Shown here in pieces: positions 1 through 64,000 of a stretch of 64,000 nucleotides of DNA. Under the pieces are notes generated by a model, which had not been told where the DNA came from, did not search any database, and saw nothing but the letters and a program-made list of their open reading frames with translations. Made by a program: the position numbers and the translations under genes. Origin of the DNA: Promethearchaeota archaeon (lineage in GTDB: Archaea; Asgardarchaeota; Lokiarchaeia; Sigyniarchaeales; SOKP01); assembly GCA_048937405.1 (NCBI GenBank), contig JBHLNF010000002.1, positions 192,001 through 256,000 of the forward strand, given 5' to 3'. Numbering within the stretch: position 1 is the first letter of the stretch; the number at the start of each line of letters is the position of its first letter.

Positions 1-303
1 AATCCATTGCTGCAAATTTTCAAGACTCATTAACCTCGTAAGGTCAAACATAAGAAGTGCTCCTTTCGCACCTAACACATAACTTTCCAGTAAAAATCTA
101 AATCTTTCTTGGCCTCCAAAATCCCAGAGTTGCAAAGTACATTGTTTCGAATCAACCTCCGTCTCTTTTAGAAAAAATTCAACCCCTATTGTCATCTTTG
201 TTTCTGCTGAAAATTTCCCCTCTACATATCTGTGAAGTAAAGTAGTTTTACCAACACCGCCCTCCCCTGCTGTTAATATTTTTAGAATGAATTTTTGTGG
301 CAT
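1..303 (-). CDS. Rab-like small GTPase (runs off the window; not in ORF track)
   Basis: Manual translation from ATG at 303: MPQKFILKILTAGEGGVGKTTLLHRYVEGKF...TIGVEF...LQLWDFGGQERFR; G1, switch I and G3 motifs present. Confidence 0.92.
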   Translation of the reverse strand, partial: MPQKFILKILTAGEGGVGKTTLLHRYVEGKFSAETKMTIGVEFFLKETEVDSKQCTLQLWDFGGQERFRFLLESYVLGAKGALLMFDLTRLMSLENLQQWI

Positions 304-584
304 TATAGTATTCTCTTTCTAATTTATGGATGAATAACTTTATGTTTTAATTATCCAGAGCTCCTTTTTAATGATTATTAAATCTTATGTTATAATAATA
401 ATCTTAAAACGTATTAATATTCTTTTTTGAAAAGATATTTTTATGAAATAATAATTTTTTATTTTTGATTTTTATTGTATTTTTCAAATTTAAATAATTA
501 AAAAAGATTTTGGAAAAAAAGATAACTAATATTGATGCAATAAATTCTAAAGCCTTTTTTTAGAAAAATTCATAAATATACTTA

Positions 585-890
585 TTGGTGAATAAAATGA
601 AAATGAACAAAAAAATGCCAACTGAGGAAGAATTATCCGATTTAAAAGTAAAGTCTTGGGGAACTTGGAGTAAAGAAGTTAGTGAATTTGATTGGTCATA
701 TGGTGATACCGAAACTTGTTATATTTTGGAGGGGGAAGTAGAGGTTACTGATTCTGATACAGGAGAAAAAATTGAGTTTAAGAAAGGTGATCTTGTCCAA
801 TTTGAGAAGGGTTTAAAATGTGTTTGGAATGTGAAAAGACCAATCCGAAAATATTTTAGTTTTGATTTAAAGTTTGGAGAAATTGATTAA
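585..890 (+). CDS. Cupin domain protein (DUF861/cupin_3-like)
   Basis: WGTW...FDWSY..TETCYILEGEVEV...FKKGDLVQF.KGLKCVWNV; true start may be ATG 597 or 603. Confidence 0.85.
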   Translation: MVNKMKMNKKMPTEEELSDLKVKSWGTWSKEVSEFDWSYGDTETCYILEGEVEVTDSDTGEKIEFKKGDLVQFEKGLKCVWNVKRPIRKYFSFDLKFGEID

Positions 891-990
891 ATCATTTTTT
901 TTTTTAATATTTTTATTTTATTTTTAAAGCTTTTAACTATAGTTTTGAATAGATTATCAAACAAAAATAAATTCAATTAAATGATTAAAA

Positions 991-1455
991 ATAGAGACTA
1001 ATTCAATAATTGACTTAAATACATTAGGAGTCGCACAATTAGGGTATATGTATAAAGATGTTGAAAAACAAGCTCAATTAATGGAAATTACTCTTGGAAT
1101 TCCAAAGTTTGCTATATTAGTAGGAACAAATCCGATTATATATCATGGAGAAAAATTGGAATATACCATGAAAATTGCCATAAGTCGATGGTTAAATACC
1201 CAGATAGAATTAATTCAACCACTAAAGGGTTAGAATATTCATACAGAGTTTATTAAAAAGCGTAAAGATGGATTACATCATACTAATGCCATTGTAGAGG
1301 AACTTGAACCTTACATTGAAGCTTTTAGAAATAGAGGATTTCAAGTTCTGCAATCTGGTCAAATAAGAAAACAAAAATTCTTATATTTTGATACCAAAAA
1401 GGCATTTGGACTAATAATGGAAATCCAGATGATACAAAAAAGAAGAAAATTATGA
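991..1455 (+). pseudogene. VOC/glyoxalase (methylmalonyl-CoA epimerase-like) gene with an in-frame TAG
   Basis: One frame reads AQLGYMYKDVEK...QIELIQPLKG*NIHTEFIKKRKDGLHH...FLYFDTKKAFGLIMEI; TAG at 1231-1233, TGA at 1453-1455; only ATA (991) is available upstream of the QLG motif. Confidence 0.75.
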
Positions 1456-1477
1456 TAAATAAAATTAAATCAGATCT

Positions 1478-2020
1478 TTATGCAAATCTTTGTTTTTCTT
1501 TATGTTCTTTTACACTGATTTCCCTTTCACGGAGTCTATTAAGCTTAATCAAAGTTTCCTTAATAGATTTAACTTCTGCTCGAGTTGTAATTTTAAAGTC
1601 TTTTAAGTTATCAAGAATTTCTTTTTCTGTGAAGCCTTTATTATAAACATCTATATATTTTTCAATAGTTTTTTCATGATAGAATATGTATTGTTTATTT
1701 AGAAAAGTAATTAACCAACCTTTATTTCCTTGTTTTTGAGATAAATTAAATAATTCATCTCGAATTTTCTTCAATGGACGATTAAACTTTTTTGCTATTA
1801 GTTCATCTTCTACCTTATAAAATTTATTCAGAAATTTACGAAGCTTTTTATGAAAAAACAATTCTGGGATAAATGACAATATAAATAATATTAAAGTAAT
1901 TCCACTCATCCATAAAGCTATTAAGGGTTGATAAATAGCAACAATGATAATAACTAATATAAGGAATATAAACCATTTTCTTCCAATGTCTATAAGAACT
2001 TTTTTCCACTTTTTTGGCAA
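1478..2020 (-). CDS. Hypothetical membrane protein
   Basis: Two N-terminal hydrophobic helices, basic soluble C-terminus. Confidence 0.7.
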   Translation of the reverse strand: MPKKWKKVLIDIGRKWFIFLILVIIIVAIYQPLIALWMSGITLILFILSFIPELFFHKKLRKFLNKFYKVEDELIAKKFNRPLKKIRDELFNLSQKQGNKGWLITFLNKQYIFYHEKTIEKYIDVYNKGFTEKEILDNLKDFKITTRAEVKSIKETLIKLNRLREREISVKEHKEKQRFA

Positions 2021-2113
2021 GGTTTCACTGAAAGAACAATTTAGTATTAATTAAGGTTAGAATTTATAATATAAAAACTTAATTTAAGAAGAGATAAAAA
2101 AATATTATTGAAG

Positions 2114-2296
2114 TTTAACCACATTTACTCACGTGACCGGGTATTTTCCTTGTAGGCCATGACCGTAAGCTAACTTACAGTTTGTAGTTTCCCATAGATC
2201 GCAACTACAGTACTATCTACAACGCATACGAGTTTAACTTCCGGGTTCGGATGGTTCCAGCGCAGTAGCGAATTGCTACAAAGTAATGTGGTTAAA
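2114..2296. repeat. Inverted repeat enclosing the 5S-like RNA (candidate processing stem)
   Basis: TTTAACCACATT (2114-2125) is the exact reverse complement of AATGTGGTTAAA (2285-2296); extends about 3 bp after a 1-nt bulge. Confidence 0.8.
2132..2256 (-). rRNA. rrf: 5S rRNA-like gene, apparently circularly permuted
   Basis: Minus strand has CCAUCCGAACCCGGAAGUUAAACUCGUAUGCGUU...AGUACUG...UGGGAAA...CUGUAAG (canonical middle and 3' part), then UUAG, then CUUACGGUCAUGGCCUACAAGGAAAAUACCCGGUCAC (canonical 5' part). Confidence 0.8.
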
Positions 2297-2446
2297 AAAG
2301 CTATTTATAACCAATATATAAGGTCGGTTATTTTATAAGAAAATACCTACTTATATGGTTACAAGTAAATAGGAATAATAAACGCTAATAATTAAAATTT
2401 TTGCTTTTAAACGTTAACTTTAAAAGGAATAAACATAGGAGTTTAA

Positions 2447-2989
2447 ATGCTAATGATATTTCAAATAATACTCCAAGGAGTAGAATGGTATCAATTCGTA
2501 ATTAATGCAATTATAACGATTATTGGTAGAATACTTGATATGGTAAGTACTAGGTATGTTACTAAAGAATTAAAACTGGAGACTAATAAAATAGCAAGAC
2601 GCATTGGTTGGAAGGGAATGATCTTATTACAAATCCCTATCATAGTGTTAGGTTCATTGGATTTTTATATAAGTTTTTTTATATTGTGGTGGAGTGTTTT
2701 TTTATTTGCTAATAATATAGAAGGAAGTTGGTATATTAGAGAAGCGGGAGAAGAAAAATATCAGAAAGAAATTAAATTAAAATTAGAGAAATCAAAAAAT
2801 TGGAAAATCATATTTGGTGAATTATCTTCATTATTTAAATATACTCTGGTAGGAATTTTTATTATAGTTTTTTTATTTATATTCAAAGATTTTTTAGCTA
2901 TATTTCTTATTGCTTTAGCGCTAATTGTTCAGGGAGTAGTTGGAGCAATAAACTCTATTTTATATCTACTAGATCTAAAGAAAAATTAG
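2447..2989 (+). CDS. Hypothetical multi-pass membrane protein
   Basis: About 5 hydrophobic segments; D..ST...E.N motif. Confidence 0.7.
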   Translation: MLMIFQIILQGVEWYQFVINAIITIIGRILDMVSTRYVTKELKLETNKIARRIGWKGMILLQIPIIVLGSLDFYISFFILWWSVFLFANNIEGSWYIREAGEEKYQKEIKLKLEKSKNWKIIFGELSSLFKYTLVGIFIIVFLFIFKDFLAIFLIALALIVQGVVGAINSILYLLDLKKN

Positions 2990-3018
2990 CATAAGAAATC
3001 TTAAAAAAAACACCTTTC

Positions 3019-5148
3019 TTAACCTATTTTTTCAATTTCTTTAATAATTCGGGAATATTTTAGGAAATATTTTACGAACGTGAAAATTGTAATTCCTATT
3101 GTAGCTATAATCAAAAATGTAAATGTTATAAGTAATATACTAGTTAAAGTTTCAGATACATAAAATTTGAATCCAGGATTATTGAAGATATTAGAATTAT
3201 TAGCATAGTCTCGTGAAATAATGCAATAGGAATAATCACCTGAAGTTAGTCTATCTATTGTAATTTTAAATAGCTCTTTATTATATTCATAATTATTTAT
3301 AGAAACATAATAAAAGTAAGTCTTAAAATTATTTTTTGATATTAACAAATAAACACTTTCTATTCCAGAATTATTATCATAGGTTTCAATAATAAAAGTT
3401 ATTTGATTAGAAGTAGAAGGATTATGAGGTATTATTTCTAGTCCATTTAATTGGGGAATAGTTATATCAGAGAGAGTAGTAAAATTAAAATGAGTTGGGA
3501 CTAAATTATGTCCAGTAATGATAACATTATAATCTTCATTTGGTTGAGCAGGTAATCGAAAACTCACTGATCCATTTTCATCAGCATATGTTGTAAAATA
3601 TTTACCATCAGAGGATTCCAAATGAATTCTTCCATAGGGAATGATATTGTTATCAATATCTTTTAATATGATTGAAACTAATTGTCCTTCGTATATATTC
3701 CCAGTAAATGGATTTGATGCTACTTTAGGTTTGTTAGTATAGACATCGAGTTCAGGATCACCCAAAAGACAATAGGTTAAAATGTTTTTACGTTCGAAAT
3801 CTAAATCTGTTGAAGTTGCTCCTCTATTATAATAATCACTATTAATATAAGCAACTTTTGAATCATAAAGCGCCATTCCTTGCTGAAATTTTTTATTGAC
3901 AAAAAATTCTCTCCAAAATAATTTAGCATTACCACGATTTAATTTCTCCAGATTTTCATCATTTTCAAGATACCAAGTGACTCTTAATCCTCCAATTGCC
4001 CCAATAGCTCCACCATCTTCTTTTTTTATTAATGTTTCCCCTACACTATTATTATAATCATAACTAGCGGTTGAACAGGCGTCTAAATAGATTAGAGAAG
4101 GCATATTTTCATTTAAACAATTATTAGCATTTGAAGAAGAATATCCAGGACTAGAGGGGGTTCTATAATAAGCTGTTGGTATACCATGTCCTGCCATTAA
4201 TACAGTAGAATATCCATTATCAAAATAATTAGAAAGAGCCGTTTGTGTAAGATTACCAGCTTCTCCTACTAAGTGAGTATAATTTAGTACATCTGCAGCA
4301 TAATTTTCTATAATATAGCCAGTTAAGCGACTTTCATATTCTCCATCAGGATCTTCACTAGTGGGATAATCAGAAATTCCCCCTGCTAATAACATCCGAT
4401 TCATCCAATCACCCACTAATGGATTAGTTTCATATTGCAATGTTTTATTTACCATAATTTCAAGTTGATAAGAATTATCCGCTGGTAGTCTCCCTACATA
4501 CACTTCAGGAATCCATGATATTTCATCCAAACCATAAGAATTATCTCGCGGAGCTTCTCCCCATATTGAATCATCATCATTATCCCATGTACCTGTAAGA
4601 TCAGCATAATAATAATCTGTTGGTTTATATTCCTCATTACCAACAGTTTCAGATCTTCCGTCCCCCCATCTTGAAACATCAGGATTATATACTTTTCTTA
4701 TAGGAATTAGATTATCTTGAGCGTCACCTGCCAAAAGAACCCATCGAATATTTTCTTTTTCATAATAATCCTTGATCATATTTCGAATTTTTTCAGCATT
4801 ATCTCTTCCTTCATATAAAGAATAGTTACTTAAAATAATTGTTTTTACTCCTTTTTCATTTTTCCATTCCATTAAAGGCGTAACACCATTAATAAAACCG
4901 CTATTGTTTGGAGTAATAATCAACATTTCGATTTTTGGGTTATACCAGAGATCATTTAGTGAAGAATAATTAGTTTCTGGCAAAAAAGTCAAATCTAACT
5001 CCAAATCTCCATTAGATGTTTTAATTTTTGTAGAGATATTATTTGTAGAATTTAACAGGTTAGCATTTTGGCTTATATTGATCAGTGGCACAAGAGCAAA
5101 AACGACTACTGAAAAGTAGATAATTTTTTTAATAGATAATCTAACCAT
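3019..5148 (-). CDS. Peptidase C25 (gingipain-family) cysteine protease, membrane anchored
   Basis: WVLLAGD, TDYYYADL, VYVGRLP, catalytic-type AGHG and DACS motifs, YCLLGDP; signal peptide and C-terminal TM. Confidence 0.9.
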   Translation of the reverse strand: MVRLSIKKIIYFSVVVFALVPLINISQNANLLNSTNNISTKIKTSNGDLELDLTFLPETNYSSLNDLWYNPKIEMLIITPNNSGFINGVTPLMEWKNEKGVKTIILSNYSLYEGRDNAEKIRNMIKDYYEKENIRWVLLAGDAQDNLIPIRKVYNPDVSRWGDGRSETVGNEEYKPTDYYYADLTGTWDNDDDSIWGEAPRDNSYGLDEISWIPEVYVGRLPADNSYQLEIMVNKTLQYETNPLVGDWMNRMLLAGGISDYPTSEDPDGEYESRLTGYIIENYAADVLNYTHLVGEAGNLTQTALSNYFDNGYSTVLMAGHGIPTAYYRTPSSPGYSSSNANNCLNENMPSLIYLDACSTASYDYNNSVGETLIKKEDGGAIGAIGGLRVTWYLENDENLEKLNRGNAKLFWREFFVNKKFQQGMALYDSKVAYINSDYYNRGATSTDLDFERKNILTYCLLGDPELDVYTNKPKVASNPFTGNIYEGQLVSIILKDIDNNIIPYGRIHLESSDGKYFTTYADENGSVSFRLPAQPNEDYNVIITGHNLVPTHFNFTTLSDITIPQLNGLEIIPHNPSTSNQITFIIETYDNNSGIESVYLLISKNNFKTYFYYVSINNYEYNKELFKITIDRLTSGDYSYCIISRDYANNSNIFNNPGFKFYVSETLTSILLITFTFLIIATIGITIFTFVKYFLKYSRIIKEIEKIG

Positions 5149-5250
5149 TTATTATCAATAATTACAAATTTTTATTTTTATAGTTATTATAAAGAATAAG
5201 AATATAATAATAAGAATCTAATTATTATAACAGAAAATCATTTTGCTTTC

Positions 5251-5469
5251 ATGCCACTTCGATTTAACTTTTGTCCACACTGTGATGGAAAGATAACCTT
5301 TAGAATTGAGATGGAGGATATTGATTCAAAAAAATATCCCGCTCCAGTATACATAATCTGTCATTCATGTAAAAAACTCTCAACATTTTATGTGGATAGT
5401 CTTTTAAGAGTATCTTATAAAGAACTCGAAAAAAAACCAGGTGGCATAAAATCTATTAAAACAGAATAA
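5251..5469 (+). CDS. Small Zn-ribbon protein
   Basis: CPHC...CHSC; YPAPVYI and FYVDS.LRV. Confidence 0.7.
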   Translation: MPLRFNFCPHCDGKITFRIEMEDIDSKKYPAPVYIICHSCKKLSTFYVDSLLRVSYKELEKKPGGIKSIKTE

Positions 5470-5599
5470 AAGAAATAATTCTAACGCTAAGTTGTATTAA
5501 ATTATCAAATTTATTGATTAATTTAATAAAAAATCTTTTCTTAATTTTTCTTAGGAACAATATAATCGGCTTGCTATATTACCTTAAAAATTTACTATC

Positions 5600-7135
5600 A
5601 TGTCATTTGAATTAACTGAAATTGCTGGTATAGGAAAAGCTACTGCAGATAAGATGAAAGCTGCGGGGATAGATAGTATTGAAAAATTAGTTGAAGTAAA
5701 ACCAGAAGATTTGGTTAAATTAAAAATTAAAGGTGTCGGAAAAGCAACTGCAGAAAAATATATTAAAAATGCTATAGAATTTCTTAAAGAACTAAAACCG
5801 AACGAGATACCAAAATCTCAAACGAAAACAGTAAAGGATAAAAAATATGAACCAAAACCTAAAACTAAAGCTTCTAATATTAAGCAATTAATGAAACAAC
5901 AAGCAGAATGTAATATTGGTTTAGTAGGCCATGTAGATCATGGTAAAACTACTTTAGTGAAAGCTTTAACTGGAGATTGGACAGATCGTCATTCTGAAGA
6001 GCAAGAAAGAGGGATTTCAATAAAATTAGGTTATTCTAATGCAACAATTTTATACTGTCCTAGTTGTGATGAATATACAACATATTTCTTATCTGAAAAG
6101 TCAAGAAAAAAGGGGAAATCCCGATTTAATTGCCCACAATGTAAAGAAAATCTTGAATTCAAAAGAAATATTTCATTTGTTGATGCTCCTGGCCATGAGA
6201 TCTTAATGGCAACAATGTTGAGTGGGGCATCATTAATGGATGGAGCATGTTTATTAATTGCGGCAGATGAGAAATGTCCTCAACCACAAACAAGAGAACA
6301 TTTAGAAGCACTTCATATCGCGGGAATAGAAAACATTATTATTATTCAAAATAAAATTGATGCCGTTTCAAGAGAACAAGCATTTGAAAATTATCAACAA
6401 ATAAAAAAATTTATTAAAGGCACAATTGCAGAAAAAGCTCCAATTATACCAATTTCAGCGGTATTTGAAGCGAATATTGGTTTAGTTTTAAGAGCTTTTG
6501 AAGAAATAATCCCATCTCCTAAATTTACTGAAGGGAAATTTCAGTTTTTAATAGCAAGATCTTTTGATATTAATCGTCCAGGGAAAGATATTGAAGATTT
6601 AAAAGGTGGTGTAATAGGAGGATCAGTTCTTAAAGGAATGATTAAAATCGGTGATGAAATTGAAATTCGTCCTGGTATTCGGATTAAAGATGACTATATT
6701 CCTATCAAATCTACTATTGTAAGTATTAGCCAAGGAAACAATCTTTTAGATATCGCGAAACCTGGAGGGCTCATAGGCTTAGGCACTAACCTAGATCCTG
6801 CTTTAACTAAGGGTGATCATCTAATTGGGCATTTAGTAGGAAAGCCGAATACATTACCTGAAGTACTTCATGAAATCGAGTTAAAAGTTAGTCTATTAGA
6901 TCGAGTTTTAGGTTCTGAACAATTGCTTAGAGTTCACTCACTTAAACATAATGAGAAATTATTACTTGTTGTTGGTACAGAAAAGACTGGAGGAACAGTT
7001 ACAAAAATACTAAAAGATAGTGTAATTATAAAATTAAATCCTCCTATCTGTCCTCCAGAAGCTTTTATTTACGCGATTTCTAGAATAATAAATAGGCGCT
7101 ATAGATTAATAGGTTATGGAGAAGCAATAAATTAA
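5600..7135 (+). CDS. eif2g: Translation initiation factor aIF2 gamma with N-terminal helix-hairpin-helix extension
   Basis: NIGLVGHVDHGKTT, RGISIKLGY, Zn knuckle, DAPGHE, CPQPQTREHL, NKID, RSFDINRPG, YRLIGYG. Confidence 0.95.
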   Translation: MSFELTEIAGIGKATADKMKAAGIDSIEKLVEVKPEDLVKLKIKGVGKATAEKYIKNAIEFLKELKPNEIPKSQTKTVKDKKYEPKPKTKASNIKQLMKQQAECNIGLVGHVDHGKTTLVKALTGDWTDRHSEEQERGISIKLGYSNATILYCPSCDEYTTYFLSEKSRKKGKSRFNCPQCKENLEFKRNISFVDAPGHEILMATMLSGASLMDGACLLIAADEKCPQPQTREHLEALHIAGIENIIIIQNKIDAVSREQAFENYQQIKKFIKGTIAEKAPIIPISAVFEANIGLVLRAFEEIIPSPKFTEGKFQFLIARSFDINRPGKDIEDLKGGVIGGSVLKGMIKIGDEIEIRPGIRIKDDYIPIKSTIVSISQGNNLLDIAKPGGLIGLGTNLDPALTKGDHLIGHLVGKPNTLPEVLHEIELKVSLLDRVLGSEQLLRVHSLKHNEKLLLVVGTEKTGGTVTKILKDSVIIKLNPPICPPEAFIYAISRIINRRYRLIGYGEAIN

Positions 7136-7150
7136 ACAAAAATTATATTT

Positions 7151-7480
7151 TTAGGAAGAATAACTGAGAAAGATTTCCCTTATTTTCCCTTTTACAAGTT
7201 TTAATGAAGGATCTACTTGAACAAAAATATTATTCAATGATTTAATAATTTCTTCCCAAGCTTTTGGATCATTTGTCTTAGGAATAATTTGTTTAGTTTC
7301 ATATAAAATAAGGGTGTTAGACACTTTAGCAAGAAAATGGAGCACAATTTCTTGCTTTAAATTATTAGTTAAGTTAAGATCATTCTTAATATCTTTAATT
7401 TCGTAAAAGATCTCGTTCATTATTTTGCGATCAAGAAAATTAATGAAATCATCAATATTATCACAAAAAATAACAATCAA
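7151..7480 (-). CDS. Hypothetical protein
   Basis: 109-aa ORF tightly downstream of the 7487-9181 gene. Confidence 0.65.
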   Translation of the reverse strand: MIVIFCDNIDDFINFLDRKIMNEIFYEIKDIKNDLNLTNNLKQEIVLHFLAKVSNTLILYETKQIIPKTNDPKAWEEIIKSLNNIFVQVDPSLKLVKGKIREIFLSYSS

Positions 7481-7486
7481 TGTGAA

Positions 7487-9181
7487 TTATCGCGTTTTTT
7501 TATATTTTAAATAAAATATAATCCCAATTATTAAAATAATACCATTTAAACTGCTAAAGATTATTATCCAAATTGGAAAATGAGGATAACTAGTATAAAC
7601 ATAATTTATATACTTATAAGTACTACATCTAGATTCTTTCAATAATATTCCACTCTTATAGGCTTTAACTGTATAGTTTCCAGCTGGAACATTATGAAGT
7701 ATAATTTCTCCATTTTCATTTGTACTGCCAACAGCGATTGGTTGAGTTCGATTTTTCGAAATATATGTTCCATACTCTTTACCAAAATAAAAAACTCTCA
7801 CTTCTGCTCCTATTAATGGCATTTTAACACTATCTGTAACTATAACTCTTAAAGTTTGAGTTGGGTGATATTCAATTATAGAAGGACAAGTTTCTCCAAC
7901 AATTAGATAAGGAATTTTGACTAATAAACCTCGCCTTCCGGTTATAGTATAATTTAAAGGAAATTGTGCAAAAGACCTTTCGAATAGAGAATAATTATTA
8001 ATAATTTGATCTAAATAGATAGCAGGTTCATAAAATGAGATATTCTTCAAAAAGATATGTTGAGGACCACTTATTAGCGAAGGAAAATAAATACGTTGCC
8101 TTATATATTGTCCTTTAATAAGACGATCTATTGCCCATGTTTTTCCAACTGGATTGATAAATTTTAATGTAAATAAAACTGTAAAACTCAGGGAAAAAAT
8201 ACTATTTTCTCCAGTAAATCCATCTGTTAAGTGTACATTTATAGAATTATTTATTCCTAAATGTTCACTCATATCAACAGTAACATTATTTAAAACGAGA
8301 GTATGATTGATAAATGAATTTTTATCGAAAGGATCCACAGTTAGAGCAATATCAATATCATCAGCTAAGGTGGTTTCACCCGGATTTGCAGAAGATTCAT
8401 TAAATTTTTGTCCTGCTATAGTAAATTCATAGTTAAAATCTATGGTAAAATTTTGTTCTATTTCATGGATCATCAAATTTTTTGTGGATTTTTGGGATAA
8501 ACTCCAATCATTTATCTCTAATGTATATTCCCAGATAAAATACATTGTAAAATTTGTATTCTGCCATTCTTGGAAATATTTTTCATAATCAAATTTAACA
8601 AAATTATTAAAACTATCAATGGTATAATTATTTCCTGCTTCCAATTCAAAAATATTAGTGCCGTTATTAACAAATAATTGAAGTAATTCACATGGATCTA
8701 AACGTGGATGATAAATTAGATATCCTTGTGTCAAATTATTATATTCAAAAAAAATACTTTCATTCAATTTCACAGCTATTTGATAGTTATCTGAAGTGTT
8801 TTCATCAATATTGTCTACTATTGCAGATTTTGTTGTATCCATAAATTGCATACCAAGATGAGTTTTATTCAAATATTTTAAATTATAATCTTCATAAATT
8901 TCAGGATAAGTATCATTATTTTCGAAATATCCTTCTTTTAATTGACTGAAATCTATATTAGTTACCTTAATAGTACCAAGACCATATTTTTCTTCAGATA
9001 GAATTGCATCATAATCATTTTTCGAGAAATCATTCAATTGAGGATATGTATCAATAATTCCTTCATTGGAATTATACTTTACATCACTAATAACTATTGG
9101 AATTAATATAAAAGAAATAATAACTGAGATAAAAAAGAATTTGATATAATTATGAGTACCAATCTTTTTTCTATTGAACAT
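7487..9181 (-). CDS. Secreted/membrane-anchored protein with carboxypeptidase-regulatory-like domain
   Basis: Signal peptide, many N-x-S/T sequons, TNENGEIILHNVPAGNYTVKA, C-terminal TM. Confidence 0.75.
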   Translation of the reverse strand: MFNRKKIGTHNYIKFFFISVIISFILIPIVISDVKYNSNEGIIDTYPQLNDFSKNDYDAILSEEKYGLGTIKVTNIDFSQLKEGYFENNDTYPEIYEDYNLKYLNKTHLGMQFMDTTKSAIVDNIDENTSDNYQIAVKLNESIFFEYNNLTQGYLIYHPRLDPCELLQLFVNNGTNIFELEAGNNYTIDSFNNFVKFDYEKYFQEWQNTNFTMYFIWEYTLEINDWSLSQKSTKNLMIHEIEQNFTIDFNYEFTIAGQKFNESSANPGETTLADDIDIALTVDPFDKNSFINHTLVLNNVTVDMSEHLGINNSINVHLTDGFTGENSIFSLSFTVLFTLKFINPVGKTWAIDRLIKGQYIRQRIYFPSLISGPQHIFLKNISFYEPAIYLDQIINNYSLFERSFAQFPLNYTITGRRGLLVKIPYLIVGETCPSIIEYHPTQTLRVIVTDSVKMPLIGAEVRVFYFGKEYGTYISKNRTQPIAVGSTNENGEIILHNVPAGNYTVKAYKSGILLKESRCSTYKYINYVYTSYPHFPIWIIIFSSLNGIILIIGIIFYLKYKKTR

Positions 9182-9457
9182 TATGAATATGAAATATTAA
9201 TATATTTAGAACAGAAAATTAAATTAAATTAAATAATTTTACTATAGGATTTAAGATTTAACTTTTCTACCTCAAAAACCTAATTAAAATAGGAATATTT
9301 ATAATTATAGAATTTATTTGGAATTTATTAAATTTTAAAATAAAACAAGAATACAAAAATAGTATATTTTGAACCTTTATTTTTCATAAGACTTTTGGTT
9401 CCCTTTAATTATCATATAATCAATCCACATAATATTATCTAAAATTTTTAGAATATA

Positions 9458-10846
9458 ATGAGATTAATGACCAAACAACCTGATAATACGAAATTCTTTG
9501 AAACTTTTAACAATGCAGTTGATCAATTTATCGATAGATCTTTTTCTCATATTGTAACAATTTCTCATAATGATGCTGATGGAATAAGCTGTCTTCATTT
9601 AATCCAAAATTTATTGTATAAAATGCATATCGAATATGATTATTTTATTTATAATAGATCTGTCTCTTGGAATAATTATCTAAAAGGAATTTTCTCAAAC
9701 AGAAAAACAGATAAAAATGCATTCATTTTAACTGATGTGGGTTCAAATTTAAAAGAACTAATCCCAATAATCAAAAAAAGAGAAGAAATCTTTTTTATAC
9801 TTGATCATCATGAGGTTGAAGATGATATATATATAGATGATTTTCCAGAGAATTTATTTTTTGTTAATCCAACCATTTTTGGTTATGATGGATTAGAACA
9901 TATTGCGGGAGCCACTTTGACATATATGTTTGCTAAAAAAATAAAACACTCAATAATAAAACAAGGATGGTTGACTGTTCTAGGAATTGCGGGAGATTCG
10001 CTAAAACCAATGGATCAGTTAAAATCATTTAACCGAGATATTTATGAAGAATTAGTTAATGAAGAACTTATTGAAGATAGAGAAGGTTTAATTCTATTTG
10101 GTAGTATGCATGAATCAATTCGGAATGGTTTAAAATATAGCATTTTACCTTTTCTAAAACACTTTGGAGGAGTTATGGATCAACAAATTAATTCATTTTT
10201 AGATAGGATAAATATCAATCCAAAAACTAAAATTCTTGATTTGACTAAATCTGAAGTTGAAAAAATTCAAAATAAAGCAGATTTTAAGAGTTTTGGCCAT
10301 TATACATTATTACCAAATAAATCTGATATTTTGAGTTTTGCTTTTGAACATGCTCTTTTATTGAATATACTAGGTTTCAGAAACATAAGTTCTGCTATTT
10401 TAATGGTTCAATTAAAATCTATAACACGTGATGCAAAGACTATCTATAATGAATATATAGAAAATCTTGCTAAAAATTTGAGAACTCTTTCAACCGAATC
10501 TCCTCATCATGAAACGGAGAAAGCAGTTTTTTTTGAAGTAAAGGGAAAGATCCCACCTAGTAACTGGTCAGATACAGCTAGTTTTAGCGCTGTAAATGAA
10601 CTAGTTGATCCAAACAAAATTTTATTTCTAGGAGGTCCTGAAAAAAAATCAGGGACAATTAAATTAAGTATCCGATGTTCAAAAAAATATCTCGAAAGAA
10701 ATAATGCTATTGGAGTAAATCAAGTCATATCAAATATTAGAAAAGAATTAGGAGGTGTTGGTGGGGGACATAAATTAGCGGGAGGTATAAGATTATCAAA
10801 ATCATCCTATGATCTTTTAAAAACAAGAGTAGATGATTTTATATGA
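9458..10846 (+). CDS. DHH-family phosphoesterase (RecJ/Cdc45-like)
   Basis: SHNDADG, TDVGS, LDHH, GGGHKLAGG. Confidence 0.9.
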   Translation: MRLMTKQPDNTKFFETFNNAVDQFIDRSFSHIVTISHNDADGISCLHLIQNLLYKMHIEYDYFIYNRSVSWNNYLKGIFSNRKTDKNAFILTDVGSNLKELIPIIKKREEIFFILDHHEVEDDIYIDDFPENLFFVNPTIFGYDGLEHIAGATLTYMFAKKIKHSIIKQGWLTVLGIAGDSLKPMDQLKSFNRDIYEELVNEELIEDREGLILFGSMHESIRNGLKYSILPFLKHFGGVMDQQINSFLDRININPKTKILDLTKSEVEKIQNKADFKSFGHYTLLPNKSDILSFAFEHALLLNILGFRNISSAILMVQLKSITRDAKTIYNEYIENLAKNLRTLSTESPHHETEKAVFFEVKGKIPPSNWSDTASFSAVNELVDPNKILFLGGPEKKSGTIKLSIRCSKKYLERNNAIGVNQVISNIRKELGGVGGGHKLAGGIRLSKSSYDLLKTRVDDFI

Positions 10847-10875
10847 TTTTTAGAAATTATAAGCTTTATTGAATA

Positions 10876-11172
10876 ATGGGGTTAATAAAAAAGTTAGATA
10901 ATAGAAGCTTTATGATAAGATTACAAGCTAAAACGAACTCCAAAAAGGAGAAAATAGTTAGTAATGGTGAAATATTAACAATATTTCTTAAATCAAAACC
11001 TATCCAAAATAAAGCAAATATAGAATTAATTTCTCTTATAAAAAAAAAGTTGAATATATCATCTAACCAAATTCAATTAATATCCGGTTCAAAAAGCAAA
11101 GATAAAACAATTAAAATTGCTTTTAATAAAAGTATAGAAGAAGAAGAAATTATAAAAAAGTTGTTAGAATAG
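10876..11172 (+). CDS. DUF167/YggU family protein
   Basis: P..NKANIELI...IQLISGSKSKDK. Confidence 0.85.
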   Translation: MGLIKKLDNRSFMIRLQAKTNSKKEKIVSNGEILTIFLKSKPIQNKANIELISLIKKKLNISSNQIQLISGSKSKDKTIKIAFNKSIEEEEIIKKLLE

Positions 11173-11173
11173 A

Positions 11174-11524
11174 TTAACTACCAATTTTCTTCATTTTACC
11201 ACACTTTAAGCATGTTATAAAGTGGGTCATCCCCTCATCAGCTCTCCGTGTTTGTCTGGTTTCTAAGTGTGCTTTTGTATAACCGCATCGTGGACATTTA
11301 AAATCTTTTATTGTGCTTCTTAAATTTTCTTCCTTCCATTCCATAACTTCAGCAAGATTTGTAACTTCTTCTCGTACTGAGTGTTCAATTTTAGTAGTTA
11401 ACTTATATGCTTCAGATTTTTCTTCTATAAATGGTTTTGTTGCACCACATTTACATTTGAATACCTTTTTTCCATTATTCTTAGAGGGTAACATCATTCC
11501 CCCACAATCATCACAAAATTCCAT
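11174..11524 (-). CDS. tfs: Transcription factor S (RpoM/TFS)
   Basis: N-terminal CDDC..CKC ribbon; CPRC...QTRRADEG.T.F..C..C. Confidence 0.9.
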   Translation of the reverse strand: MEFCDDCGGMMLPSKNNGKKVFKCKCGATKPFIEEKSEAYKLTTKIEHSVREEVTNLAEVMEWKEENLRSTIKDFKCPRCGYTKAHLETRQTRRADEGMTHFITCLKCGKMKKIGS

Positions 11525-11605
11525 TATGTAATAGACCTTAACAATTATATTTTATCTTTATCTCTTCAAATTAAATAATTATTTAAACCAAATAATTTTT
11601 TTTAT

Positions 11606-12580
11606 TCAAAATTTTAAGCCAAAAAGTAAAGCACAAAATATCACACCAGATATCAGATCTGCAGTAGTACCTGGATTTAGTTGCCCATTTTTTTCTTGGA
11701 GTTCTTTATCTAACTCTAAGGTTAACTTTAACCCTTCATTGGATGAGATACCCCCATATTCAACTATATTTGATGCAACTTTAGAGATATATAAAGCTGA
11801 TCCTAATCCCGATTTTCTTATGACTAATGTATCTGGATATTTTGATAACAATTTTAAATAGGTATTAACTGTAGCGATGTTGATGTCTCTATATAAATTG
11901 AATGAGTTAATAAAATATGGTAAACCTTCACTTAATATAATATTGAAACCAGTTGAATATTCTGAGCTAATTGAATCATAATCTTTAGAATATTCAAATA
12001 TTTTTTTTAAATTCATACCATCTTTAATAAGATGATTTGCAGAATTTTCATCATTAATGTCATATTTTTCAATGGTACCTAATCCACCAGGATTAGATAA
12101 TCGGATTGCTTTATATAATTCTATCGTATCATTTACAGAAGAATTTTCAATGATACTCTTCAGGTAATATTTTAATTTATTTATACTATTTTTTCCGTTT
12201 TTAATACAGATTGTAGCTGCGGCTGCCAATGGCCCTAAAATTAATATATGACCTAATAAGACATTCCCTCCCTTTTGCCACTTCATCATTTCCTTAACAG
12301 CTTTTTTATAAAAATACCCTAATTCGATTTTAGAATAATCATTATCATTTTTGAAAGAAATACGATAGATTTTTTCACAGAATTCTCGAAAAGTTGGTTG
12401 AATAACAATAATTCCTGCCAAAAAATGTTCAAATTTAGTGTTTCCAAAATCCTTTGTACGATGTACATTTCCTGGTTTTGGCCAACCTGCTATTTCTAAT
12501 AAACTAGCAAGAGTCACGCAATTTAATAATTCATCTATAGATTTAATAGAAATTTTATAATTTTCTCTTTCTAATGACAC
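11606..12580 (-). CDS. citG: Triphosphoribosyl-dephospho-CoA synthase (CitG family)
   Basis: LLE...PKPGNVH, DTLVIRKSG, LNPGTTADL. Confidence 0.88.
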   Translation of the reverse strand: MSLERENYKISIKSIDELLNCVTLASLLEIAGWPKPGNVHRTKDFGNTKFEHFLAGIIVIQPTFREFCEKIYRISFKNDNDYSKIELGYFYKKAVKEMMKWQKGGNVLLGHILILGPLAAAATICIKNGKNSINKLKYYLKSIIENSSVNDTIELYKAIRLSNPGGLGTIEKYDINDENSANHLIKDGMNLKKIFEYSKDYDSISSEYSTGFNIILSEGLPYFINSFNLYRDINIATVNTYLKLLSKYPDTLVIRKSGLGSALYISKVASNIVEYGGISSNEGLKLTLELDKELQEKNGQLNPGTTADLISGVIFCALLFGLKF

Positions 12581-12631
12581 ATTTAAATAAGTTTTTCTAA
12601 AAATATAATTATTTTCGAGAAAGAATAAGAA

Positions 12632-12937
12632 TTAATAATAACTTAACTCGATAATTTTCTTTTCTTTTACTATATATCCTTCAGCATCAGGATTTTTATA
12701 AGAAATTGGTCGAAAATCACCATATAATCCTTTTTTATGTAAAAATTTCTTAATTCTAAGTTTTACGGCTCTTTTTGATAATTTATTTGGCATTACAATA
12801 TTAATATTATCCCCATTTCTTTCGAGTGTTATCTGAGGTAGCACTTCAGACAAAAATCTAACTAGGTCATCAATATATTCAAGACCCTTATACCCTAGAT
12901 CCTTAGCCTTAATTACAATTGATTTTACTTCACTCAT
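12632..12937 (-). CDS. rpl22e: Ribosomal protein eL22 (L22e)
   Basis: SKRAVKLRIKKFLHKKGLYGDFRPIS...GYIV resembles the eL22 core. Confidence 0.7.
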   Translation of the reverse strand: MSEVKSIVIKAKDLGYKGLEYIDDLVRFLSEVLPQITLERNGDNINIVMPNKLSKRAVKLRIKKFLHKKGLYGDFRPISYKNPDAEGYIVKEKKIIELSYY

Positions 12938-13080
12938 AGTATTATCACTCTTTAAAATAATTAAAAATGTTATTAATTTTTTATGCTTTTAATATTATAA
13001 TTCATTATTTTATTTTCCTTAATAAATGTCCTGTATAGTTTAAAATAATTAACTAATCTAAGGATAGTTAGTGATTCAAT

Positions 13081-14361
13081 TTGGTAGATTATATAAATTT
13101 GGATTATGAACCAAGTGAAAATGATTTAGTCACTATGTATTATGTAGAAATTTCACCAGAATGTAAAAACTTACAGCATGCTTCCGAAGAAATCGCGAAA
13201 GAAAGTTCAATAGGTACTTGGACTGAAATTGCAACTTTATCTGCAGATATTGCCAAAAAGCTCAAACCTTCAACTTTTCACATTGATGATGAAAATAGTA
13301 TTATTAAGATTGCTTATACTAAAGAACTATTTGAGATTAACAATATTCCTCAAATTTTAAGTGCGATTGCGGGAAATATTTATGGAATGAAAGTATTAAA
13401 GTCCCTAAGATTGTTGGATATAAGTTTTCCTCAAGAAATTATCGAAGCTTATAAAGGTCCAAAATTTGGAATTGATGGTATAAGAAAATTAACTAAAGTA
13501 AAAGATAGACCTCTTCTTGGTACAATTGTTAAACCTAAAGTGGGATTAAATGAAATTGAACACGCAAAAATATGTGGAGAAGCATGGGCTGGTGGATTAG
13601 ATATTGTTAAAGATGATGAGAATCTCACTAATATGACATTTAATAAATTCGAAAAAAGAATCAAAGAAACATTAAGAATTAGAGATAAAGTAGAAAATCA
13701 AACGGGAGAGAGAAAATTTTATATGCCAAATATTACCGCACCAATTAAAATTATGAAAGAACGTGCAGACCACGTTATTGAAAATGGTGGAGAATATGTT
13801 ATGGTCGACATTCTTACAGTAGGATTTTCTGCTTTACAAGAAATTCGAGATTATTTAGATGATAAAAATATAGTTATTCATGCCCATAGAGCTATGCATG
13901 CCGCATTAACTCGAAACAAAAAGCATGGTTTAACTATGTTAGTTCTATCTAAATTAATGAGACTAATTGGTATGGATCAACTTCATACTGGAACAGTTGT
14001 AGGAAAAATGGAAGGCGGGAGAAAAGAAGTATTAGAATGTAATAAAATACTTACCACTCAAAAAATGTCTGATAATAATATAACCATGCTTAATCAAGAC
14101 TGGGGAAATATTAAATCTACTTTACCTGTAGCTTCTGGAGGTTTAAGTCCACTTCATATTCCTGATCTGATAGAGATATTAGGCCTAGATATGGTATATC
14201 AGTTTGGTGGAGGTTGTCATGGGCATCCCAATGGTACTAAAGCAGGAGCAAAAGCCATAAGACAAGCAATTGAAGCTGTTCAAAGTGGTTCAACACTAGA
14301 AGATTATGCTGTAAAACATAGTGAATTATTGAAGGCGATTGAAAAATGGGGTAAGAAATAA
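13081..14361 (+). CDS. rbcL: RuBisCO large subunit, form III
   Basis: ESSIGTWT, GTIVKPKVGL, GGLDIVKDDE, HAHRAMHAA, GKMEG, PVASGG, GGGCHGHP. Confidence 0.96.
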   Translation: MVDYINLDYEPSENDLVTMYYVEISPECKNLQHASEEIAKESSIGTWTEIATLSADIAKKLKPSTFHIDDENSIIKIAYTKELFEINNIPQILSAIAGNIYGMKVLKSLRLLDISFPQEIIEAYKGPKFGIDGIRKLTKVKDRPLLGTIVKPKVGLNEIEHAKICGEAWAGGLDIVKDDENLTNMTFNKFEKRIKETLRIRDKVENQTGERKFYMPNITAPIKIMKERADHVIENGGEYVMVDILTVGFSALQEIRDYLDDKNIVIHAHRAMHAALTRNKKHGLTMLVLSKLMRLIGMDQLHTGTVVGKMEGGRKEVLECNKILTTQKMSDNNITMLNQDWGNIKSTLPVASGGLSPLHIPDLIEILGLDMVYQFGGGCHGHPNGTKAGAKAIRQAIEAVQSGSTLEDYAVKHSELLKAIEKWGKK

Positions 14362-14372
14362 AATATTATCGG

Positions 14373-15305
14373 TCATACCATTTCTGGGTACATTTTTGCA
14401 AAATAGTTTGGTACATGACTTGAGGCAAATATTCCTGCTTCAGTAATTAGGCCATCGATGTATCTTCTACTAACCGTTTCAAATGCAGGATTTATTATAT
14501 TGATTCCCTCTGGTGGATCTTTCCATATCTCCTGAGGATTTCTCATTTCAATAGTTTCTAATATTCCTAGATTAGTTTCTGGATTGTATTTTAATAAAGG
14601 AGATGCAACATAAAAAGGAACATGTTCTTCGTGAGCAACTAAAGCTAATAACCTTGATCCAATTTTATTAATAATAGTACCTTCAGAAGTTATACTATCT
14701 GCTCCAATTAGAATTAAATCAACTTGATAATGTTTCACAGCCCATCGCATAGCACTATCAACCACATGAATAACTTCAATACCTGCATCTAATAAAATTT
14801 TCGCGGTCTTCCTCCCTTGTAGTAGTGGTTGCGTTTCGGTATTAATGACTTTAAAATTCTTATCTTGTTTTTTCGCTTCTAAAAGAATACCAGTAACTAA
14901 ACTAGAATGACAATGAGTCATTACGTTGAATTTTTGACTTGATGAAGGAATGCGTCTAGAACCTATTTCAGCAATCTTTCTTTTCGAGTTTTGAAGCATA
15001 TCAAAATAGAGATTCTTGTATTTATCTATTATATCGGAGATATATTGAAAAATAATACTATCTTTTTCTTGTTCCATCTTATTCATTATAAACTTCAAAC
15101 CATTTTTCATAGCTGGTTCTGTTGGGCGTGCGTCCATTAAAATAGATTGTGCTTCATAGAGTTTTTTAAAACAAGTCTCAATATTAGTACATTTTAATCT
15201 TTTAGCATAATTACTTAAAAATTCAATAGCACTCATAGCAACATTACTCGCACCCTGAATCTCTAACGATATTATCTTTTGGGCATCATCTAATAAACCT
15301 TTCAT
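14373..15305 (-). CDS. Ribose-1,5-bisphosphate isomerase (eIF2B-like family)
   Basis: IQGA, ARPTEP, MTHCHS, TETQP..QG, GADSI, NKIGS, NPAFE; adjacent to RuBisCO. Confidence 0.88.
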   Translation of the reverse strand: MKGLLDDAQKIISLEIQGASNVAMSAIEFLSNYAKRLKCTNIETCFKKLYEAQSILMDARPTEPAMKNGLKFIMNKMEQEKDSIIFQYISDIIDKYKNLYFDMLQNSKRKIAEIGSRRIPSSSQKFNVMTHCHSSLVTGILLEAKKQDKNFKVINTETQPLLQGRKTAKILLDAGIEVIHVVDSAMRWAVKHYQVDLILIGADSITSEGTIINKIGSRLLALVAHEEHVPFYVASPLLKYNPETNLGILETIEMRNPQEIWKDPPEGINIINPAFETVSRRYIDGLITEAGIFASSHVPNYFAKMYPEMV

Positions 15306-15385
15306 AATATTTTCACTATTTCTATCCTTTAATCATAAATCAACGATAGTTGGACTCAAAATTTCTTATATTTTATCATATTAAT

Positions 15386-15574
15386 TCATTCCTCTGAGAA
15401 TTCCTCTGGATCCAATTGATAATCTTCAGAATCAACTTCAATAAAAAATCGACCAATATATCCACATTTTGAATCTTTGCATTCATATAAATTTGGAGCT
15501 ATTCCACCAGCAACATTTATAGCATTTCTTAATGTTGGTTTTTTGCATCTTGGACAAATTCTGATATTTACCAT
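15386..15574 (-). CDS. Small Zn-ribbon protein
   Basis: CPRC...YEC...CGYIG. Confidence 0.7.
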   Translation of the reverse strand: MVNIRICPRCKKPTLRNAINVAGGIAPNLYECKDSKCGYIGRFFIEVDSEDYQLDPEEFSEE

Positions 15575-15724
15575 ATTTAACCATATTTTTTTTATATATT
15601 AGGAATTCAGATATTTTCTAATATTTAATAATCGTAAATAACATTTACTCTCTTTGATTTTTTATATAATAATATAAAATTGTTCAAATTAACATATCAC
15701 ATTTCTCATTAAAAATTTATAGTT

Positions 15725-17557
15725 ATGAAGGATTTGGATTTACAACGAAAAAGTCTACCAAATGAACCAGGAGTTTATTTATTTTCTGATAAAAGAGGCT
15801 CAATTATTTATGTTGGAAAAGCTATAAATCTCAAGAAGAGAGTCAATCAATATTTCTTAAAATCAAGTTATTCAGATCCTTTTTATGAAGAAAAAATTAA
15901 AGAGTTAGTAAAACTGATACATTCTGTTGAATATATTATAACTGAAAATGAGAAAGAAGCTTTAATTTTAGAAAATATCCAAATTAAAAAACATCACCCT
16001 CGATTCAATGTAATCATGAGGGATTCTAAGACATATCCTTGGGTGGCATTTTTTTACTCTGAAGATTTTCCAAGGATTCGTGTGCTTAGAAATCCAGAAA
16101 AGTATTCTCAAGATAACATATTTTTAGGTCCCTATACAGATAAAAAAGAAATTATCAGAATACTAAGAGATTTAAGAAAAATCTTTCCATATTGTTCATG
16201 TAAAAAACCCCTCAAAAAAAAAAAAAGAGCTTGTTTGTATTATCAATTAAAACTTTGTCCAGGGCCATGTATTTCCGAAATTACTAAAGAAGAATATATT
16301 GATAATATTAAGAAAATCGAATTATTTCTAAGAGGAGAAACTGATGAGTTAAAAAATCAAATTACCGAAAAAATGCTTAAATCTTCTAAAAACCAGGATT
16401 TTGAGTCAGCAGCTTTTTGGAGAGATAAATTGGAGGATATAAATCATGCTACTGATCGACAGCATGTTATAATGAGTCATGAAGATAATAAGGATATTAT
16501 TGGTTTTTATAGTTCTCAAAATTACATGGCATTAGTTATTATTCATATTAGAGAAGGTAAGATTCTCAATAGAAGGTCATTTGCTTTTGATTTACGGGAG
16601 AAATTGATTAAAAAAACAGAGATAATAAATTCAATATTAGAACAATACTATCAAAATTTTAAATCAAAATTACCCGATATTATTGTTATTCCTGATACAA
16701 ATAATCAATATACATTCTTATCTGCATTTTTAAAGGATATTAAAGAAGATTTACAAATCAGAACACAAATAAACGAAAATGAAGTAAGTTTGCAGCGAAT
16801 AGCAAATAAAAATGCAAAGGTAATGGTTGAACAGCAAATACAAATGGAACAAATTAAAATGGATGATAAAGAATTTCGAGTGAAAGTACTTGAAGAAACA
16901 AAAGAAATTTTGGATTTACCTACAATACCAAGAATTATTGAAGGATTTGATATCTCAAATATAGAGGGTAAAGATGCCACAGGATCTATGGTTTACTTTC
17001 TTAAGGGAAAGCCTTATAATAAGTATTATCGACATTTTAAAATTCGTTCAAAATCTAGCCCTGATGATGTAGCGATGATGAAAGAAGTTATAAGAAGAAG
17101 GTACAATATGCTTTTAGAACGAAACCTAGAATTACCAGATTTAATATTAGTTGATGGTGGAAAAGGGCAGTTAAACGCAGGAATTTCAGTTCTAAAAGAA
17201 TTAGGGCTTAATATACCAATTATCGGATTAGCTAAAAAATTTGAAGAAATTTATTTAACATCAAGGAAAGATCCACTTGCTTTACCTAAAAACTCATCGG
17301 TTTTGAAATTATTTCAAAGAGTAAGAGATGAATCACATCGGTTTGCTGTTAGACTTCAGAAAAAACAAAGGAAAAAACGTGTTACAGGTTCAATACTAGA
17401 TGATATTGAGGGTGTTGGACCAATTACTAGAAATAAGTTATTGAAACATTTTGGAAGTGTAGATAAGATAAAAAAAGCTACTTTAGAAGAGATATCGCAA
17501 ATAATTGGTGAAAAATTAGCTAAAAAAATTAGTTTAGAATTAAAAAAAAAATTATAA
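15725..17557 (+). CDS. uvrC: Excinuclease ABC subunit C
   Basis: GIY-YIG (PGVYLF, YVGKA), FDISN, DGGKGQ, RDESHRFA, C-terminal HhH. Confidence 0.96.
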   Translation: MKDLDLQRKSLPNEPGVYLFSDKRGSIIYVGKAINLKKRVNQYFLKSSYSDPFYEEKIKELVKLIHSVEYIITENEKEALILENIQIKKHHPRFNVIMRDSKTYPWVAFFYSEDFPRIRVLRNPEKYSQDNIFLGPYTDKKEIIRILRDLRKIFPYCSCKKPLKKKKRACLYYQLKLCPGPCISEITKEEYIDNIKKIELFLRGETDELKNQITEKMLKSSKNQDFESAAFWRDKLEDINHATDRQHVIMSHEDNKDIIGFYSSQNYMALVIIHIREGKILNRRSFAFDLREKLIKKTEIINSILEQYYQNFKSKLPDIIVIPDTNNQYTFLSAFLKDIKEDLQIRTQINENEVSLQRIANKNAKVMVEQQIQMEQIKMDDKEFRVKVLEETKEILDLPTIPRIIEGFDISNIEGKDATGSMVYFLKGKPYNKYYRHFKIRSKSSPDDVAMMKEVIRRRYNMLLERNLELPDLILVDGGKGQLNAGISVLKELGLNIPIIGLAKKFEEIYLTSRKDPLALPKNSSVLKLFQRVRDESHRFAVRLQKKQRKKRVTGSILDDIEGVGPITRNKLLKHFGSVDKIKKATLEEISQIIGEKLAKKISLELKKKL

Positions 17558-18811
17558 ATATTCACTTTTTATTCTCGTAATTAGAGCAGACATGGTTATA
17601 ATTATCCCTAAAATTATAAATGTCATATTTAAGTTCCACATGACTAAAATCCCAACGAAAGGGTAAAGAATTGCCCTTATGAAACTTGCCATCATATTTA
17701 TAGTACTTATAACAGTTGCCCTATTCTCTGTTTCAATCTGTTTATTAACACCTTTAACAAATATTAGACTCCGAGTAAATCCAAATCCGATGACAATAAG
17801 AATTAAAGGAATACTTATTGGAATGAAATATATCACTGACATTAAAATAAATCCTAATCCTGGAATTATCGTATACACTTGTAAAAATCTTTTTTTATTA
17901 CTTATTTTGCCTTCTAAAGTTGAAACTATGTTGTTAAATAGTATTTGGATAATTGTCATTGAAGTACTCACGAATCCAAAGTAAATCAATTGAACTGTCA
18001 ATGCTTCTAGATAGATCTGATAAGTCCAAATCAAAAAAAATACTAACGATTCGGTAATTATCATTTCTAATGCTAACATCCTTAAAATTTTATTTTTTGT
18101 GAGTTCCGTAATTCCAGATTTTACAACAGATAAATAATTTTCCCGGTTATTCTTCTCTAAGTCATGATTTGGTTCTTTTAAAGTTAATGATATTAAAGTT
18201 GCTAAGATAAATGGTACGAATATAAGACTCATCACTACATTCAATGCATAATAAGTCCCAATAATGGAACCAATGGGCGCTGATATTCCAATACCAAACA
18301 AATTAAAACTCCTATTTCTCCCCATTACCTTTGAAACGTCATCTTCTCTTCCAAGTTTTTTTAATGTATCATAGATGAATGCTTGATCTGTACCGGATGT
18401 TAAAGCTGTTCCAAAAGCCCATAGAGTTTCTCCAATAGCAAAAATGAATATATTTGGGTAACTTCCGTAGATTAATGCTGCAAATGCTATTGATAAAGCA
18501 CCTAATAGCAAAGAAAACTTTCGACTTATGCAGTCCGCTATTGCTCCACATGGAATTTCAAATACCAATATCATAATAGTAAAGTAACTTTGCAAAATCA
18601 TTACCCCAACAAAGGTTAACTTTCCCCATGTTAAGAAGAATGGTAATAATATTCCTGAAATTAAATGAAAACCTTCTATAAAGTGAATTAAATATGATTT
18701 CCAGATATTTGATTTCCACTTACCTTTTGTAATTTGGTTTTTCTCTGTAGTTTCATAGATACTCTCAATTTCTACTATTTTTTGCTTTATTTTACTCTTT
18801 TTTAATGTCAT
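17552..18811 (-). CDS. MFS transporter
   Basis: FEIPCGAIAD..SRK, SGTDQAFIYD, RATVIS; about 12 TMs. Confidence 0.9.
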   Translation of the reverse strand: MTLKKSKIKQKIVEIESIYETTEKNQITKGKWKSNIWKSYLIHFIEGFHLISGILLPFFLTWGKLTFVGVMILQSYFTIMILVFEIPCGAIADCISRKFSLLLGALSIAFAALIYGSYPNIFIFAIGETLWAFGTALTSGTDQAFIYDTLKKLGREDDVSKVMGRNRSFNLFGIGISAPIGSIIGTYYALNVVMSLIFVPFILATLISLTLKEPNHDLEKNNRENYLSVVKSGITELTKNKILRMLALEMIITESLVFFLIWTYQIYLEALTVQLIYFGFVSTSMTIIQILFNNIVSTLEGKISNKKRFLQVYTIIPGLGFILMSVIYFIPISIPLILIVIGFGFTRSLIFVKGVNKQIETENRATVISTINMMASFIRAILYPFVGILVMWNLNMTFIILGIIITMSALITRIKSEYL

Positions 18812-18841
18812 TATTAACCACCTTTATTTTTATTCATCCTC

Positions 18842-19090
18842 TTAGAAGAAACTAAATTGTCTATAATATTCTCTCAGAACTTCTTTACGTCTCAAGAATT
18901 GCTCATATTCCTCATAATATCTTGGATTAAATTCTGCTCTTTTATATAGCTCTAGGAATCTGCGGTTTTTGTTTTTAAATTTGTAACCCTTATATTCAGG
19001 CAATTCCTCCTTCCTTATTTTTTGAGCTCTTTCTTGATCGTGAGCTTCTCTTTTTTCTAACAATTCCTTTAATTCTAACAATTTTTTCAC
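18842..19090 (-). CDS. Small highly charged hypothetical protein
   Basis: 82-aa ORF with GTG start, co-oriented with the MFS gene. Confidence 0.5.
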   Translation of the reverse strand: MKKLLELKELLEKREAHDQERAQKIRKEELPEYKGYKFKNKNRRFLELYKRAEFNPRYYEEYEQFLRRKEVLREYYRQFSFF

Positions 19091-19584
19091 CTCTTTTTAT
19101 AATTTTTTTTATTTTTTTTTAAGACTCTTTATTGGAAAAAAACATATTTGATACTTCAAATTTGAAAATTTATTGGTTCAAAGTTATAAATACGCCTAAG
19201 AAATTACGAAAAATAGTGTTTAAATCTAAATTATAGATTTTTATGGAAATATAGTATAATATATTGAAAAATAAGTATCAAAGATTTGTTGATTTCTGCG
19301 AGGTCTAAGATAATGCAATAGGAATATATAATACAAATCCTTTATACATTAATGTCATGGTTTCTGATTTACAAATAGACGGATTATTGACTAAGGTATC
19401 TCCACAATTTAACCCAATCCATTTATCATCTTTAATTACCATGATATTATCAACAAATATGTTTAAAATGAATATAATATACTTAAATATTTAAATTTAA
19501 CGGAAGATCAAATCAAATTAAATAAAAAGTGGGAAATGAATGGGAATATCCATTAATTATTTTAACTAAAAAACCTAAATTACA

Positions 19585-21015
19585 TTACATTCTATTGATC
19601 ACTAGCTTCACAAGTTCTGCTGTTGCTTCACAATAAATTCTAACTAGAGATTTCCTTTTTGCTTCGCTTATAATTCTAATTACAGGCTCTGTAGTTGATG
19701 GATGAATGAGAACAAACCACTCCTTCCCTTGACCAAATCTAAGATCATTATTAATTTGTTCGACTTCTTCTCCTTCAGCTAGCAATTCTGCCTTTAGTTT
19801 TATGATAGTATTCTCTATATTTACATTTTTAATATCTACATTAATTCGATGTGAATAGTATACAGGTAATTTTGCTACTAGTTTAGAAACTTTTTCTTCT
19901 GTTTCAACTAAAATCTCTACTAGTTTTGCTGCTGCGAAAATACCATCTCTCGTATTATTGAAATTCGGGTACATAACACCTCCACATGAGCCTTCTCCAC
20001 CAAAAACTAATTTATTCTTGGAAGAACCTGAGATTAATCTATCCATTTCATGTATTAAAAATTTCTCTCCTATAGGGGTTCTGATGACTTGGGCACTATA
20101 TTTTTCCGCTATTGCATCAAATCTTAACGAAGACGCTAAATTTGTTACAAAATATATTTCTTGATTTGCTGATTCTTGGTTTTTTAAATAATATTCTGTA
20201 ATTAATGCTAAACCGATATCTTCTGGATACCAATCTCCATTTTCTCCTATAATAACTAATCTATCAGCAGCTGAATCATAAGCAAATCCAATATCATAGT
20301 TACCTTGCCAAACATCCATCATTATATCTGTGAGATTTTCTTTTATGGGATCAATTTCTCGTGGAAAGGTATTATTCACAAGTAATTCATTGTTGATGAG
20401 TTTTATATCACAACCTAAATCACCTAATACTTTTGGTATTACGAACTTAGCTGTTCCCGCACCAGTATCTGTAGCTACACGGAGATTATTATTTCTTTTT
20501 ACCTCTTCATAATCAATATAATGAAATAAATCTTGAAGATAGTTTGGAATTGGATTATATTTTTCTATCCTGTTTTTTAATTCAGGCAGGTCAATAGTAT
20601 AAGAACTTAAATCCACATTATTCACATGATTTGCAATAATCTCTAAATCCTTATTGTCTAAAAAAGTCTTTGTAGATAATAATTTCAAACCATTCCATTC
20701 TTGTGGATTATGAGATCCAGTAATGATGATTCCCCCTGGTATATTTAATTTATTTTTAGTATAGATAATTACTGGTTTTGGACATATTCCAAGATTTAAT
20801 ATTTTAAAACCCGTACGTACTAATCCTTCGATTAATGCCTGTTCAATATGCATGCTACTAGGTCTTGTATCTCTCCCTATGATAATTCTCTTTTTATTAT
20901 TCTTAAACCATAATCCATAAGCAATTGCTATTTTCTTAATAATTTTGAAATTACAATCTTTACTTACAATCCCTCTAATTCCACTCAATGTGACAATTAG
21001 ATTACTATCTTCCAT
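19585..21015 (-). CDS. Phosphohexomutase (PGM/PMM/GlmM family)
   Basis: SGIRG, GRDTR, TGSHNP..WNGLK, GGEGSCG, RDG; metal loop reads DSAADR. Confidence 0.9.
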   Translation of the reverse strand: MEDSNLIVTLSGIRGIVSKDCNFKIIKKIAIAYGLWFKNNKKRIIIGRDTRPSSMHIEQALIEGLVRTGFKILNLGICPKPVIIYTKNKLNIPGGIIITGSHNPQEWNGLKLLSTKTFLDNKDLEIIANHVNNVDLSSYTIDLPELKNRIEKYNPIPNYLQDLFHYIDYEEVKRNNNLRVATDTGAGTAKFVIPKVLGDLGCDIKLINNELLVNNTFPREIDPIKENLTDIMMDVWQGNYDIGFAYDSAADRLVIIGENGDWYPEDIGLALITEYYLKNQESANQEIYFVTNLASSLRFDAIAEKYSAQVIRTPIGEKFLIHEMDRLISGSSKNKLVFGGEGSCGGVMYPNFNNTRDGIFAAAKLVEILVETEEKVSKLVAKLPVYYSHRINVDIKNVNIENTIIKLKAELLAEGEEVEQINNDLRFGQGKEWFVLIHPSTTEPVIRIISEAKRKSLVRIYCEATAELVKLVINRM

Positions 21016-21027
21016 CTTGATTCTTTT

Positions 21028-22032
21028 TTACGAGATTATTTTATTATTTTCAATTTTGTATTTAACGAGTGCTAAAGCACCCCTTAACCCAATTTCATCC
21101 ATATATTTTGTTACTTTTATCTTTGGCGGATGATTTGCAGTAAATTTTATAGGATCCCTCTCAAACTGCTTAATTATGTGAGGAATTATTTGTTCTTTAT
21201 CATTCATCATCGCACCCCCGAAATATATTGACTTACAATCATAATAATTATTTACTATTCCAACTCCAGTTATAGTATAGAAAACACAATCATTTACTAA
21301 CTTTATAGATAATTCATCCCCTTCTCTAGCAGCCTTAAAAACTTCTTTAGCTGTTATCGTTGAAATATCTTTTCCTAAAATAGCTATTAATATTGGTGAA
21401 TTATTTCTTTTTTCTTGCAATACCTCTAGAGCCCTATTTCTTATACCTGTTCCGGAACTATATGCTTCCCAACATCCAAATGCTCCACAATTACATTTAA
21501 CTTTACTTTTCGGCTCAACAATAGTATGCCCTATTTCTGCTGCATTACCTTCTTTTCCTAATAATAAATGTCCATTACAAATTACACCTCCTCCAACACC
21601 GCTTGACATACTTATATATACCAAATTGTCTTTCTCATCATCTTCAGCTTCAAAGTAATGTATACCTATAACGCTACCATTACAATCATTTATAAAATAT
21701 ATCGGAGTTTCAGGAAATTTTTTTTGAATCGGATCTTTTAGGGGAATTTCTCTAAATCCAAGATTGGGACTATTAAAAACCTCCCCTTTTTCTATGTTTA
21801 AAGGACCTGCTGTAGAAATCCCTATTCCCAAAATACGTTCTTTAATAATATTGTTTTCAGAGAGTAACTCAAATAAAATTTGACATACTGAATTACCAAT
21901 TGAATATTTATTTTCCTTTGATGTTGGTATCCTTTTTTTTTTAATATTTTTTTCATCTAAATCTACAGTACAAATAGCAACTCGAATCCAAGTCCCTCCA
22001 ATATCTACACCCGCGATGAATTTTTCATCCAT
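21028..22032 (-). CDS. ROK-family sugar kinase (glucokinase-like)
   Basis: GVDIGGT, INDCN, GVGGG, AEIGH, CNCGAFGCWEAYSSG; ATG at 22032 preferred over TTG at 22080. Confidence 0.9.
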   Translation of the reverse strand: MDEKFIAGVDIGGTWIRVAICTVDLDEKNIKKKRIPTSKENKYSIGNSVCQILFELLSENNIIKERILGIGISTAGPLNIEKGEVFNSPNLGFREIPLKDPIQKKFPETPIYFINDCNGSVIGIHYFEAEDDEKDNLVYISMSSGVGGGVICNGHLLLGKEGNAAEIGHTIVEPKSKVKCNCGAFGCWEAYSSGTGIRNRALEVLQEKRNNSPILIAILGKDISTITAKEVFKAAREGDELSIKLVNDCVFYTITGVGIVNNYYDCKSIYFGGAMMNDKEQIIPHIIKQFERDPIKFTANHPPKIKVTKYMDEIGLRGALALVKYKIENNKIIS

Positions 22033-22137
22033 TTTCCTCTCACATTCATAATTTCTGTTTTTTCCTAAAACTCTAAACAAAACATAGTGTTAGAATACAT
22101 CAACATATTTTTATAGAAATAAAAGTTTTTCTATGAT

Positions 22138-22938
22138 TTAATAAATTTTTATTTCAATATTATCATTATTGATTACCTCTTTAAAGATTTCTGCAATTTC
22201 CTTTTTTCTTTCATCGTCTATTGAGAAAACATAATATTCTGCCGGAATTCTTGCTGTTGAATAAATTTGAACAAGGTTAGGTTTTATTTTTTTTATTACT
22301 TGAGCTAGTTTAGAAATATTTTCTGAAGTATTATTCGATATAAAATCTTCTCTATACGAATTATAAATTAAGATTTGGAGTGCTAATTTGTTCCTTTCCG
22401 GCATTTCTTGCCTTAAATTTATTAAAGAATCTACAATTGTATTAAAGTTAGGAATTTCCAGGTGTGGACGATTTGTTCGAATAAAATTTTTTTGATCACC
22501 TACATCTAATTTCGCTAAAATTAATTCAAATTTTTTGACTCTTTCTCTTATTTCTCCAAAATGGAGAGTACTAGAATTTGTAAACAATGTAAATTTCGGA
22601 TCTTCTTTTGTCCAATTTAACTTACTTCTTACTTCTTTAGCAATATTTAGAAAATCTAATAAATGTTCATTTAGAGTCGGTTCACCATTATAACCAAATG
22701 TGATTGAGTCTAAATGTGGTACATATCTTAAAATAGAGAATAATTCTTTCCTGAAATTAGATGATGGTGGCAATTTTATCCGAAAATGAGGTGAAACGAG
22801 ATTTTGTTTTGCAGTTTTACCAATCTCGCAGTAAACACAATTAAAGGTACATAATTTATAATTAGTTAAAACATTCACTCCTAACGAGAGACCTAGACGT
22901 CTAGATTGAAATGGCCCATATACATATTCTCTTGGCAT
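22138..22938 (-). CDS. Radical SAM protein (COG0731-like)
   Basis: YGPFQSRRLGLSLGVN, CTFNCVYC, GEPTL. Confidence 0.88.
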   Translation of the reverse strand: MPREYVYGPFQSRRLGLSLGVNVLTNYKLCTFNCVYCEIGKTAKQNLVSPHFRIKLPPSSNFRKELFSILRYVPHLDSITFGYNGEPTLNEHLLDFLNIAKEVRSKLNWTKEDPKFTLFTNSSTLHFGEIRERVKKFELILAKLDVGDQKNFIRTNRPHLEIPNFNTIVDSLINLRQEMPERNKLALQILIYNSYREDFISNNTSENISKLAQVIKKIKPNLVQIYSTARIPAEYYVFSIDDERKKEIAEIFKEVINNDNIEIKIY

Positions 22939-23712
22939 TTACTTATAATTGTTTAAATAATTATTAATAAAATTCTCTATTGAGTCATTTACCTCCTTAG
23001 GTTTTTCTTCAATGACACTATGAGCAGCTTTCTCAATTATATAAAATTGTGAATTAGTTATTTTTTCATGAAAAAACAGTGAATATTTTAAAGGAGTTGT
23101 CTTATCTTCTTTTCCACATATGATTAAGCAAGGGGTTTCAATTGTATCTGTTTTATGTAAGGTATCAAAAGCATCACAAATTTTAAAATCAATATAAGTT
23201 ACTTCAGGCTGTATCTGAGAAGCTTCCAGAATTGAGTCATCTATTATTTTTTTAGAAGTTTTTTTATAAAATGACCTTGCTCGTAAGTTATCCAAAAAGG
23301 TTTGGTAGTTAGGTTTTATAGAATTAAAGATAATAGGACTTACTCTCAATCTTGCTCCAGTAGCGCATAAAATTAAGGCATAAACATCTTCTGAATATTT
23401 GAAATAATAATCCTGAATAATTGCTCCTCCCATCGAGTGTCCCCCCAAAATTAATTTTTTAGGTTTTAATAAATCAACATAATTTTTAACAACATCAGTA
23501 TATAAATCTAAAGATAATTTGGGAAATTTACTTGATTTATTATGTGAAGGTAAATCAATTGCAACGATATTATAATCTATATTTAAATAAAACTGATTCT
23601 CCCACATATTTGAATTATTTGCAGCCCCATGAATAAGAATAAGCAAATTTTCTGAATCATTATCTTTAATCTGGTAAAAAATCTGTTTTTTAGAGTATTC
23701 AAAGTAAGGCAT
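22939..23712 (-). CDS. Alpha/beta hydrolase
   Basis: IHGA, GHSMGG nucleophile elbow, GKED, AAH. Confidence 0.9.
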   Translation of the reverse strand: MPYFEYSKKQIFYQIKDNDSENLLILIHGAANNSNMWENQFYLNIDYNIVAIDLPSHNKSSKFPKLSLDLYTDVVKNYVDLLKPKKLILGGHSMGGAIIQDYYFKYSEDVYALILCATGARLRVSPIIFNSIKPNYQTFLDNLRARSFYKKTSKKIIDDSILEASQIQPEVTYIDFKICDAFDTLHKTDTIETPCLIICGKEDKTTPLKYSLFFHEKITNSQFYIIEKAAHSVIEEKPKEVNDSIENFINNYLNNYK

Positions 23713-23831
23713 TTTTAGATATGATCATAAATTTTTAATTAATTAGATAAAAACTAAATTATAATTTAGTTTTATTATAATTTAAAAAGCAGAGTATTAG
23801 GAATTTTCCAAGATCCTTTAAAAGTTAGTAT

Positions 23832-26048
23832 TTATCTGTTGTAATCAATATCTCGATGTTGCATTTCTAAAAGACTCTTATATTTTCCATTTAAAGCAAT
23901 CAGCCGTTCATGATTTCCTTGTTCTATTATTCCTTTTTTATCAGTATCTAATACAATAATATGATCAGCATTTTTAATTGTCGAAAGACGATGTGCAATA
24001 ATTATGGTTGTACGGCCTTTACGTGCTTTATTTAATGCATCCTGTATTAAAGTTTCTGTATAAGGATCTACTGAAGATGTTGCCTCATCTAGTATTAAAA
24101 TTTTAGGATCAGTTATCAAAGCGCGCGCAAAAGCTATCAATTGTCTCTGACCAATTGAAATATTACTACCATTTTCTTTTAATCTAGTATCATATTTATT
24201 ATGTAAAGCTTCAATAAAATTATGAAGTCCTAAAAACTCTGATACTTTAATCATTCTTTTTTCAAGTTCTGGTGAAGGACTCTCATATCCATATAATATA
24301 TTTTCTCGAATAGTTCCTGTAAATAAAAATGCATCTTGTGGGACAATACCTATTAAATCTCTTAAATCTTTTTTTTTAACTTTTACTACTTCAATATCAT
24401 CTAAAAGAATCTTTCCTTCATTTATATCATAGAATCTAGCAATTAATTTAATTAATGTTGTTTTACCTGCTCCAGTTTCTCCAACAATTGCTAGTGTAAT
24501 CCCTTCTGGGATTTTTAAAGAAAGGTTTTTTAAAACGAAACCCTTTGAATCTAGGTGCTGAAGAAGTGTTTTTTGTTCATTAATGGCATCTTTTACAATT
24601 TTTGGTATTCTTTCATCTATCTCAGGAGGGATGGATATTTTGGCTAGTGTTTCTAGAACTGCCTGAGGAGAGTTTTCCTTACTTTTATTGTTAATCATTC
24701 CCTCTCCTTCTCCACCAAAACCCGTACTCTGCTGGAGTTTTGTTTTATTTCTTAATATATTTTCTAAGAATTTAATCTTGTCTAGAATATCTTCATCAGT
24801 TATATTAGTTTCAAATTCCTCATTTTCCTCAATTCTTTGTATCTTAGATTTATATCTCTCTTTTCCGTTATTATTAAGTATATATCCAAAACTCACATTA
24901 TCAAATTCAATAGCACCATTTATTTTGTTAAGCAAAATTGGATTTTTTGTATCAGGGATCTCAACATCTTCTTCTAATAATGAATAAATGCGATTGCTAG
25001 CGGCCATCGCTGCTTCAATAACATTTTGAATTTGCATTAGTGTCATAAATGGTCTAAAAAATTGACCTAGAATAGTGATAAATGCACTTAAAACTCCTAT
25101 CGAAACAGTAGTCCCTAAAACTGAAATATTTTCCGATGAAACAAAACCTCCCACTAATATAATAGTTGCAGTAATGATAGTTGTTGTAAGACTGATTAAA
25201 GGAAAAATGATTGCCATATAACTTCGGATTTTAAAAGAAATTTTATAATTTGCCGTATTTGCTTGATCAAATTCTATAACAGCACGTTCTTCTTGTCCAT
25301 ATGCTTTTACTACCCTTGCGCCCTCAATATTTTCCTGTATTGAAGAAGTAACCTTCCCAATTGTTTTTCTTTCTTCCTTAAATAGTGCGGAAGCAATTCT
25401 TCTAAAAAATCGAGTAATAATGAAAAATATTGGAAAAACTATCATACTAATTAACGCTAAAAAAGAATTGAGGAAGAACATAAAAATTATTGTTAATCCA
25501 ATCGAAACTATACTCCGAATAATTTGAACGAGTTGTCCTCCGACTAATTGATTGAGTAAGGTAACATCATTTGTCAAAGTAGATAGTATTTGTCCTGAGG
25601 ATCTTTTATCATAATAATTTAATGACATATCTTGTAGTTTAGAAAAAAGATCATTTCTAATTTGAAAAGTTACTTTTTGAGATATTTTGCCCATCCCATA
25701 CAAGGCAAAAAAATAAGTAATTGACATAATTATTATTAATATCAGGAAAATCCCGCACATTATAACCACATAATAAGAATTTTTTGCAACAATACCTTTA
25801 TCAATTATATTTGCAGAAAAAATAGGGTTTAAGGCGGAAATAATAGTTGCTACTAAGAGAAAAAACAAGAACAGAAAGAATTTTAATCTTTGAGGTTTTA
25901 AGTATGAAATCATCCATCGCCATAATTCTCTTCTTGGATGATCCAGTACTGCTTTATCCCCCTCTAACATAAAACGTTGACGAGTACTAGCACTTGGTTT
26001 GATAATATCTTCTTCCTTATTATCATCTTTATGTTTATCATTACTCAT
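23832..26048 (-). CDS. ABC exporter, fused TMD+NBD, with a large NBD insertion
   Basis: GETGAGKTT, ISIGQRQL, ILDEAT, IAHRL. Confidence 0.92.
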   Translation of the reverse strand: MSNDKHKDDNKEEDIIKPSASTRQRFMLEGDKAVLDHPRRELWRWMISYLKPQRLKFFLFLFFLLVATIISALNPIFSANIIDKGIVAKNSYYVVIMCGIFLILIIIMSITYFFALYGMGKISQKVTFQIRNDLFSKLQDMSLNYYDKRSSGQILSTLTNDVTLLNQLVGGQLVQIIRSIVSIGLTIIFMFFLNSFLALISMIVFPIFFIITRFFRRIASALFKEERKTIGKVTSSIQENIEGARVVKAYGQEERAVIEFDQANTANYKISFKIRSYMAIIFPLISLTTTIITATIILVGGFVSSENISVLGTTVSIGVLSAFITILGQFFRPFMTLMQIQNVIEAAMAASNRIYSLLEEDVEIPDTKNPILLNKINGAIEFDNVSFGYILNNNGKERYKSKIQRIEENEEFETNITDEDILDKIKFLENILRNKTKLQQSTGFGGEGEGMINNKSKENSPQAVLETLAKISIPPEIDERIPKIVKDAINEQKTLLQHLDSKGFVLKNLSLKIPEGITLAIVGETGAGKTTLIKLIARFYDINEGKILLDDIEVVKVKKKDLRDLIGIVPQDAFLFTGTIRENILYGYESPSPELEKRMIKVSEFLGLHNFIEALHNKYDTRLKENGSNISIGQRQLIAFARALITDPKILILDEATSSVDPYTETLIQDALNKARKGRTTIIIAHRLSTIKNADHIIVLDTDKKGIIEQGNHERLIALNGKYKSLLEMQHRDIDYNR

Positions 26049-26064
26049 CTTTAAAAGTTCCTAC

Positions 26065-27828
26065 CTATGTATTTTGTCCTATTTTACTTTTCGATGTTTG
26101 TTTTTGATATAAAGTTTCATAGATTTGTTTATATAAAACATTTGCTCTAATTAATTCATCATGAGTCCCATAACCTACAACACGGCCTCTATCTAAAATT
26201 AAGATATAATTTACCCCTCTAATCGTTGAGATTCTCTGTGTTATAATTATGGAAGTTATACCTTTCATAATTCTTGCCAAAGCTTGTTGTATTTTATATT
26301 CGGTTTCTACATCAACAGAACTGGTGCTATCATCAAGAATTAATATCTTAGGTTGTGTTAAAAGAGCTCTTGCTATTGATAAACGTTGCTTTTGACCTCC
26401 TGATAAACGTGTACCTCTTTCTCCCACAATTGTGTCATAACCCTTAGGTAGATTAACAATAAAATCGTGTAAATCAGCAATTTTAGCAGCTTCAATTATT
26501 TCATCCCTAGAAGCATTCTTATTACCATATGCTATGTTTCCTGCTATTGATTTATTAAATAGGAAGGTTTCTTGAGAGACAATTCCAATATTTTTACGTA
26601 AATCCGCTAGTAAATAATTTTTAATATCATTTTGATCAATTTTAATAGTTCCTTCATTCACCTCGTAGAATCGTGGAATTAAATTTATAATAGTGGATTT
26701 ACCTGATCCTGTTGTGCCTAAGATAGCAAGTTTTTTTCCAGAAGGAATTTTAAATGTAACATTCTTTAAAATACGATGATCAGGTGTATATCCAAAACTG
26801 ACATTTTCAAAATCAATATCCCCTTTTAAATTTGATATTGGTAATGCATTAGGAAGATCTTTAATTTCTGGACTGGAATCTAAAATATCTCTTACCCTAG
26901 TAAGCGCGGCATCAGCTTGAATATAAATCAGCATCATCTGACCTAGCATCATCAAAGGAAATCCCAGTGAAGCAATATAGCTAAGAAGAGTAACAATTGT
27001 ATCTAATCTCATTGTACCATTTATAAACCCACTGCCACCTATAAATAAGAGTAAAACTGTCATGATACCAATGATTATATAAATTGAGGGCAAATTAAGT
27101 GAATTATATTTAACGGATTTAACACTAGCATTATAGAACCTATTATTGTTTTCTTTAAATTTTTGAAGTTCTTTATCTTGCATACTAAATATCCGTACTA
27201 CTTGAGCACCAATAATATTTTCCCTTATTGTCGAGGTTAAATCACCAAAACTGTTTCTTGTTTCTAAAAATATTGGTTTTAATTTTTTAGCAATATAATA
27301 TGATAATACAAGAGAAATACTAATTGCTGAAACTAAAATAATTGATAAATCAAAATTAAAAGCAAAAAAGCCAATAATAATTCCACTTATCTGAAGACTT
27401 GATTGAAAACCAAGTATTAACCCCATACCAAAAATTTGACGTGTTTCTTCAATATCACTTGTAGCGCGAGAGACTAATTGACCTGTTTCAGTTTTATCAA
27501 AATATGAAAATGACTGGCGATAAATTGCATTACTAACATCATCTCGTAAATAATATAATGCTCTTGAAGATACTTCTGCCGCTTGAAATCGAGCAGCTCT
27601 ATTGAAAATATAAGTTACTATTCCACATAATAATATAATGAAAAAGTAAATTAAGAAAAATGTGATATTAAAGCTTGGAAGATTTGGATCTAATAATCCA
27701 ACCATTCTGCCTATAAAAATTGGAATGATAGTACTGAAAATCGTCGAAACTGTTAAAAAAATAAATTCCAAAATGAATTCCTTCTTCGATCTTGCCCAAT
27801 ACTTAAATATCATTCGAGCAGAATTCAT
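26065..27828 (-). CDS. ABC exporter, fused TMD+NBD (degenerate-site partner of a heterodimer)
   Basis: GTTGSGKST, LSGGQKQR, ILDDST, TQR in place of the H-switch. Confidence 0.92.
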   Translation of the reverse strand: MNSARMIFKYWARSKKEFILEFIFLTVSTIFSTIIPIFIGRMVGLLDPNLPSFNITFFLIYFFIILLCGIVTYIFNRAARFQAAEVSSRALYYLRDDVSNAIYRQSFSYFDKTETGQLVSRATSDIEETRQIFGMGLILGFQSSLQISGIIIGFFAFNFDLSIILVSAISISLVLSYYIAKKLKPIFLETRNSFGDLTSTIRENIIGAQVVRIFSMQDKELQKFKENNNRFYNASVKSVKYNSLNLPSIYIIIGIMTVLLLFIGGSGFINGTMRLDTIVTLLSYIASLGFPLMMLGQMMLIYIQADAALTRVRDILDSSPEIKDLPNALPISNLKGDIDFENVSFGYTPDHRILKNVTFKIPSGKKLAILGTTGSGKSTIINLIPRFYEVNEGTIKIDQNDIKNYLLADLRKNIGIVSQETFLFNKSIAGNIAYGNKNASRDEIIEAAKIADLHDFIVNLPKGYDTIVGERGTRLSGGQKQRLSIARALLTQPKILILDDSTSSVDVETEYKIQQALARIMKGITSIIITQRISTIRGVNYILILDRGRVVGYGTHDELIRANVLYKQIYETLYQKQTSKSKIGQNT

Positions 27829-27903
27829 TTTACCATAAAATATTATTATTTTTGATATTACTTTCTAATCATAAAAAATAGTTATTGACTTATTTCCATT
27901 TTA

Positions 27904-28086
27904 TTAAATGATCGAATGCCAATCAACAAGGATGCTTATAGATGTACTTTTCCTGACACTATTTGGACCTAATATAGCAAATATTTCACCTTTCTTTATA
28001 TTAAAACTAATATCATCAAGAGCCAAAACATTCCCTTGTTCATAGGTTTTGATTAGGTTTTGTACTTCAATTATATTCTGATTCAT
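27904..28086 (-). pseudogene. Truncated ABC ATPase remnant
   Basis: IEVQNLIKTY..ALDDISFNIKKGEIFAILGPNSVRKST: degenerate Walker A, then a stop. Confidence 0.75.
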
Positions 28087-28089
28087 CCT

Positions 28090-28656
28090 TTATTTTCCTT
28101 TTACCATTTCTTTTAATTTATCTATTCTTTCTCTTATTCTTTGAGATTTTTCTTCTAGTTTTTTCATATCTAGAGAAATTTTCAATTTTTGAAGTTCAAG
28201 AAACTCTAATTGTTCTTCCTCTGATTTCTCATCTAATCTATCTAACATCAGTCTAAGTGGACTGATTTGATGAAATCCCTTTGGTAATTCACCTCTCTCA
28301 TCGCCTAATACTGCAGTTTTTAGAGTTTCAAATGATTCTTCAATAATTTTTTGCTTTTCAAGCATCAATTTCAATGTTGCTTTACCTTTTTGCGTGATTT
28401 CATAAATTTTCCTATTCCTTCCATCCTCAACTAGTTGCTCTTTGAATGTTATTAGTTGATTTTTTGTCATAGCTTTTAGTAGTGTATACAATGTTGAAGA
28501 TGGAAGATCCCATATCCCTAAAGTACGGTTTTCAATTTCTTTACTTATTTTATAACCATAGGAAGGATTTTTCTCAAGAACTATTAAGATAAGGGAACTT
28601 ATATATGCAGTTTTCATAGAATTTTCAAATTTCTCTGCAATTTTTTCTGCCATCAT
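28090..28656 (-). CDS. PadR-family transcriptional regulator
   Basis: PSYGYKI, STLYTLL, GRNRKIYEITQKG. Confidence 0.9.
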   Translation of the reverse strand: MMAEKIAEKFENSMKTAYISSLILIVLEKNPSYGYKISKEIENRTLGIWDLPSSTLYTLLKAMTKNQLITFKEQLVEDGRNRKIYEITQKGKATLKLMLEKQKIIEESFETLKTAVLGDERGELPKGFHQISPLRLMLDRLDEKSEEEQLEFLELQKLKISLDMKKLEEKSQRIRERIDKLKEMVKGK

Positions 28657-28941
28657 AAATTCCTTAATTTTTAGAATATCTCAAGTTATGATATATATAA
28701 TTATTGATATATGTCATAATTTAAAAATTTTTATATTATTGAAAACAAGGTTTAAGATATGTTTTTATTGCTTTTATCATCCTACAACAATTAATTTAAT
28801 ATAGTGATTTTTTATTACAGATATTTTAATACGAACTATTTAGGATTTAATAGATAAGTAATAAAATCGTTTTTTTACACATTTGATAAATTTCTGAAAA
28901 ATAAATAAATATTTTTAAAGAGAACTTGCAAATAAATTATT

Positions 28942-29709
28942 ATGGATTTAAGTTCTATTTATTCAGAATTAAGAGAACTCTTATCATTATCTGATAAGAA
29001 TTTCAATTTGGAAAAAGATATAAATCAATATTGCAAAACAGAATCAGATGAATATAAACTTGAAATCTTAGGGGATATCCTAAACTTTGTAACTAAATTT
29101 TCTTTGTTTAAGGAGATAAAACCATTTATGAACTCATTGTATATTTGTATTAGCAATACTCTCGAGATAAAACCTGACTCTATCTTTGATTTTGAAGATT
29201 TATTAATACGAAATTCAATAATACATTTTGTTCAGGAATACATAAATTATTCTAAAATTACTCAAAAAGATCAAGTCTTAAAATTTTTATCTGATTCATT
29301 TGAAAAACTTAAGATAGAACCATTAATAATGAATTTGGGATTATTACTTAAACCTATATATCAGGATCTATCTTATCTCAGTAATCTTCAAAATCTAAAA
29401 GAAGAAATAGTAACTTATAATTATTCTGATGATGTAGAAATACAAATTAAGCAAGAGATAGATACGTGGCTTAGTAAGAAACATATTAGTTTTGATACTC
29501 AAGATGATCTGAAAGAACAATTAACACAGGAATTTAAAAAAATGGTTACTAAATATAATTTAGCACTAGAACCTGAAAAATTGAAGAAATTAAAACTAGA
29601 AATCATGGAAATGTTCACAATGAAATTAACTATGATAAGTCTTATGGAACAAATCCCCGATGATTCTTTTGAGCCCATTCCTATAAAATATAATCTTATA
29701 AATCCATAA
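28942..29709 (+). CDS. Hypothetical helical protein
   Basis: 255-aa ORF; no motif recognised. Confidence 0.7.
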   Translation: MDLSSIYSELRELLSLSDKNFNLEKDINQYCKTESDEYKLEILGDILNFVTKFSLFKEIKPFMNSLYICISNTLEIKPDSIFDFEDLLIRNSIIHFVQEYINYSKITQKDQVLKFLSDSFEKLKIEPLIMNLGLLLKPIYQDLSYLSNLQNLKEEIVTYNYSDDVEIQIKQEIDTWLSKKHISFDTQDDLKEQLTQEFKKMVTKYNLALEPEKLKKLKLEIMEMFTMKLTMISLMEQIPDDSFEPIPIKYNLINP

Positions 29710-29787
29710 TTTTGTGATTATTCACATTGTACTTCTTTTAGTTTTAAATTATTTTAAGGATTAAGTAAAAATTATTAAATACGAAGT

Positions 29788-31203
29788 TTGTTATTATATT
29801 TAAAAAAATTTCAAATATTTACATACGTGAGAATTTTGGGTGAAAATGAAAAACCTTTATCTCGTGAAGAAATTGAAGAACAAAAGAGATTAGTCGACGA
29901 TCTATATAAGAAAGAAAAGGAAGAAAGAGAAATCTATTTAAAAAGCATAGAAGATGAAAGGAAAAAAGCTTTTGAAGAAGGAAAAGATAAAATTTCAAAT
30001 TTAATTGATGAGAAAGCATTTAGAATTGATCGTCAAAAAGAAACTGTGGGACAACTAAAACAATTGCATCCTGATATTGAGGGTACTGCAGAAAAAATAG
30101 AAAAATCTGTAGGGGAGAAAGCTTTTAGAATAGAAAAACAACGAGAATTAGATGATCAACGTAAAGAAATGCACCCTGATATTGAGGGAACCGCTGGAAA
30201 AATAGAAAAAACCATTGAAGAAAAGGCTTTCCAAATAGCAAAACGGAGGGAATTAGATGAACAACGTAAAAAGATTCATCCTGATTTAGATGGAGTGGGA
30301 GAAAAAATAGAGAAAACTATAGGAGAAAAGGCATTTAGGGTGGAAAAACTGCGAGAACTTGATGAACAACGTAAAAAGATTCATCCTGATTTAGAAGGAG
30401 CGGGAGAAAAAATAGAGAAAACTATAGGAGAAAAGGTATTTAGGGTGGAAAAACTACGAGAACTTGATGTTCAACGTAAAAAGATTCATCCTGATTTAGA
30501 AGGAGTGGGAGAAAAAATAGAGAAAACTATAGGTGAAAAAGCATTCAGGGTGGAAAAACTGCGAGAACTTGATGAACAGCGTGTGAATATACATCCCGAT
30601 CTAGAAGCTACTGGAGAGAAAATTCAGAAATCGATTGGAGAGAAAGCGTTCATGATGAACCGTCAGAAAGATATTATTACCCAAAGAAAAGAATTACATC
30701 CAGATATTGGAGGCACAGCAGAGAAAATAGAAAAATCTGTAGGAGAAAAAGCCTTTATGATTGATCGTCAGAAAGAAATGGTATCACAACGTATTGAATT
30801 ACATCCAGATATTGAAGGCACAGCAGGGAAAATAGAAAAATCTGTAGGAGAAAAAGCCTTTATGATTGATCGTCAGAAAGAAATGGTATCACAACGTATT
30901 GAACTACATCCAGACATTGAAGGAGTAGCAGAGAAAATAGAAAAATCAATAGGAGAGAAAGCGTTTATAAGTGATCGAAAAAAGGAAAGTGCATTTCAAC
31001 GAAAAGAACTTCATCCTGATATTGAAGGAACCAGTAAAAAAATTACTACTACAATAGAAAAACAAGTAGAACAAATTGAAGAGCAACGCAAACTTGAGGC
31101 TCATCAATTTGATATCAAAAAAGAAGCTAAAAATATTGTTGAAAAATTTAAATCTGAGGTTGATAAAATAAAAAATGATGATGATAAACAAAATAACACT
31201 TAA
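29788..31203 (+). CDS. Tandem-repeat protein (10 x 35 aa HPD repeats); true start probably TTG at 29836
   Basis: Unit HPD(I/L)EG.(A/G)EKIEK(S/T)(I/V)GEKAF...(R/K)QRE...QR.E(L/I). Confidence 0.85.
   Translation: MLLYLKKFQIFTYVRILGENEKPLSREEIEEQKRLVDDLYKKEKEEREIYLKSIEDERKKAFEEGKDKISNLIDEKAFRIDRQKETVGQLKQLHPDIEGTAEKIEKSVGEKAFRIEKQRELDDQRKEMHPDIEGTAGKIEKTIEEKAFQIAKRRELDEQRKKIHPDLDGVGEKIEKTIGEKAFRVEKLRELDEQRKKIHPDLEGAGEKIEKTIGEKVFRVEKLRELDVQRKKIHPDLEGVGEKIEKTIGEKAFRVEKLRELDEQRVNIHPDLEATGEKIQKSIGEKAFMMNRQKDIITQRKELHPDIGGTAEKIEKSVGEKAFMIDRQKEMVSQRIELHPDIEGTAGKIEKSVGEKAFMIDRQKEMVSQRIELHPDIEGVAEKIEKSIGEKAFISDRKKESAFQRKELHPDIEGTSKKITTTIEKQVEQIEEQRKLEAHQFDIKKEAKNIVEKFKSEVDKIKNDDDKQNNT
30067..31060 (+). 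repeat. Coding tandem repeat, 105-nt period
   Basis: HPD codons begin at 30067, 30172, 30277 ... 31012, exactly 105 nt apart. Confidence 0.9.
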
Positions 31204-31207
31204 TTGT

Positions 31208-31705
31208 CTAAATATGGATGTTAAATCTAAATAAGGAGTTTAAATTCATACTTTCCAATCTTTTTTTATAGTTTAATACTGAAGGATCTACTTCTCCATT
31301 AAAATTATTTATAAAATTTTTAAACCGGAGATAGAAATCATCCACAATCTCTCGCATAATACCTCTTTCAATTTGTAGATTTGTCTTTTTCGTAATCCCA
31401 ATCGCTAAAAGTCTACCTTCTCTTTGATATAAAATTCTTGTCCCTCTAAAATTAATTTCCTGAATTTCTTCATTACTTCCTATATTTACCTCATTTATAA
31501 ATAAATTAATCGCATTTAGAAAGCTGCATATTAAGTCATCTTTTAAAAAATTTAAACCATCAGAATATCTATTACTTACGAGTAAAGCTCCTGATTCATA
31601 GTCAATGAAGTAAATTGCATGAAATCTACACTCTTGAGACTTATATCTATCAAATTCAAATCCAAATTTAGTTCCAATATCATTATAATTATTTTGAAAA
31701 TCCAT
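31208..31705 (-). CDS. Longin-like domain protein
   Basis: IYFIDYESGALLV...DLICSFLNAINLFINEV...IQEINF....ILY...IVDDFYLRF pattern typical of Asgard longin-like proteins. Confidence 0.65.
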   Translation of the reverse strand: MDFQNNYNDIGTKFGFEFDRYKSQECRFHAIYFIDYESGALLVSNRYSDGLNFLKDDLICSFLNAINLFINEVNIGSNEEIQEINFRGTRILYQREGRLLAIGITKKTNLQIERGIMREIVDDFYLRFKNFINNFNGEVDPSVLNYKKRLESMNLNSLFRFNIHI

Positions 31706-31964
31706 TATTTCATCCTAAAATTAAAAAAGTATTTTATGGAGATATTATGTATTGAAAATTAGATTTATATATAAAATATAAATGTTATACTAGTATTATG
31801 GGAGTATCACCAAAGATACAATCCTGTATAATCTTTTTAATTTAGAATAAATCAAAAGCAAATAAAATTCGTTTCATTTAAAGAATAAAAAAATGAATAA
31901 AATAAAAAAGCAAAAAACTTTATATATCCTTACTCAAATATAACTTTTAATTACCATAAGGTTT

Positions 31965-32438
31965 TTGATTATTATGGAACCAGACAAAAGTACTCAAAAA
32001 AATAAAATTTCTATAGGTCTGATTATAGATAGTAATGAACTTAATAATAACCCCATTTTTCCAACAGAAATTAAAGAAGAACTATTAGAATCCCCCTATT
32101 ATTTATTAATTTTCATTTCTCGAGAAGATGTTGTTAAAATAAGTTGCTTTCCAACAAAAAAAAGAAATATTAAAAAAATTCTTGTAAAATTAAAAGAATT
32201 TTCACCAGATCTAGTCAAGGGAATATCTAACGTATTAAATGAATTAAATTTAAGCAAGGAAATTCTACATACTACGGGTTTGTGTTATGAAATGGAGAAA
32301 TGTTTTTATGAGACATACCTTATTGGAGATCTTATAGATTCCGGGGAATTAACGATAGATAAAATAAGGGAGAAATTTATGGCCGTTGCAAATGTATTGA
32401 AAGTACTAATCGAAGATATTCCATCTCTCACGGAATAA
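31965..32438 (+). CDS. Hypothetical protein (possible ACT-like C-terminal domain)
   Basis: ILHTTGLC....CFYETY. Confidence 0.6.
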   Translation: MIIMEPDKSTQKNKISIGLIIDSNELNNNPIFPTEIKEELLESPYYLLIFISREDVVKISCFPTKKRNIKKILVKLKEFSPDLVKGISNVLNELNLSKEILHTTGLCYEMEKCFYETYLIGDLIDSGELTIDKIREKFMAVANVLKVLIEDIPSLTE

Positions 32439-32520
32439 AAAACTTATTAGCTAACAAACTGTAATTTATTATTTTAAAAATTTTAATAGAATTTTACTTA
32501 TTAGTAACTTTTTTGCTTTT

Positions 32521-32727
32521 ATGAATGATAAAAAAATACCTCCCCTACCTGTATTACCACCATCAATGACAATAAAAGAAAACTTCTGTCTTTTTCATAA
32601 GGGGATTATTCAAGGTGATATTTATTCATGTCCTAAATGTAAAACCAAATATTGTTTGGAATGTGCTAAAAAAGCAAAATTAGAAGGAAAATTATGTATT
32701 AAGTGCAAGCAATTAATTATTCTATAG
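32521..32727 (+). CDS. Small RING-like zinc-finger protein
   Basis: CLFH-x9-CPKC-x4-CLEC-x10-CIKC: eight potential ligands. Confidence 0.65.
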   Translation: MNDKKIPPLPVLPPSMTIKENFCLFHKGIIQGDIYSCPKCKTKYCLECAKKAKLEGKLCIKCKQLIIL

Positions 32728-32772
32728 AAGATTGTTTACAAACAAGATTTTGAAAGTTAAATTTTGTCATCC

Positions 32773-33165
32773 TTAAGTTTGCTTAATTGAGGAAATTGAT
32801 CTCCAACCCATCCAGAATATTATCCATAAAATGACAAAAATAAAAATTGATGTAAAAAAGGTGTACCATCCAATAAAGAGATCTCCATAAGGAGGCCTAA
32901 GAAATGAAAATGGAATCCCTGCAACTGCAAATCCTACAAGATATCCATACCCCCAATATCGGTTCTTTAGCGCAATAATAACAGTAGGAATGATTGTAGT
33001 AAAAATTATCGTGAGATATGACAAGATCTCCATTGAGTCTAATATAAGCAACATATTTATCCATGAAGTAATAAAACCTATAATTACGCAGATTATAGTT
33101 CCAATATCAATTTTAAATTCTGGTTCTGGTCTTCCTACCGTTTGTTCTTTTGTTTTGTCAGACAT
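32773..33165 (-). CDS. Hypothetical 4-TM membrane protein
   Basis: Hydrophobic segments. Confidence 0.7.
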   Translation of the reverse strand: MSDKTKEQTVGRPEPEFKIDIGTIICVIIGFITSWINMLLILDSMEILSYLTIIFTTIIPTVIIALKNRYWGYGYLVGFAVAGIPFSFLRPPYGDLFIGWYTFFTSIFIFVILWIIFWMGWRSISSIKQT

Positions 33166-33394
33166 AATTGATTTATTTATCTTATAAAATTGATTACAAA
33201 TTACTAGTTTTTATTTTAATATCTTTGTACCCTGAATATAATAAAATTATTTAAGTGGTCATCATAATGATTTTATTTATAAACACTTAATGATATATTA
33301 ATGTTAAGATAGAAATTTAAATTTAATAACCATATTAAATATCAAACAAAAACATCAAAATTTGAAATCAACAATTTAAAAGATAATAAAACAA

Positions 33395-33514
33395 TGACTC
33401 CTGCCTACACCCTGGATTTTTGTCTTTTGGTAGTGTAATTCTTACACTCTGATTTCGCCCTCCTCCCCCTATTTTATTTTTGACGCTTATTTGCGTCGCG
33501 TAGGGCAGGAGTCA
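33395..33514. ncRNA. Unidentified 120-nt structured element (candidate ncRNA or MITE-like)
   Basis: Terminal IR TGACTCCTGCC/GGCAGGAGTCA plus two internal hairpins; GC-rich island in a very AT-rich intergenic region. Confidence 0.55.
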
Positions 33515-33908
33515 CCCTTTAAAACCCTAAATATGATATCTTCATCTGCATATTGAAATAATTCAAAAGATCAAAACTAAAAAAAGTTATAAAATCAATT
33601 AAAACAAAATTATTGTTTTTGATAAAAATTTATTAATCTAATCATTTAAAAATAGCAAAATTAATGCATATATCATACTTTGCGCTTATTAAAATTTCCC
33701 CTTTAAAGTGAATGGTAATGTAATTTATATAATTACATTAAATATGAAATTATATTACTATTTTTATTAAAATATCGTGGTTTTTTTAATAATATCGATA
33801 ATATTATAGATATTATTAAAATATTTAAATCATTTAAAAGGTTAATTAGTAAAATAATTATTTAATAAAACATTTATCTAATTAAAAAAGAATAGTGTAA
33901 ATATTCTT

Positions 33909-35639
33909 ATGACTGAATTAGACATTCAATCTGCTCATAGGGAAGATGTTGAGATAATCCGAACAACTACGAGCATTTGTCCTGAATGTATGAAACATCT
34001 TCGAGCAGAAATATATGTAGATCCTGAAACGAACTGGGTTATGATGCGAAAAAACTGTAAGGATCATGGAGAATTTAAAGATAAGATTTCAATCAATCCT
34101 GACGAATATAAATGGCAACAGAATATTACAGACGAAGTTGGCTCTACTGTAAATAATTCTACTCAACCCGAATATACATCCTCTGGAATTAAAGAAATAA
34201 ATAAGGGTTGTCCATATGATTGTGGTTTATGTGCTAATCATAAGAGTGCTCCAAATATTTGCTTAATTGATATCACAAATCGCTGCAATCTAGCGTGTCC
34301 TATTTGTTTTGCTAATGCAAGCGCAAAAGGTTATGTAGTAGAACCTACCTTCGAAGAAATAGTACAAATTATGGAACATTTCAGATCAATAAAACCTATC
34401 CCCGCAGTTTTACTCCAAATATCAGGAGGAGAACCTACAGTTAGAGATGATCTCCCCGATATTATTCGTAAAGGACATGAACTAGGTTTTACTGAAATTA
34501 TGGTCACCACTAATGGTGTTCGATTTGGAAAATCCATAGATTTTATGAAAGAATGTTGGGATGCTGGAATGGATGCGTTATACCTACAATTTGACGCTAC
34601 TGATAATCCAGAAATATGGAAAAAGATCAGGGGTGTTAACTTATGGCCACTTAAAAAACGAGTTATTGAAAACGCTCGAAAAATGGGATTCTATGGCGTT
34701 ATGTTAGTCCCTGTAATTGCAAAGGGAGTAAATGATCATGAAATTGGGAAAATTTTAGAATTTGCTAAAAATAACTGTGATGTAGTATCAGGTGTTGTAT
34801 TCCAACCAGTTTCATTAACTGGACGTATTAGTTTCGAAGAATTAATGGATATAAGATATACTACTTCTGATTTAAAACAAGCAATTAATAAATACACTAA
34901 TGGATCTGTTACCCAATTTTATCCTATTGCATTTACATCGAAATTTACCAGACTGCTAGCATGGTTTGATGATGTTCCACAATTCAGTATGACAAGTCAT
35001 AGCGATTGCGGTTTTGCAACTATATGTGTCATCAATGATAAGGATGAATGGGAACCAATCGAACACTTCTTTGATGCTGAAGGATTGATTCGATGGACAA
35101 ATCATGTGTGGGATATGGTTCAAAAACAGGAAATTCCAAAACCTACTGGATTATTGAAAGGTATCAACCTAGAGGATTTTGGGCAGATTGCTTCTAAAAT
35201 TGGAAATTTTGTTGATGACATGACCAATTTAGGTTATCGACAAATTATGAAAACATATTACTTTGCGGGAGCAGCAAAATATATTAAAGATCCCCAAAAA
35301 ATTTTTACTAGTAAAACATATCAAGCATTTGCTCGTTTAGTAATGGCACCAAATTTAGCATCAGCAGGGAAATTCTTTCACGATCGAAATCTAATGATCA
35401 GCTCAATGCATTTTCAGGATGCATATAATTTTGACCTCGACAGAGTATGTAGATGCCTTGTTCATTACGGTGTTATCGATCCGGATGATCCTAGTAAAGT
35501 ACGCGAAATTCCTTTCTGCGCCCATAATACATTACATCGTCCTATTATAGAACGACAGCTTGCGATTAAAGGCCAAACAGCTAAAAAACCTGAAGAGATT
35601 CAGGCCGAAATAGAAGAATTATTAAAAACAATGGAATAA
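33909..35639 (+). CDS. tes: Tetraether lipid synthase (Tes/GDGT-MAS) family radical SAM enzyme
   Basis: TTTSICPEC..CKDHG rubredoxin-like site, GCPYDCGLC..H, TNRCNLACPICFA, SGGEPT, MHFQDAYNFD..RV.RC, IPFC. Confidence 0.85.
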   Translation: MTELDIQSAHREDVEIIRTTTSICPECMKHLRAEIYVDPETNWVMMRKNCKDHGEFKDKISINPDEYKWQQNITDEVGSTVNNSTQPEYTSSGIKEINKGCPYDCGLCANHKSAPNICLIDITNRCNLACPICFANASAKGYVVEPTFEEIVQIMEHFRSIKPIPAVLLQISGGEPTVRDDLPDIIRKGHELGFTEIMVTTNGVRFGKSIDFMKECWDAGMDALYLQFDATDNPEIWKKIRGVNLWPLKKRVIENARKMGFYGVMLVPVIAKGVNDHEIGKILEFAKNNCDVVSGVVFQPVSLTGRISFEELMDIRYTTSDLKQAINKYTNGSVTQFYPIAFTSKFTRLLAWFDDVPQFSMTSHSDCGFATICVINDKDEWEPIEHFFDAEGLIRWTNHVWDMVQKQEIPKPTGLLKGINLEDFGQIASKIGNFVDDMTNLGYRQIMKTYYFAGAAKYIKDPQKIFTSKTYQAFARLVMAPNLASAGKFFHDRNLMISSMHFQDAYNFDLDRVCRCLVHYGVIDPDDPSKVREIPFCAHNTLHRPIIERQLAIKGQTAKKPEEIQAEIEELLKTME

Positions 35640-35810
35640 TCTTTTATTTTGCTCTTTTTTTTCGTTTAGAAGTTATTTAAGCTTCCTTTTTTAGAAATAA
35701 AATTATTTTTAAAAATTACCTAACCTATTTAATTAATTTATTTCTTTTTTTTTCTTAAGTAATATATTCATTTTTTATTTTAAATAACAATCAAAAAGAA
35801 ATTGTGATTA

Positions 35811-36854
35811 TTGATTATGTTTTATGAAGGAAAATGTACTCTCTGTGGAGAATGCTTGTCGAAATGTTATTATTTATCATATCCGGAGGTAAAAGCTAAG
35901 TCGGAGTTTGAAAAGTTGATAAAAGGCGAAGATAGCTCAGTGACTAGGGAATGTGTCACATGTATAAGGTGCAATGACATCTGTCCTGAAAATGCAAATC
36001 CATTTGATTTGATATCTAAGAGACAAGAAGAAACTGGAACATTTCCCTTTAATAAGGATCGACTAGTAAATTATGATATGGTTAGAAAGATACCTTCAAG
36101 GATAACTAAAGGTGATCCAGGAAAGCCTGTAATGGGGCTTGCCTTAATTCAGAAGGCTCGTTTACCAGGAGTGTTGGAAGGACAACTTTTTGAGGGACTA
36201 ACTACTTTATCAGGAGGAGATTATTTTTCCTGGGTCGGTAATGTTCATATTGGAAGACAAAGTTTGGTTAATAAAGAAAATGTTCAAAATCTAGTGGATA
36301 ATTATGCAAAACTCAATGTTGAAGAAATTATTTTTTATCATGAAGAATGCTATGCGGTGGTAACTTATTTTGCAAAAGAATTCAATATTGATGTACCTTT
36401 TAGACCAATTCACATTTACGAATATTTAAAAGATTATGTGAAAGAGCATTCAGATCAAGTTAAAAAACTAAATATGAAAGTTGCCTACCATCCCCCATGT
36501 TCCTCTAGATATGTCAATGGAATGGATGAAGTTTTAGATGAGCTTTTTGAATTAATAGGAGTTGAGAGAGTAAAGCGAAAATATGACAGAGAAGGAGCTT
36601 TATGTTGTGGATCGGTTCAATCAGCAATGGATACTGTTTCTAAAGAAGAAGAGCATGAATGGAGAATGAAAAATATTATGGACGCAAAGGAGGCAGGAGC
36701 TGAAGCTTTTGTTCTATTATGTCCTGTATGTATTCCTGGTCTTAGAGGCAGAGCAAAAGCACAGGGAATGGAACCCTATATTCTAAGTAACCTCGTGCGT
36801 TTGGCTTTAGGTGAGGAACTCACCCATGGAGGAGCAGCAAAGAAATTTGATTAA
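35811..36854 (+). CDS. Fe-S oxidoreductase with ferredoxin-like and CCG domains (HdrD/GlpC-like)
   Basis: CTLCGECLSKC, CVTCIRCNDICP, YHPPC, LCCG, CPVC. Confidence 0.85.
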   Translation: MIMFYEGKCTLCGECLSKCYYLSYPEVKAKSEFEKLIKGEDSSVTRECVTCIRCNDICPENANPFDLISKRQEETGTFPFNKDRLVNYDMVRKIPSRITKGDPGKPVMGLALIQKARLPGVLEGQLFEGLTTLSGGDYFSWVGNVHIGRQSLVNKENVQNLVDNYAKLNVEEIIFYHEECYAVVTYFAKEFNIDVPFRPIHIYEYLKDYVKEHSDQVKKLNMKVAYHPPCSSRYVNGMDEVLDELFELIGVERVKRKYDREGALCCGSVQSAMDTVSKEEEHEWRMKNIMDAKEAGAEAFVLLCPVCIPGLRGRAKAQGMEPYILSNLVRLALGEELTHGGAAKKFD

Positions 36855-37050
36855 AACAATTTGAAAAAGAAATTTTGCTAAAATAAATGCAAATTTTATG
36901 AAGACAAAAAATAACTATAAAATTCTCTTTTTTCTTATAATTTTACATTAGTTTTCAAGCAATTTATTGTTGGAAACTATTTTTTTTTTATCCAATTAAA
37001 AATCTGTAAGTTAGCAAAATTTTAATTTTCAATTACTTTTTAACCCAAAA

Positions 37051-37833
37051 TTAGACAAGTTCTTCTTTTAGTTTAATTAAGTATCTTAGAGCTTTTAAGC
37101 CTTCAATCGTAATCATATATTTTCTTTTCTCTTGCAATACATATCCTGCTTTAATAAGTTTTTCTATATGGAAGATTAAATGTCCCGCTTTAATACCTAT
37201 ATCTTTTTCTAATTGACTATAGGTTTTCCCACCATTTCTTAAATTCTTTAAGATTTTAAGCCTTATTACATTTGATAATGGAGTTAGGATTCTATTGATT
37301 TCATCCTCTATTCCATCTTTGAAATTTAGGTCATCATTTAGGGAAATAAGTTCTTCGGTATATATTTTGATATTTTCCTGTGCTGTGGTAATTAAATCTT
37401 TCAAAGTTGAATAAATTTGCATAGAATTACTTAAACAATCCTTATTACATTTTTTTTTATAAAATTTGTAATCTGAAGTTTTAAGATATGAATCAAGTAA
37501 ATTTATTGCTTTATTAGGGCCTTGGTCATTATAAACTTGTAAGACTTTGTAAATACCTCCTTCTAATAACCTTACACATAGGTTTATTCTTTCACATTCT
37601 GGATCTTTATTGTCTAAGAAATGTATCATACCTTTTTGAGCTGCAAAAGTTAATTTAGAAAAGTATTGATCTTTTGTATTTGCTTTTATTAAGATTTCTA
37701 ATTCCCTTTTCATCTGTAAAATTATATCTTGCAAGAAATCGAACTTTTTCTCTATATTATCTAATTTATTCTCAATCAGAGTTAAATCATTCATTTTTTT
37801 TGTAGTTGTTATTTTTTTTCTTAAATTTTTCAA
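37051..37833 (-). CDS. ArsR-like winged-helix regulator (C-terminal wHTH)
   Basis: PLSNVIRLKILKNL..GGKTYSQL....GHLIFHIEKL. Confidence 0.8.
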   Translation of the reverse strand: MKNLRKKITTTKKMNDLTLIENKLDNIEKKFDFLQDIILQMKRELEILIKANTKDQYFSKLTFAAQKGMIHFLDNKDPECERINLCVRLLEGGIYKVLQVYNDQGPNKAINLLDSYLKTSDYKFYKKKCNKDCLSNSMQIYSTLKDLITTAQENIKIYTEELISLNDDLNFKDGIEDEINRILTPLSNVIRLKILKNLRNGGKTYSQLEKDIGIKAGHLIFHIEKLIKAGYVLQEKRKYMITIEGLKALRYLIKLKEELV

Positions 37834-37965
37834 ATCATCTTTTAAACTATATTAATCTATACTTACTTAATAATCTATAGAAAAATATAGGAGAAACTTA
37901 ACTTTTATATAGAAAATTAAATTATGAGGATTATAATAGTAGAACTCTCAATCATGGGAAATTAG

Positions 37966-38691
37966 ATGAATAATTTTAAATATATTAAATTGGAAAGAAA
38001 AGGTAAAATTTGTATTTGTATACTAAATCGTCCTGAAAAGAAAAATGCTTTAAGTGAAGCTCTCAGAACAGAAATTCTTACTGCATTAGATGACCTCAGA
38101 GAAGATGACCGTATTTCAACAGTAATATTCTATGGAGGTAAGGAATTTTTCTCTACTGGTTTTGATAAAGATGAAGTTCAAGAAGCAATATTAGATCCTG
38201 AAAAAACTCAACGATTAAAAGACACATCACTTCTCTTTCATAAAAAATTTTTTGAATATCCAAAATTAACCATAGCAGCAATTTCAGGTTATGCTCTTGG
38301 TGGTGGTTTTGATCTAGCCATACTCTGTCACCTTCGAGTTGCTTCAAAAACAGCGATTTTCGGTCACCCGGAAATAGGATTTGGGGCGGTACCATTATTC
38401 TTTTCTTACATGTCTCTTATAGGGCGTGGAAAGGCTTTAGAACTAGTACTGAATACTACTCGAAAAGAGAATTTTATTGATGCTGAAGAAGCTTATCATT
38501 TGAATATAATTAATAAATTGGTAGAACCCGAAAATGTCCTTAATGAGGCAATAAATATGGCAAAACAAATCCATAAATCTCCAAAATTAGCGGTATCTAG
38601 CTTATTAAAAGTGAATAATGCTTTTTTTGACCAATATAAAGCATATGAGAATGAAGTTGATGTTATTGTTAGTAATATGATAAAAAAATAG
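37966..38691 (+). CDS. Enoyl-CoA hydratase/isomerase family
   Basis: LNRPEKKNAL, FSTGFD, GYALGGG, FGHPE. Confidence 0.9.
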   Translation: MNNFKYIKLERKGKICICILNRPEKKNALSEALRTEILTALDDLREDDRISTVIFYGGKEFFSTGFDKDEVQEAILDPEKTQRLKDTSLLFHKKFFEYPKLTIAAISGYALGGGFDLAILCHLRVASKTAIFGHPEIGFGAVPLFFSYMSLIGRGKALELVLNTTRKENFIDAEEAYHLNIINKLVEPENVLNEAINMAKQIHKSPKLAVSSLLKVNNAFFDQYKAYENEVDVIVSNMIKK

Positions 38692-38724
38692 TAATAAAAA
38701 TATATAAAACTTAAAGGTGTTTAT

Positions 38725-39177
38725 TTGGTAAAGGAAAATATGAGCCTAAAAGATCCAATTTCTCTTATGCAAGGACATTTGGGATATAGTAACGAAGAGA
38801 TGAAAATTTTTCTTAAAGATCCAAGAATAAAAACAACTCTCAAACAATCATTCGCGCTATTAAACAAAACTTTTGTGGTAGAAGTTATTAAATCACATGG
38901 ATGTAATTCTCAGCATAAATCAGGAGATAAATTTTATTTTGACGGTGTAGGGAATCTTCTTACTAAACTAAACCCTAAAAAAATATGCATTTATGCATTA
39001 AGTCAAATTGAAAGGTTAATATTTGGAGCGCATGAACTTTTTTTTGCAAATCAAGATCCAAATGATATGAAAATAAAAAGGGTAGGATGTTTCGATGTTG
39101 GTCTGAAATGTGGAGGTTGGGGACGAATCATTATGGAAATTAAAATGATAGATAGAAAAGCTCTTAAAAAGATATAA
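38725..39177 (+). CDS. Small Cys-containing protein (TIGR04076-like)
   Basis: EVIKSHGCNSQHKSGD, ICIYAL, GCFDVGLKCGGWG. Confidence 0.7.
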   Translation: MVKENMSLKDPISLMQGHLGYSNEEMKIFLKDPRIKTTLKQSFALLNKTFVVEVIKSHGCNSQHKSGDKFYFDGVGNLLTKLNPKKICIYALSQIERLIFGAHELFFANQDPNDMKIKRVGCFDVGLKCGGWGRIIMEIKMIDRKALKKI

Positions 39178-39456
39178 AAGACATCTATAAATCTATAGCG
39201 CTATAAAATTAGTAGGTATTTTGAGTCATCATTACATTTTATATACCCTAAAAAACTCTCCCTATTTAAAGAAAAATACATATAGTGATTGCCGAAGTTT
39301 TTCCTTTAAATGTTTTCTTAGTGAGCCTTAAAATAAGTCAAAAAAACTACTGGAGTGTATGAATTTAAAATTGTATTTAAATTTTTGACAATAAAATCTT
39401 AAAAATGGTTTAAAATTTTTTAAAAATGAAAAAAAAAAGGTTTATAACTAGATTTT

Positions 39457-39837
39457 TTACCTATTAGAAAAATGATTTTTATAATATTGTAGACCATCTT
39501 TCAATGCAATATCAATGTTTTGTTTTTCCTCATCTGTCATTACAAGTCTTTTGAGATAAAAACCTAATCTCTCTACTATAAAAAATCCAATTTTTTTTAT
39601 TCGATCTTCTGATGTCATGTTCAATGCATCAGTAAAATAATGTTTGTTTTCCTTCTGCCAATCCATTACAGCACGGTATATAAATCCACGCATCGCCAGC
39701 TCTGACATGTTGATAAATTTACACATCATTTCAGCTTCAGTAATAATTATCTTCCTTTGAAAGCTATCCATTTTTGCTTTTGAAAAATCAGATTCTGCTT
39801 TTTCTAATTCAATTTTGTTAAATTCTATAGATGTCAT
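39457..39837 (-). CDS. Hypothetical protein
   Basis: 126-aa ORF. Confidence 0.65.
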   Translation of the reverse strand: MTSIEFNKIELEKAESDFSKAKMDSFQRKIIITEAEMMCKFINMSELAMRGFIYRAVMDWQKENKHYFTDALNMTSEDRIKKIGFFIVERLGFYLKRLVMTDEEKQNIDIALKDGLQYYKNHFSNR

Positions 39838-40035
39838 TTTTTTACACTTTTTTCTTTTTTTTACACTTTTTTCTTTTTTTTTGTAAAAAAATAAAAATAA
39901 TTATCATATTTAAACTTTTGAAAAAAGAAAATCAGTATTCTAAAGGTAATTTTTTGGAAATTTAGGTAAAAAAAAAGGAAAAAAATATAGAATTTATTTG
40001 ACTCATTCATTTATTCAATGAAATTAAGATATCTT

Positions 40036-40753
40036 GCTTGCCTTAATTCAGAAGGCTTGTTTACCAGGAGTTTTGGAAAGACAATTTTTTGAGGGATTAA
40101 CTACTTTATGAGGAGGGGATTATTTTTCTCGGGTCGGTAACGTTTATATTGGAAGGCAGAGTTTAGTTAATAAAGAAAATGTTCAAAATCTGGTGGATAC
40201 TTATACAAAACTCAATGTTGACGAAATTATTTTTTATCATGAAGAATGCTATGTGGTGTTAACTTATTTCGCAAAAGAATTTAATATTGATGTACATTTT
40301 AGACCAATTCATATTTATGAATATTTAAGAGATTATGTGAAAGAGCATACAGATCAAGTTAAAAAACTTAATATGAAAGTTGCTTATAATCCTCCATGTT
40401 CCTCTAGATATGTTAATGGAATGGATGAAGTTTTGGATGAGCTTTTTGAATTAATAGGAGTTGAGAGAGTGAAGCGAAAATATGACAGAGAAGGAGCTTT
40501 ATGTTGTGGATCCGTTCAGTCATCAATGGATACTGTTTCTAAAGAAGAAGAGCATGAATGGAGAATGAAAAATATTATGGACGCAAAGGAGGCAGGAGCT
40601 GAAGCTTTTGTTCTATTATGTCCTGTATGTATTCCTGGTCTTAGAGGCAGAGCAAAAGCACAGGGAATGGAACCCTATATTCTAAGTAACCTCGTGCGTT
40701 TGGCTTTAGGTGAGGAACTCACCCATGGAGGAGCAGCAAAGAAATTTGATTAA
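40036..40753 (+). pseudogene. 5'-truncated duplicate of the CCG Fe-S gene at 35811-36854
   Basis: Colinear with 36137-36854 (offset 3899, no indels); TCA>TGA stop at 40109-40111; ferredoxin domain missing. Confidence 0.88.
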
Positions 40754-40846
40754 AACAATTTGAAAAAGAAATTTTGCTAAAATAAATGCAAATTTTATGA
40801 AGACAAAAAATAATTATAAAATTCTTATTTTTTTATTATTTTACTT

Positions 40847-42274
40847 TTATGTAGTTATTTTCCATCTGGGTCCTTCTGCTCCATCTTCAATTTGAATTCC
40901 GACTTCTTTTAATTTTTGTCTAATTTTATCACTTAATTCATAATTTTTTTCTTTTCTTGATTGTTCTCGAATATTAATTATTATCTCCATTAATTCATTT
41001 AGTTTTTGATCATCAAAACCTTTCTTTTTTGTGAAATCAAGTCCTAGAACTCCAAGTAATTCAATAAGAGTATCTCTTGCTTTTTTAAGTAATTCTTTTT
41101 TATTATCCAGTGATGAATTAACTTGTTTTATAAATTCATAAATTGCGGCAAAAGCTTTTGGAGTATTAAAATCATCATCCATAGCTTCCTCAAAACTACT
41201 TCTTACATCTTTTATTGCTGATTTAAGTGTATCATTATTTCCACCAGTGGAATGTTCAATGTTATTCAAACAATTTCTAATTTTTTCAATGTTACTTTTG
41301 GCATTCTCTATTACTTTTGGATTCCAATCCACAGCAGATCGATAATGACTCGAAACTAGGCCCATTTTTACCACAAGTCCTCCGTGTTCATTAATTAATT
41401 CACGGGCAGTGACATAGTTTCCAAGACTTTTACTCATTTTCTGCCCATTTACAGTTATAAATTCTGCATGCATCCACCAATTAACAAACTTTTTACCTGT
41501 TGCAGCCTCAGATTGAGCAATTTCATTTGGATGATGAGTAGGAATATGATCAATTCCTCCTCCGTGAATATCTAATGTTTCTCCTAAATATTTCATTCCC
41601 ATTACCGAACATTCAAGATGCCATCCAGGATAACCTTGACCCCATGGAGAATTCCATCTCATAATGTGGATTTGATCTCCTTTTCGTGCATTTAACCATA
41701 ACGCAAAGTCATAATAATTCCTTTTTAGTGGATCTTGAGCCACACGTGCCTGTGCTTTTTCCTCATCAAATTTTAATTTGGCAAGTTTTCCATAGTCCTT
41801 AAATTTAAAAGTATCATAATATACGTTTCCTTCAACTTCATAAGCATAACCTTTTTTTAGTAAAATCTTTATGATTTCGATCATTTCGGGAATAAGTGCT
41901 GTTGCTCTAGGGGATATATTTGGTCTTTGAATATTTAGATCGTCAATATCTCTCCAATATTTTTCGATTTGTTTATCGACCAATTCCCATGGATTTATCT
42001 TTTCCTCTCTTGCTCTTTTCTCTATCTTATCTTCCCCTAGATCTGCATCATCGGTTAAATGACCTACATCTGTGAAGTTTTGAACATGACACACATCATA
42101 GCCCTTATATCGAAGGTATCTCACTACCACATCCCAAGAACTATACGTACTTGCATTACCTATATGTAGATCATCATATACTGTCTGCCCACAAGTATAT
42201 ATTTTTACGCGACCTTCCTCTATCGGTTTAAATACTTCCTTTTGCCGACTCATTGTGTTATAGATTTTAAGCAT
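40847..42274 (-). CDS. cysS: Cysteine--tRNA ligase
   Basis: CGQTVYD..HIGN, PGWHLEC, DIHGGG.D...HH.NE, KMSKS. Confidence 0.96.
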   Translation of the reverse strand: MLKIYNTMSRQKEVFKPIEEGRVKIYTCGQTVYDDLHIGNASTYSSWDVVVRYLRYKGYDVCHVQNFTDVGHLTDDADLGEDKIEKRAREEKINPWELVDKQIEKYWRDIDDLNIQRPNISPRATALIPEMIEIIKILLKKGYAYEVEGNVYYDTFKFKDYGKLAKLKFDEEKAQARVAQDPLKRNYYDFALWLNARKGDQIHIMRWNSPWGQGYPGWHLECSVMGMKYLGETLDIHGGGIDHIPTHHPNEIAQSEAATGKKFVNWWMHAEFITVNGQKMSKSLGNYVTARELINEHGGLVVKMGLVSSHYRSAVDWNPKVIENAKSNIEKIRNCLNNIEHSTGGNNDTLKSAIKDVRSSFEEAMDDDFNTPKAFAAIYEFIKQVNSSLDNKKELLKKARDTLIELLGVLGLDFTKKKGFDDQKLNELMEIIINIREQSRKEKNYELSDKIRQKLKEVGIQIEDGAEGPRWKITT

Positions 42275-42350
42275 AAAATAATAAAGAAGAGAAAAAAATA
42301 AGAATTTTACGGAAGTTTTTAAGATCTATTATCTTCTGCTAAAGTTTAAA

Positions 42351-45206
42351 CTAATTCTTCACTTCTATATGTGCCTTCACTATTTTATTTTCAATTTTCA
42401 GTTCCTTTACATCTTGTTCAGCTTCTAAATTGTAAATGATACTATCAGCTTGTATCATCTTCTTAATTTTTTCTTTATGTTGTTCCAAAGCTTCTGAAAT
42501 TTCTTTATCAGATATTTCTAAATATAAATCAATTCGATTTCTGGTTGAGAGTTTCAATTTTTTTCTATAATTATTAAAATTTCTAATAAGATTTCTAGCA
42601 ATTCCTTCTAACCTTAGTGATGGTGTAATTTTGGTATCTAGTTCTACTATTAATTCCGAGTCTACTGGCATTTCAAGAGTCACCTTTCTCACATTTATAG
42701 ATTCTGCTATTATACCTAAATATTCTTCTTCAAGATCTACTCCTTTTAAAATAACCTCATTTAAAGCTTGTCTAACTGGAATTTTAGCATTATCTCTTAA
42801 TTCTAAGGACTTTTTGACTATTTCCCGTGCTAATTCCATATCTTTTAGAACTTTTTTATCAATTAATTTACTATCAAATTCAGGCCAAAACTCTAAATGG
42901 ACAGATTCTAAATTTACAATTCCTATTTCTCTTAATTTTTGATATATTAATTCCGAAATGAATGGAGTTAAAGGAGCTATTATCTTTGATAAATTTTTTA
43001 GAATGTACGACAATGTATTCATTGCTGATCTTTTTTCATTTATATTTTCACTCTTAAATCGATTTCTACTGTTCTTAATGTACCATGTAGACAGGTCTTC
43101 TATGAATCTGAAAAATAACCTACTGACTTCAGCTGTATCATAATCATCCAATAGCAGTGTTGTATCCCTTAAAAGACTATTCAGTAAACTTATAATCCAG
43201 CGATCTAAAATATTGTCTGAAGTTGTATTTTTCATAGGTATATTTTGCATGTTAACTAAAGAATAGAATTTTAGAACATTTATCAACAATAAGTTGAATC
43301 TACGGTAGACTTGCTTTACTATCTCTTCTTTAAAATATAAATCTTGCGCCCTCATTAACTGAGATGACAATAGATATATTCTTAACGCATCAGCTCCATA
43401 TTTTTCAATTATCTGGTTTGGATCTGGGAAATTTCTTCTAGATTTTGACATCTTTGATCCATCTTCAGCAAGTATATTGCCATTTATCACAACATTTTTA
43501 AACGGAATCTCATCAAATAATAACACAGCTACCACATGCATATAGTAAAACCATGCTCTAACCTGCCCGATATACTCAGAAACAAAATCGCATGGAAAAT
43601 TATGCTTAAACCATTCCATATTCTCAAAGGGATAATGTTTAGCTGCATATGGCATTGATCCTGATTCCAACCAACAATCGAATACCTCAGGTATACGAGT
43701 CATTTTTTTACCGCAATTTGAACATTGAAGATGAATTTTATCAACTATATGTCTATGTAGATCCAAATCATCAGGAACTTCTTCTATAGCATTCTCCTGC
43801 AATTCTTTAACTGAACCAATGACTTTAATTAGCTTGCACTCTTCACATTCCCAAATGGGCATAGCAGTAGCCCAAAATCGGTTTCTTGAAATACACCAGT
43901 CAGGAGCACTCTTCATAATATTTTGATATCGTCTTGAAATTTCTTTAGGATACCAGTTGATTTTTTCATTAGTTTCCAAAAGTCTTGGTTTTATTTTTTG
44001 AATATCAATAAACCACGCATCAAGAGCGTTATATATTAAGGGTGTATCGCATCTATAACAAAATGGATAGGAATGAGTGTAATCTTCTACATTAAATAAA
44101 AGATTCCGTGTTTCTAAATCCTCCAAAACCTCATTGTCTATTTCTTTAAACCACAAGCCCCTCCATTCTTTCGGACCATCAACAAGATCACCATGTTCAT
44201 CAAGATGTTGAATTATCGGCAAATCATACTTTTTAATCATTTCATAATCAAATTCTCCATATATCGCTAAATGAATAATCCCTGTTCCTTCATCAGATAA
44301 TACATCATCACCGCCATCGAGAATGAAATACCCTTTTTTGTTAGTATTGGTAGAAATGTGATATAAAGGTTCATATTCTTTATTTAATAGAGATTTTCCT
44401 TTAAATTCATCAATGATTCTATAATCTTTTTTGATTAGATCTAATTGATTCTTTATTAGTATCAAAAATTCTTCATTAAGCTTAATTTTTACATAATCCA
44501 GTTCACTATTTACAGCTAAAGCAACATTTCCTATTAAGGTCCAAGGTGTTGTTGTCCATGCTAGCAAAAAAGTGTTTGGTTCACCTTTTAATTTGAATTT
44601 GGCAGTTATAGCTTGTTCAGTAACCTCCTTATAACTATTATCCATTGAAATCTCAGAATTAGAAAGTGGAGTTTCACATCGAGGACAATAGAATAAAACT
44701 TTTTTTCCACGCATTACAAACCCTTCATCGTAGATTTTTTTAAAAATATACCACACAGTTTCCATATAGGAATTATCCATAGTTTTATAAGAATTATCAA
44801 ACTCTATCCATTTTCCCATTCGATCAACTGTTTTTTTCCATTCATTTGTATACCAAAGCACTTTTGATCGACAAAATTCATTGAAATATGATATGCCCAT
44901 TTCGTAGATTTCATTCTTCTGCTTTAAATTGAGTTCTCTTTCACAAATACTTTCTATTGGCAAACCATGGCAATCCCAACCCCACCTTCTTTCACAGAGG
45001 TAACCTTTCATTGTCCAATATCGTGGAAATACATCTTTTGTAACAAAACTCAATATGTGTCCATAATGAGGTAAGCCAGTAGCAAATGGAGGTCCATCAT
45101 AAAAAATATATGGATTATCTTTTGGTCTATGCTCTACACTTTTCTTAAATATTTCATTTTCTTTCCAAAATCGTAGAAGTTCTACTTCTTTTTCATTATA
45201 AATAAT
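42351..45206 (-). CDS. ileS: Isoleucine--tRNA ligase (frame extends about 50 codons upstream of the ORF-track start)
   Basis: In-frame upstream of 45053: YNEKEVELLRFWKENEIF...FYDGPPFATGLPHYGHIL (HIGH motif); also GWDCHGLP, WTTTPWTL, WCISR, KMSKS. Only ATT codons (45206, 45203) lie between the in-frame TAA (45210-45212) and the HIGH motif. Confidence 0.93.
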   Translation of the reverse strand: MIYNEKEVELLRFWKENEIFKKSVEHRPKDNPYIFYDGPPFATGLPHYGHILSFVTKDVFPRYWTMKGYLCERRWGWDCHGLPIESICERELNLKQKNEIYEMGISYFNEFCRSKVLWYTNEWKKTVDRMGKWIEFDNSYKTMDNSYMETVWYIFKKIYDEGFVMRGKKVLFYCPRCETPLSNSEISMDNSYKEVTEQAITAKFKLKGEPNTFLLAWTTTPWTLIGNVALAVNSELDYVKIKLNEEFLILIKNQLDLIKKDYRIIDEFKGKSLLNKEYEPLYHISTNTNKKGYFILDGGDDVLSDEGTGIIHLAIYGEFDYEMIKKYDLPIIQHLDEHGDLVDGPKEWRGLWFKEIDNEVLEDLETRNLLFNVEDYTHSYPFCYRCDTPLIYNALDAWFIDIQKIKPRLLETNEKINWYPKEISRRYQNIMKSAPDWCISRNRFWATAMPIWECEECKLIKVIGSVKELQENAIEEVPDDLDLHRHIVDKIHLQCSNCGKKMTRIPEVFDCWLESGSMPYAAKHYPFENMEWFKHNFPCDFVSEYIGQVRAWFYYMHVVAVLLFDEIPFKNVVINGNILAEDGSKMSKSRRNFPDPNQIIEKYGADALRIYLLSSQLMRAQDLYFKEEIVKQVYRRFNLLLINVLKFYSLVNMQNIPMKNTTSDNILDRWIISLLNSLLRDTTLLLDDYDTAEVSRLFFRFIEDLSTWYIKNSRNRFKSENINEKRSAMNTLSYILKNLSKIIAPLTPFISELIYQKLREIGIVNLESVHLEFWPEFDSKLIDKKVLKDMELAREIVKKSLELRDNAKIPVRQALNEVILKGVDLEEEYLGIIAESINVRKVTLEMPVDSELIVELDTKITPSLRLEGIARNLIRNFNNYRKKLKLSTRNRIDLYLEISDKEISEALEQHKEKIKKMIQADSIIYNLEAEQDVKELKIENKIVKAHIEVKN

Positions 45207-45380
45207 TTTTTACACCTTCCTTATGAATTTTTTTTATAAGTATCAATTTACATGACTTAAAATTATCAAAAAAACATCTAATTTACAAATATTAGAGAAT
45301 CTCATCATTCACATATGATTTATTAGTGAAGCAGGATGTGGAATAAAAATTAGGAAAATTCACTTCACAAATAAATGAAA

Positions 45381-45455
45381 TTAGATAATAATAATCGTGG
45401 ATATGATCATAATCATATTTCTAATGAAACCTAAGAATTTAGTAACTATATTCAT
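45381..45455 (-). promoter_or_regulatory. Candidate Ile-rich leader peptide (uORF) of ileS
   Basis: ATG at 45455: MNIVTKFLGFIRNMIMIISTIIII*; 9 of 24 residues Ile, ending ATT ATT ATT ATC TAA; followed by a 15-bp imperfect hairpin. Confidence 0.6.
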
Positions 45456-45536
45456 AACATCCACATCCACTTTATATTATAAATAAGGTGAAATGCTCTA
45501 AAAAATATTTCGGTATTTTATCAGTTTATTTCATCA

Positions 45537-47525
45537 TTAATCCAAAAATATATAATTATGAGCTATTTTTCTTTTGTCTCTACCTGCTAGAATATGAATT
45601 TGTTTTATTGTTTTCAGTGATTCCTTACTAAAATTATCAATTTGAATATATATTAATTCGCGGTTTTTTATTCCCGCAAGTGAAAAAAAATACTTGCGTG
45701 GAGGATTTGGAGCTATATATGCAATATACCGTTCTTTTGAATAAATAATAGCAGCCTTTAGAAGACGTTCCGCTTTATTTTTAGTATCTCTATATTCATA
45801 GTCCATAAACGAATCGAAAATAGAATGCATAAATATTGCAGGAAAAATAGAAAGTAATCCTCCAACTTCTACGTGAGTGATACCAGGTCCAATTACATAA
45901 TCACCAGGATTCGTTGAATAGAAAGCCATATCACTTTCTCTATCATGTTCTGCCCACCACGTTAATTTATAAGGATATTTTTCAACTTCTCCATCATCAT
46001 TATCAAATATTACTACAATAGTATCAATTTTGCCTTGAATTTGTTGGATATTTTGAACATAAATTTTTTTCTTAAATGCCCAATTTCGAATAGTTTCTTT
46101 AATAGCAATCCCATCCATTAAACTAGATTTGAATTCTTCAATCTTAATTCTCTGATTTTTCAAATTTTTTATACTCTTCTTTCTAATAAACGCAAAGTAA
46201 TCTTCCTCTATAATATCTTCAGGAGGCCAAGAAACTGTGTAGTCTTTTCCCTTTTCCCATTTATCTCTCCATTCTCCTAAGTATTTTTCTTCAGGTCTTT
46301 CTTTTAATGGTACTTCTTTTTCTTTACCATAGGTATAAGGATGATGTCTACGTAATCTTATGTAACGGCCGCTTGGATCATAACCCCCTTCTAAACCCAT
46401 TTTCAATGTTTCATAATTATCACTCTCATCATTATAAGGATATTTAGTAGCTTTTTCCATGACTTTCCACGCATAATCATCATCTACAATATTTTTTGAA
46501 CTGGTTAATAAGTGATATAAATTCGGTAATAATCTTTGATCTGCTAATGAGAGATTCCTTGAATACTGAAATAATGTTTTTAATTTATGAAGGTCTACAA
46601 ATTCCTTGAATTCCTCTTCATATTCGTACTTTGCTTTGATTAAAATAGTCCTAATCTGTTCAATTTTATCATAAGAATTTAAAACACTATAAAGCTCATC
46701 AGGAGTCTCTATGCGTTCCAATGTTTCTTTTGAAAACTCACCTCTAAATTTTAACCATTTATATATATGATATGGCAACTCTCTTAAAATGAATCTGGCA
46801 TCAGAACCTTTTATATTGTAAATTTTTACATACTTATGAGGAACTAACTCCAAATCTACATCTTTGATTTTTTCTGGATTTTCTATATAATATTTAATAT
46901 TTTCCCAATGAGCCATACCGATAATAAGTAAAACCCTATGATATATTGACATTAATTTTAAAAGGTGGGCAGCCATATACTTCTCTCTAAGAATATCTTT
47001 TTCAATGAAATTATATTTTTGATCCACATTTTCTTGATTTTCAAGAAAATCCTCTAAATTTACTTGATCTATTAGCATATCTTTTTCAGTTTTAAACTCG
47101 TTTTGAAAGTATTTCGCTATTTGTTCATAGAATGTAGGAAGTCCAATCTGATTAATAGCATAATCATCTGGTAATTTAATGCTGGGAGGTAAATATTCTG
47201 AAACTGAAAGATCAATGAATTCAATTGGAATATTATGCTCAAGCCCAATTCGGATACTTTCCATAATGGAATCTCCAGGATCTACAGGAATATAATTCAA
47301 TCTTTTTGGATTCAATGTATCCGCATATCCAATTAAGGATAAAAAAGGCAATCGTTCAATCGCTTCTATTACTTCGTCTTGAACGTTATTCGGTAATTCT
47401 ACAGCAATAACGTCAGGAAAAACTTTAAATAATCCTGTACGGACCAATTTCGCAAATTCTATACGAGAATGAAAGGTTGGGATAACATAAATATTCTTAA
47501 ATTTAATATAAGGATGTTCTATCAT
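45537..47525 (-). CDS. Conserved hypothetical protein (N-terminus resembles TraB/ChaN-like folds)
   Basis: PTFH...IAVELP, REKYMA, IIGMAHW. Confidence 0.6.
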   Translation of the reverse strand: MIEHPYIKFKNIYVIPTFHSRIEFAKLVRTGLFKVFPDVIAVELPNNVQDEVIEAIERLPFLSLIGYADTLNPKRLNYIPVDPGDSIMESIRIGLEHNIPIEFIDLSVSEYLPPSIKLPDDYAINQIGLPTFYEQIAKYFQNEFKTEKDMLIDQVNLEDFLENQENVDQKYNFIEKDILREKYMAAHLLKLMSIYHRVLLIIGMAHWENIKYYIENPEKIKDVDLELVPHKYVKIYNIKGSDARFILRELPYHIYKWLKFRGEFSKETLERIETPDELYSVLNSYDKIEQIRTILIKAKYEYEEEFKEFVDLHKLKTLFQYSRNLSLADQRLLPNLYHLLTSSKNIVDDDYAWKVMEKATKYPYNDESDNYETLKMGLEGGYDPSGRYIRLRRHHPYTYGKEKEVPLKERPEEKYLGEWRDKWEKGKDYTVSWPPEDIIEEDYFAFIRKKSIKNLKNQRIKIEEFKSSLMDGIAIKETIRNWAFKKKIYVQNIQQIQGKIDTIVVIFDNDDGEVEKYPYKLTWWAEHDRESDMAFYSTNPGDYVIGPGITHVEVGGLLSIFPAIFMHSIFDSFMDYEYRDTKNKAERLLKAAIIYSKERYIAYIAPNPPRKYFFSLAGIKNRELIYIQIDNFSKESLKTIKQIHILAGRDKRKIAHNYIFLD

Positions 47526-47688
47526 CTGATTCTTTTCTTATTTTATTTAATCTGAAGAAATATTAAAACAACTGAAAAATTCACAAGTTTCTGAATTAAA
47601 ATAAGTAATTTTTTTTATAAAAATCTGTTTTTGCTTTTTATTATAAGTATAAATATATGTATAAAAAAGGAAAATAGAATAACATTAT

Positions 47689-49983
47689 TCACCATTTTTT
47701 GCCCTTTCCTTCCTTTTCCCAGTCTTCAAACGATTTTATTAATTTGTCAATTTCTTCAATATTTACTTGTTTTTGGAACACAACTTCTTTAGTGCTTTTG
47801 ATGTATTCTGCGGAGATTTCTCTGTTTTTAATCATATCTAGTATTGCTGAGAGGATATATGCTTCTCTCATCCCAGATTTTTCAACAATATCACTTACTT
47901 CTAATCTCTCGGAGTTTTGACTTAAATTAAAAATAAAATCTTTTGTTTTGATTATTCTTGTCGTAATGACATAATCCTTTAAAATTGATAGATTTTTATC
48001 CTTAAGTGTCTTATCCCTTATTTTATCAACATCAGAGAAGGTATCATTAAATAAACTTATGGATTCCTCAAATTTTTTCATTTCTCTTAATTTGAGAGCT
48101 TCTTCAATCTTTTTTTCGATTGTTTCGATATAAATAGAATCTAGGAGATTGAGTATATTCCTTGTAAGTTGTTCATTAATTGATTTATCGGTTATTTTAT
48201 CTACTAATTTTCCAGCAAGACTTAGATTCTCTAATGCTCCTATGAATTCTCCTTCCCTTTTTAATCTCTCTGCTTTTTCTACCAGTTCAGTTATTTGTAG
48301 TTTCATAATTCCACTTCGCATTGAATTTGTCATGTACTTTCTTGTCTTTTCCGTTTTTAAAAGATTTTTTTGATAAGAGTTTATAGATTCTTTTATAATA
48401 GGTTGGATATTCAAAAGATCTCCTTTTTCCGTCATTATTTTAATTTTTTGAGCATTTTTTTTTTTAATTTTCTTTTTAATTTCTCTATAACCTAATACTA
48501 GACCAGTAATAGAAACTGAAACAATTACAATAATAAGTACCCCTCTTAAAAGCCAATTATCAAAAAAGTTCAGTGGGTCTGTTCCAGAATTTACTTCTTC
48601 TCCATCTGTAAAACGATCACCATCAGTATCCGCATCTTTAGGGTTTGTTCCTAATTCTATTTCCATTCCATCGCTTAAACCATCAAAATCGGTATCTGAA
48701 TTATTTGGATTAGTAGAATAGAGATTAATTTCATCTTTATCACTTAACCCATCATTATCAGTATCAACACCATATTTTAATATGAAGGTATCATAACCAC
48801 CCTCTCCATAACTATGAGTTTGACCGGTGATAAATACATTTCCTGAACCATCTACTGCTATTCCCCACCCCCAATCATAATCAGAGCCTCCCCATGTTTT
48901 TTTCCACAACAGATTTCCATTCGAGTCAAATTTTAATAAAAAAGCATCATCCAAACCATATTCATAACCACCAATTTCACCTGTGATAAATATATTTCCC
49001 AAGCCATCTATAGCTATTCCATACCCTTTATCACCATAAGAATCAATCCATGTGTTATTCCAAAATTGATTTCCGTTTGGGTCATAATTTAATAAAATTA
49101 CATCTCCATCACTTGATCCTGTGATAAATATATTTCCCGAGTCATCAACCGCAATTCCATATCCATAATCAGAAGAAGAGCCCCCCCATGTTTCCTTCCA
49201 TAATTGATTTCCGTTTGTGTCATATTTTAATAAGATTATATCTCCATCAGTACCTGCTCTAAAACTGAAAGTAATACCTGTAATAAATATATTTCCCGAG
49301 TCATCAACCGCAATTCCATATCCATAATCAGAAGAAGAACCCCCCCATGTTTCATTCCATAATTGATTTCCGTTTTTGTCATATTTTAATAAGATTATAT
49401 CTCTATCAGTACCTGCTCCATAATTATAGGCATAACCTGTTATAAATACATTTCCTGAACTATCAACCGTAATTCCATTTCCATAATAGTTATCAGAGCC
49501 TCCCCATGTTTTATCCCAGAGTAGATTTCCTGATGAGTCATACTTTAATAAGATTAAATCTCCATTACTTGATCCTGTGATAAGCACATTTCCATTGCTA
49601 TCCAAAGCTATTCCCCTTCCCCCATCATATCCAGGATTCCCCCATGTCTTATACCAAAGTAAATTTCCCTTAGGGTCAAATTTTAATAAAAATACATCCC
49701 AGTCTCCTGCTCCGAAACTAGATGTTCGACCTGTGATAAATATATTTCCCAAGCCATCAACCGCAATTCCATATCCCTCATCATAATTAAAACCTCCCCA
49801 TATGGTATTCCACTCATATCTATTTGTATCACTAATAGATGGTAATTTTATTGTCCTTCTATTAATTTTATCATCCTGATTATCATAATTGAGTTTATAA
49901 TTTTGTTGTAACAAAAAACTAAAACATAAAATTGAAAGAAATAATGCAATCCCAATTTTCTTAGTATTAATCTTTTTATTCAT
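47689..49983 (-). CDS. Single-pass membrane protein: beta-propeller (SBBP-like) repeats + TSP3-like Ca-binding repeats + TM + helical/PCI-like tail
   Basis: WGG..D.GYGIAVD.SGNIFITG repeats; DTDNDGLSD repeats; C-terminal ILDMIKNREISAEY...VVF. Confidence 0.85.
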   Translation of the reverse strand: MNKKINTKKIGIALFLSILCFSFLLQQNYKLNYDNQDDKINRRTIKLPSISDTNRYEWNTIWGGFNYDEGYGIAVDGLGNIFITGRTSSFGAGDWDVFLLKFDPKGNLLWYKTWGNPGYDGGRGIALDSNGNVLITGSSNGDLILLKYDSSGNLLWDKTWGGSDNYYGNGITVDSSGNVFITGYAYNYGAGTDRDIILLKYDKNGNQLWNETWGGSSSDYGYGIAVDDSGNIFITGITFSFRAGTDGDIILLKYDTNGNQLWKETWGGSSSDYGYGIAVDDSGNIFITGSSDGDVILLNYDPNGNQFWNNTWIDSYGDKGYGIAIDGLGNIFITGEIGGYEYGLDDAFLLKFDSNGNLLWKKTWGGSDYDWGWGIAVDGSGNVFITGQTHSYGEGGYDTFILKYGVDTDNDGLSDKDEINLYSTNPNNSDTDFDGLSDGMEIELGTNPKDADTDGDRFTDGEEVNSGTDPLNFFDNWLLRGVLIIVIVSVSITGLVLGYREIKKKIKKKNAQKIKIMTEKGDLLNIQPIIKESINSYQKNLLKTEKTRKYMTNSMRSGIMKLQITELVEKAERLKREGEFIGALENLSLAGKLVDKITDKSINEQLTRNILNLLDSIYIETIEKKIEEALKLREMKKFEESISLFNDTFSDVDKIRDKTLKDKNLSILKDYVITTRIIKTKDFIFNLSQNSERLEVSDIVEKSGMREAYILSAILDMIKNREISAEYIKSTKEVVFQKQVNIEEIDKLIKSFEDWEKEGKGKKW

Positions 49984-59005: not shown

Positions 59006-59735
59006 TTAGTCATCCGAATCTTTTTCAGACTTATTTACAAACTTATCGTAATAATCCTCCACTTCTTCAAAATCTTTAAATATCTTGAAAGAAACTGATT
59101 CTTTTTGCTTTTTTAAGAATTCTTCATAATTTTCAGGTAAAAATCGTAATGCACTTTCTTCCAGCACTTGAATCACAGCACTTTCGAATATACTTTTATC
59201 TAATTTTTTAGGATCAACTTCCTTCATTAATCTTGATTTAGTATAATATCTTAAAATATTAATACCATCTCTTACCGTATAGGGTTCGTCATGAATATGA
59301 GAATTCTGCAGAAAATTTACACAATATTCTAACAATTCCTCTGAAACAAACGGTAAATTGTATTTTAGAATTTTTAACTCATCAATTTTATTTGGAAAAT
59401 CTATAAAAATTTTGGGTTGTAAACGTGATTATATATATTCTGGAATTTCATACGTGCTGCTATCTGCGTTCATGGTGACACATAACCGAAATTCGGGATG
59501 AGCATAAATTCTAACACCTGCAATAATACTTTCTACATAGCGTCTTTTATCCATTAATGGTGCCAAAGAAGCCCAACTTTTTTCACTCATCCTATTTCCT
59601 TCATCTAACAAACAAACACCTCCCTTAATCATGGCAGATACTAAAGAACTTGCAACATAGGCTATTTTATTATCTGAAGCAATAACGGGGCTAATTAACA
59701 AGTCTTCAGGTTGAGTTTCCATCGTACATTGAAAT
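59006..59735 (-). pseudogene. 5'-truncated MoxR-type AAA+ ATPase copy with in-frame TAA
   Basis: ORF-track pieces 59429-59722 and 59006-59335 are one frame split by TAA at 59429-59431; Walker A region absent; matches 61833-62553. Confidence 0.88.
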
Positions 59736-59789
59736 AATAATTTTTTTTTAAATTTTTAGAAATATCAATTATTCTAATTTTCCTATTTA

Positions 59790-60374
59790 TTAATCATTTG
59801 GTTTAAATTTCAATGAGATTGTGGTATCCGATATCTCATTTGGGCTCTTAATTATTCGATAATTAAATCCATTCTCTAGTAGAGTTATCATTAATTCACG
59901 GAAAAACATTGATAATTTATGATTTAATGTATGGTTACCATATACTATTACTTTATTTTCTGATTGGATTTTATACTGTAAACGATTAAACCACCCAACT
60001 CCTTTTTCACTAAATAATTGTGTAAAGTAATCGATGAAATTTTCTATTGAAAAATCTAAACCATCATCAATTAGATGTAATTGTAATCTATTTAAAATTT
60101 TCTCAGCATCCATCTTAGCAAGTTCTAATAAAATTTCTTTAGGACAGTTGTTAATTAATTGAATGAATAAAGTTTTACTTATTAAAATCATACTCTGTTC
60201 CTGAATTGCCAACCTTATATTGGTCCATAGTTTAAATGTTAATTTTAGTAACGTACTCTTTTTTATATCCATTTGTTGAGAAAATTTCTCCAATAAAACA
60301 AAAGTATCATCATCCATACGAAGACCCATAGTATGAGACCTTTTTTTTTCAGATTTTTTTTCCATTTGACTCAT
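59790..60374 (-). CDS. Ribbon-helix-helix regulator with C-terminal ligand-binding-like domain
   Basis: HTMGLRMDDDTFVLLEKFS..MDIKKSTLLK; GVGWF motif; ATG at 60374 preferred. Confidence 0.65.
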   Translation of the reverse strand: MSQMEKKSEKKRSHTMGLRMDDDTFVLLEKFSQQMDIKKSTLLKLTFKLWTNIRLAIQEQSMILISKTLFIQLINNCPKEILLELAKMDAEKILNRLQLHLIDDGLDFSIENFIDYFTQLFSEKGVGWFNRLQYKIQSENKVIVYGNHTLNHKLSMFFRELMITLLENGFNYRIIKSPNEISDTTISLKFKPND

Positions 60375-60402
60375 TTTTAATATTAATTGAAATATTACAC
60401 AT

Positions 60403-60467
60403 TGTTTCACAAACTATATATATATATTAATTCTATATTATTTCAAAAATGTTTCACTTTGTTTCAC
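60403..60467. promoter_or_regulatory. Direct repeats TGTTTCAC in a divergent promoter (candidate RHH operator)
   Basis: TGTTTCAC at 60403, 60450 and 60460. Confidence 0.55.
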
Positions 60468-60522
60468 AATTTAAAATAATATTTAGAATTTTAGAAAAAC
60501 AATAGAAGAAAATAAATGAAAA

Positions 60523-61836
60523 ATGAAAAACAATACTAATTCTACAGAAAAAGAAGAGAAAAACACCTCACGTAATAATATGAGAAGAAAATCAATTGAA
60601 GAGAAGTTGGTGCAGTATAATATTAGTAAAAAAGCAACTATTATTGCTTTACTATTATGCATAGTAGTGGATATCTTTGGATTTACTTTAATCCTCCCAT
60701 TATTACCATCTATAATAGAAGATTTCGGAGGTACTCCTTTAGTTTATGGAGTGGTTGTTGCATCCAATGCAGCGACCTCATTAATTTGTGGACCGATATG
60801 GGGAAAATTAAGTGATAAATATGGCAGAAAACCAATTCTAATCATTAATCAAATTGGAACGATTACTGCTTTTTTCATTTTAGCTTTTGCAGGAAATATT
60901 GAATTAATTATATTTTCAAGAATGTTGGATGGCATGTTTGGAGGTCAATTACCGATTGTTCAAGCAATAGTTGCAGATGTAACAGAAGTAGATACTCGAG
61001 CAAAAGATTTTAGCAAAATAATGGTTATAATGATGTTATCAACCTTTATTGGACCTGTAATAGGCGGAATTTTAGGAGAGATTAATTGGCGATACCCCGC
61101 ATTACTAACAATATGTTTAGCTTTATTATCTATGTTATTAACGATATTTGTATTAAAAGAAAGTATGCCAAAAGAACGACGCACTGATCTCATAAATCAC
61201 AGGATAATAATGCAGGAAGGACGTGAAAAACTTCCATTAAAAGACTTTTTTACTTCTAAGGTAATTCTACGTCTTTTACAAGGATTCGCGTTATCTATGC
61301 TGTTTCAATTCTTCTTTTCTACTTATGCATTAGTTATGAATTATCGGTATAATTCTACAGTATTTGAAATAGGGCTTATCATGGCGGCATTTTCTATTGT
61401 TAATGCAATATTTGGGGGTCCCATTCTTCATATATTACTAAAAAAGATTGATTCAATAAAACTAATTATGATTGGTGTTGGATGTTTGATAATATCAATG
61501 ATCATTTATGCAATTTCTTCAGAACATTGGATGTTATATTTATTTTTAGTACCATATATAGCAGGGGTTTCATTCACACGGCCAATCGTTCAAACCAATC
61601 TTACGAGGGCTGTCGATGAAGATCAACAAGGACGAGCGTCTGGATGGGCAATTTCCTTACAATCCGTAGCTCAAACTATAATACCTCTCTCTCTTTCTGG
61701 AATTATCGAAGTAGGATACCTGATGATATTTTTCGTTAAGCTTGATCCCTATGTGGCTATAGGAGGAATTGGGATAATTATTACATTGATTCTTATTAGT
61801 TTGGTTATCATCGATAAAAAGAAATTCGATTTTTAA
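60523..61836 (+). CDS. MFS transporter (TetA/DHA1-like)
   Basis: WGKLSDKYGRKP motif A, SRMLDG, IGPVIGG. Confidence 0.9.
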   Translation: MKNNTNSTEKEEKNTSRNNMRRKSIEEKLVQYNISKKATIIALLLCIVVDIFGFTLILPLLPSIIEDFGGTPLVYGVVVASNAATSLICGPIWGKLSDKYGRKPILIINQIGTITAFFILAFAGNIELIIFSRMLDGMFGGQLPIVQAIVADVTEVDTRAKDFSKIMVIMMLSTFIGPVIGGILGEINWRYPALLTICLALLSMLLTIFVLKESMPKERRTDLINHRIIMQEGREKLPLKDFFTSKVILRLLQGFALSMLFQFFFSTYALVMNYRYNSTVFEIGLIMAAFSIVNAIFGGPILHILLKKIDSIKLIMIGVGCLIISMIIYAISSEHWMLYLFLVPYIAGVSFTRPIVQTNLTRAVDEDQQGRASGWAISLQSVAQTIIPLSLSGIIEVGYLMIFFVKLDPYVAIGGIGIIITLILISLVIIDKKKFDF

Positions 61837-62783
61837 TCCTTTTTAGATTTATTTACAAATTTATCAGAATAATCCTCAACTTCTTCAAAATCTTTGAAAA
61901 TCTTAAGAGAAATTGAATCTTTTTGTTTTTTTAAATAGTATTCATACACATCAGGACAATAATTAATCGCATTTTCATCTAAAACAAATAAAATTGCGTT
62001 TTTAAATTGTTGTTCATCCAAAACATCTTTGTTTTTTTTCTGTAATACTCTTGTTTTCATATAATATCTAATAATATTGATACCATCTCTTACAACGTAA
62101 TTTTCATTATGATTATGTGCATTTTGGAGAAAATCAACACAATATTCTAAAATTTCTTCAGAACCAAATGGCAAATTATATTTTAATATTTTGAGTTCAT
62201 CTATTTTATTAGGGAATTCAATTTGAATACGAGGATTCAATCTTGACATAATATATTCTGGAATTTCATAAGTACTACTGTCTGCGTTCATGGTGACACA
62301 TAACCGAAATTCGGGATGAGCATAAATTCTAACACCTGCAATAATACTTTCAACATAACGCCTTTTATCCATTAATGGTGCTAAAGAAGCCCAACTTTTT
62401 TCACTCATCCTATTTCCTTCATCTAACAAACAAACACCTCCCTTTATCATAGCAGATACTAAAGAACTTGCAACATAGGCTATTTTATTATCTGAAGCAA
62501 TAACGGGGCTAATTAATAAATCTTCAGGTCGAGTATCCATTGTACACTGAAATATATATACATCCTTTTGTAATCTTTTCCCTGTAGCATAAGCTAGTGT
62601 TGTTTTACCAACACCAGGTTTACCTAATATTCGAGGATTAAGTGGTAAATCTTCCTTATCAACAATCATCCATGCTGCTTTCAATTGATTAATTAAATCA
62701 TCGTTACCAACCCAATCCATCTGAACATTAGCAGGCTCACTTAAAATCAGTTCTACACCAGAAATTTCCACTTTTTCAGGCAT
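61833..62783 (-). CDS. MoxR-type AAA+ ATPase
   Basis: [25 protein letters not shown]. Confidence 0.88.
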   Translation of the reverse strand: MPEKVEISGVELILSEPANVQMDWVGNDDLINQLKAAWMIVDKEDLPLNPRILGKPGVGKTTLAYATGKRLQKDVYIFQCTMDTRPEDLLISPVIASDNKIAYVASSLVSAMIKGGVCLLDEGNRMSEKSWASLAPLMDKRRYVESIIAGVRIYAHPEFRLCVTMNADSSTYEIPEYIMSRLNPRIQIEFPNKIDELKILKYNLPFGSEEILEYCVDFLQNAHNHNENYVVRDGINIIRYYMKTRVLQKKNKDVLDEQQFKNAILFVLDENAINYCPDVYEYYLKKQKDSISLKIFKDFEEVEDYSDKFVNKSKKD

Positions 62784-62962
62784 AATTTCTCTTTTAATAA
62801 TCTACTAATAATGGATATAAATGTTCAATATAAATAATTTTTTGAAATGTAGATGAAATAATAATTCGTAGCAAACTCATAAAAATCTCTTCTTTACCTC
62901 AAGTATAAAAAATATGAAATCATTTAATTTATAAATAACTAGAAAGGAAAATAAAAACGCTA

Positions 62963-63514
62963 ATGTCAGGAGAACATGAAAGATATATCGTTCTAAAATT
63001 TGTATTATTAGGCGATGCAGCTGTCGGAAAAACGTCTCTGGTCGATATTTATGCTCATCACAAGTTTCAAGAAAATTATATACCTACTCTGGGGGTCAAC
63101 ATTGTTGTTAAAGAATTAAAGATTGAAGAAATCAATGCCCAAATTCGATTGGTAATTTGGGATATAGCTGGACAAGATAAATATGATGTTTCAAGAAAGA
63201 TGTTTTTTCAAGGAGTTGTAGGAGCACTTTTAGTCTATGATATAACCAGAGAAGATACTTTTACCGGCATAGAATCTAAATGGCTAAATGATCTAAATGA
63301 TTTTTCAGAAAAAGATCTTTCCTTTATTCTCATTGGTAATAAAACTGATTTAAATGATTCAAGAGCAGTTTCGACAGAAAAAGGAAGAGCTTTTGCTGAT
63401 AAAATTAATGCAGCTGATTTCGTTGAGACTAGTGCAAAATACGGAGAAAATGTCGAAGAAGCGTTTAAGAAATTGGTTATTAAAGTATTAAAGAAATCAA
63501 AGGTTATATCTTAA
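62963..63514 (+). CDS. Rab-like small GTPase
   Basis: GDAAVGKTS, TLGV, WDIAGQ, NKTD, ETSAK; no C-terminal prenylation Cys. Confidence 0.93.
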   Translation: MSGEHERYIVLKFVLLGDAAVGKTSLVDIYAHHKFQENYIPTLGVNIVVKELKIEEINAQIRLVIWDIAGQDKYDVSRKMFFQGVVGALLVYDITREDTFTGIESKWLNDLNDFSEKDLSFILIGNKTDLNDSRAVSTEKGRAFADKINAADFVETSAKYGENVEEAFKKLVIKVLKKSKVIS

Positions 63515-63550
63515 AACTTAATTATTAATTTATACGAGATTGGTGTGTAA

Positions 63551-63979
63551 TTGAAAATCCTTGAAACTAAAATTAAGAGAGTACTTGTAGGAAAAATAGA
63601 ACCGGATGAGGATTTAATTGATTCTATCCTAAAATTGGTGAAACAATATAATGTTTATTCAGGATTTATCAAATGTATTGGAGCTCTAAAAATCTTTACG
63701 ATTGGTTTCTATAGGATTGATTCTAAAGAATATGATATGAAAACTTTTAATGAAAATGTGGAATTAATCTCATGTATTGGAAATATTGCATATATGGAAG
63801 GAGAACCAATAATTCACTTGCATGTTTCATTAGGAAGAAGTGATTACAGTATAATAGGAGGACATTTAAGTAGACCAAGTATAATTTCTATTACTGGAGA
63901 AACAATCATTTTTGAGTTTGATAAAAAAATTAATAGAGTTAATGATCCAATATATAATTTAAATTTATTAGAATTGTAA
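63551..63979 (+). CDS. PPC/DUF296 domain protein
   Basis: ELISCIGNI, IHLHVSL, IIGGHL. Confidence 0.88.
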   Translation: MKILETKIKRVLVGKIEPDEDLIDSILKLVKQYNVYSGFIKCIGALKIFTIGFYRIDSKEYDMKTFNENVELISCIGNIAYMEGEPIIHLHVSLGRSDYSIIGGHLSRPSIISITGETIIFEFDKKINRVNDPIYNLNLLEL

Positions 63980-64000
63980 TAAAAAGGTAATTTTTAATGG

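What the first reader, a model, noticed from the sequence alone, without database searches (positions are those of the whole stretch)
2114..2296. Circularly permuted 5S rRNA gene inside a long flanking stem
Seen on the minus strand: the RNA starts within loop C (ACCAUCCGAACCCGGAAGUUAA), runs through helices IV/V to the normal 3' end (CUGUAAG), then a UUAG linker, then the normal 5' end (CUUACGGUCAU...UACAAGG...ACCCGGUCAC). Helix I (CUGUAAG/CUUACGG) is therefore a hairpin closed by a tetraloop. Helix II (UACAAG/CUCGUA, one mismatch) and helix III (CCGG/CCGG) pair across the halves. Joining the ends at the shared AC gives CCGG-UCACCAUCCGAAC-CCGG, the same 13-nt spacing I recall for canonical archaeal 5S. 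A 12-bp perfect IR brackets the unit, a small hairpin (2265-2279) lies in the leader, and a TATA-like TTATATAT sits at 2314-2321. Known: permuted tRNA and SRP RNA genes exist in archaea and permuted 5S rRNAs in some organelles; I know of no permuted archaeal 5S gene. Inference: the precursor is cut and ligated in loop C into a circular or re-linearised 5S, or it functions nicked. I could not identify a clean bulge-helix-bulge.
Basis: partly seen in the sequence, partly recalled or inferred. Interest (0 to 1): 0.9.

Follow-up and report, generated by a model that had tools for sequence, protein, structure and literature searches.

The report
Back-to-front 5S rRNA gene, ring product
This Asgard (Lokiarchaeia-type) archaeon encodes its only 5S ribosomal RNA back half first between tRNA-intron-type cut signals, and public environmental RNA from close relatives contains exactly the predicted cut-and-rejoined 120-nt ring, a form of 5S rRNA I could not find in the literature.

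Summary
Window 2096-2296 (minus strand) is the only 5S candidate in a 4.47-Mb, 100%-complete genome. It is circularly permuted, with helix I closed by a UUAG tetraloop.

Leader UGCG-[CUGG]-AA|C pairs with trailer [CCGG]-UC|A-CGUG. The join is GGUC|CCAUCC, giving a 12-nt loop C, not GGUCAC|CAUCC with 13 nt.

I wrote this prediction down before laying RNA. Contigs from four metatranscriptome studies then covered exactly 2135-2254. None covered the leader or trailer, and they wrap C2135 onto C2254; one is a 151-nt closed-cycle contig.

A model of the permuted core finds one copy in 117 of 130 genomes of the family. The standard 5S model passes threshold in only 2 of 134, both on contaminant-like contigs. 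The sister family has ordinary genes.

Relatives place the break at a second position, yet the same BHB frame yields the same product. About a third also carry 30-nt inserts, most of them BHB-shaped.

The cut and the join are shown for RNA of close relatives. EndA and RtcB are inferred. Whether the ring itself sits in the ribosome is open.

This scan had already found permuted 5S genes on other Asgard DNA. I found no published report.

The parts
2314..2321 (-). TATA-like box TTATATAT, about 20-25 nt upstream of the first base of the distal stem; probable promoter
   Evidence: Sequence. Canonical 5S genes of the sister family and the Odin-type permuted gene L113 have TTTATATA at the same distance from the RNA start. 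The transcription start itself was not mapped.
2285..2296 (-). Distal processing stem, 5' arm (UUUAACCACAUU)
   Evidence: 12-nt perfect inverted repeat with 2114-2125. Cofolding of leader and trailer extends it to 16 pairs with one bulge. 81% of cells are paired in 23 type-A relatives, and 6 pairs change on both sides.
2265..2279 (-). Leader hairpin GUAGC-AAUUC-GCUAC, between the distal stem and the BHB
   Evidence: 93.8% of cells are paired in relatives, with G:C to A:U at the closing pair in 4 sequences. Its role is unknown. It is absent in L055, where the outer helix runs straight into the BHB.
2261..2264 (-). BHB outer helix, leader arm (UGCG), pairs with 2130-2133
   Evidence: 4 contiguous pairs. 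The three G/C pairs are 100% paired in 23 type-A relatives. The helix has a different sequence but still pairs in type B and in other Asgard families, for 5-11 bp.
2257..2260 (-). BHB central 4-bp helix, leader arm (CUGG), discarded with the leader
   Evidence: Pairs with CCGG 2137-2140. 4 of 4 pairs in 83 of 89 distinct loci. Combinations: CCGG:CCGG 31, CUGG:CCGG 27, CUGG:CCAG 18, CUGG:UCAG 4. No C-A combination occurs.
2254..2256 (-). Bulge A (AAC); cut between 2255 and 2254
   Evidence: Predicted from BHB geometry (note). RNA contigs begin at 2254 and are joined there to 2135.
2135..2254 (-). Processed 5S RNA, 120 nt; C2135 is ligated to C2254 (ring)
   Evidence: RNA contigs of runs X15, X16, X19 and X20 (four studies) cover 2135-2254 only. 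Loose ends at 2135 and 2254 read on into the other end. X16 record 4 is a 151-nt closed-cycle contig. X15 record 1 bridges the joint with 24 and 36 nt.
2174..2254 (-). Back part of 5S: loop C 3' part, helix III 3' strand (2244-2241), helix II 3' strand (2232-2224), helix V (2222-2217 / 2187-2182), loop E, helix IV (2210-2205 / 2197-2192), helix I 3' strand (2180-2174)
2170..2173 (-). UUAG tetraloop joining the normal 3' and 5' ends of 5S
   Evidence: It is always 4 nt in the close relatives (UUAG, UUCG, UUUG). In other Asgard families it is UUCG, UGCG or UUUCG. RNA contigs run through it.
2135..2169 (-). Front part of 5S: helix I 5' strand (2169-2163), loop A, helix II 5' strand (2157-2149), loop B, helix III 5' strand (2140-2137), then UC
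2137..2140 (-). CCGG with two roles: BHB central helix (trailer arm) in the precursor, helix III 5' strand in the product
2134..2136 (-). Bulge B (UCA); cut between 2135 and 2134
   Evidence: Predicted. RNA contigs end at 2135 and are joined to 2254.
2130..2133 (-). BHB outer helix, trailer arm (CGUG)
2114..2125 (-). Distal processing stem, 3' arm (AAUGUGGUUAAA)
2096..2102 (-). Run of 7 T, probable archaeal terminator
   Evidence: Sequence. T-runs follow the trailer in relatives. Not tested.

Best explanation
The locus is the genome's single 5S rRNA gene, written in circularly permuted order. A transcript of about 200 nt (roughly 2296 to 2096, minus strand) folds so that leader and trailer form three elements: a long distal stem, a short outer helix, and a 4-bp central helix flanked by two 3-nt bulges. 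This is a relaxed bulge-helix-bulge site.

The splicing endonuclease cuts after the second nucleotide of each bulge, at 2255|2254 and at 2135|2134. The two ends of the inner piece are joined, presumably by RtcB. That gives a 120-nt covalently closed RNA. Loop C (UCCCAUCCGAAC) is restored by the ligation, and helix I is capped by UUAG.

Shown: the permuted order, the conserved and covarying fold and BHB geometry, the exact RNA boundaries, and the ligated junction in environmental RNA of close relatives. Inferred: that EndA and RtcB are the enzymes, and that the ring itself, rather than a re-opened form, is built into the ribosome.
For: 1. Only candidate. RF00001 finds nothing else in the 100%-complete genome. 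The joined loop-C sequence is not encoded anywhere in its DNA.

2. Permutation. This rests on the HMM test and on covariation of the permuted fold: 95.1% of cells paired and 13 pairs with changes on both sides.

3. BHB. All 26 first loci have a 4/4 central helix, 3-nt bulges and an outer helix. So do 83 of 89 distinct loci. The BHB helices are 100% paired in 23 type-A precursors.

4. Same product from different genes. Type A (this window) and type B relatives break the gene 16 nt apart. The same cut rule gives the same product in both, and the predicted type-A junction CCCGGUC+CCAUCCGAAC is encoded contiguously in type B.

5. Prediction before test. The cut sites were written down. RNA contigs from four studies then covered 2135-2254 only and joined C2135 to C2254.

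6. Enzymes are encoded. There are two EndA paralogues (197 and 200 aa, 30% identical, each with N- and C-terminal domains) and one RtcB.

7. Clade-wide. There is one full-length hit of the permuted model in 117 of 130 family genomes at 72-130 bits. RF00001 passes its cut-off in only 2 of 134, on contigs of 37% G+C against 27% that carry bacterial-looking 5S.

8. Precedents. Permuted SRP RNA of Thermoproteus is circularised at a site cut by the splicing endonuclease (PMC4731332). Engineered E. coli 5S with native ends closed by a tetraloop and new ends in loop C or D works in ribosomes (PMC7283268).
Against: - The RNA evidence is assembled contigs of related strains (90-99% alike), not raw reads of this organism. 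Contigs cannot give abundance, ends or strand.
- The BHB is relaxed. The outer helix next to the bulge is only 3-4 bp here with G:U pairs, there is no inner helix on the leader side (a bulge-helix-loop), and the minimum-energy cofold prefers a slightly different pairing (GCUGG:CCGGU).
- No enzyme assay was done.
- Nothing shows that the ring rather than a re-opened form is in ribosomes.
Confidence: 0.87

Rival explanations
1. The ring is only a processing intermediate. As for archaeal circular pre-16S and pre-23S RNA, it is re-opened, here in or next to the UUAG loop, to give a conventional linear 5S with normal ends.
For: Circular pre-rRNA intermediates that are later linearised are the accepted archaeal pathway for 16S and 23S (PMC12918454 background; PMC8339473 listed). 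Contigs cannot show molecule ends, so re-opening is not excluded.
Against: The linker is a minimal 4-nt loop whose third base varies and which shows no conserved cleavage motif. RNA contigs run through the linker, and no leader or trailer words are present that could assign those words to primary transcripts. Contig stops at 2170 coincide with a strain difference at 2171. A tetraloop-closed helix I is compatible with ribosome function in E. coli (PMC7283268). 23S rRNA stays circular or permuted in some archaeal ribosomes (PMC12918454, PMC7758197).
Confidence: 0.3
2. The transcript is trimmed but not ligated, so the ribosome uses a permuted linear 5S with its ends in loop C, as proposed for some organellar 5S rRNAs.
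For: Permuted 5S rRNAs are described in organelles (PMC4267664).
Against: RNA contigs in four studies carry the covalent junction C2135-C2254, and one is a closed cycle. BHB cleavage leaves ends that RtcB joins, and RtcB is encoded.
Confidence: 0.03
3. The locus is a pseudogene or an assembly artefact of two 5S copies, and the real 5S gene is unassembled.
For: rRNA genes are often missing from metagenome-assembled genomes. The locus fails the Rfam cut-off.
Against: The same arrangement sits at a syntenic single-copy locus in more than 100 genomes, including closed ones (G006, G023). It shows compensatory changes. The processed RNA is present in RNA libraries. No canonical gene is found in the family apart from two contaminant-like contigs.
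Confidence: 0.02

Closest known systems
Permuted, circularised SRP RNA of Thermoproteus tenax (Plagens et al. 2015, eLife, PMC4731332)
   Same: A universal structured RNA is encoded in permuted order. Its termini lie next to a functionally important loop. [quoted passage not shown] The canonical gene is 'missing' from annotation.
   Different: The RNA here is a ribosomal RNA (5S), not SRP RNA. The trait covers a whole family and further Asgard lineages, not a few species. The break point moves between relatives, and some genes carry 30-nt inserts as well. No enzyme or binding assay was done here.
Circularly permuted tRNA genes (Cyanidioschyzon merolae, cited in PMC4267664; Thermofilum pendens, from my own knowledge)
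   Same: The 3' half comes before the 5' half. A BHB forms between leader and trailer, and a circular intermediate arises by endonuclease plus ligase.
   Different: Permuted tRNAs are re-opened at their normal ends by RNase P and tRNase Z. No equivalent end-maturation signal is visible at the 4-nt loop of this 5S.
Archaeal circular pre-16S/pre-23S rRNA and permuted or circular mature 23S (PMC7758197; PMC12918454; bioRxiv 10.64898/2026.03.23.713588)
   Same: A processing stem with a BHB, cutting and ligation to a ring. For 23S, a ring or permuted form is retained in ribosomes.
   Different: Those genes are collinear with the mature RNA. The background of PMC12918454 states that 5S rRNAs are not processed this way. 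Here the gene itself is permuted, so ligation is needed to build loop C.
Organelle-encoded permuted 5S rRNAs (Valach et al. 2014, PMC4267664)
   Same: A natural 5S gene with permuted order that escapes standard covariance models.
   Different: They are organellar and highly reduced, with no BHB or splicing-endonuclease context. The present case is a cellular archaeal ribosome with a demonstrated ligated junction.
Engineered cp5S rRNA in E. coli (Huang et al. 2020, PMC7283268)
   Same: Native ends are closed by a tetraloop and new ends are placed in loop C or D, the same loops that hold the natural break and insert sites here. The ribosomes function.
   Different: It is artificial, fused into 23S and not circular.

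Membership tests
5S rRNA (Rfam RF00001) | Score at or above the curated gathering threshold (38 bits) | tested here: not met
   32.2 bits in genomic order, with the leader forced into the 5' half. The model cannot read a permuted gene. The tools cannot run it on the re-ordered sequence.
5S rRNA (Rfam RF00001) | Three-way junction with helices I-V supported by covariation | tested here: met
   In permuted order, 32 pairs are 95.1% paired and 13 show changes on both sides, against 37-50% in slid controls.
5S rRNA (Rfam RF00001) | Full-length collinear similarity to bona fide 5S after re-ordering | tested here: met
   The HMM of sister-family canonical 5S gives one hit, HMM 4-114 at 47.1 bits, on the re-ordered ring. 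The genomic order gives two swapped pieces.
5S rRNA (Rfam RF00001) | Presence in ribosomes | not testable with these tools
   It is the only candidate in the genome and the RNA is present in metatranscriptomes. No ribosome preparation is available.
BHB-dependent permuted RNA genes (permuted tRNA, Thermoproteus SRP RNA) | 3' part encoded upstream of the 5' part, with native ends joined by a short linker | tested here: met
BHB-dependent permuted RNA genes (permuted tRNA, Thermoproteus SRP RNA) | Bulge-helix-bulge at the new termini: two 3-nt bulges on opposite strands separated by 4 bp, with flanking helices | tested here: inconclusive
   The central 4 bp and both 3-nt bulges are present, conserved and covarying. 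The outer helix is only 3-4 bp in this window, though 5-11 bp in other loci. The inner helix is absent, so the leader-side bulge opens into a loop (relaxed hBH / BHL form).
BHB-dependent permuted RNA genes (permuted tRNA, Thermoproteus SRP RNA) | Cut after the second bulge nucleotide and ligation of the inner fragment, seen as junction reads | tested here: met
   RNA contigs of four studies end at 2135 and 2254 and join them. These positions were predicted. The contigs come from close relatives, not proven to be this strain.
BHB-dependent permuted RNA genes (permuted tRNA, Thermoproteus SRP RNA) | Splicing endonuclease and RNA ligase encoded | tested here: met
   Two EndA-family genes and one RtcB.
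BHB-dependent permuted RNA genes (permuted tRNA, Thermoproteus SRP RNA) | Cleavage of the precursor by the endonuclease in vitro | not testable with these tools
   Needs recombinant enzyme and transcript.

The most novel reading that the evidence does not exclude
The covalently closed 120-nt ring is itself the 5S rRNA of the ribosome in this family and in other Asgard lineages. That would be an rRNA with no ends whose most conserved loop exists only after RNA ligation. EndA and RtcB would then be obligatory ribosome-biogenesis enzymes, and the BHB site could slide and multiply (two break positions, 30-nt inserts in loops C and D) without changing the product.
Probability: 0.55. Interest if true: 0.92.

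Novelty: new variant of a known kind. Interest (0 to 1): 0.88.

Why it matters
5S rRNA is taken to be a universal, directly transcribed linear RNA. A current paper's background says archaeal 5S, unlike 16S and 23S, is not circularised (PMC12918454).

In this lineage close to eukaryotes, the only 5S gene cannot give a functional fold without cutting and ligation. It explains why 5S looks "missing" from most Asgard genomes: the standard model passes its cut-off in only 49 of 151 sampled. It also makes the tRNA-splicing machinery part of ribosome biogenesis.

The finding gives a natural test of whether a ribosome can use an end-less 5S. The exact junction and boundaries are now known, so probes, primers and cryo-EM models can be designed directly.

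The sister family, which includes closed genomes of 4.4 and 6.0 Mb, has ordinary genes. The two states can therefore be compared within one order.

Tried and rejected
- Rfam at gathering threshold on the window found nothing. I replaced it with an nhmmer test and pair counts.
- A brute-force BHB search ranked by outer-helix length was swamped by A+T-rich chance stems. It worked only after requiring G:C pairs in the central helix and a plausible ring length. Six of the 89 picks are still mis-picks.
- Minimum-energy folding of the ring or of the re-ordered RNA does not return the 5S fold. Cofolding of leader and trailer pairs GCUGG:CCGGU rather than the 3-4 bp outer helix. I gave this no weight against the comparative evidence.
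- Contig depths cannot tell a ring from a re-opened form, so I did not use them.
- Parts of the stretch without RNA cover (leader, trailer) count only together with the contigs that join across them.
- I could not assign the BHB of the family-f3 permuted gene (L011/L099, break near loop B) by eye.
- The 31-nt insert in the helix I loop of L122, L127 and L128 fits a BHB only with a 4-nt bulge. I left it open.
- The sigma-70 and terminator scan is not relevant to archaea.
- Pfam found nothing for the two flanking 180-aa ORFs.
- The two RF00001 hits over the cut-off in the family (L094, L095) look bacterial and lie on contigs of higher G+C. I treated them as contamination without proving it.
- Literature searches for a permuted or circular archaeal 5S found none.

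Full report
**What is in the sequence**

On the minus strand of window 2096-2302 the order is as follows.
- TATA-like box (2321-2314).
- Distal stem arm UUUAACCACAUU (2296-2285).
- Small hairpin GUAGC/GCUAC (2279-2265).
- UGCG-CUGG-AAC (2264-2254).
- Back part of a 5S rRNA, from the loop C 3' part to the helix I 3' strand CUGUAAG (2254-2174).
- UUAG (2173-2170).
- Front part of 5S: CUUACGG, loop A, helix II 5' strand, loop B, CCGG, UC (2169-2135).
- A-CGUG (2134-2130).
- Second stem arm AAUGUGGUUAAA (2125-2114), then a run of seven T (2102-2096).

The 12-nt perfect inverted repeat is confirmed.

**Is it a 5S gene, and is it the only one?**

Rfam finds nothing in the window at gathering threshold. 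At a relaxed threshold RF00001 gives 32.2 bits (cut-off 38) for 2172-2283, by forcing the leader into the role of the 5' half. That is the only 5S candidate in the whole genome, which is 4.47 Mb in 29 contigs and 100% complete.

A profile HMM built from eleven canonical 5S genes of the sister family matches the genomic order as two swapped pieces: HMM 36-115 at 33.4 bits, followed by HMM 3-31 at -0.2 bits. It matches the re-ordered RNA as one piece, HMM 4-114 at 47.1 bits.

I aligned 26 distinct relatives (A1) and counted the permuted fold.
- 95.1% of cells are paired, against 37-50% when the 3' partners are slid.
- 13 of 32 pairs have changes on both sides.
- Five of these are in helix II, which pairs across the two halves. 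One is the closing pair of the helix I hairpin, G:C to A:U.

**Who carries it**

Record titles of exact matches to the helix I junction name Asgard MAGs: Promethearchaeota and Promethearchaeia, including Loki_b32 and the ABR and DZ series.

A covariance model of the permuted core (R1) gave these results.
- One full-length hit at 72-130 bits in 117 of 130 genomes of the window's family, across at least twelve genera.
- The sister family f2 has ordinary 5S genes at 54-68 bits, with a promoter directly in front and a T-run behind, and no BHB. It includes closed genomes of 4.4 and 6.0 Mb. R1 gave only a weak 39-bit match there, to a canonical gene.

RF00001 passes its cut-off in only 2 of 134 genomes of the window's family. 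Both hits are on contigs of 37% G+C against 27%, and their 5S looks bacterial, so they are probably contamination.

Across the phylum sample, RF00001 passes in 49 of 151 genomes. R1 also picks up permuted genes in three other families (L113, L114, L115). These have perfect 9-10 bp outer helices, 4-bp central helices, 3-nt bulges, and helix I closed by UUCG, UGCG or UUUCG.

**The cut site**

The real BHB geometry, reading each strand 5' to 3', is outer helix, central 4 bp, then a 3-nt bulge cut after its second nucleotide. With that geometry the window reads:
- leader UGCG-[CUGG]-AA|C-CAUCC...
- trailer ...AUAC-[CCGG]-UC|A-CGUG

All 26 first loci fit this frame, as do 83 of 89 distinct loci in a wider set. 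The central helix covaries without ever giving a C-A combination:
- CCGG:CCGG, 31 loci
- CUGG:CCGG, 27 loci
- CUGG:CCAG, 18 loci
- CUGG:UCAG, 4 loci

The outer helix changes sequence completely between lineages yet still pairs. Examples are AAAAUG:CAUUUU, GCACUAGA:UUUAGUGC, and 10-bp helices in other families. In 23 type-A precursors the two BHB helices are 100% paired and the distal stem 81% paired.

The motif is relaxed. There is no inner helix, so the leader-side bulge opens into a loop. In this window the outer helix is only 4 bp, two of them G:U.

**Two break points, one product**

Most of the window's genus breaks the gene inside loop C (type A, 27 distinct loci). Many relatives, and the other Asgard families, break it 16 nt further on, after the helix III 3' strand (type B, 54 distinct loci).

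The same cut rule gives CCCGGUC+CCAUCCGAAC for type A. That string is written contiguously in type B genes. For type B the rule gives GAACCCGGAA+GUUAAAC, which is written contiguously in type A genes.

This convergence argues that the rule is right. Because type B is shared with distant families, type A is probably the derived state (inference).

**RNA**

I wrote the predicted cut sites into the notebook before using the single read-laying run. Six RNA libraries hold words of the stretch. I laid four, from four studies.
- Their contigs cover 2135-2254 and nothing in the leader or trailer.
- The loose letters before 2135 are the + strand of 2241-2254, and those behind 2254 are 2135-2150. The RNA therefore reads ...CCCGGUC|CCAUCCGAAC...
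- X15 record 1 bridges the joint with 24 and 36 nt.
- X16 record 4 is 151 nt, which is a 121-nt cycle plus the 30-nt overlap of a closed path. It contains both the type-A and the type-B junction, so no genomic DNA of either type could have produced it.
- The joined loop-C string does not occur in the genome's DNA.

The contigs are 90-99% alike to the window, so they come from close relatives. Being contigs, they say nothing about abundance or molecule ends. Contig stops at 2170 sit next to a strain difference at 2171.

**Enzymes**

The genome encodes two EndA paralogues of 197 and 200 aa. They are 30% identical, and each has the N-terminal and catalytic C-terminal domains. It also encodes one RtcB.

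Two paralogues suggest a heteromeric endonuclease of the kind known, from my own knowledge, to accept relaxed bulge-helix-loop sites. This is inference only.

**Inserts in relatives**

29 of 81 well-annotated distinct loci carry an extra 30±1 nt, in three places.
- Loop C, 16 loci.
- Loop D or helix IV, 10 loci.
- The helix I loop, 3 loci.

By hand, the loop C class (UCCG-AA|A...CGGG-AA|C) and two loop D classes (UUGC-GA|N...GCNN-AA|U, and CUGC-AA|A...GCAG-AA|U) have BHB geometry with covarying inner helices. Their excision restores exactly the sequence of insert-free relatives.

The helix I loop insert does not fit cleanly. Splicing of these inserts was not tested.

**Comparison with what is known**

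The mechanism matches the permuted SRP RNA of Thermoproteus (PMC4731332) and permuted tRNA genes. Circular or permuted 23S in ribosomes is known (PMC7758197, PMC12918454).

Permuted 5S is known only from organelles (PMC4267664). A tetraloop-closed 5S with ends in loop C or D works in engineered E. coli (PMC7283268).

Five literature searches found no permuted or circular archaeal 5S. The background of PMC12918454 states that 5S is not processed by circularisation.

This scan had already noted permuted 5S genes in many other Asgard genomes. Those notes include an RNA ring in a Heimdall-group case and 30-nt inserts in Loki-type genes. My results agree and add three things for this family: the RNA junction, the corrected join, and the two break points with one product.

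**Verdict**

This is a real, conserved, expressed, circularly permuted 5S rRNA gene. Its transcript is cut at a relaxed BHB and ligated. Cutting and joining are shown at the RNA level for close relatives. The enzymes are inferred. Whether the ring is the mature ribosomal form (my estimate 0.55) or an intermediate that is re-opened (about 0.3) remains open.

Noticed in passing
L012, L014, L017, L025, L034, L036, L051, L055, L060, L088, L090, L108-L111, L134, L138, L145-L153 (relatives' 5S loci): About a third of distinct permuted 5S genes in the family carry a 30±1-nt insert in loop C or in loop D/helix IV. Most have BHB geometry with covarying inner helices, and their excision restores the insert-free sequence. 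They are probable splicing-endonuclease mini-introns in a 5S rRNA gene.
   Followed up: partly
L122, L127, L128 (genus g16): A 31-nt insert replaces the helix I tetraloop (CUGUAAA-UUGAUUGCGCGCUUCGCGCCGCAAGCAAAGAUUC-GUUUACGG). It fits a BHB only with a 4-nt bulge, so it may be an expansion of helix I or an atypical intron.
   Followed up: partly
L090 (G129:C1): The loop C insert contains a copy of the neighbouring 5S segment GGAUAAUACCCGGUCCC. This looks like a remnant of a local duplication and may bear on how break points move.
   Followed up: no
L041 / L100 (G115:C109, about 700 nt downstream of the intact gene): A partial second copy of the permuted gene. The front part and a type-A trailer are intact, but the back part is replaced by unrelated sequence (R1 37.7 bits). 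Probably a pseudogene remnant.
   Followed up: no
L011 / L099 (G026, family f3): A G+C-richer permuted 5S gene whose break lies near loop B rather than loop C, with helix I closed by a longer loop (GCUGUC-UACUUAG-GACGGC). R1 scores 49.7 bits and RF00001 37.6 bits on a part. Its cut site was not resolved.
   Followed up: partly
window 2307-2373 (minus strand): The region upstream of the gene is conserved across the genus and holds two hairpins: CCUAUUUACUU...AAGUAGG (2373-2346) and AUAACC...GGUUAU (2331-2307). The second encloses the TATA-like box. Function unknown.
   Followed up: no
L004/L027 (G032:C1:1399892-1400758) and L005/L028 (G039:C66): Sister-family genomes carry two or three canonical 5S genes in tandem at about 365-375-bp spacing. 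Tandem copies are a plausible starting point for a permuted gene.
   Followed up: no
L094 (G076:C68) and L095 (G094:C263): Bacterial-looking canonical 5S genes on contigs of 37% G+C inside MAGs of this 27% G+C family. Probably contaminating contigs.
   Followed up: partly
window 3019-5148 (minus strand): A 709-aa ORF with a Peptidase_C25 (gingipain-type) domain (E 1.3e-56). The two 180-aa ORFs flanking the 5S gene (1478-2020 minus, 2447-2989 plus) have no Pfam match.
   Followed up: no
X16 record 5 and X20 record 19: Two further 150/151-nt closed-cycle RNA contigs come from a more distant relative. They match only 2202-2255 of the window and read ...UACCCGGU|ACCAUCC.... This suggests rings of a second, more divergent 5S lineage in the same samples.
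   Followed up: no

What the first reader, a model, noticed from the sequence alone, without database searches (positions are those of the whole stretch)
45319..45470. Ile-rich leader peptide with alternative RNA pairings upstream of ileS: possible ribosome-mediated attenuation in an archaeon
Seen: uORF MNIVTKFLGFIRNMIMIISTIIII* (45455-45381) has 7 Ile in its last 10 codons and ends in four consecutive Ile, about 175 nt upstream of ileS-cysS. Five nt after the stop, UUUAUUUGUGAAGUG (45375-45361) pairs with UGCUUCACUAAUAAA (45333-45319). The loop contains UCCACAUCC (45342-45334), exactly complementary to GGAUGUGGA (45468-45460) at the uORF initiation region. Known: cognate-codon leader peptides control bacterial amino-acid operons and pheST; archaea couple transcription and translation, but I know of little evidence for such attenuators in them. 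Inference: ribosome stalling under Ile limitation switches the structure. Caveat: Ile codons are frequent by chance in AT-rich DNA.
Basis: partly seen in the sequence, partly recalled or inferred. Interest (0 to 1): 0.8.

Follow-up and report, generated by a model that had tools for sequence, protein, structure and literature searches.

The report
Isoleucine-sensing leader peptide before archaeal ileS2
A 24-codon mini-gene ending in a run of isoleucine codons, set inside conserved switchable RNA helices, precedes a second isoleucyl-tRNA synthetase gene in this Asgard archaeon and all its relatives that carry that gene; it looks like the ribosome-based amino-acid sensors of bacteria, for which I found no published report in archaea.

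Summary
The leader ORF (45455-45381, minus strand, ...IISTIIII*) occurs in all 24 distinct orthologous loci I could collect: 14 genus genomes plus 10 other MAG or metagenome contigs. In all 24 the frame is open while both other frames carry stops. Indels are 6 and 12 nt, and three ATT codons are invariant.

The 9-nt a/c complementarity is invariant, so it cannot be tested by covariation.

The regulated gene is an accessory, eukaryote-like ileS2 with a mostly ATT start codon, followed by cysS. The housekeeping ileS1 has no leader.

The same genus carries conserved cognate leaders before leuS, leuA, trpB2 and hisIE. This genome also has an Ile-rich sORF before cimA.

Best reading: ribosome pausing at AUU codons masks b, so a re-pairs with c and opens P2. 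The output step is unresolved: termination at U-tracts is likeliest, and SD sequestration is not supported.

Earlier notes of this scan describe the same leader on other genomes. I found no published report for archaea.

The parts
45497..45513 (-). Conserved CCGAAATATTTTTTAGA block. Candidate BRE/TATA of the leader transcript, or alternatively the T-tract terminator of the upstream gene.
   Evidence: C, A, T5 and A are invariant in 24 sequences (columns 3-19). The promoter role is inference only.
45471..45488 (-). Second AT-rich, TATA-like block (CCTTATTTATAATATAAA) directly 5' of segment a.
   Evidence: Conserved in the alignments. If it were the TATA box, the uORF mRNA would be leaderless and segment a would not be transcribed. 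That conflicts with the a:b covariation.
45458..45470 (-). Segment a, GUGGAUGUGGAUG. It is the 5' arm of helix P1 and the partner of c, and it resembles a Shine-Dalgarno sequence (GGAUGUG versus GGAGGUG) 6 nt before the uORF AUG.
   Evidence: Columns 49-57 are invariant in 24 sequences. The SD consensus GGAGGTGAT was derived from this genome. P1 pairs are counted.
45381..45455 (-). Leader ORF of 24 codons plus TAA: MNIVTKFLGFIRNMIMIISTIIII*.
   Evidence: The frame is open in 24 of 24 sequences, while the +1 and +2 frames carry stops in 24 of 24. It is 24 codons long in 21 of 24; the only indels are 12 nt and 6 nt.
45397..45406 (-). Segment b, UCAUAUCCAC: the 3' arm of P1, inside the uORF and one codon before the Ile run.
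   Evidence: P1 has 10 pairs and 97.9% of cells paired. Two pairs show compensatory changes: G-C to A-U, and U-A to C-G.
45384..45395 (-). Sensor codons ATT ATT ATT ATC, immediately before the stop.
   Evidence: ATT ATT ATT is invariant in 24 of 24 sequences.
45361..45375 (-). Segment d, the 5' arm of hairpin P2, starting 5 nt after the stop codon.
   Evidence: P2 has 15 pairs and 91.7% of cells paired. Six pairs show changes on both sides. z = -3.8.
45334..45342 (-). Segment c, UCCACAUCC: the last 9 nt of the P2 loop, abutting e. It is the exact complement of a and resembles the 16S 3' end (CACAUCCU versus CACCUCCU, the latter from general knowledge).
   Evidence: 99.5% complementary to a in 24 sequences, but both sides are invariant, so there is no covariation test.
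45319..45333 (-). Segment e, the 3' arm of hairpin P2.
45256..45274 (-). T7 tract plus GATAATTTTAAG. Candidate archaeal termination signal of the attenuator, or alternatively an internal promoter.
   Evidence: A T run of 5 or more sits 38-51 nt after P2 in 20 of 24 sequences. It is absent in the three most divergent.
45213..45220 (-). Shine-Dalgarno sequence of ileS2 (GGAAGGTG).
   Evidence: GG is invariant 9-14 nt before the start codon in 24 sequences.
42351..45206 (-). ileS2: an accessory, eukaryote-like isoleucyl-tRNA synthetase of 951 aa with an ATT start codon.
   Evidence: Pfam. NCBIfam TIGR00392 scores 824.7 bits and the protein is nearer MupA/MupB than ileS1 is. An in-frame TAA lies at 45212-45210. 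The start codon across orthologues is ATT 13, ATG 8, TTG 2, ATA 1. A second IleRS lies at G000:C18.
40847..42274 (-). cysS, 76 nt downstream of ileS2 on the same strand; probably the same operon.
   Evidence: Pfam. Adjacent in 12 of 12 loci whose flank reaches that far.

Best explanation
This is a cis-acting isoleucine sensor of the leader-peptide type in front of the ileS2-cysS operon of an Asgard (Promethearchaeota) archaeon.

Proposed working. A short leader RNA starts a few nucleotides upstream of segment a, which is also the SD-like ribosome-binding site of a 24-codon ORF.

When Ile-tRNA(Ile) is plentiful, the ribosome runs through the three or four AUU/AUC codons, terminates and leaves. 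Segment a then pairs with b (helix P1, closing over the uORF start), and d pairs with e (hairpin P2).

When charged tRNA(Ile) is scarce, whether from Ile limitation or from inhibition of the housekeeping IleRS1, the ribosome pauses on the AUU run. Segment b lies 1-4 codons upstream and so sits inside the paused ribosome. Segment a is then free and pairs with its perfect complement c. Because c abuts the 3' arm of P2 with no linker, this opens P2.

I take P1+P2 as the OFF form and a:c as the ON form. OFF would mean transcripts ending at the U-tracts in and 40-50 nt after P2, by intrinsic or aCPSF1/FttA-type archaeal termination. ON would mean read-through into ileS2-cysS.

Shown: the uORF is conserved and kept in frame; the AUU codons are invariant; P1 and P2 covary; a and c are complementary; the leader is linked to ileS2 and not to ileS1 or the upstream gene; parallel cognate leaders exist in the same genus.

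Inferred: the transcription start, co-transcription with ileS2, pausing, which fold is ON, and the nature of the output step.
For: Conservation: a leader ending IIS(T/A/D/E)IIII*, IIIIR*, IIIR*, IIIQ* or IIIS* is present in 14 of 14 genus loci, in 9 of 9 true motif hits, all directly before ileS2, and in 4 metagenome contigs.

Coding signature: frame 0 is open in 24 of 24 sequences against stops in both other frames in 24 of 24. Indels are 12 and 6 nt. The N-terminal half varies while ATT ATT ATT is invariant.

RNA: for P1 and P2 together, 94.2% of cells are paired against 35-49% for slid partners. Eight pairs have double changes, which 0 of 500 shuffles reached. RNAalifold finds the same two helices.

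Masking a ribosome footprint on the Ile run moves a from b to c in the four folds I inspected.

Specificity: the leader is single-copy in the genome. There is none before ileS1. It stays with ileS2 in L006, L007, L010 and L012, where the 662-aa upstream gene is not found.

Rarity: 5 of 5680 sORFs end in IIII.

System-level support: cognate leaders are conserved before leuA (8 of 8), hisIE (3 of 3), leuS (16 of 19) and trpB2 (17 of 17). This genome also has an Ile-rich sORF before citramalate synthase. For leuA the whole space between the uORF stop and the ATG is only 87-94 nt, about 50 nt of it hairpin, with a conserved SD. That leaves little room for a separate promoter.

Literature: a Loki archaeon is already recorded as having a eukaryote-like ileS2 beside its archaeal IleRS (PMC4861432).
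Against: No expression data: no RNA run could be listed, so the transcription start, co-transcription and premature 3' ends are unknown.

The conserved T-rich block between P2 and ileS2 is also TATA-like and could be an independent promoter. It is missing in the three most divergent leaders.

P2 is not followed by a U-run, and archaeal polymerases are not known to need terminator hairpins, so the bacterial output logic does not carry over.

Predicted accessibility of the ileS2 SD and start is the same with and without the stalled-ribosome mask (0.47 in both).

The a:c pairing has no covariation because both sides are invariant.

The a:b covariation rests on two pairs that each changed in one clade.

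A second TATA-like box 26 nt before the AUG would fit a leaderless uORF mRNA that lacks segment a.
Confidence: 0.7

Rival explanations
1. The ORF is translated and acts as a general upstream ORF that dampens or times ileS2 expression, without sensing isoleucine. The Ile run would be a by-product of RNA or AT-rich constraints.
For: The ATT run is conserved at the nucleotide level with little synonymous change. Ile is the commonest residue of intergenic sORFs here, at 12.8%. No output step could be shown.
Against: Five other loci carry leaders enriched in exactly the cognate residue, including rare ones such as Trp and His. The ATT run has no conserved pairing partner in the consensus fold. The housekeeping ileS1 lacks a leader.
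Confidence: 0.1
2. It is a structured RNA or protein-binding operator, for example autoregulation by IleRS2 or another RNA-binding protein, or a ligand- or tRNA-sensing element. On this reading the ORF is incidental.
For: P1 and P2 covary. Segments a and c are invariant beyond what simple pairing needs. aaRS genes in bacteria are often controlled by T-boxes or operator mimics (general knowledge).
Against: No T-box or any other Rfam family matches. The frame is open in 24 of 24 sequences while the other frames are closed, and indels come in multiples of three. Those are signatures of translation, not of an RNA-only element.
Confidence: 0.08
3. It encodes a small hydrophobic peptide with a function of its own, such as a membrane micropeptide, that merely neighbours ileS2.
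For: The 24-residue product is hydrophobic and its C-terminal half is conserved.
Against: The residue before the Ile run varies freely (T, A, D, E, I, Q, V) in step with RNA pairing. The N-terminal half is poorly conserved. The element is found only before ileS2. Sister leaders track the cognate amino acid of their downstream gene.
Confidence: 0.05
4. Segments a, b and c are DNA sites (inverted repeats) for a transcription factor that controls ileS2, and RNA folding is irrelevant.
For: a and c are perfect, invariant inverted repeats about 126 bp apart, next to TATA-like boxes.
Against: The a:b match relies on G.U pairs, which exist only in RNA, and it changes in a compensatory way. P2 also covaries. 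This reading does not explain the kept reading frame.
Confidence: 0.05
5. It is a chance ORF in AT-rich DNA.
For: The genome is 28% GC, so Ile codons are frequent.
Against: Conserved in 24 of 24 distinct loci at 73-94% protein identity of the neighbouring gene. Only 5 of 5680 sORFs end in IIII.
Confidence: 0.01

Closest known systems
E. coli pheST attenuator with the Phe-rich PheM leader peptide (a leader-peptide attenuator of an aminoacyl-tRNA synthetase operon)
   Same: A short ORF rich in the cognate codons lies in front of a synthetase operon. Alternative RNA helices have their choice set by where the ribosome sits. The expected logic is the same: starvation gives more synthetase.
   Different: The host is an archaeon. 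There is no hairpin-plus-U-run terminator directly before the gene. The sensor codons sit at the very end of the ORF. The switch uses the uORF's own SD-like segment as the mobile strand. The regulated gene is an accessory paralogue.
Enterobacterial ilvL, ivbL, leuL, hisL and trpL leader-peptide transcription attenuators (Rfam leader families)
   Same: Runs of cognate codons and a 1:2 / 2:3-style competition of RNA segments. A whole set of amino-acid loci in one organism uses the same principle: here Ile, Leu, Trp and His.
   Different: No sequence or covariance-model similarity. The archaeal polymerase and termination factors imply a different output step.
T-box riboswitches upstream of ileS in Firmicutes, including both ileS1 and ileS2 of Bacilli
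   Same: The same physiological signal (uncharged tRNA-Ile) and the same target (IleRS genes, including the eukaryote-like ileS2).
   Different: A T-box binds tRNA directly and needs no translation. No T-box match is found here, and the element has a conserved ORF.
Polycysteine leaderless short ORFs acting as cysteine-responsive attenuators in mycobacteria (bioRxiv 10.1101/834739, listed)
   Same: A tiny ORF with a run of one cognate codon, upstream of related genes, that senses the amino-acid supply through the ribosome.
   Different: That system is bacterial. I read only its abstract, so I did not compare mechanisms.
ermC-type translational attenuation
   Same: A stalled ribosome on a leader ORF remodels the downstream RNA.
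   Different: That system frees a sequestered SD. Here the predicted accessibility of the ileS2 SD does not change.

Membership tests
Bacterial leader-peptide (ribosome-mediated) transcription attenuators | A short translated ORF lies in the 5' leader of the regulated operon. | tested here: inconclusive
   The ORF sits 174 nt upstream on the same strand, is conserved, and carries a coding signature. Translation and co-transcription could not be observed, because no RNA run was listed.
Bacterial leader-peptide (ribosome-mediated) transcription attenuators | Clustered codons for the amino acid that the downstream gene handles. | tested here: met
   7 Ile in the last 10 codons. ATT ATT ATT is invariant in 24 of 24 sequences. 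The downstream gene is IleRS.
Bacterial leader-peptide (ribosome-mediated) transcription attenuators | Mutually exclusive RNA helices, selected by ribosome position. | tested here: inconclusive
   P1 (a:b) and P2 (d:e) covary. The alternative a:c is perfectly complementary but invariant. Its exclusivity with P2 is a steric inference from the zero-nucleotide linker between c and e. Constrained folds switch a from b to c.
Bacterial leader-peptide (ribosome-mediated) transcription attenuators | A factor-independent terminator (GC-rich hairpin directly followed by a U-run) as the regulated structure. | tested here: not met
   P2 is followed by AAAUAAA-type sequence, not by U's. The nearest T run of 5 or more lies 38-51 nt further on and is absent in 3 of 24 sequences.
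Rfam leader families and T-box (RF00230) | A match to the curated covariance model. | tested here: not met
   No family reaches its gathering score in the window. Only noise appears at E up to 10 around the leader.
Translational attenuation (ermC type) | The SD and start of the regulated gene are sequestered in one conformer and freed by the stalled ribosome. | tested here: not met
   The mean unpaired probability of the ileS2 SD-to-start region is 0.47 in the free state and 0.47 in the stalled states, over 24 sequences.
Eukaryote-like (type 2) IleRS | An IleRS that is closer to MupA/MupB-type enzymes than the archaeal housekeeping copy is, and that co-exists with it. | tested here: met
   TIGR00392 scores 824.7 bits. 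MupB and MupA score 703 and 675 bits against 478 and 499 for ileS1; both are far below the resistance-specific cut-offs. A second IleRS of 1048 aa at 32% identity is in the same genome. The literature notes ileS2 in a Loki archaeon. Drug sensitivity cannot be tested here.

The most novel reading that the evidence does not exclude
Asgard archaea run a family of ribosome-mediated amino-acid sensors (Ile, Leu, Trp, His leader peptides) on archaeal, eukaryote-like transcription and translation machinery. In this instance the sensor makes a eukaryote-like second IleRS inducible when tRNA-Ile charging fails. That would be a starvation response, and possibly an inducible defence against natural IleRS inhibitors. 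The output step would then be a new, hairpin-terminator-independent way of coupling ribosome position to archaeal transcription termination or RNA fate.
Probability: 0.55. Interest if true: 0.9.

Novelty: new variant of a known kind. Interest (0 to 1): 0.82.

Why it matters
Leader-peptide attenuation is a textbook mechanism, and it is described as bacterial. In six full-text searches of the held library I found no paper describing it in archaea.

Archaea couple transcription and translation, but they use a eukaryote-like polymerase that terminates at oligo-U tracts or through aCPSF1/FttA. A working attenuator would therefore reveal how ribosome position is read out by that machinery.

The case is in Asgard archaea, the closest prokaryotic relatives of eukaryotes, where uORF control of amino-acid responses is also central.

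It also gives a concrete, testable handle on why these archaea keep two IleRS enzymes. The parts are small (about 250 nt), sharply defined, and offer natural compensatory variants for experiments.

Tried and rejected
- T-box or any known RNA family: no match.
- tRNA genes in the window: none.
- Expression data: no RNA holder was listed for the stretch, so nothing can be said on transcripts.
- SD sequestration of ileS2 by the switch: not supported. A c:SD pairing judged by eye is at most 5 bp including a G.U pair.
- A small hairpin between the stop-codon region and GUGAAG, a lead from earlier notes: 80.6% paired, no covariation, no better than shuffles.
- A downstream 'segment 4' complementary to c+e: none found by inspecting the alignment.
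- A -1 frameshift from the overlapping ATG AAA AAG AAG TAG as the ileS2 start: rejected. The codon at 45206 is ATG or TTG in 10 orthologues with the same SD spacing.
- 16S rRNA 3' end: the rRNA is not in this assembly. The SD consensus was inferred from gene starts instead.
- The 19-base pattern scan of genome contigs returned mostly chance hits in bacteria; only 9 loci were real.
- Cognate leaders before the other synthetases I looked at (ValRS, a second LeuRS-like gene, a 689-aa class I enzyme, two class Ib, five class IIb, PheRS alpha): none seen.
- Conservation of the cimA leader: not testable, because no close cimA was found in the other 24 genus genomes at E below 1e-90.
- More distant IleRS2 relatives (72% N-terminal identity or less, 76 metagenome loci): no Ile-run uORF.

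Full report
WHAT IS THERE. On the minus strand the ORF ATG 45455 to TAA 45381 encodes MNIVTKFLGFIRNMIMIISTIIII*. Its last four sense codons are ATT ATT ATT ATC. Five nt after the stop, 45375-45361 pairs with 45333-45319 at 14 of 15 positions. The loop ends in UCCACAUCC (45342-45334), the exact complement of GGAUGUGGA (45468-45460). The hairpin alone folds at -10.6 kcal/mol with z = -3.8.

THE ORGANISM AND THE GENE. The window is 28% GC. It is contig C28 of a 4.47-Mb, 29-contig assembly. Look-alike loci in public genomes are labelled Promethearchaeota, that is Asgard, MAGs. A weak ESCRT-type EAP30 hit lies nearby.

The downstream gene is an IleRS (Pfam; NCBIfam TIGR00392). Its frame has a TAA at 45212-45210 and no ATG, GTG or TTG before the HIGH motif. 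An SD (GGAAGGTG) sits 6 nt before ATT 45206. At that same codon the orthologues have ATT (13), ATG (8), TTG (2) or ATA (1). ATT is therefore the start.

The genome has a second IleRS of 1048 aa at 32% identity on contig C18. The 951-aa copy studied here is found in only 14 of 25 genus genomes. It scores higher against the MupA/MupB models than the 1048-aa copy does. Its nearest relatives outside the Asgard clade, at 56-62% identity, include proteins labelled Micrarchaeota. A paper already noted that a Loki archaeon has a eukaryote-like ileS2 beside its archaeal IleRS (PMC4861432). So the regulated gene is an accessory ileS2. It is followed after 76 nt by cysS in 12 of 12 loci that reach that far.

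IS IT CHANCE? I took all ORFs of 120 aa or more as genes and listed the 5680 ATG sORFs of 10-60 codons that lie fully between them. Five end in IIII and four have 7 or more Ile in the last ten codons. One such ORF in front of a named gene is therefore unlikely, roughly 0.003 per 330 nt, but not impossible. Conservation settles it.

CONSERVATION. All 14 genus genomes with ileS2 have the uORF at the same place. A pattern scan of 185,579 species genomes gave 9 true hits among many chance ones, and all 9 lie directly before ileS2. A protein-guided scan of metagenome contigs gave four more leaders, all with N-terminal identity of 80% or more. None appeared among the 76 loci at 72% identity or less. 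This makes 24 distinct sequences, aligned as A2.

The peptide tail is IIS(T/A/D/E)IIII*, (S/A/Q/V)IIII?R*-type, IIIQ* or IIIS*. ATT ATT ATT is invariant.

Frame 0 is open in 24 of 24 sequences, while frames +1 and +2 carry 1-5 stops in all 24. The ORF has 24 codons in 21 of 24, and the only indels are 12 nt and 6 nt. The N-terminal half changes freely. These are the marks of an ORF that must be translated to a fixed point, not of a conserved protein.

RNA STRUCTURE. RNAalifold on 14 sequences returns two helices, and I counted them on A2.

P1 joins segment a (GUGGAUGUGG, 45470-45461) to segment b (UCAUAUCCAC, 45406-45397). Segment b lies inside the ORF, one codon before the Ile run. P1 has 10 pairs with 97.9% of cells paired and two compensatory events: G-C to A-U in one clade, and U-A to C-G in another.

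It has 15 pairs with 91.7% of cells paired, and six pairs changed on both sides.

For both helices together, 94.2% of cells pair against 35-49% when partners are slid. None of 500 shuffles reaches the 8 double-change pairs.

The a:c pairing is 99.5% complementary, but both strands are invariant, so it cannot be tested by covariation. Three-way constraint (a must fit b, c and probably the ribosome) would explain that invariance.

Segment a resembles the SD consensus that I derived from this genome, GGAGGTGAT, and ends 6 nt before the AUG. Segment c resembles the 16S 3' end. That last point rests on general knowledge, because the rRNA is not in the assembly.

Segment c abuts e with no linker. 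A 9-bp a:c helix and the inner pairs of P2 should therefore exclude each other; this is inference.

When a ribosome footprint on the Ile run is forced single-stranded, segment a pairs with c in the four folds I inspected.

LINKAGE. The leader is single-copy in the genome. The housekeeping ileS1 has no Ile-rich uORF. In L006, L007, L010 and L012 the 662-aa upstream gene is not found, yet the leader still precedes ileS2.

A SYSTEM, NOT A SINGLETON. I ranked all intergenic sORFs by single-residue enrichment and looked up the downstream genes. The pairs found were:
- ...LLSLLLLLLL* 87 nt before 2-isopropylmalate synthase.
- MKLKLKPIIGIIAIFIIIIGIII* 105 nt before citramalate synthase, the first step to Ile.
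- ...YLHHWLHHE* 81 nt before hisIE.
- MATVRNFCWQWPWRWR* 149 nt before a TrpB2-type enzyme.

In the genus, the Leu leader is kept in 8 of 8 leuA loci and the His leader in 3 of 3. The Trp leader (WQWPW..) is kept in 17 of 17. The archaeal LeuRS gene carries a Leu-rich leader (..SLVDLLAVLLLS*) in 16 of 19 loci.

Each has a hairpin beginning 0-8 nt after the stop, with a U/C-rich loop. For leuA, the whole space between the uORF stop and the ATG is 87-94 nt with a conserved SD. That leaves little room for a separate promoter, so co-transcription is nearly forced there.

The other synthetase genes I checked show no cognate leader.

MECHANISM. The sensor half is well supported: a translated ORF, sensor codons placed so that a paused ribosome hides b, and two covarying helices plus a perfect alternative partner.

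The output half is not resolved. SD sequestration is not supported (0.47 against 0.47). P2 lacks a following U-run. A T run of 5 or more lies 38-51 nt after P2 in 20 of 24 sequences but is missing in the three most divergent leaders. The same block is TATA-like.

I commit to premature termination, at U-tracts or factor-dependent, in the P1+P2 state, and to read-through in the a:c state. My confidence in a cis-acting Ile sensor is about 0.7; my confidence in this particular output is much lower.

WHAT IS KNOWN. Six full-text searches found leader-peptide attenuation only in bacteria, and none in archaea. The closest known systems are the pheST/PheM attenuator, the ilv/leu/his/trp leaders, and the T-boxes on ileS. 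The element fails the hairpin-terminator criterion and matches no Rfam model. It therefore works like these systems without being a member of those families.

EARLIER NOTES OF THIS SCAN. Earlier notes describe the same ileS leader and similar Trp, Leu and Ile leaders on other Asgard genomes. I used them as leads only, and re-tested here what I cite.

Noticed in passing
window 45204-45206 (-): ileS2 starts at ATT, an Ile codon, 6 nt after the SD GGAAGGTG. The same codon is ATT in 13, ATG in 8, TTG in 2 and ATA in 1 of 24 orthologous loci. Weak initiation may be part of keeping this accessory synthetase low.
   Followed up: yes
L040 (G000:C18:103000-107400), ORF of 1048 aa on the minus strand: A second, archaeal-type IleRS (32% identical to ileS2) with no Ile-rich upstream ORF. 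ileS2 is present in only 14 of 25 genus genomes.
   Followed up: partly
L251:3093-3179 (-), upstream of leuS at L251:66-2954 (-): A Leu-rich leader, MNLNKTALNINLRDLVSLVKLHAVLLLS*, lies 138 nt before the archaeal LeuRS gene. It is conserved as ..SLVDLLAVLLLS* in 16 of 19 genus loci and is followed by a conserved hairpin with a TCTTTTTCT loop.
   Followed up: partly
L034:1705-1806 (-); L033:1566-1616 (-); L039:301-465 (+); L037:301-372 (+): Cognate leader ORFs in the same genome. The Leu run before leuA is conserved in 8 of 8 loci. WQWPWRWR before trpB2 is conserved in 17 of 17. HHWLHH before hisIE is conserved in 3 of 3. The Ile-rich ORF before citramalate synthase has no close orthologue in the other genus genomes searched.
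   Followed up: partly
L031:301-402 (+) (G000:C2:16422-16523): A Met-rich sORF, MSMASMMNMMTMMMTMMMTTMMMMT..., lies 153 nt before CTP synthase. The pair is not obviously cognate and remains unexplained.
   Followed up: no
L038 (G000:C13:29402-29569, minus strand): A 55-codon ORF made largely of Met and Lys (MIMRMMGIMMMKKMKMM...) lies 81 nt before an Hsp20 gene.
   Followed up: no
L014 (G006:C1:303362-307771): In this single-contig genome the ileS2 match covers only residues 1-470 in an open frame of 537 aa, while the leader is intact. The gene may be truncated or broken.
   Followed up: no
window 47689-52247 (-) and 53309-54685 (-): Two tandem genes of about 760 aa with SBBP beta-propeller and bacterial TSP3 repeats. 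Further on is a 458-aa protein with a weak EAP30/Vps36 (ESCRT-II-like) hit.
   Followed up: no
window 45537-47525 (-): The 662-aa protein directly upstream of the leader has no Pfam or NCBIfam match. It is conserved at 86-91% identity over its last 300 residues in 10 genus loci.
   Followed up: no
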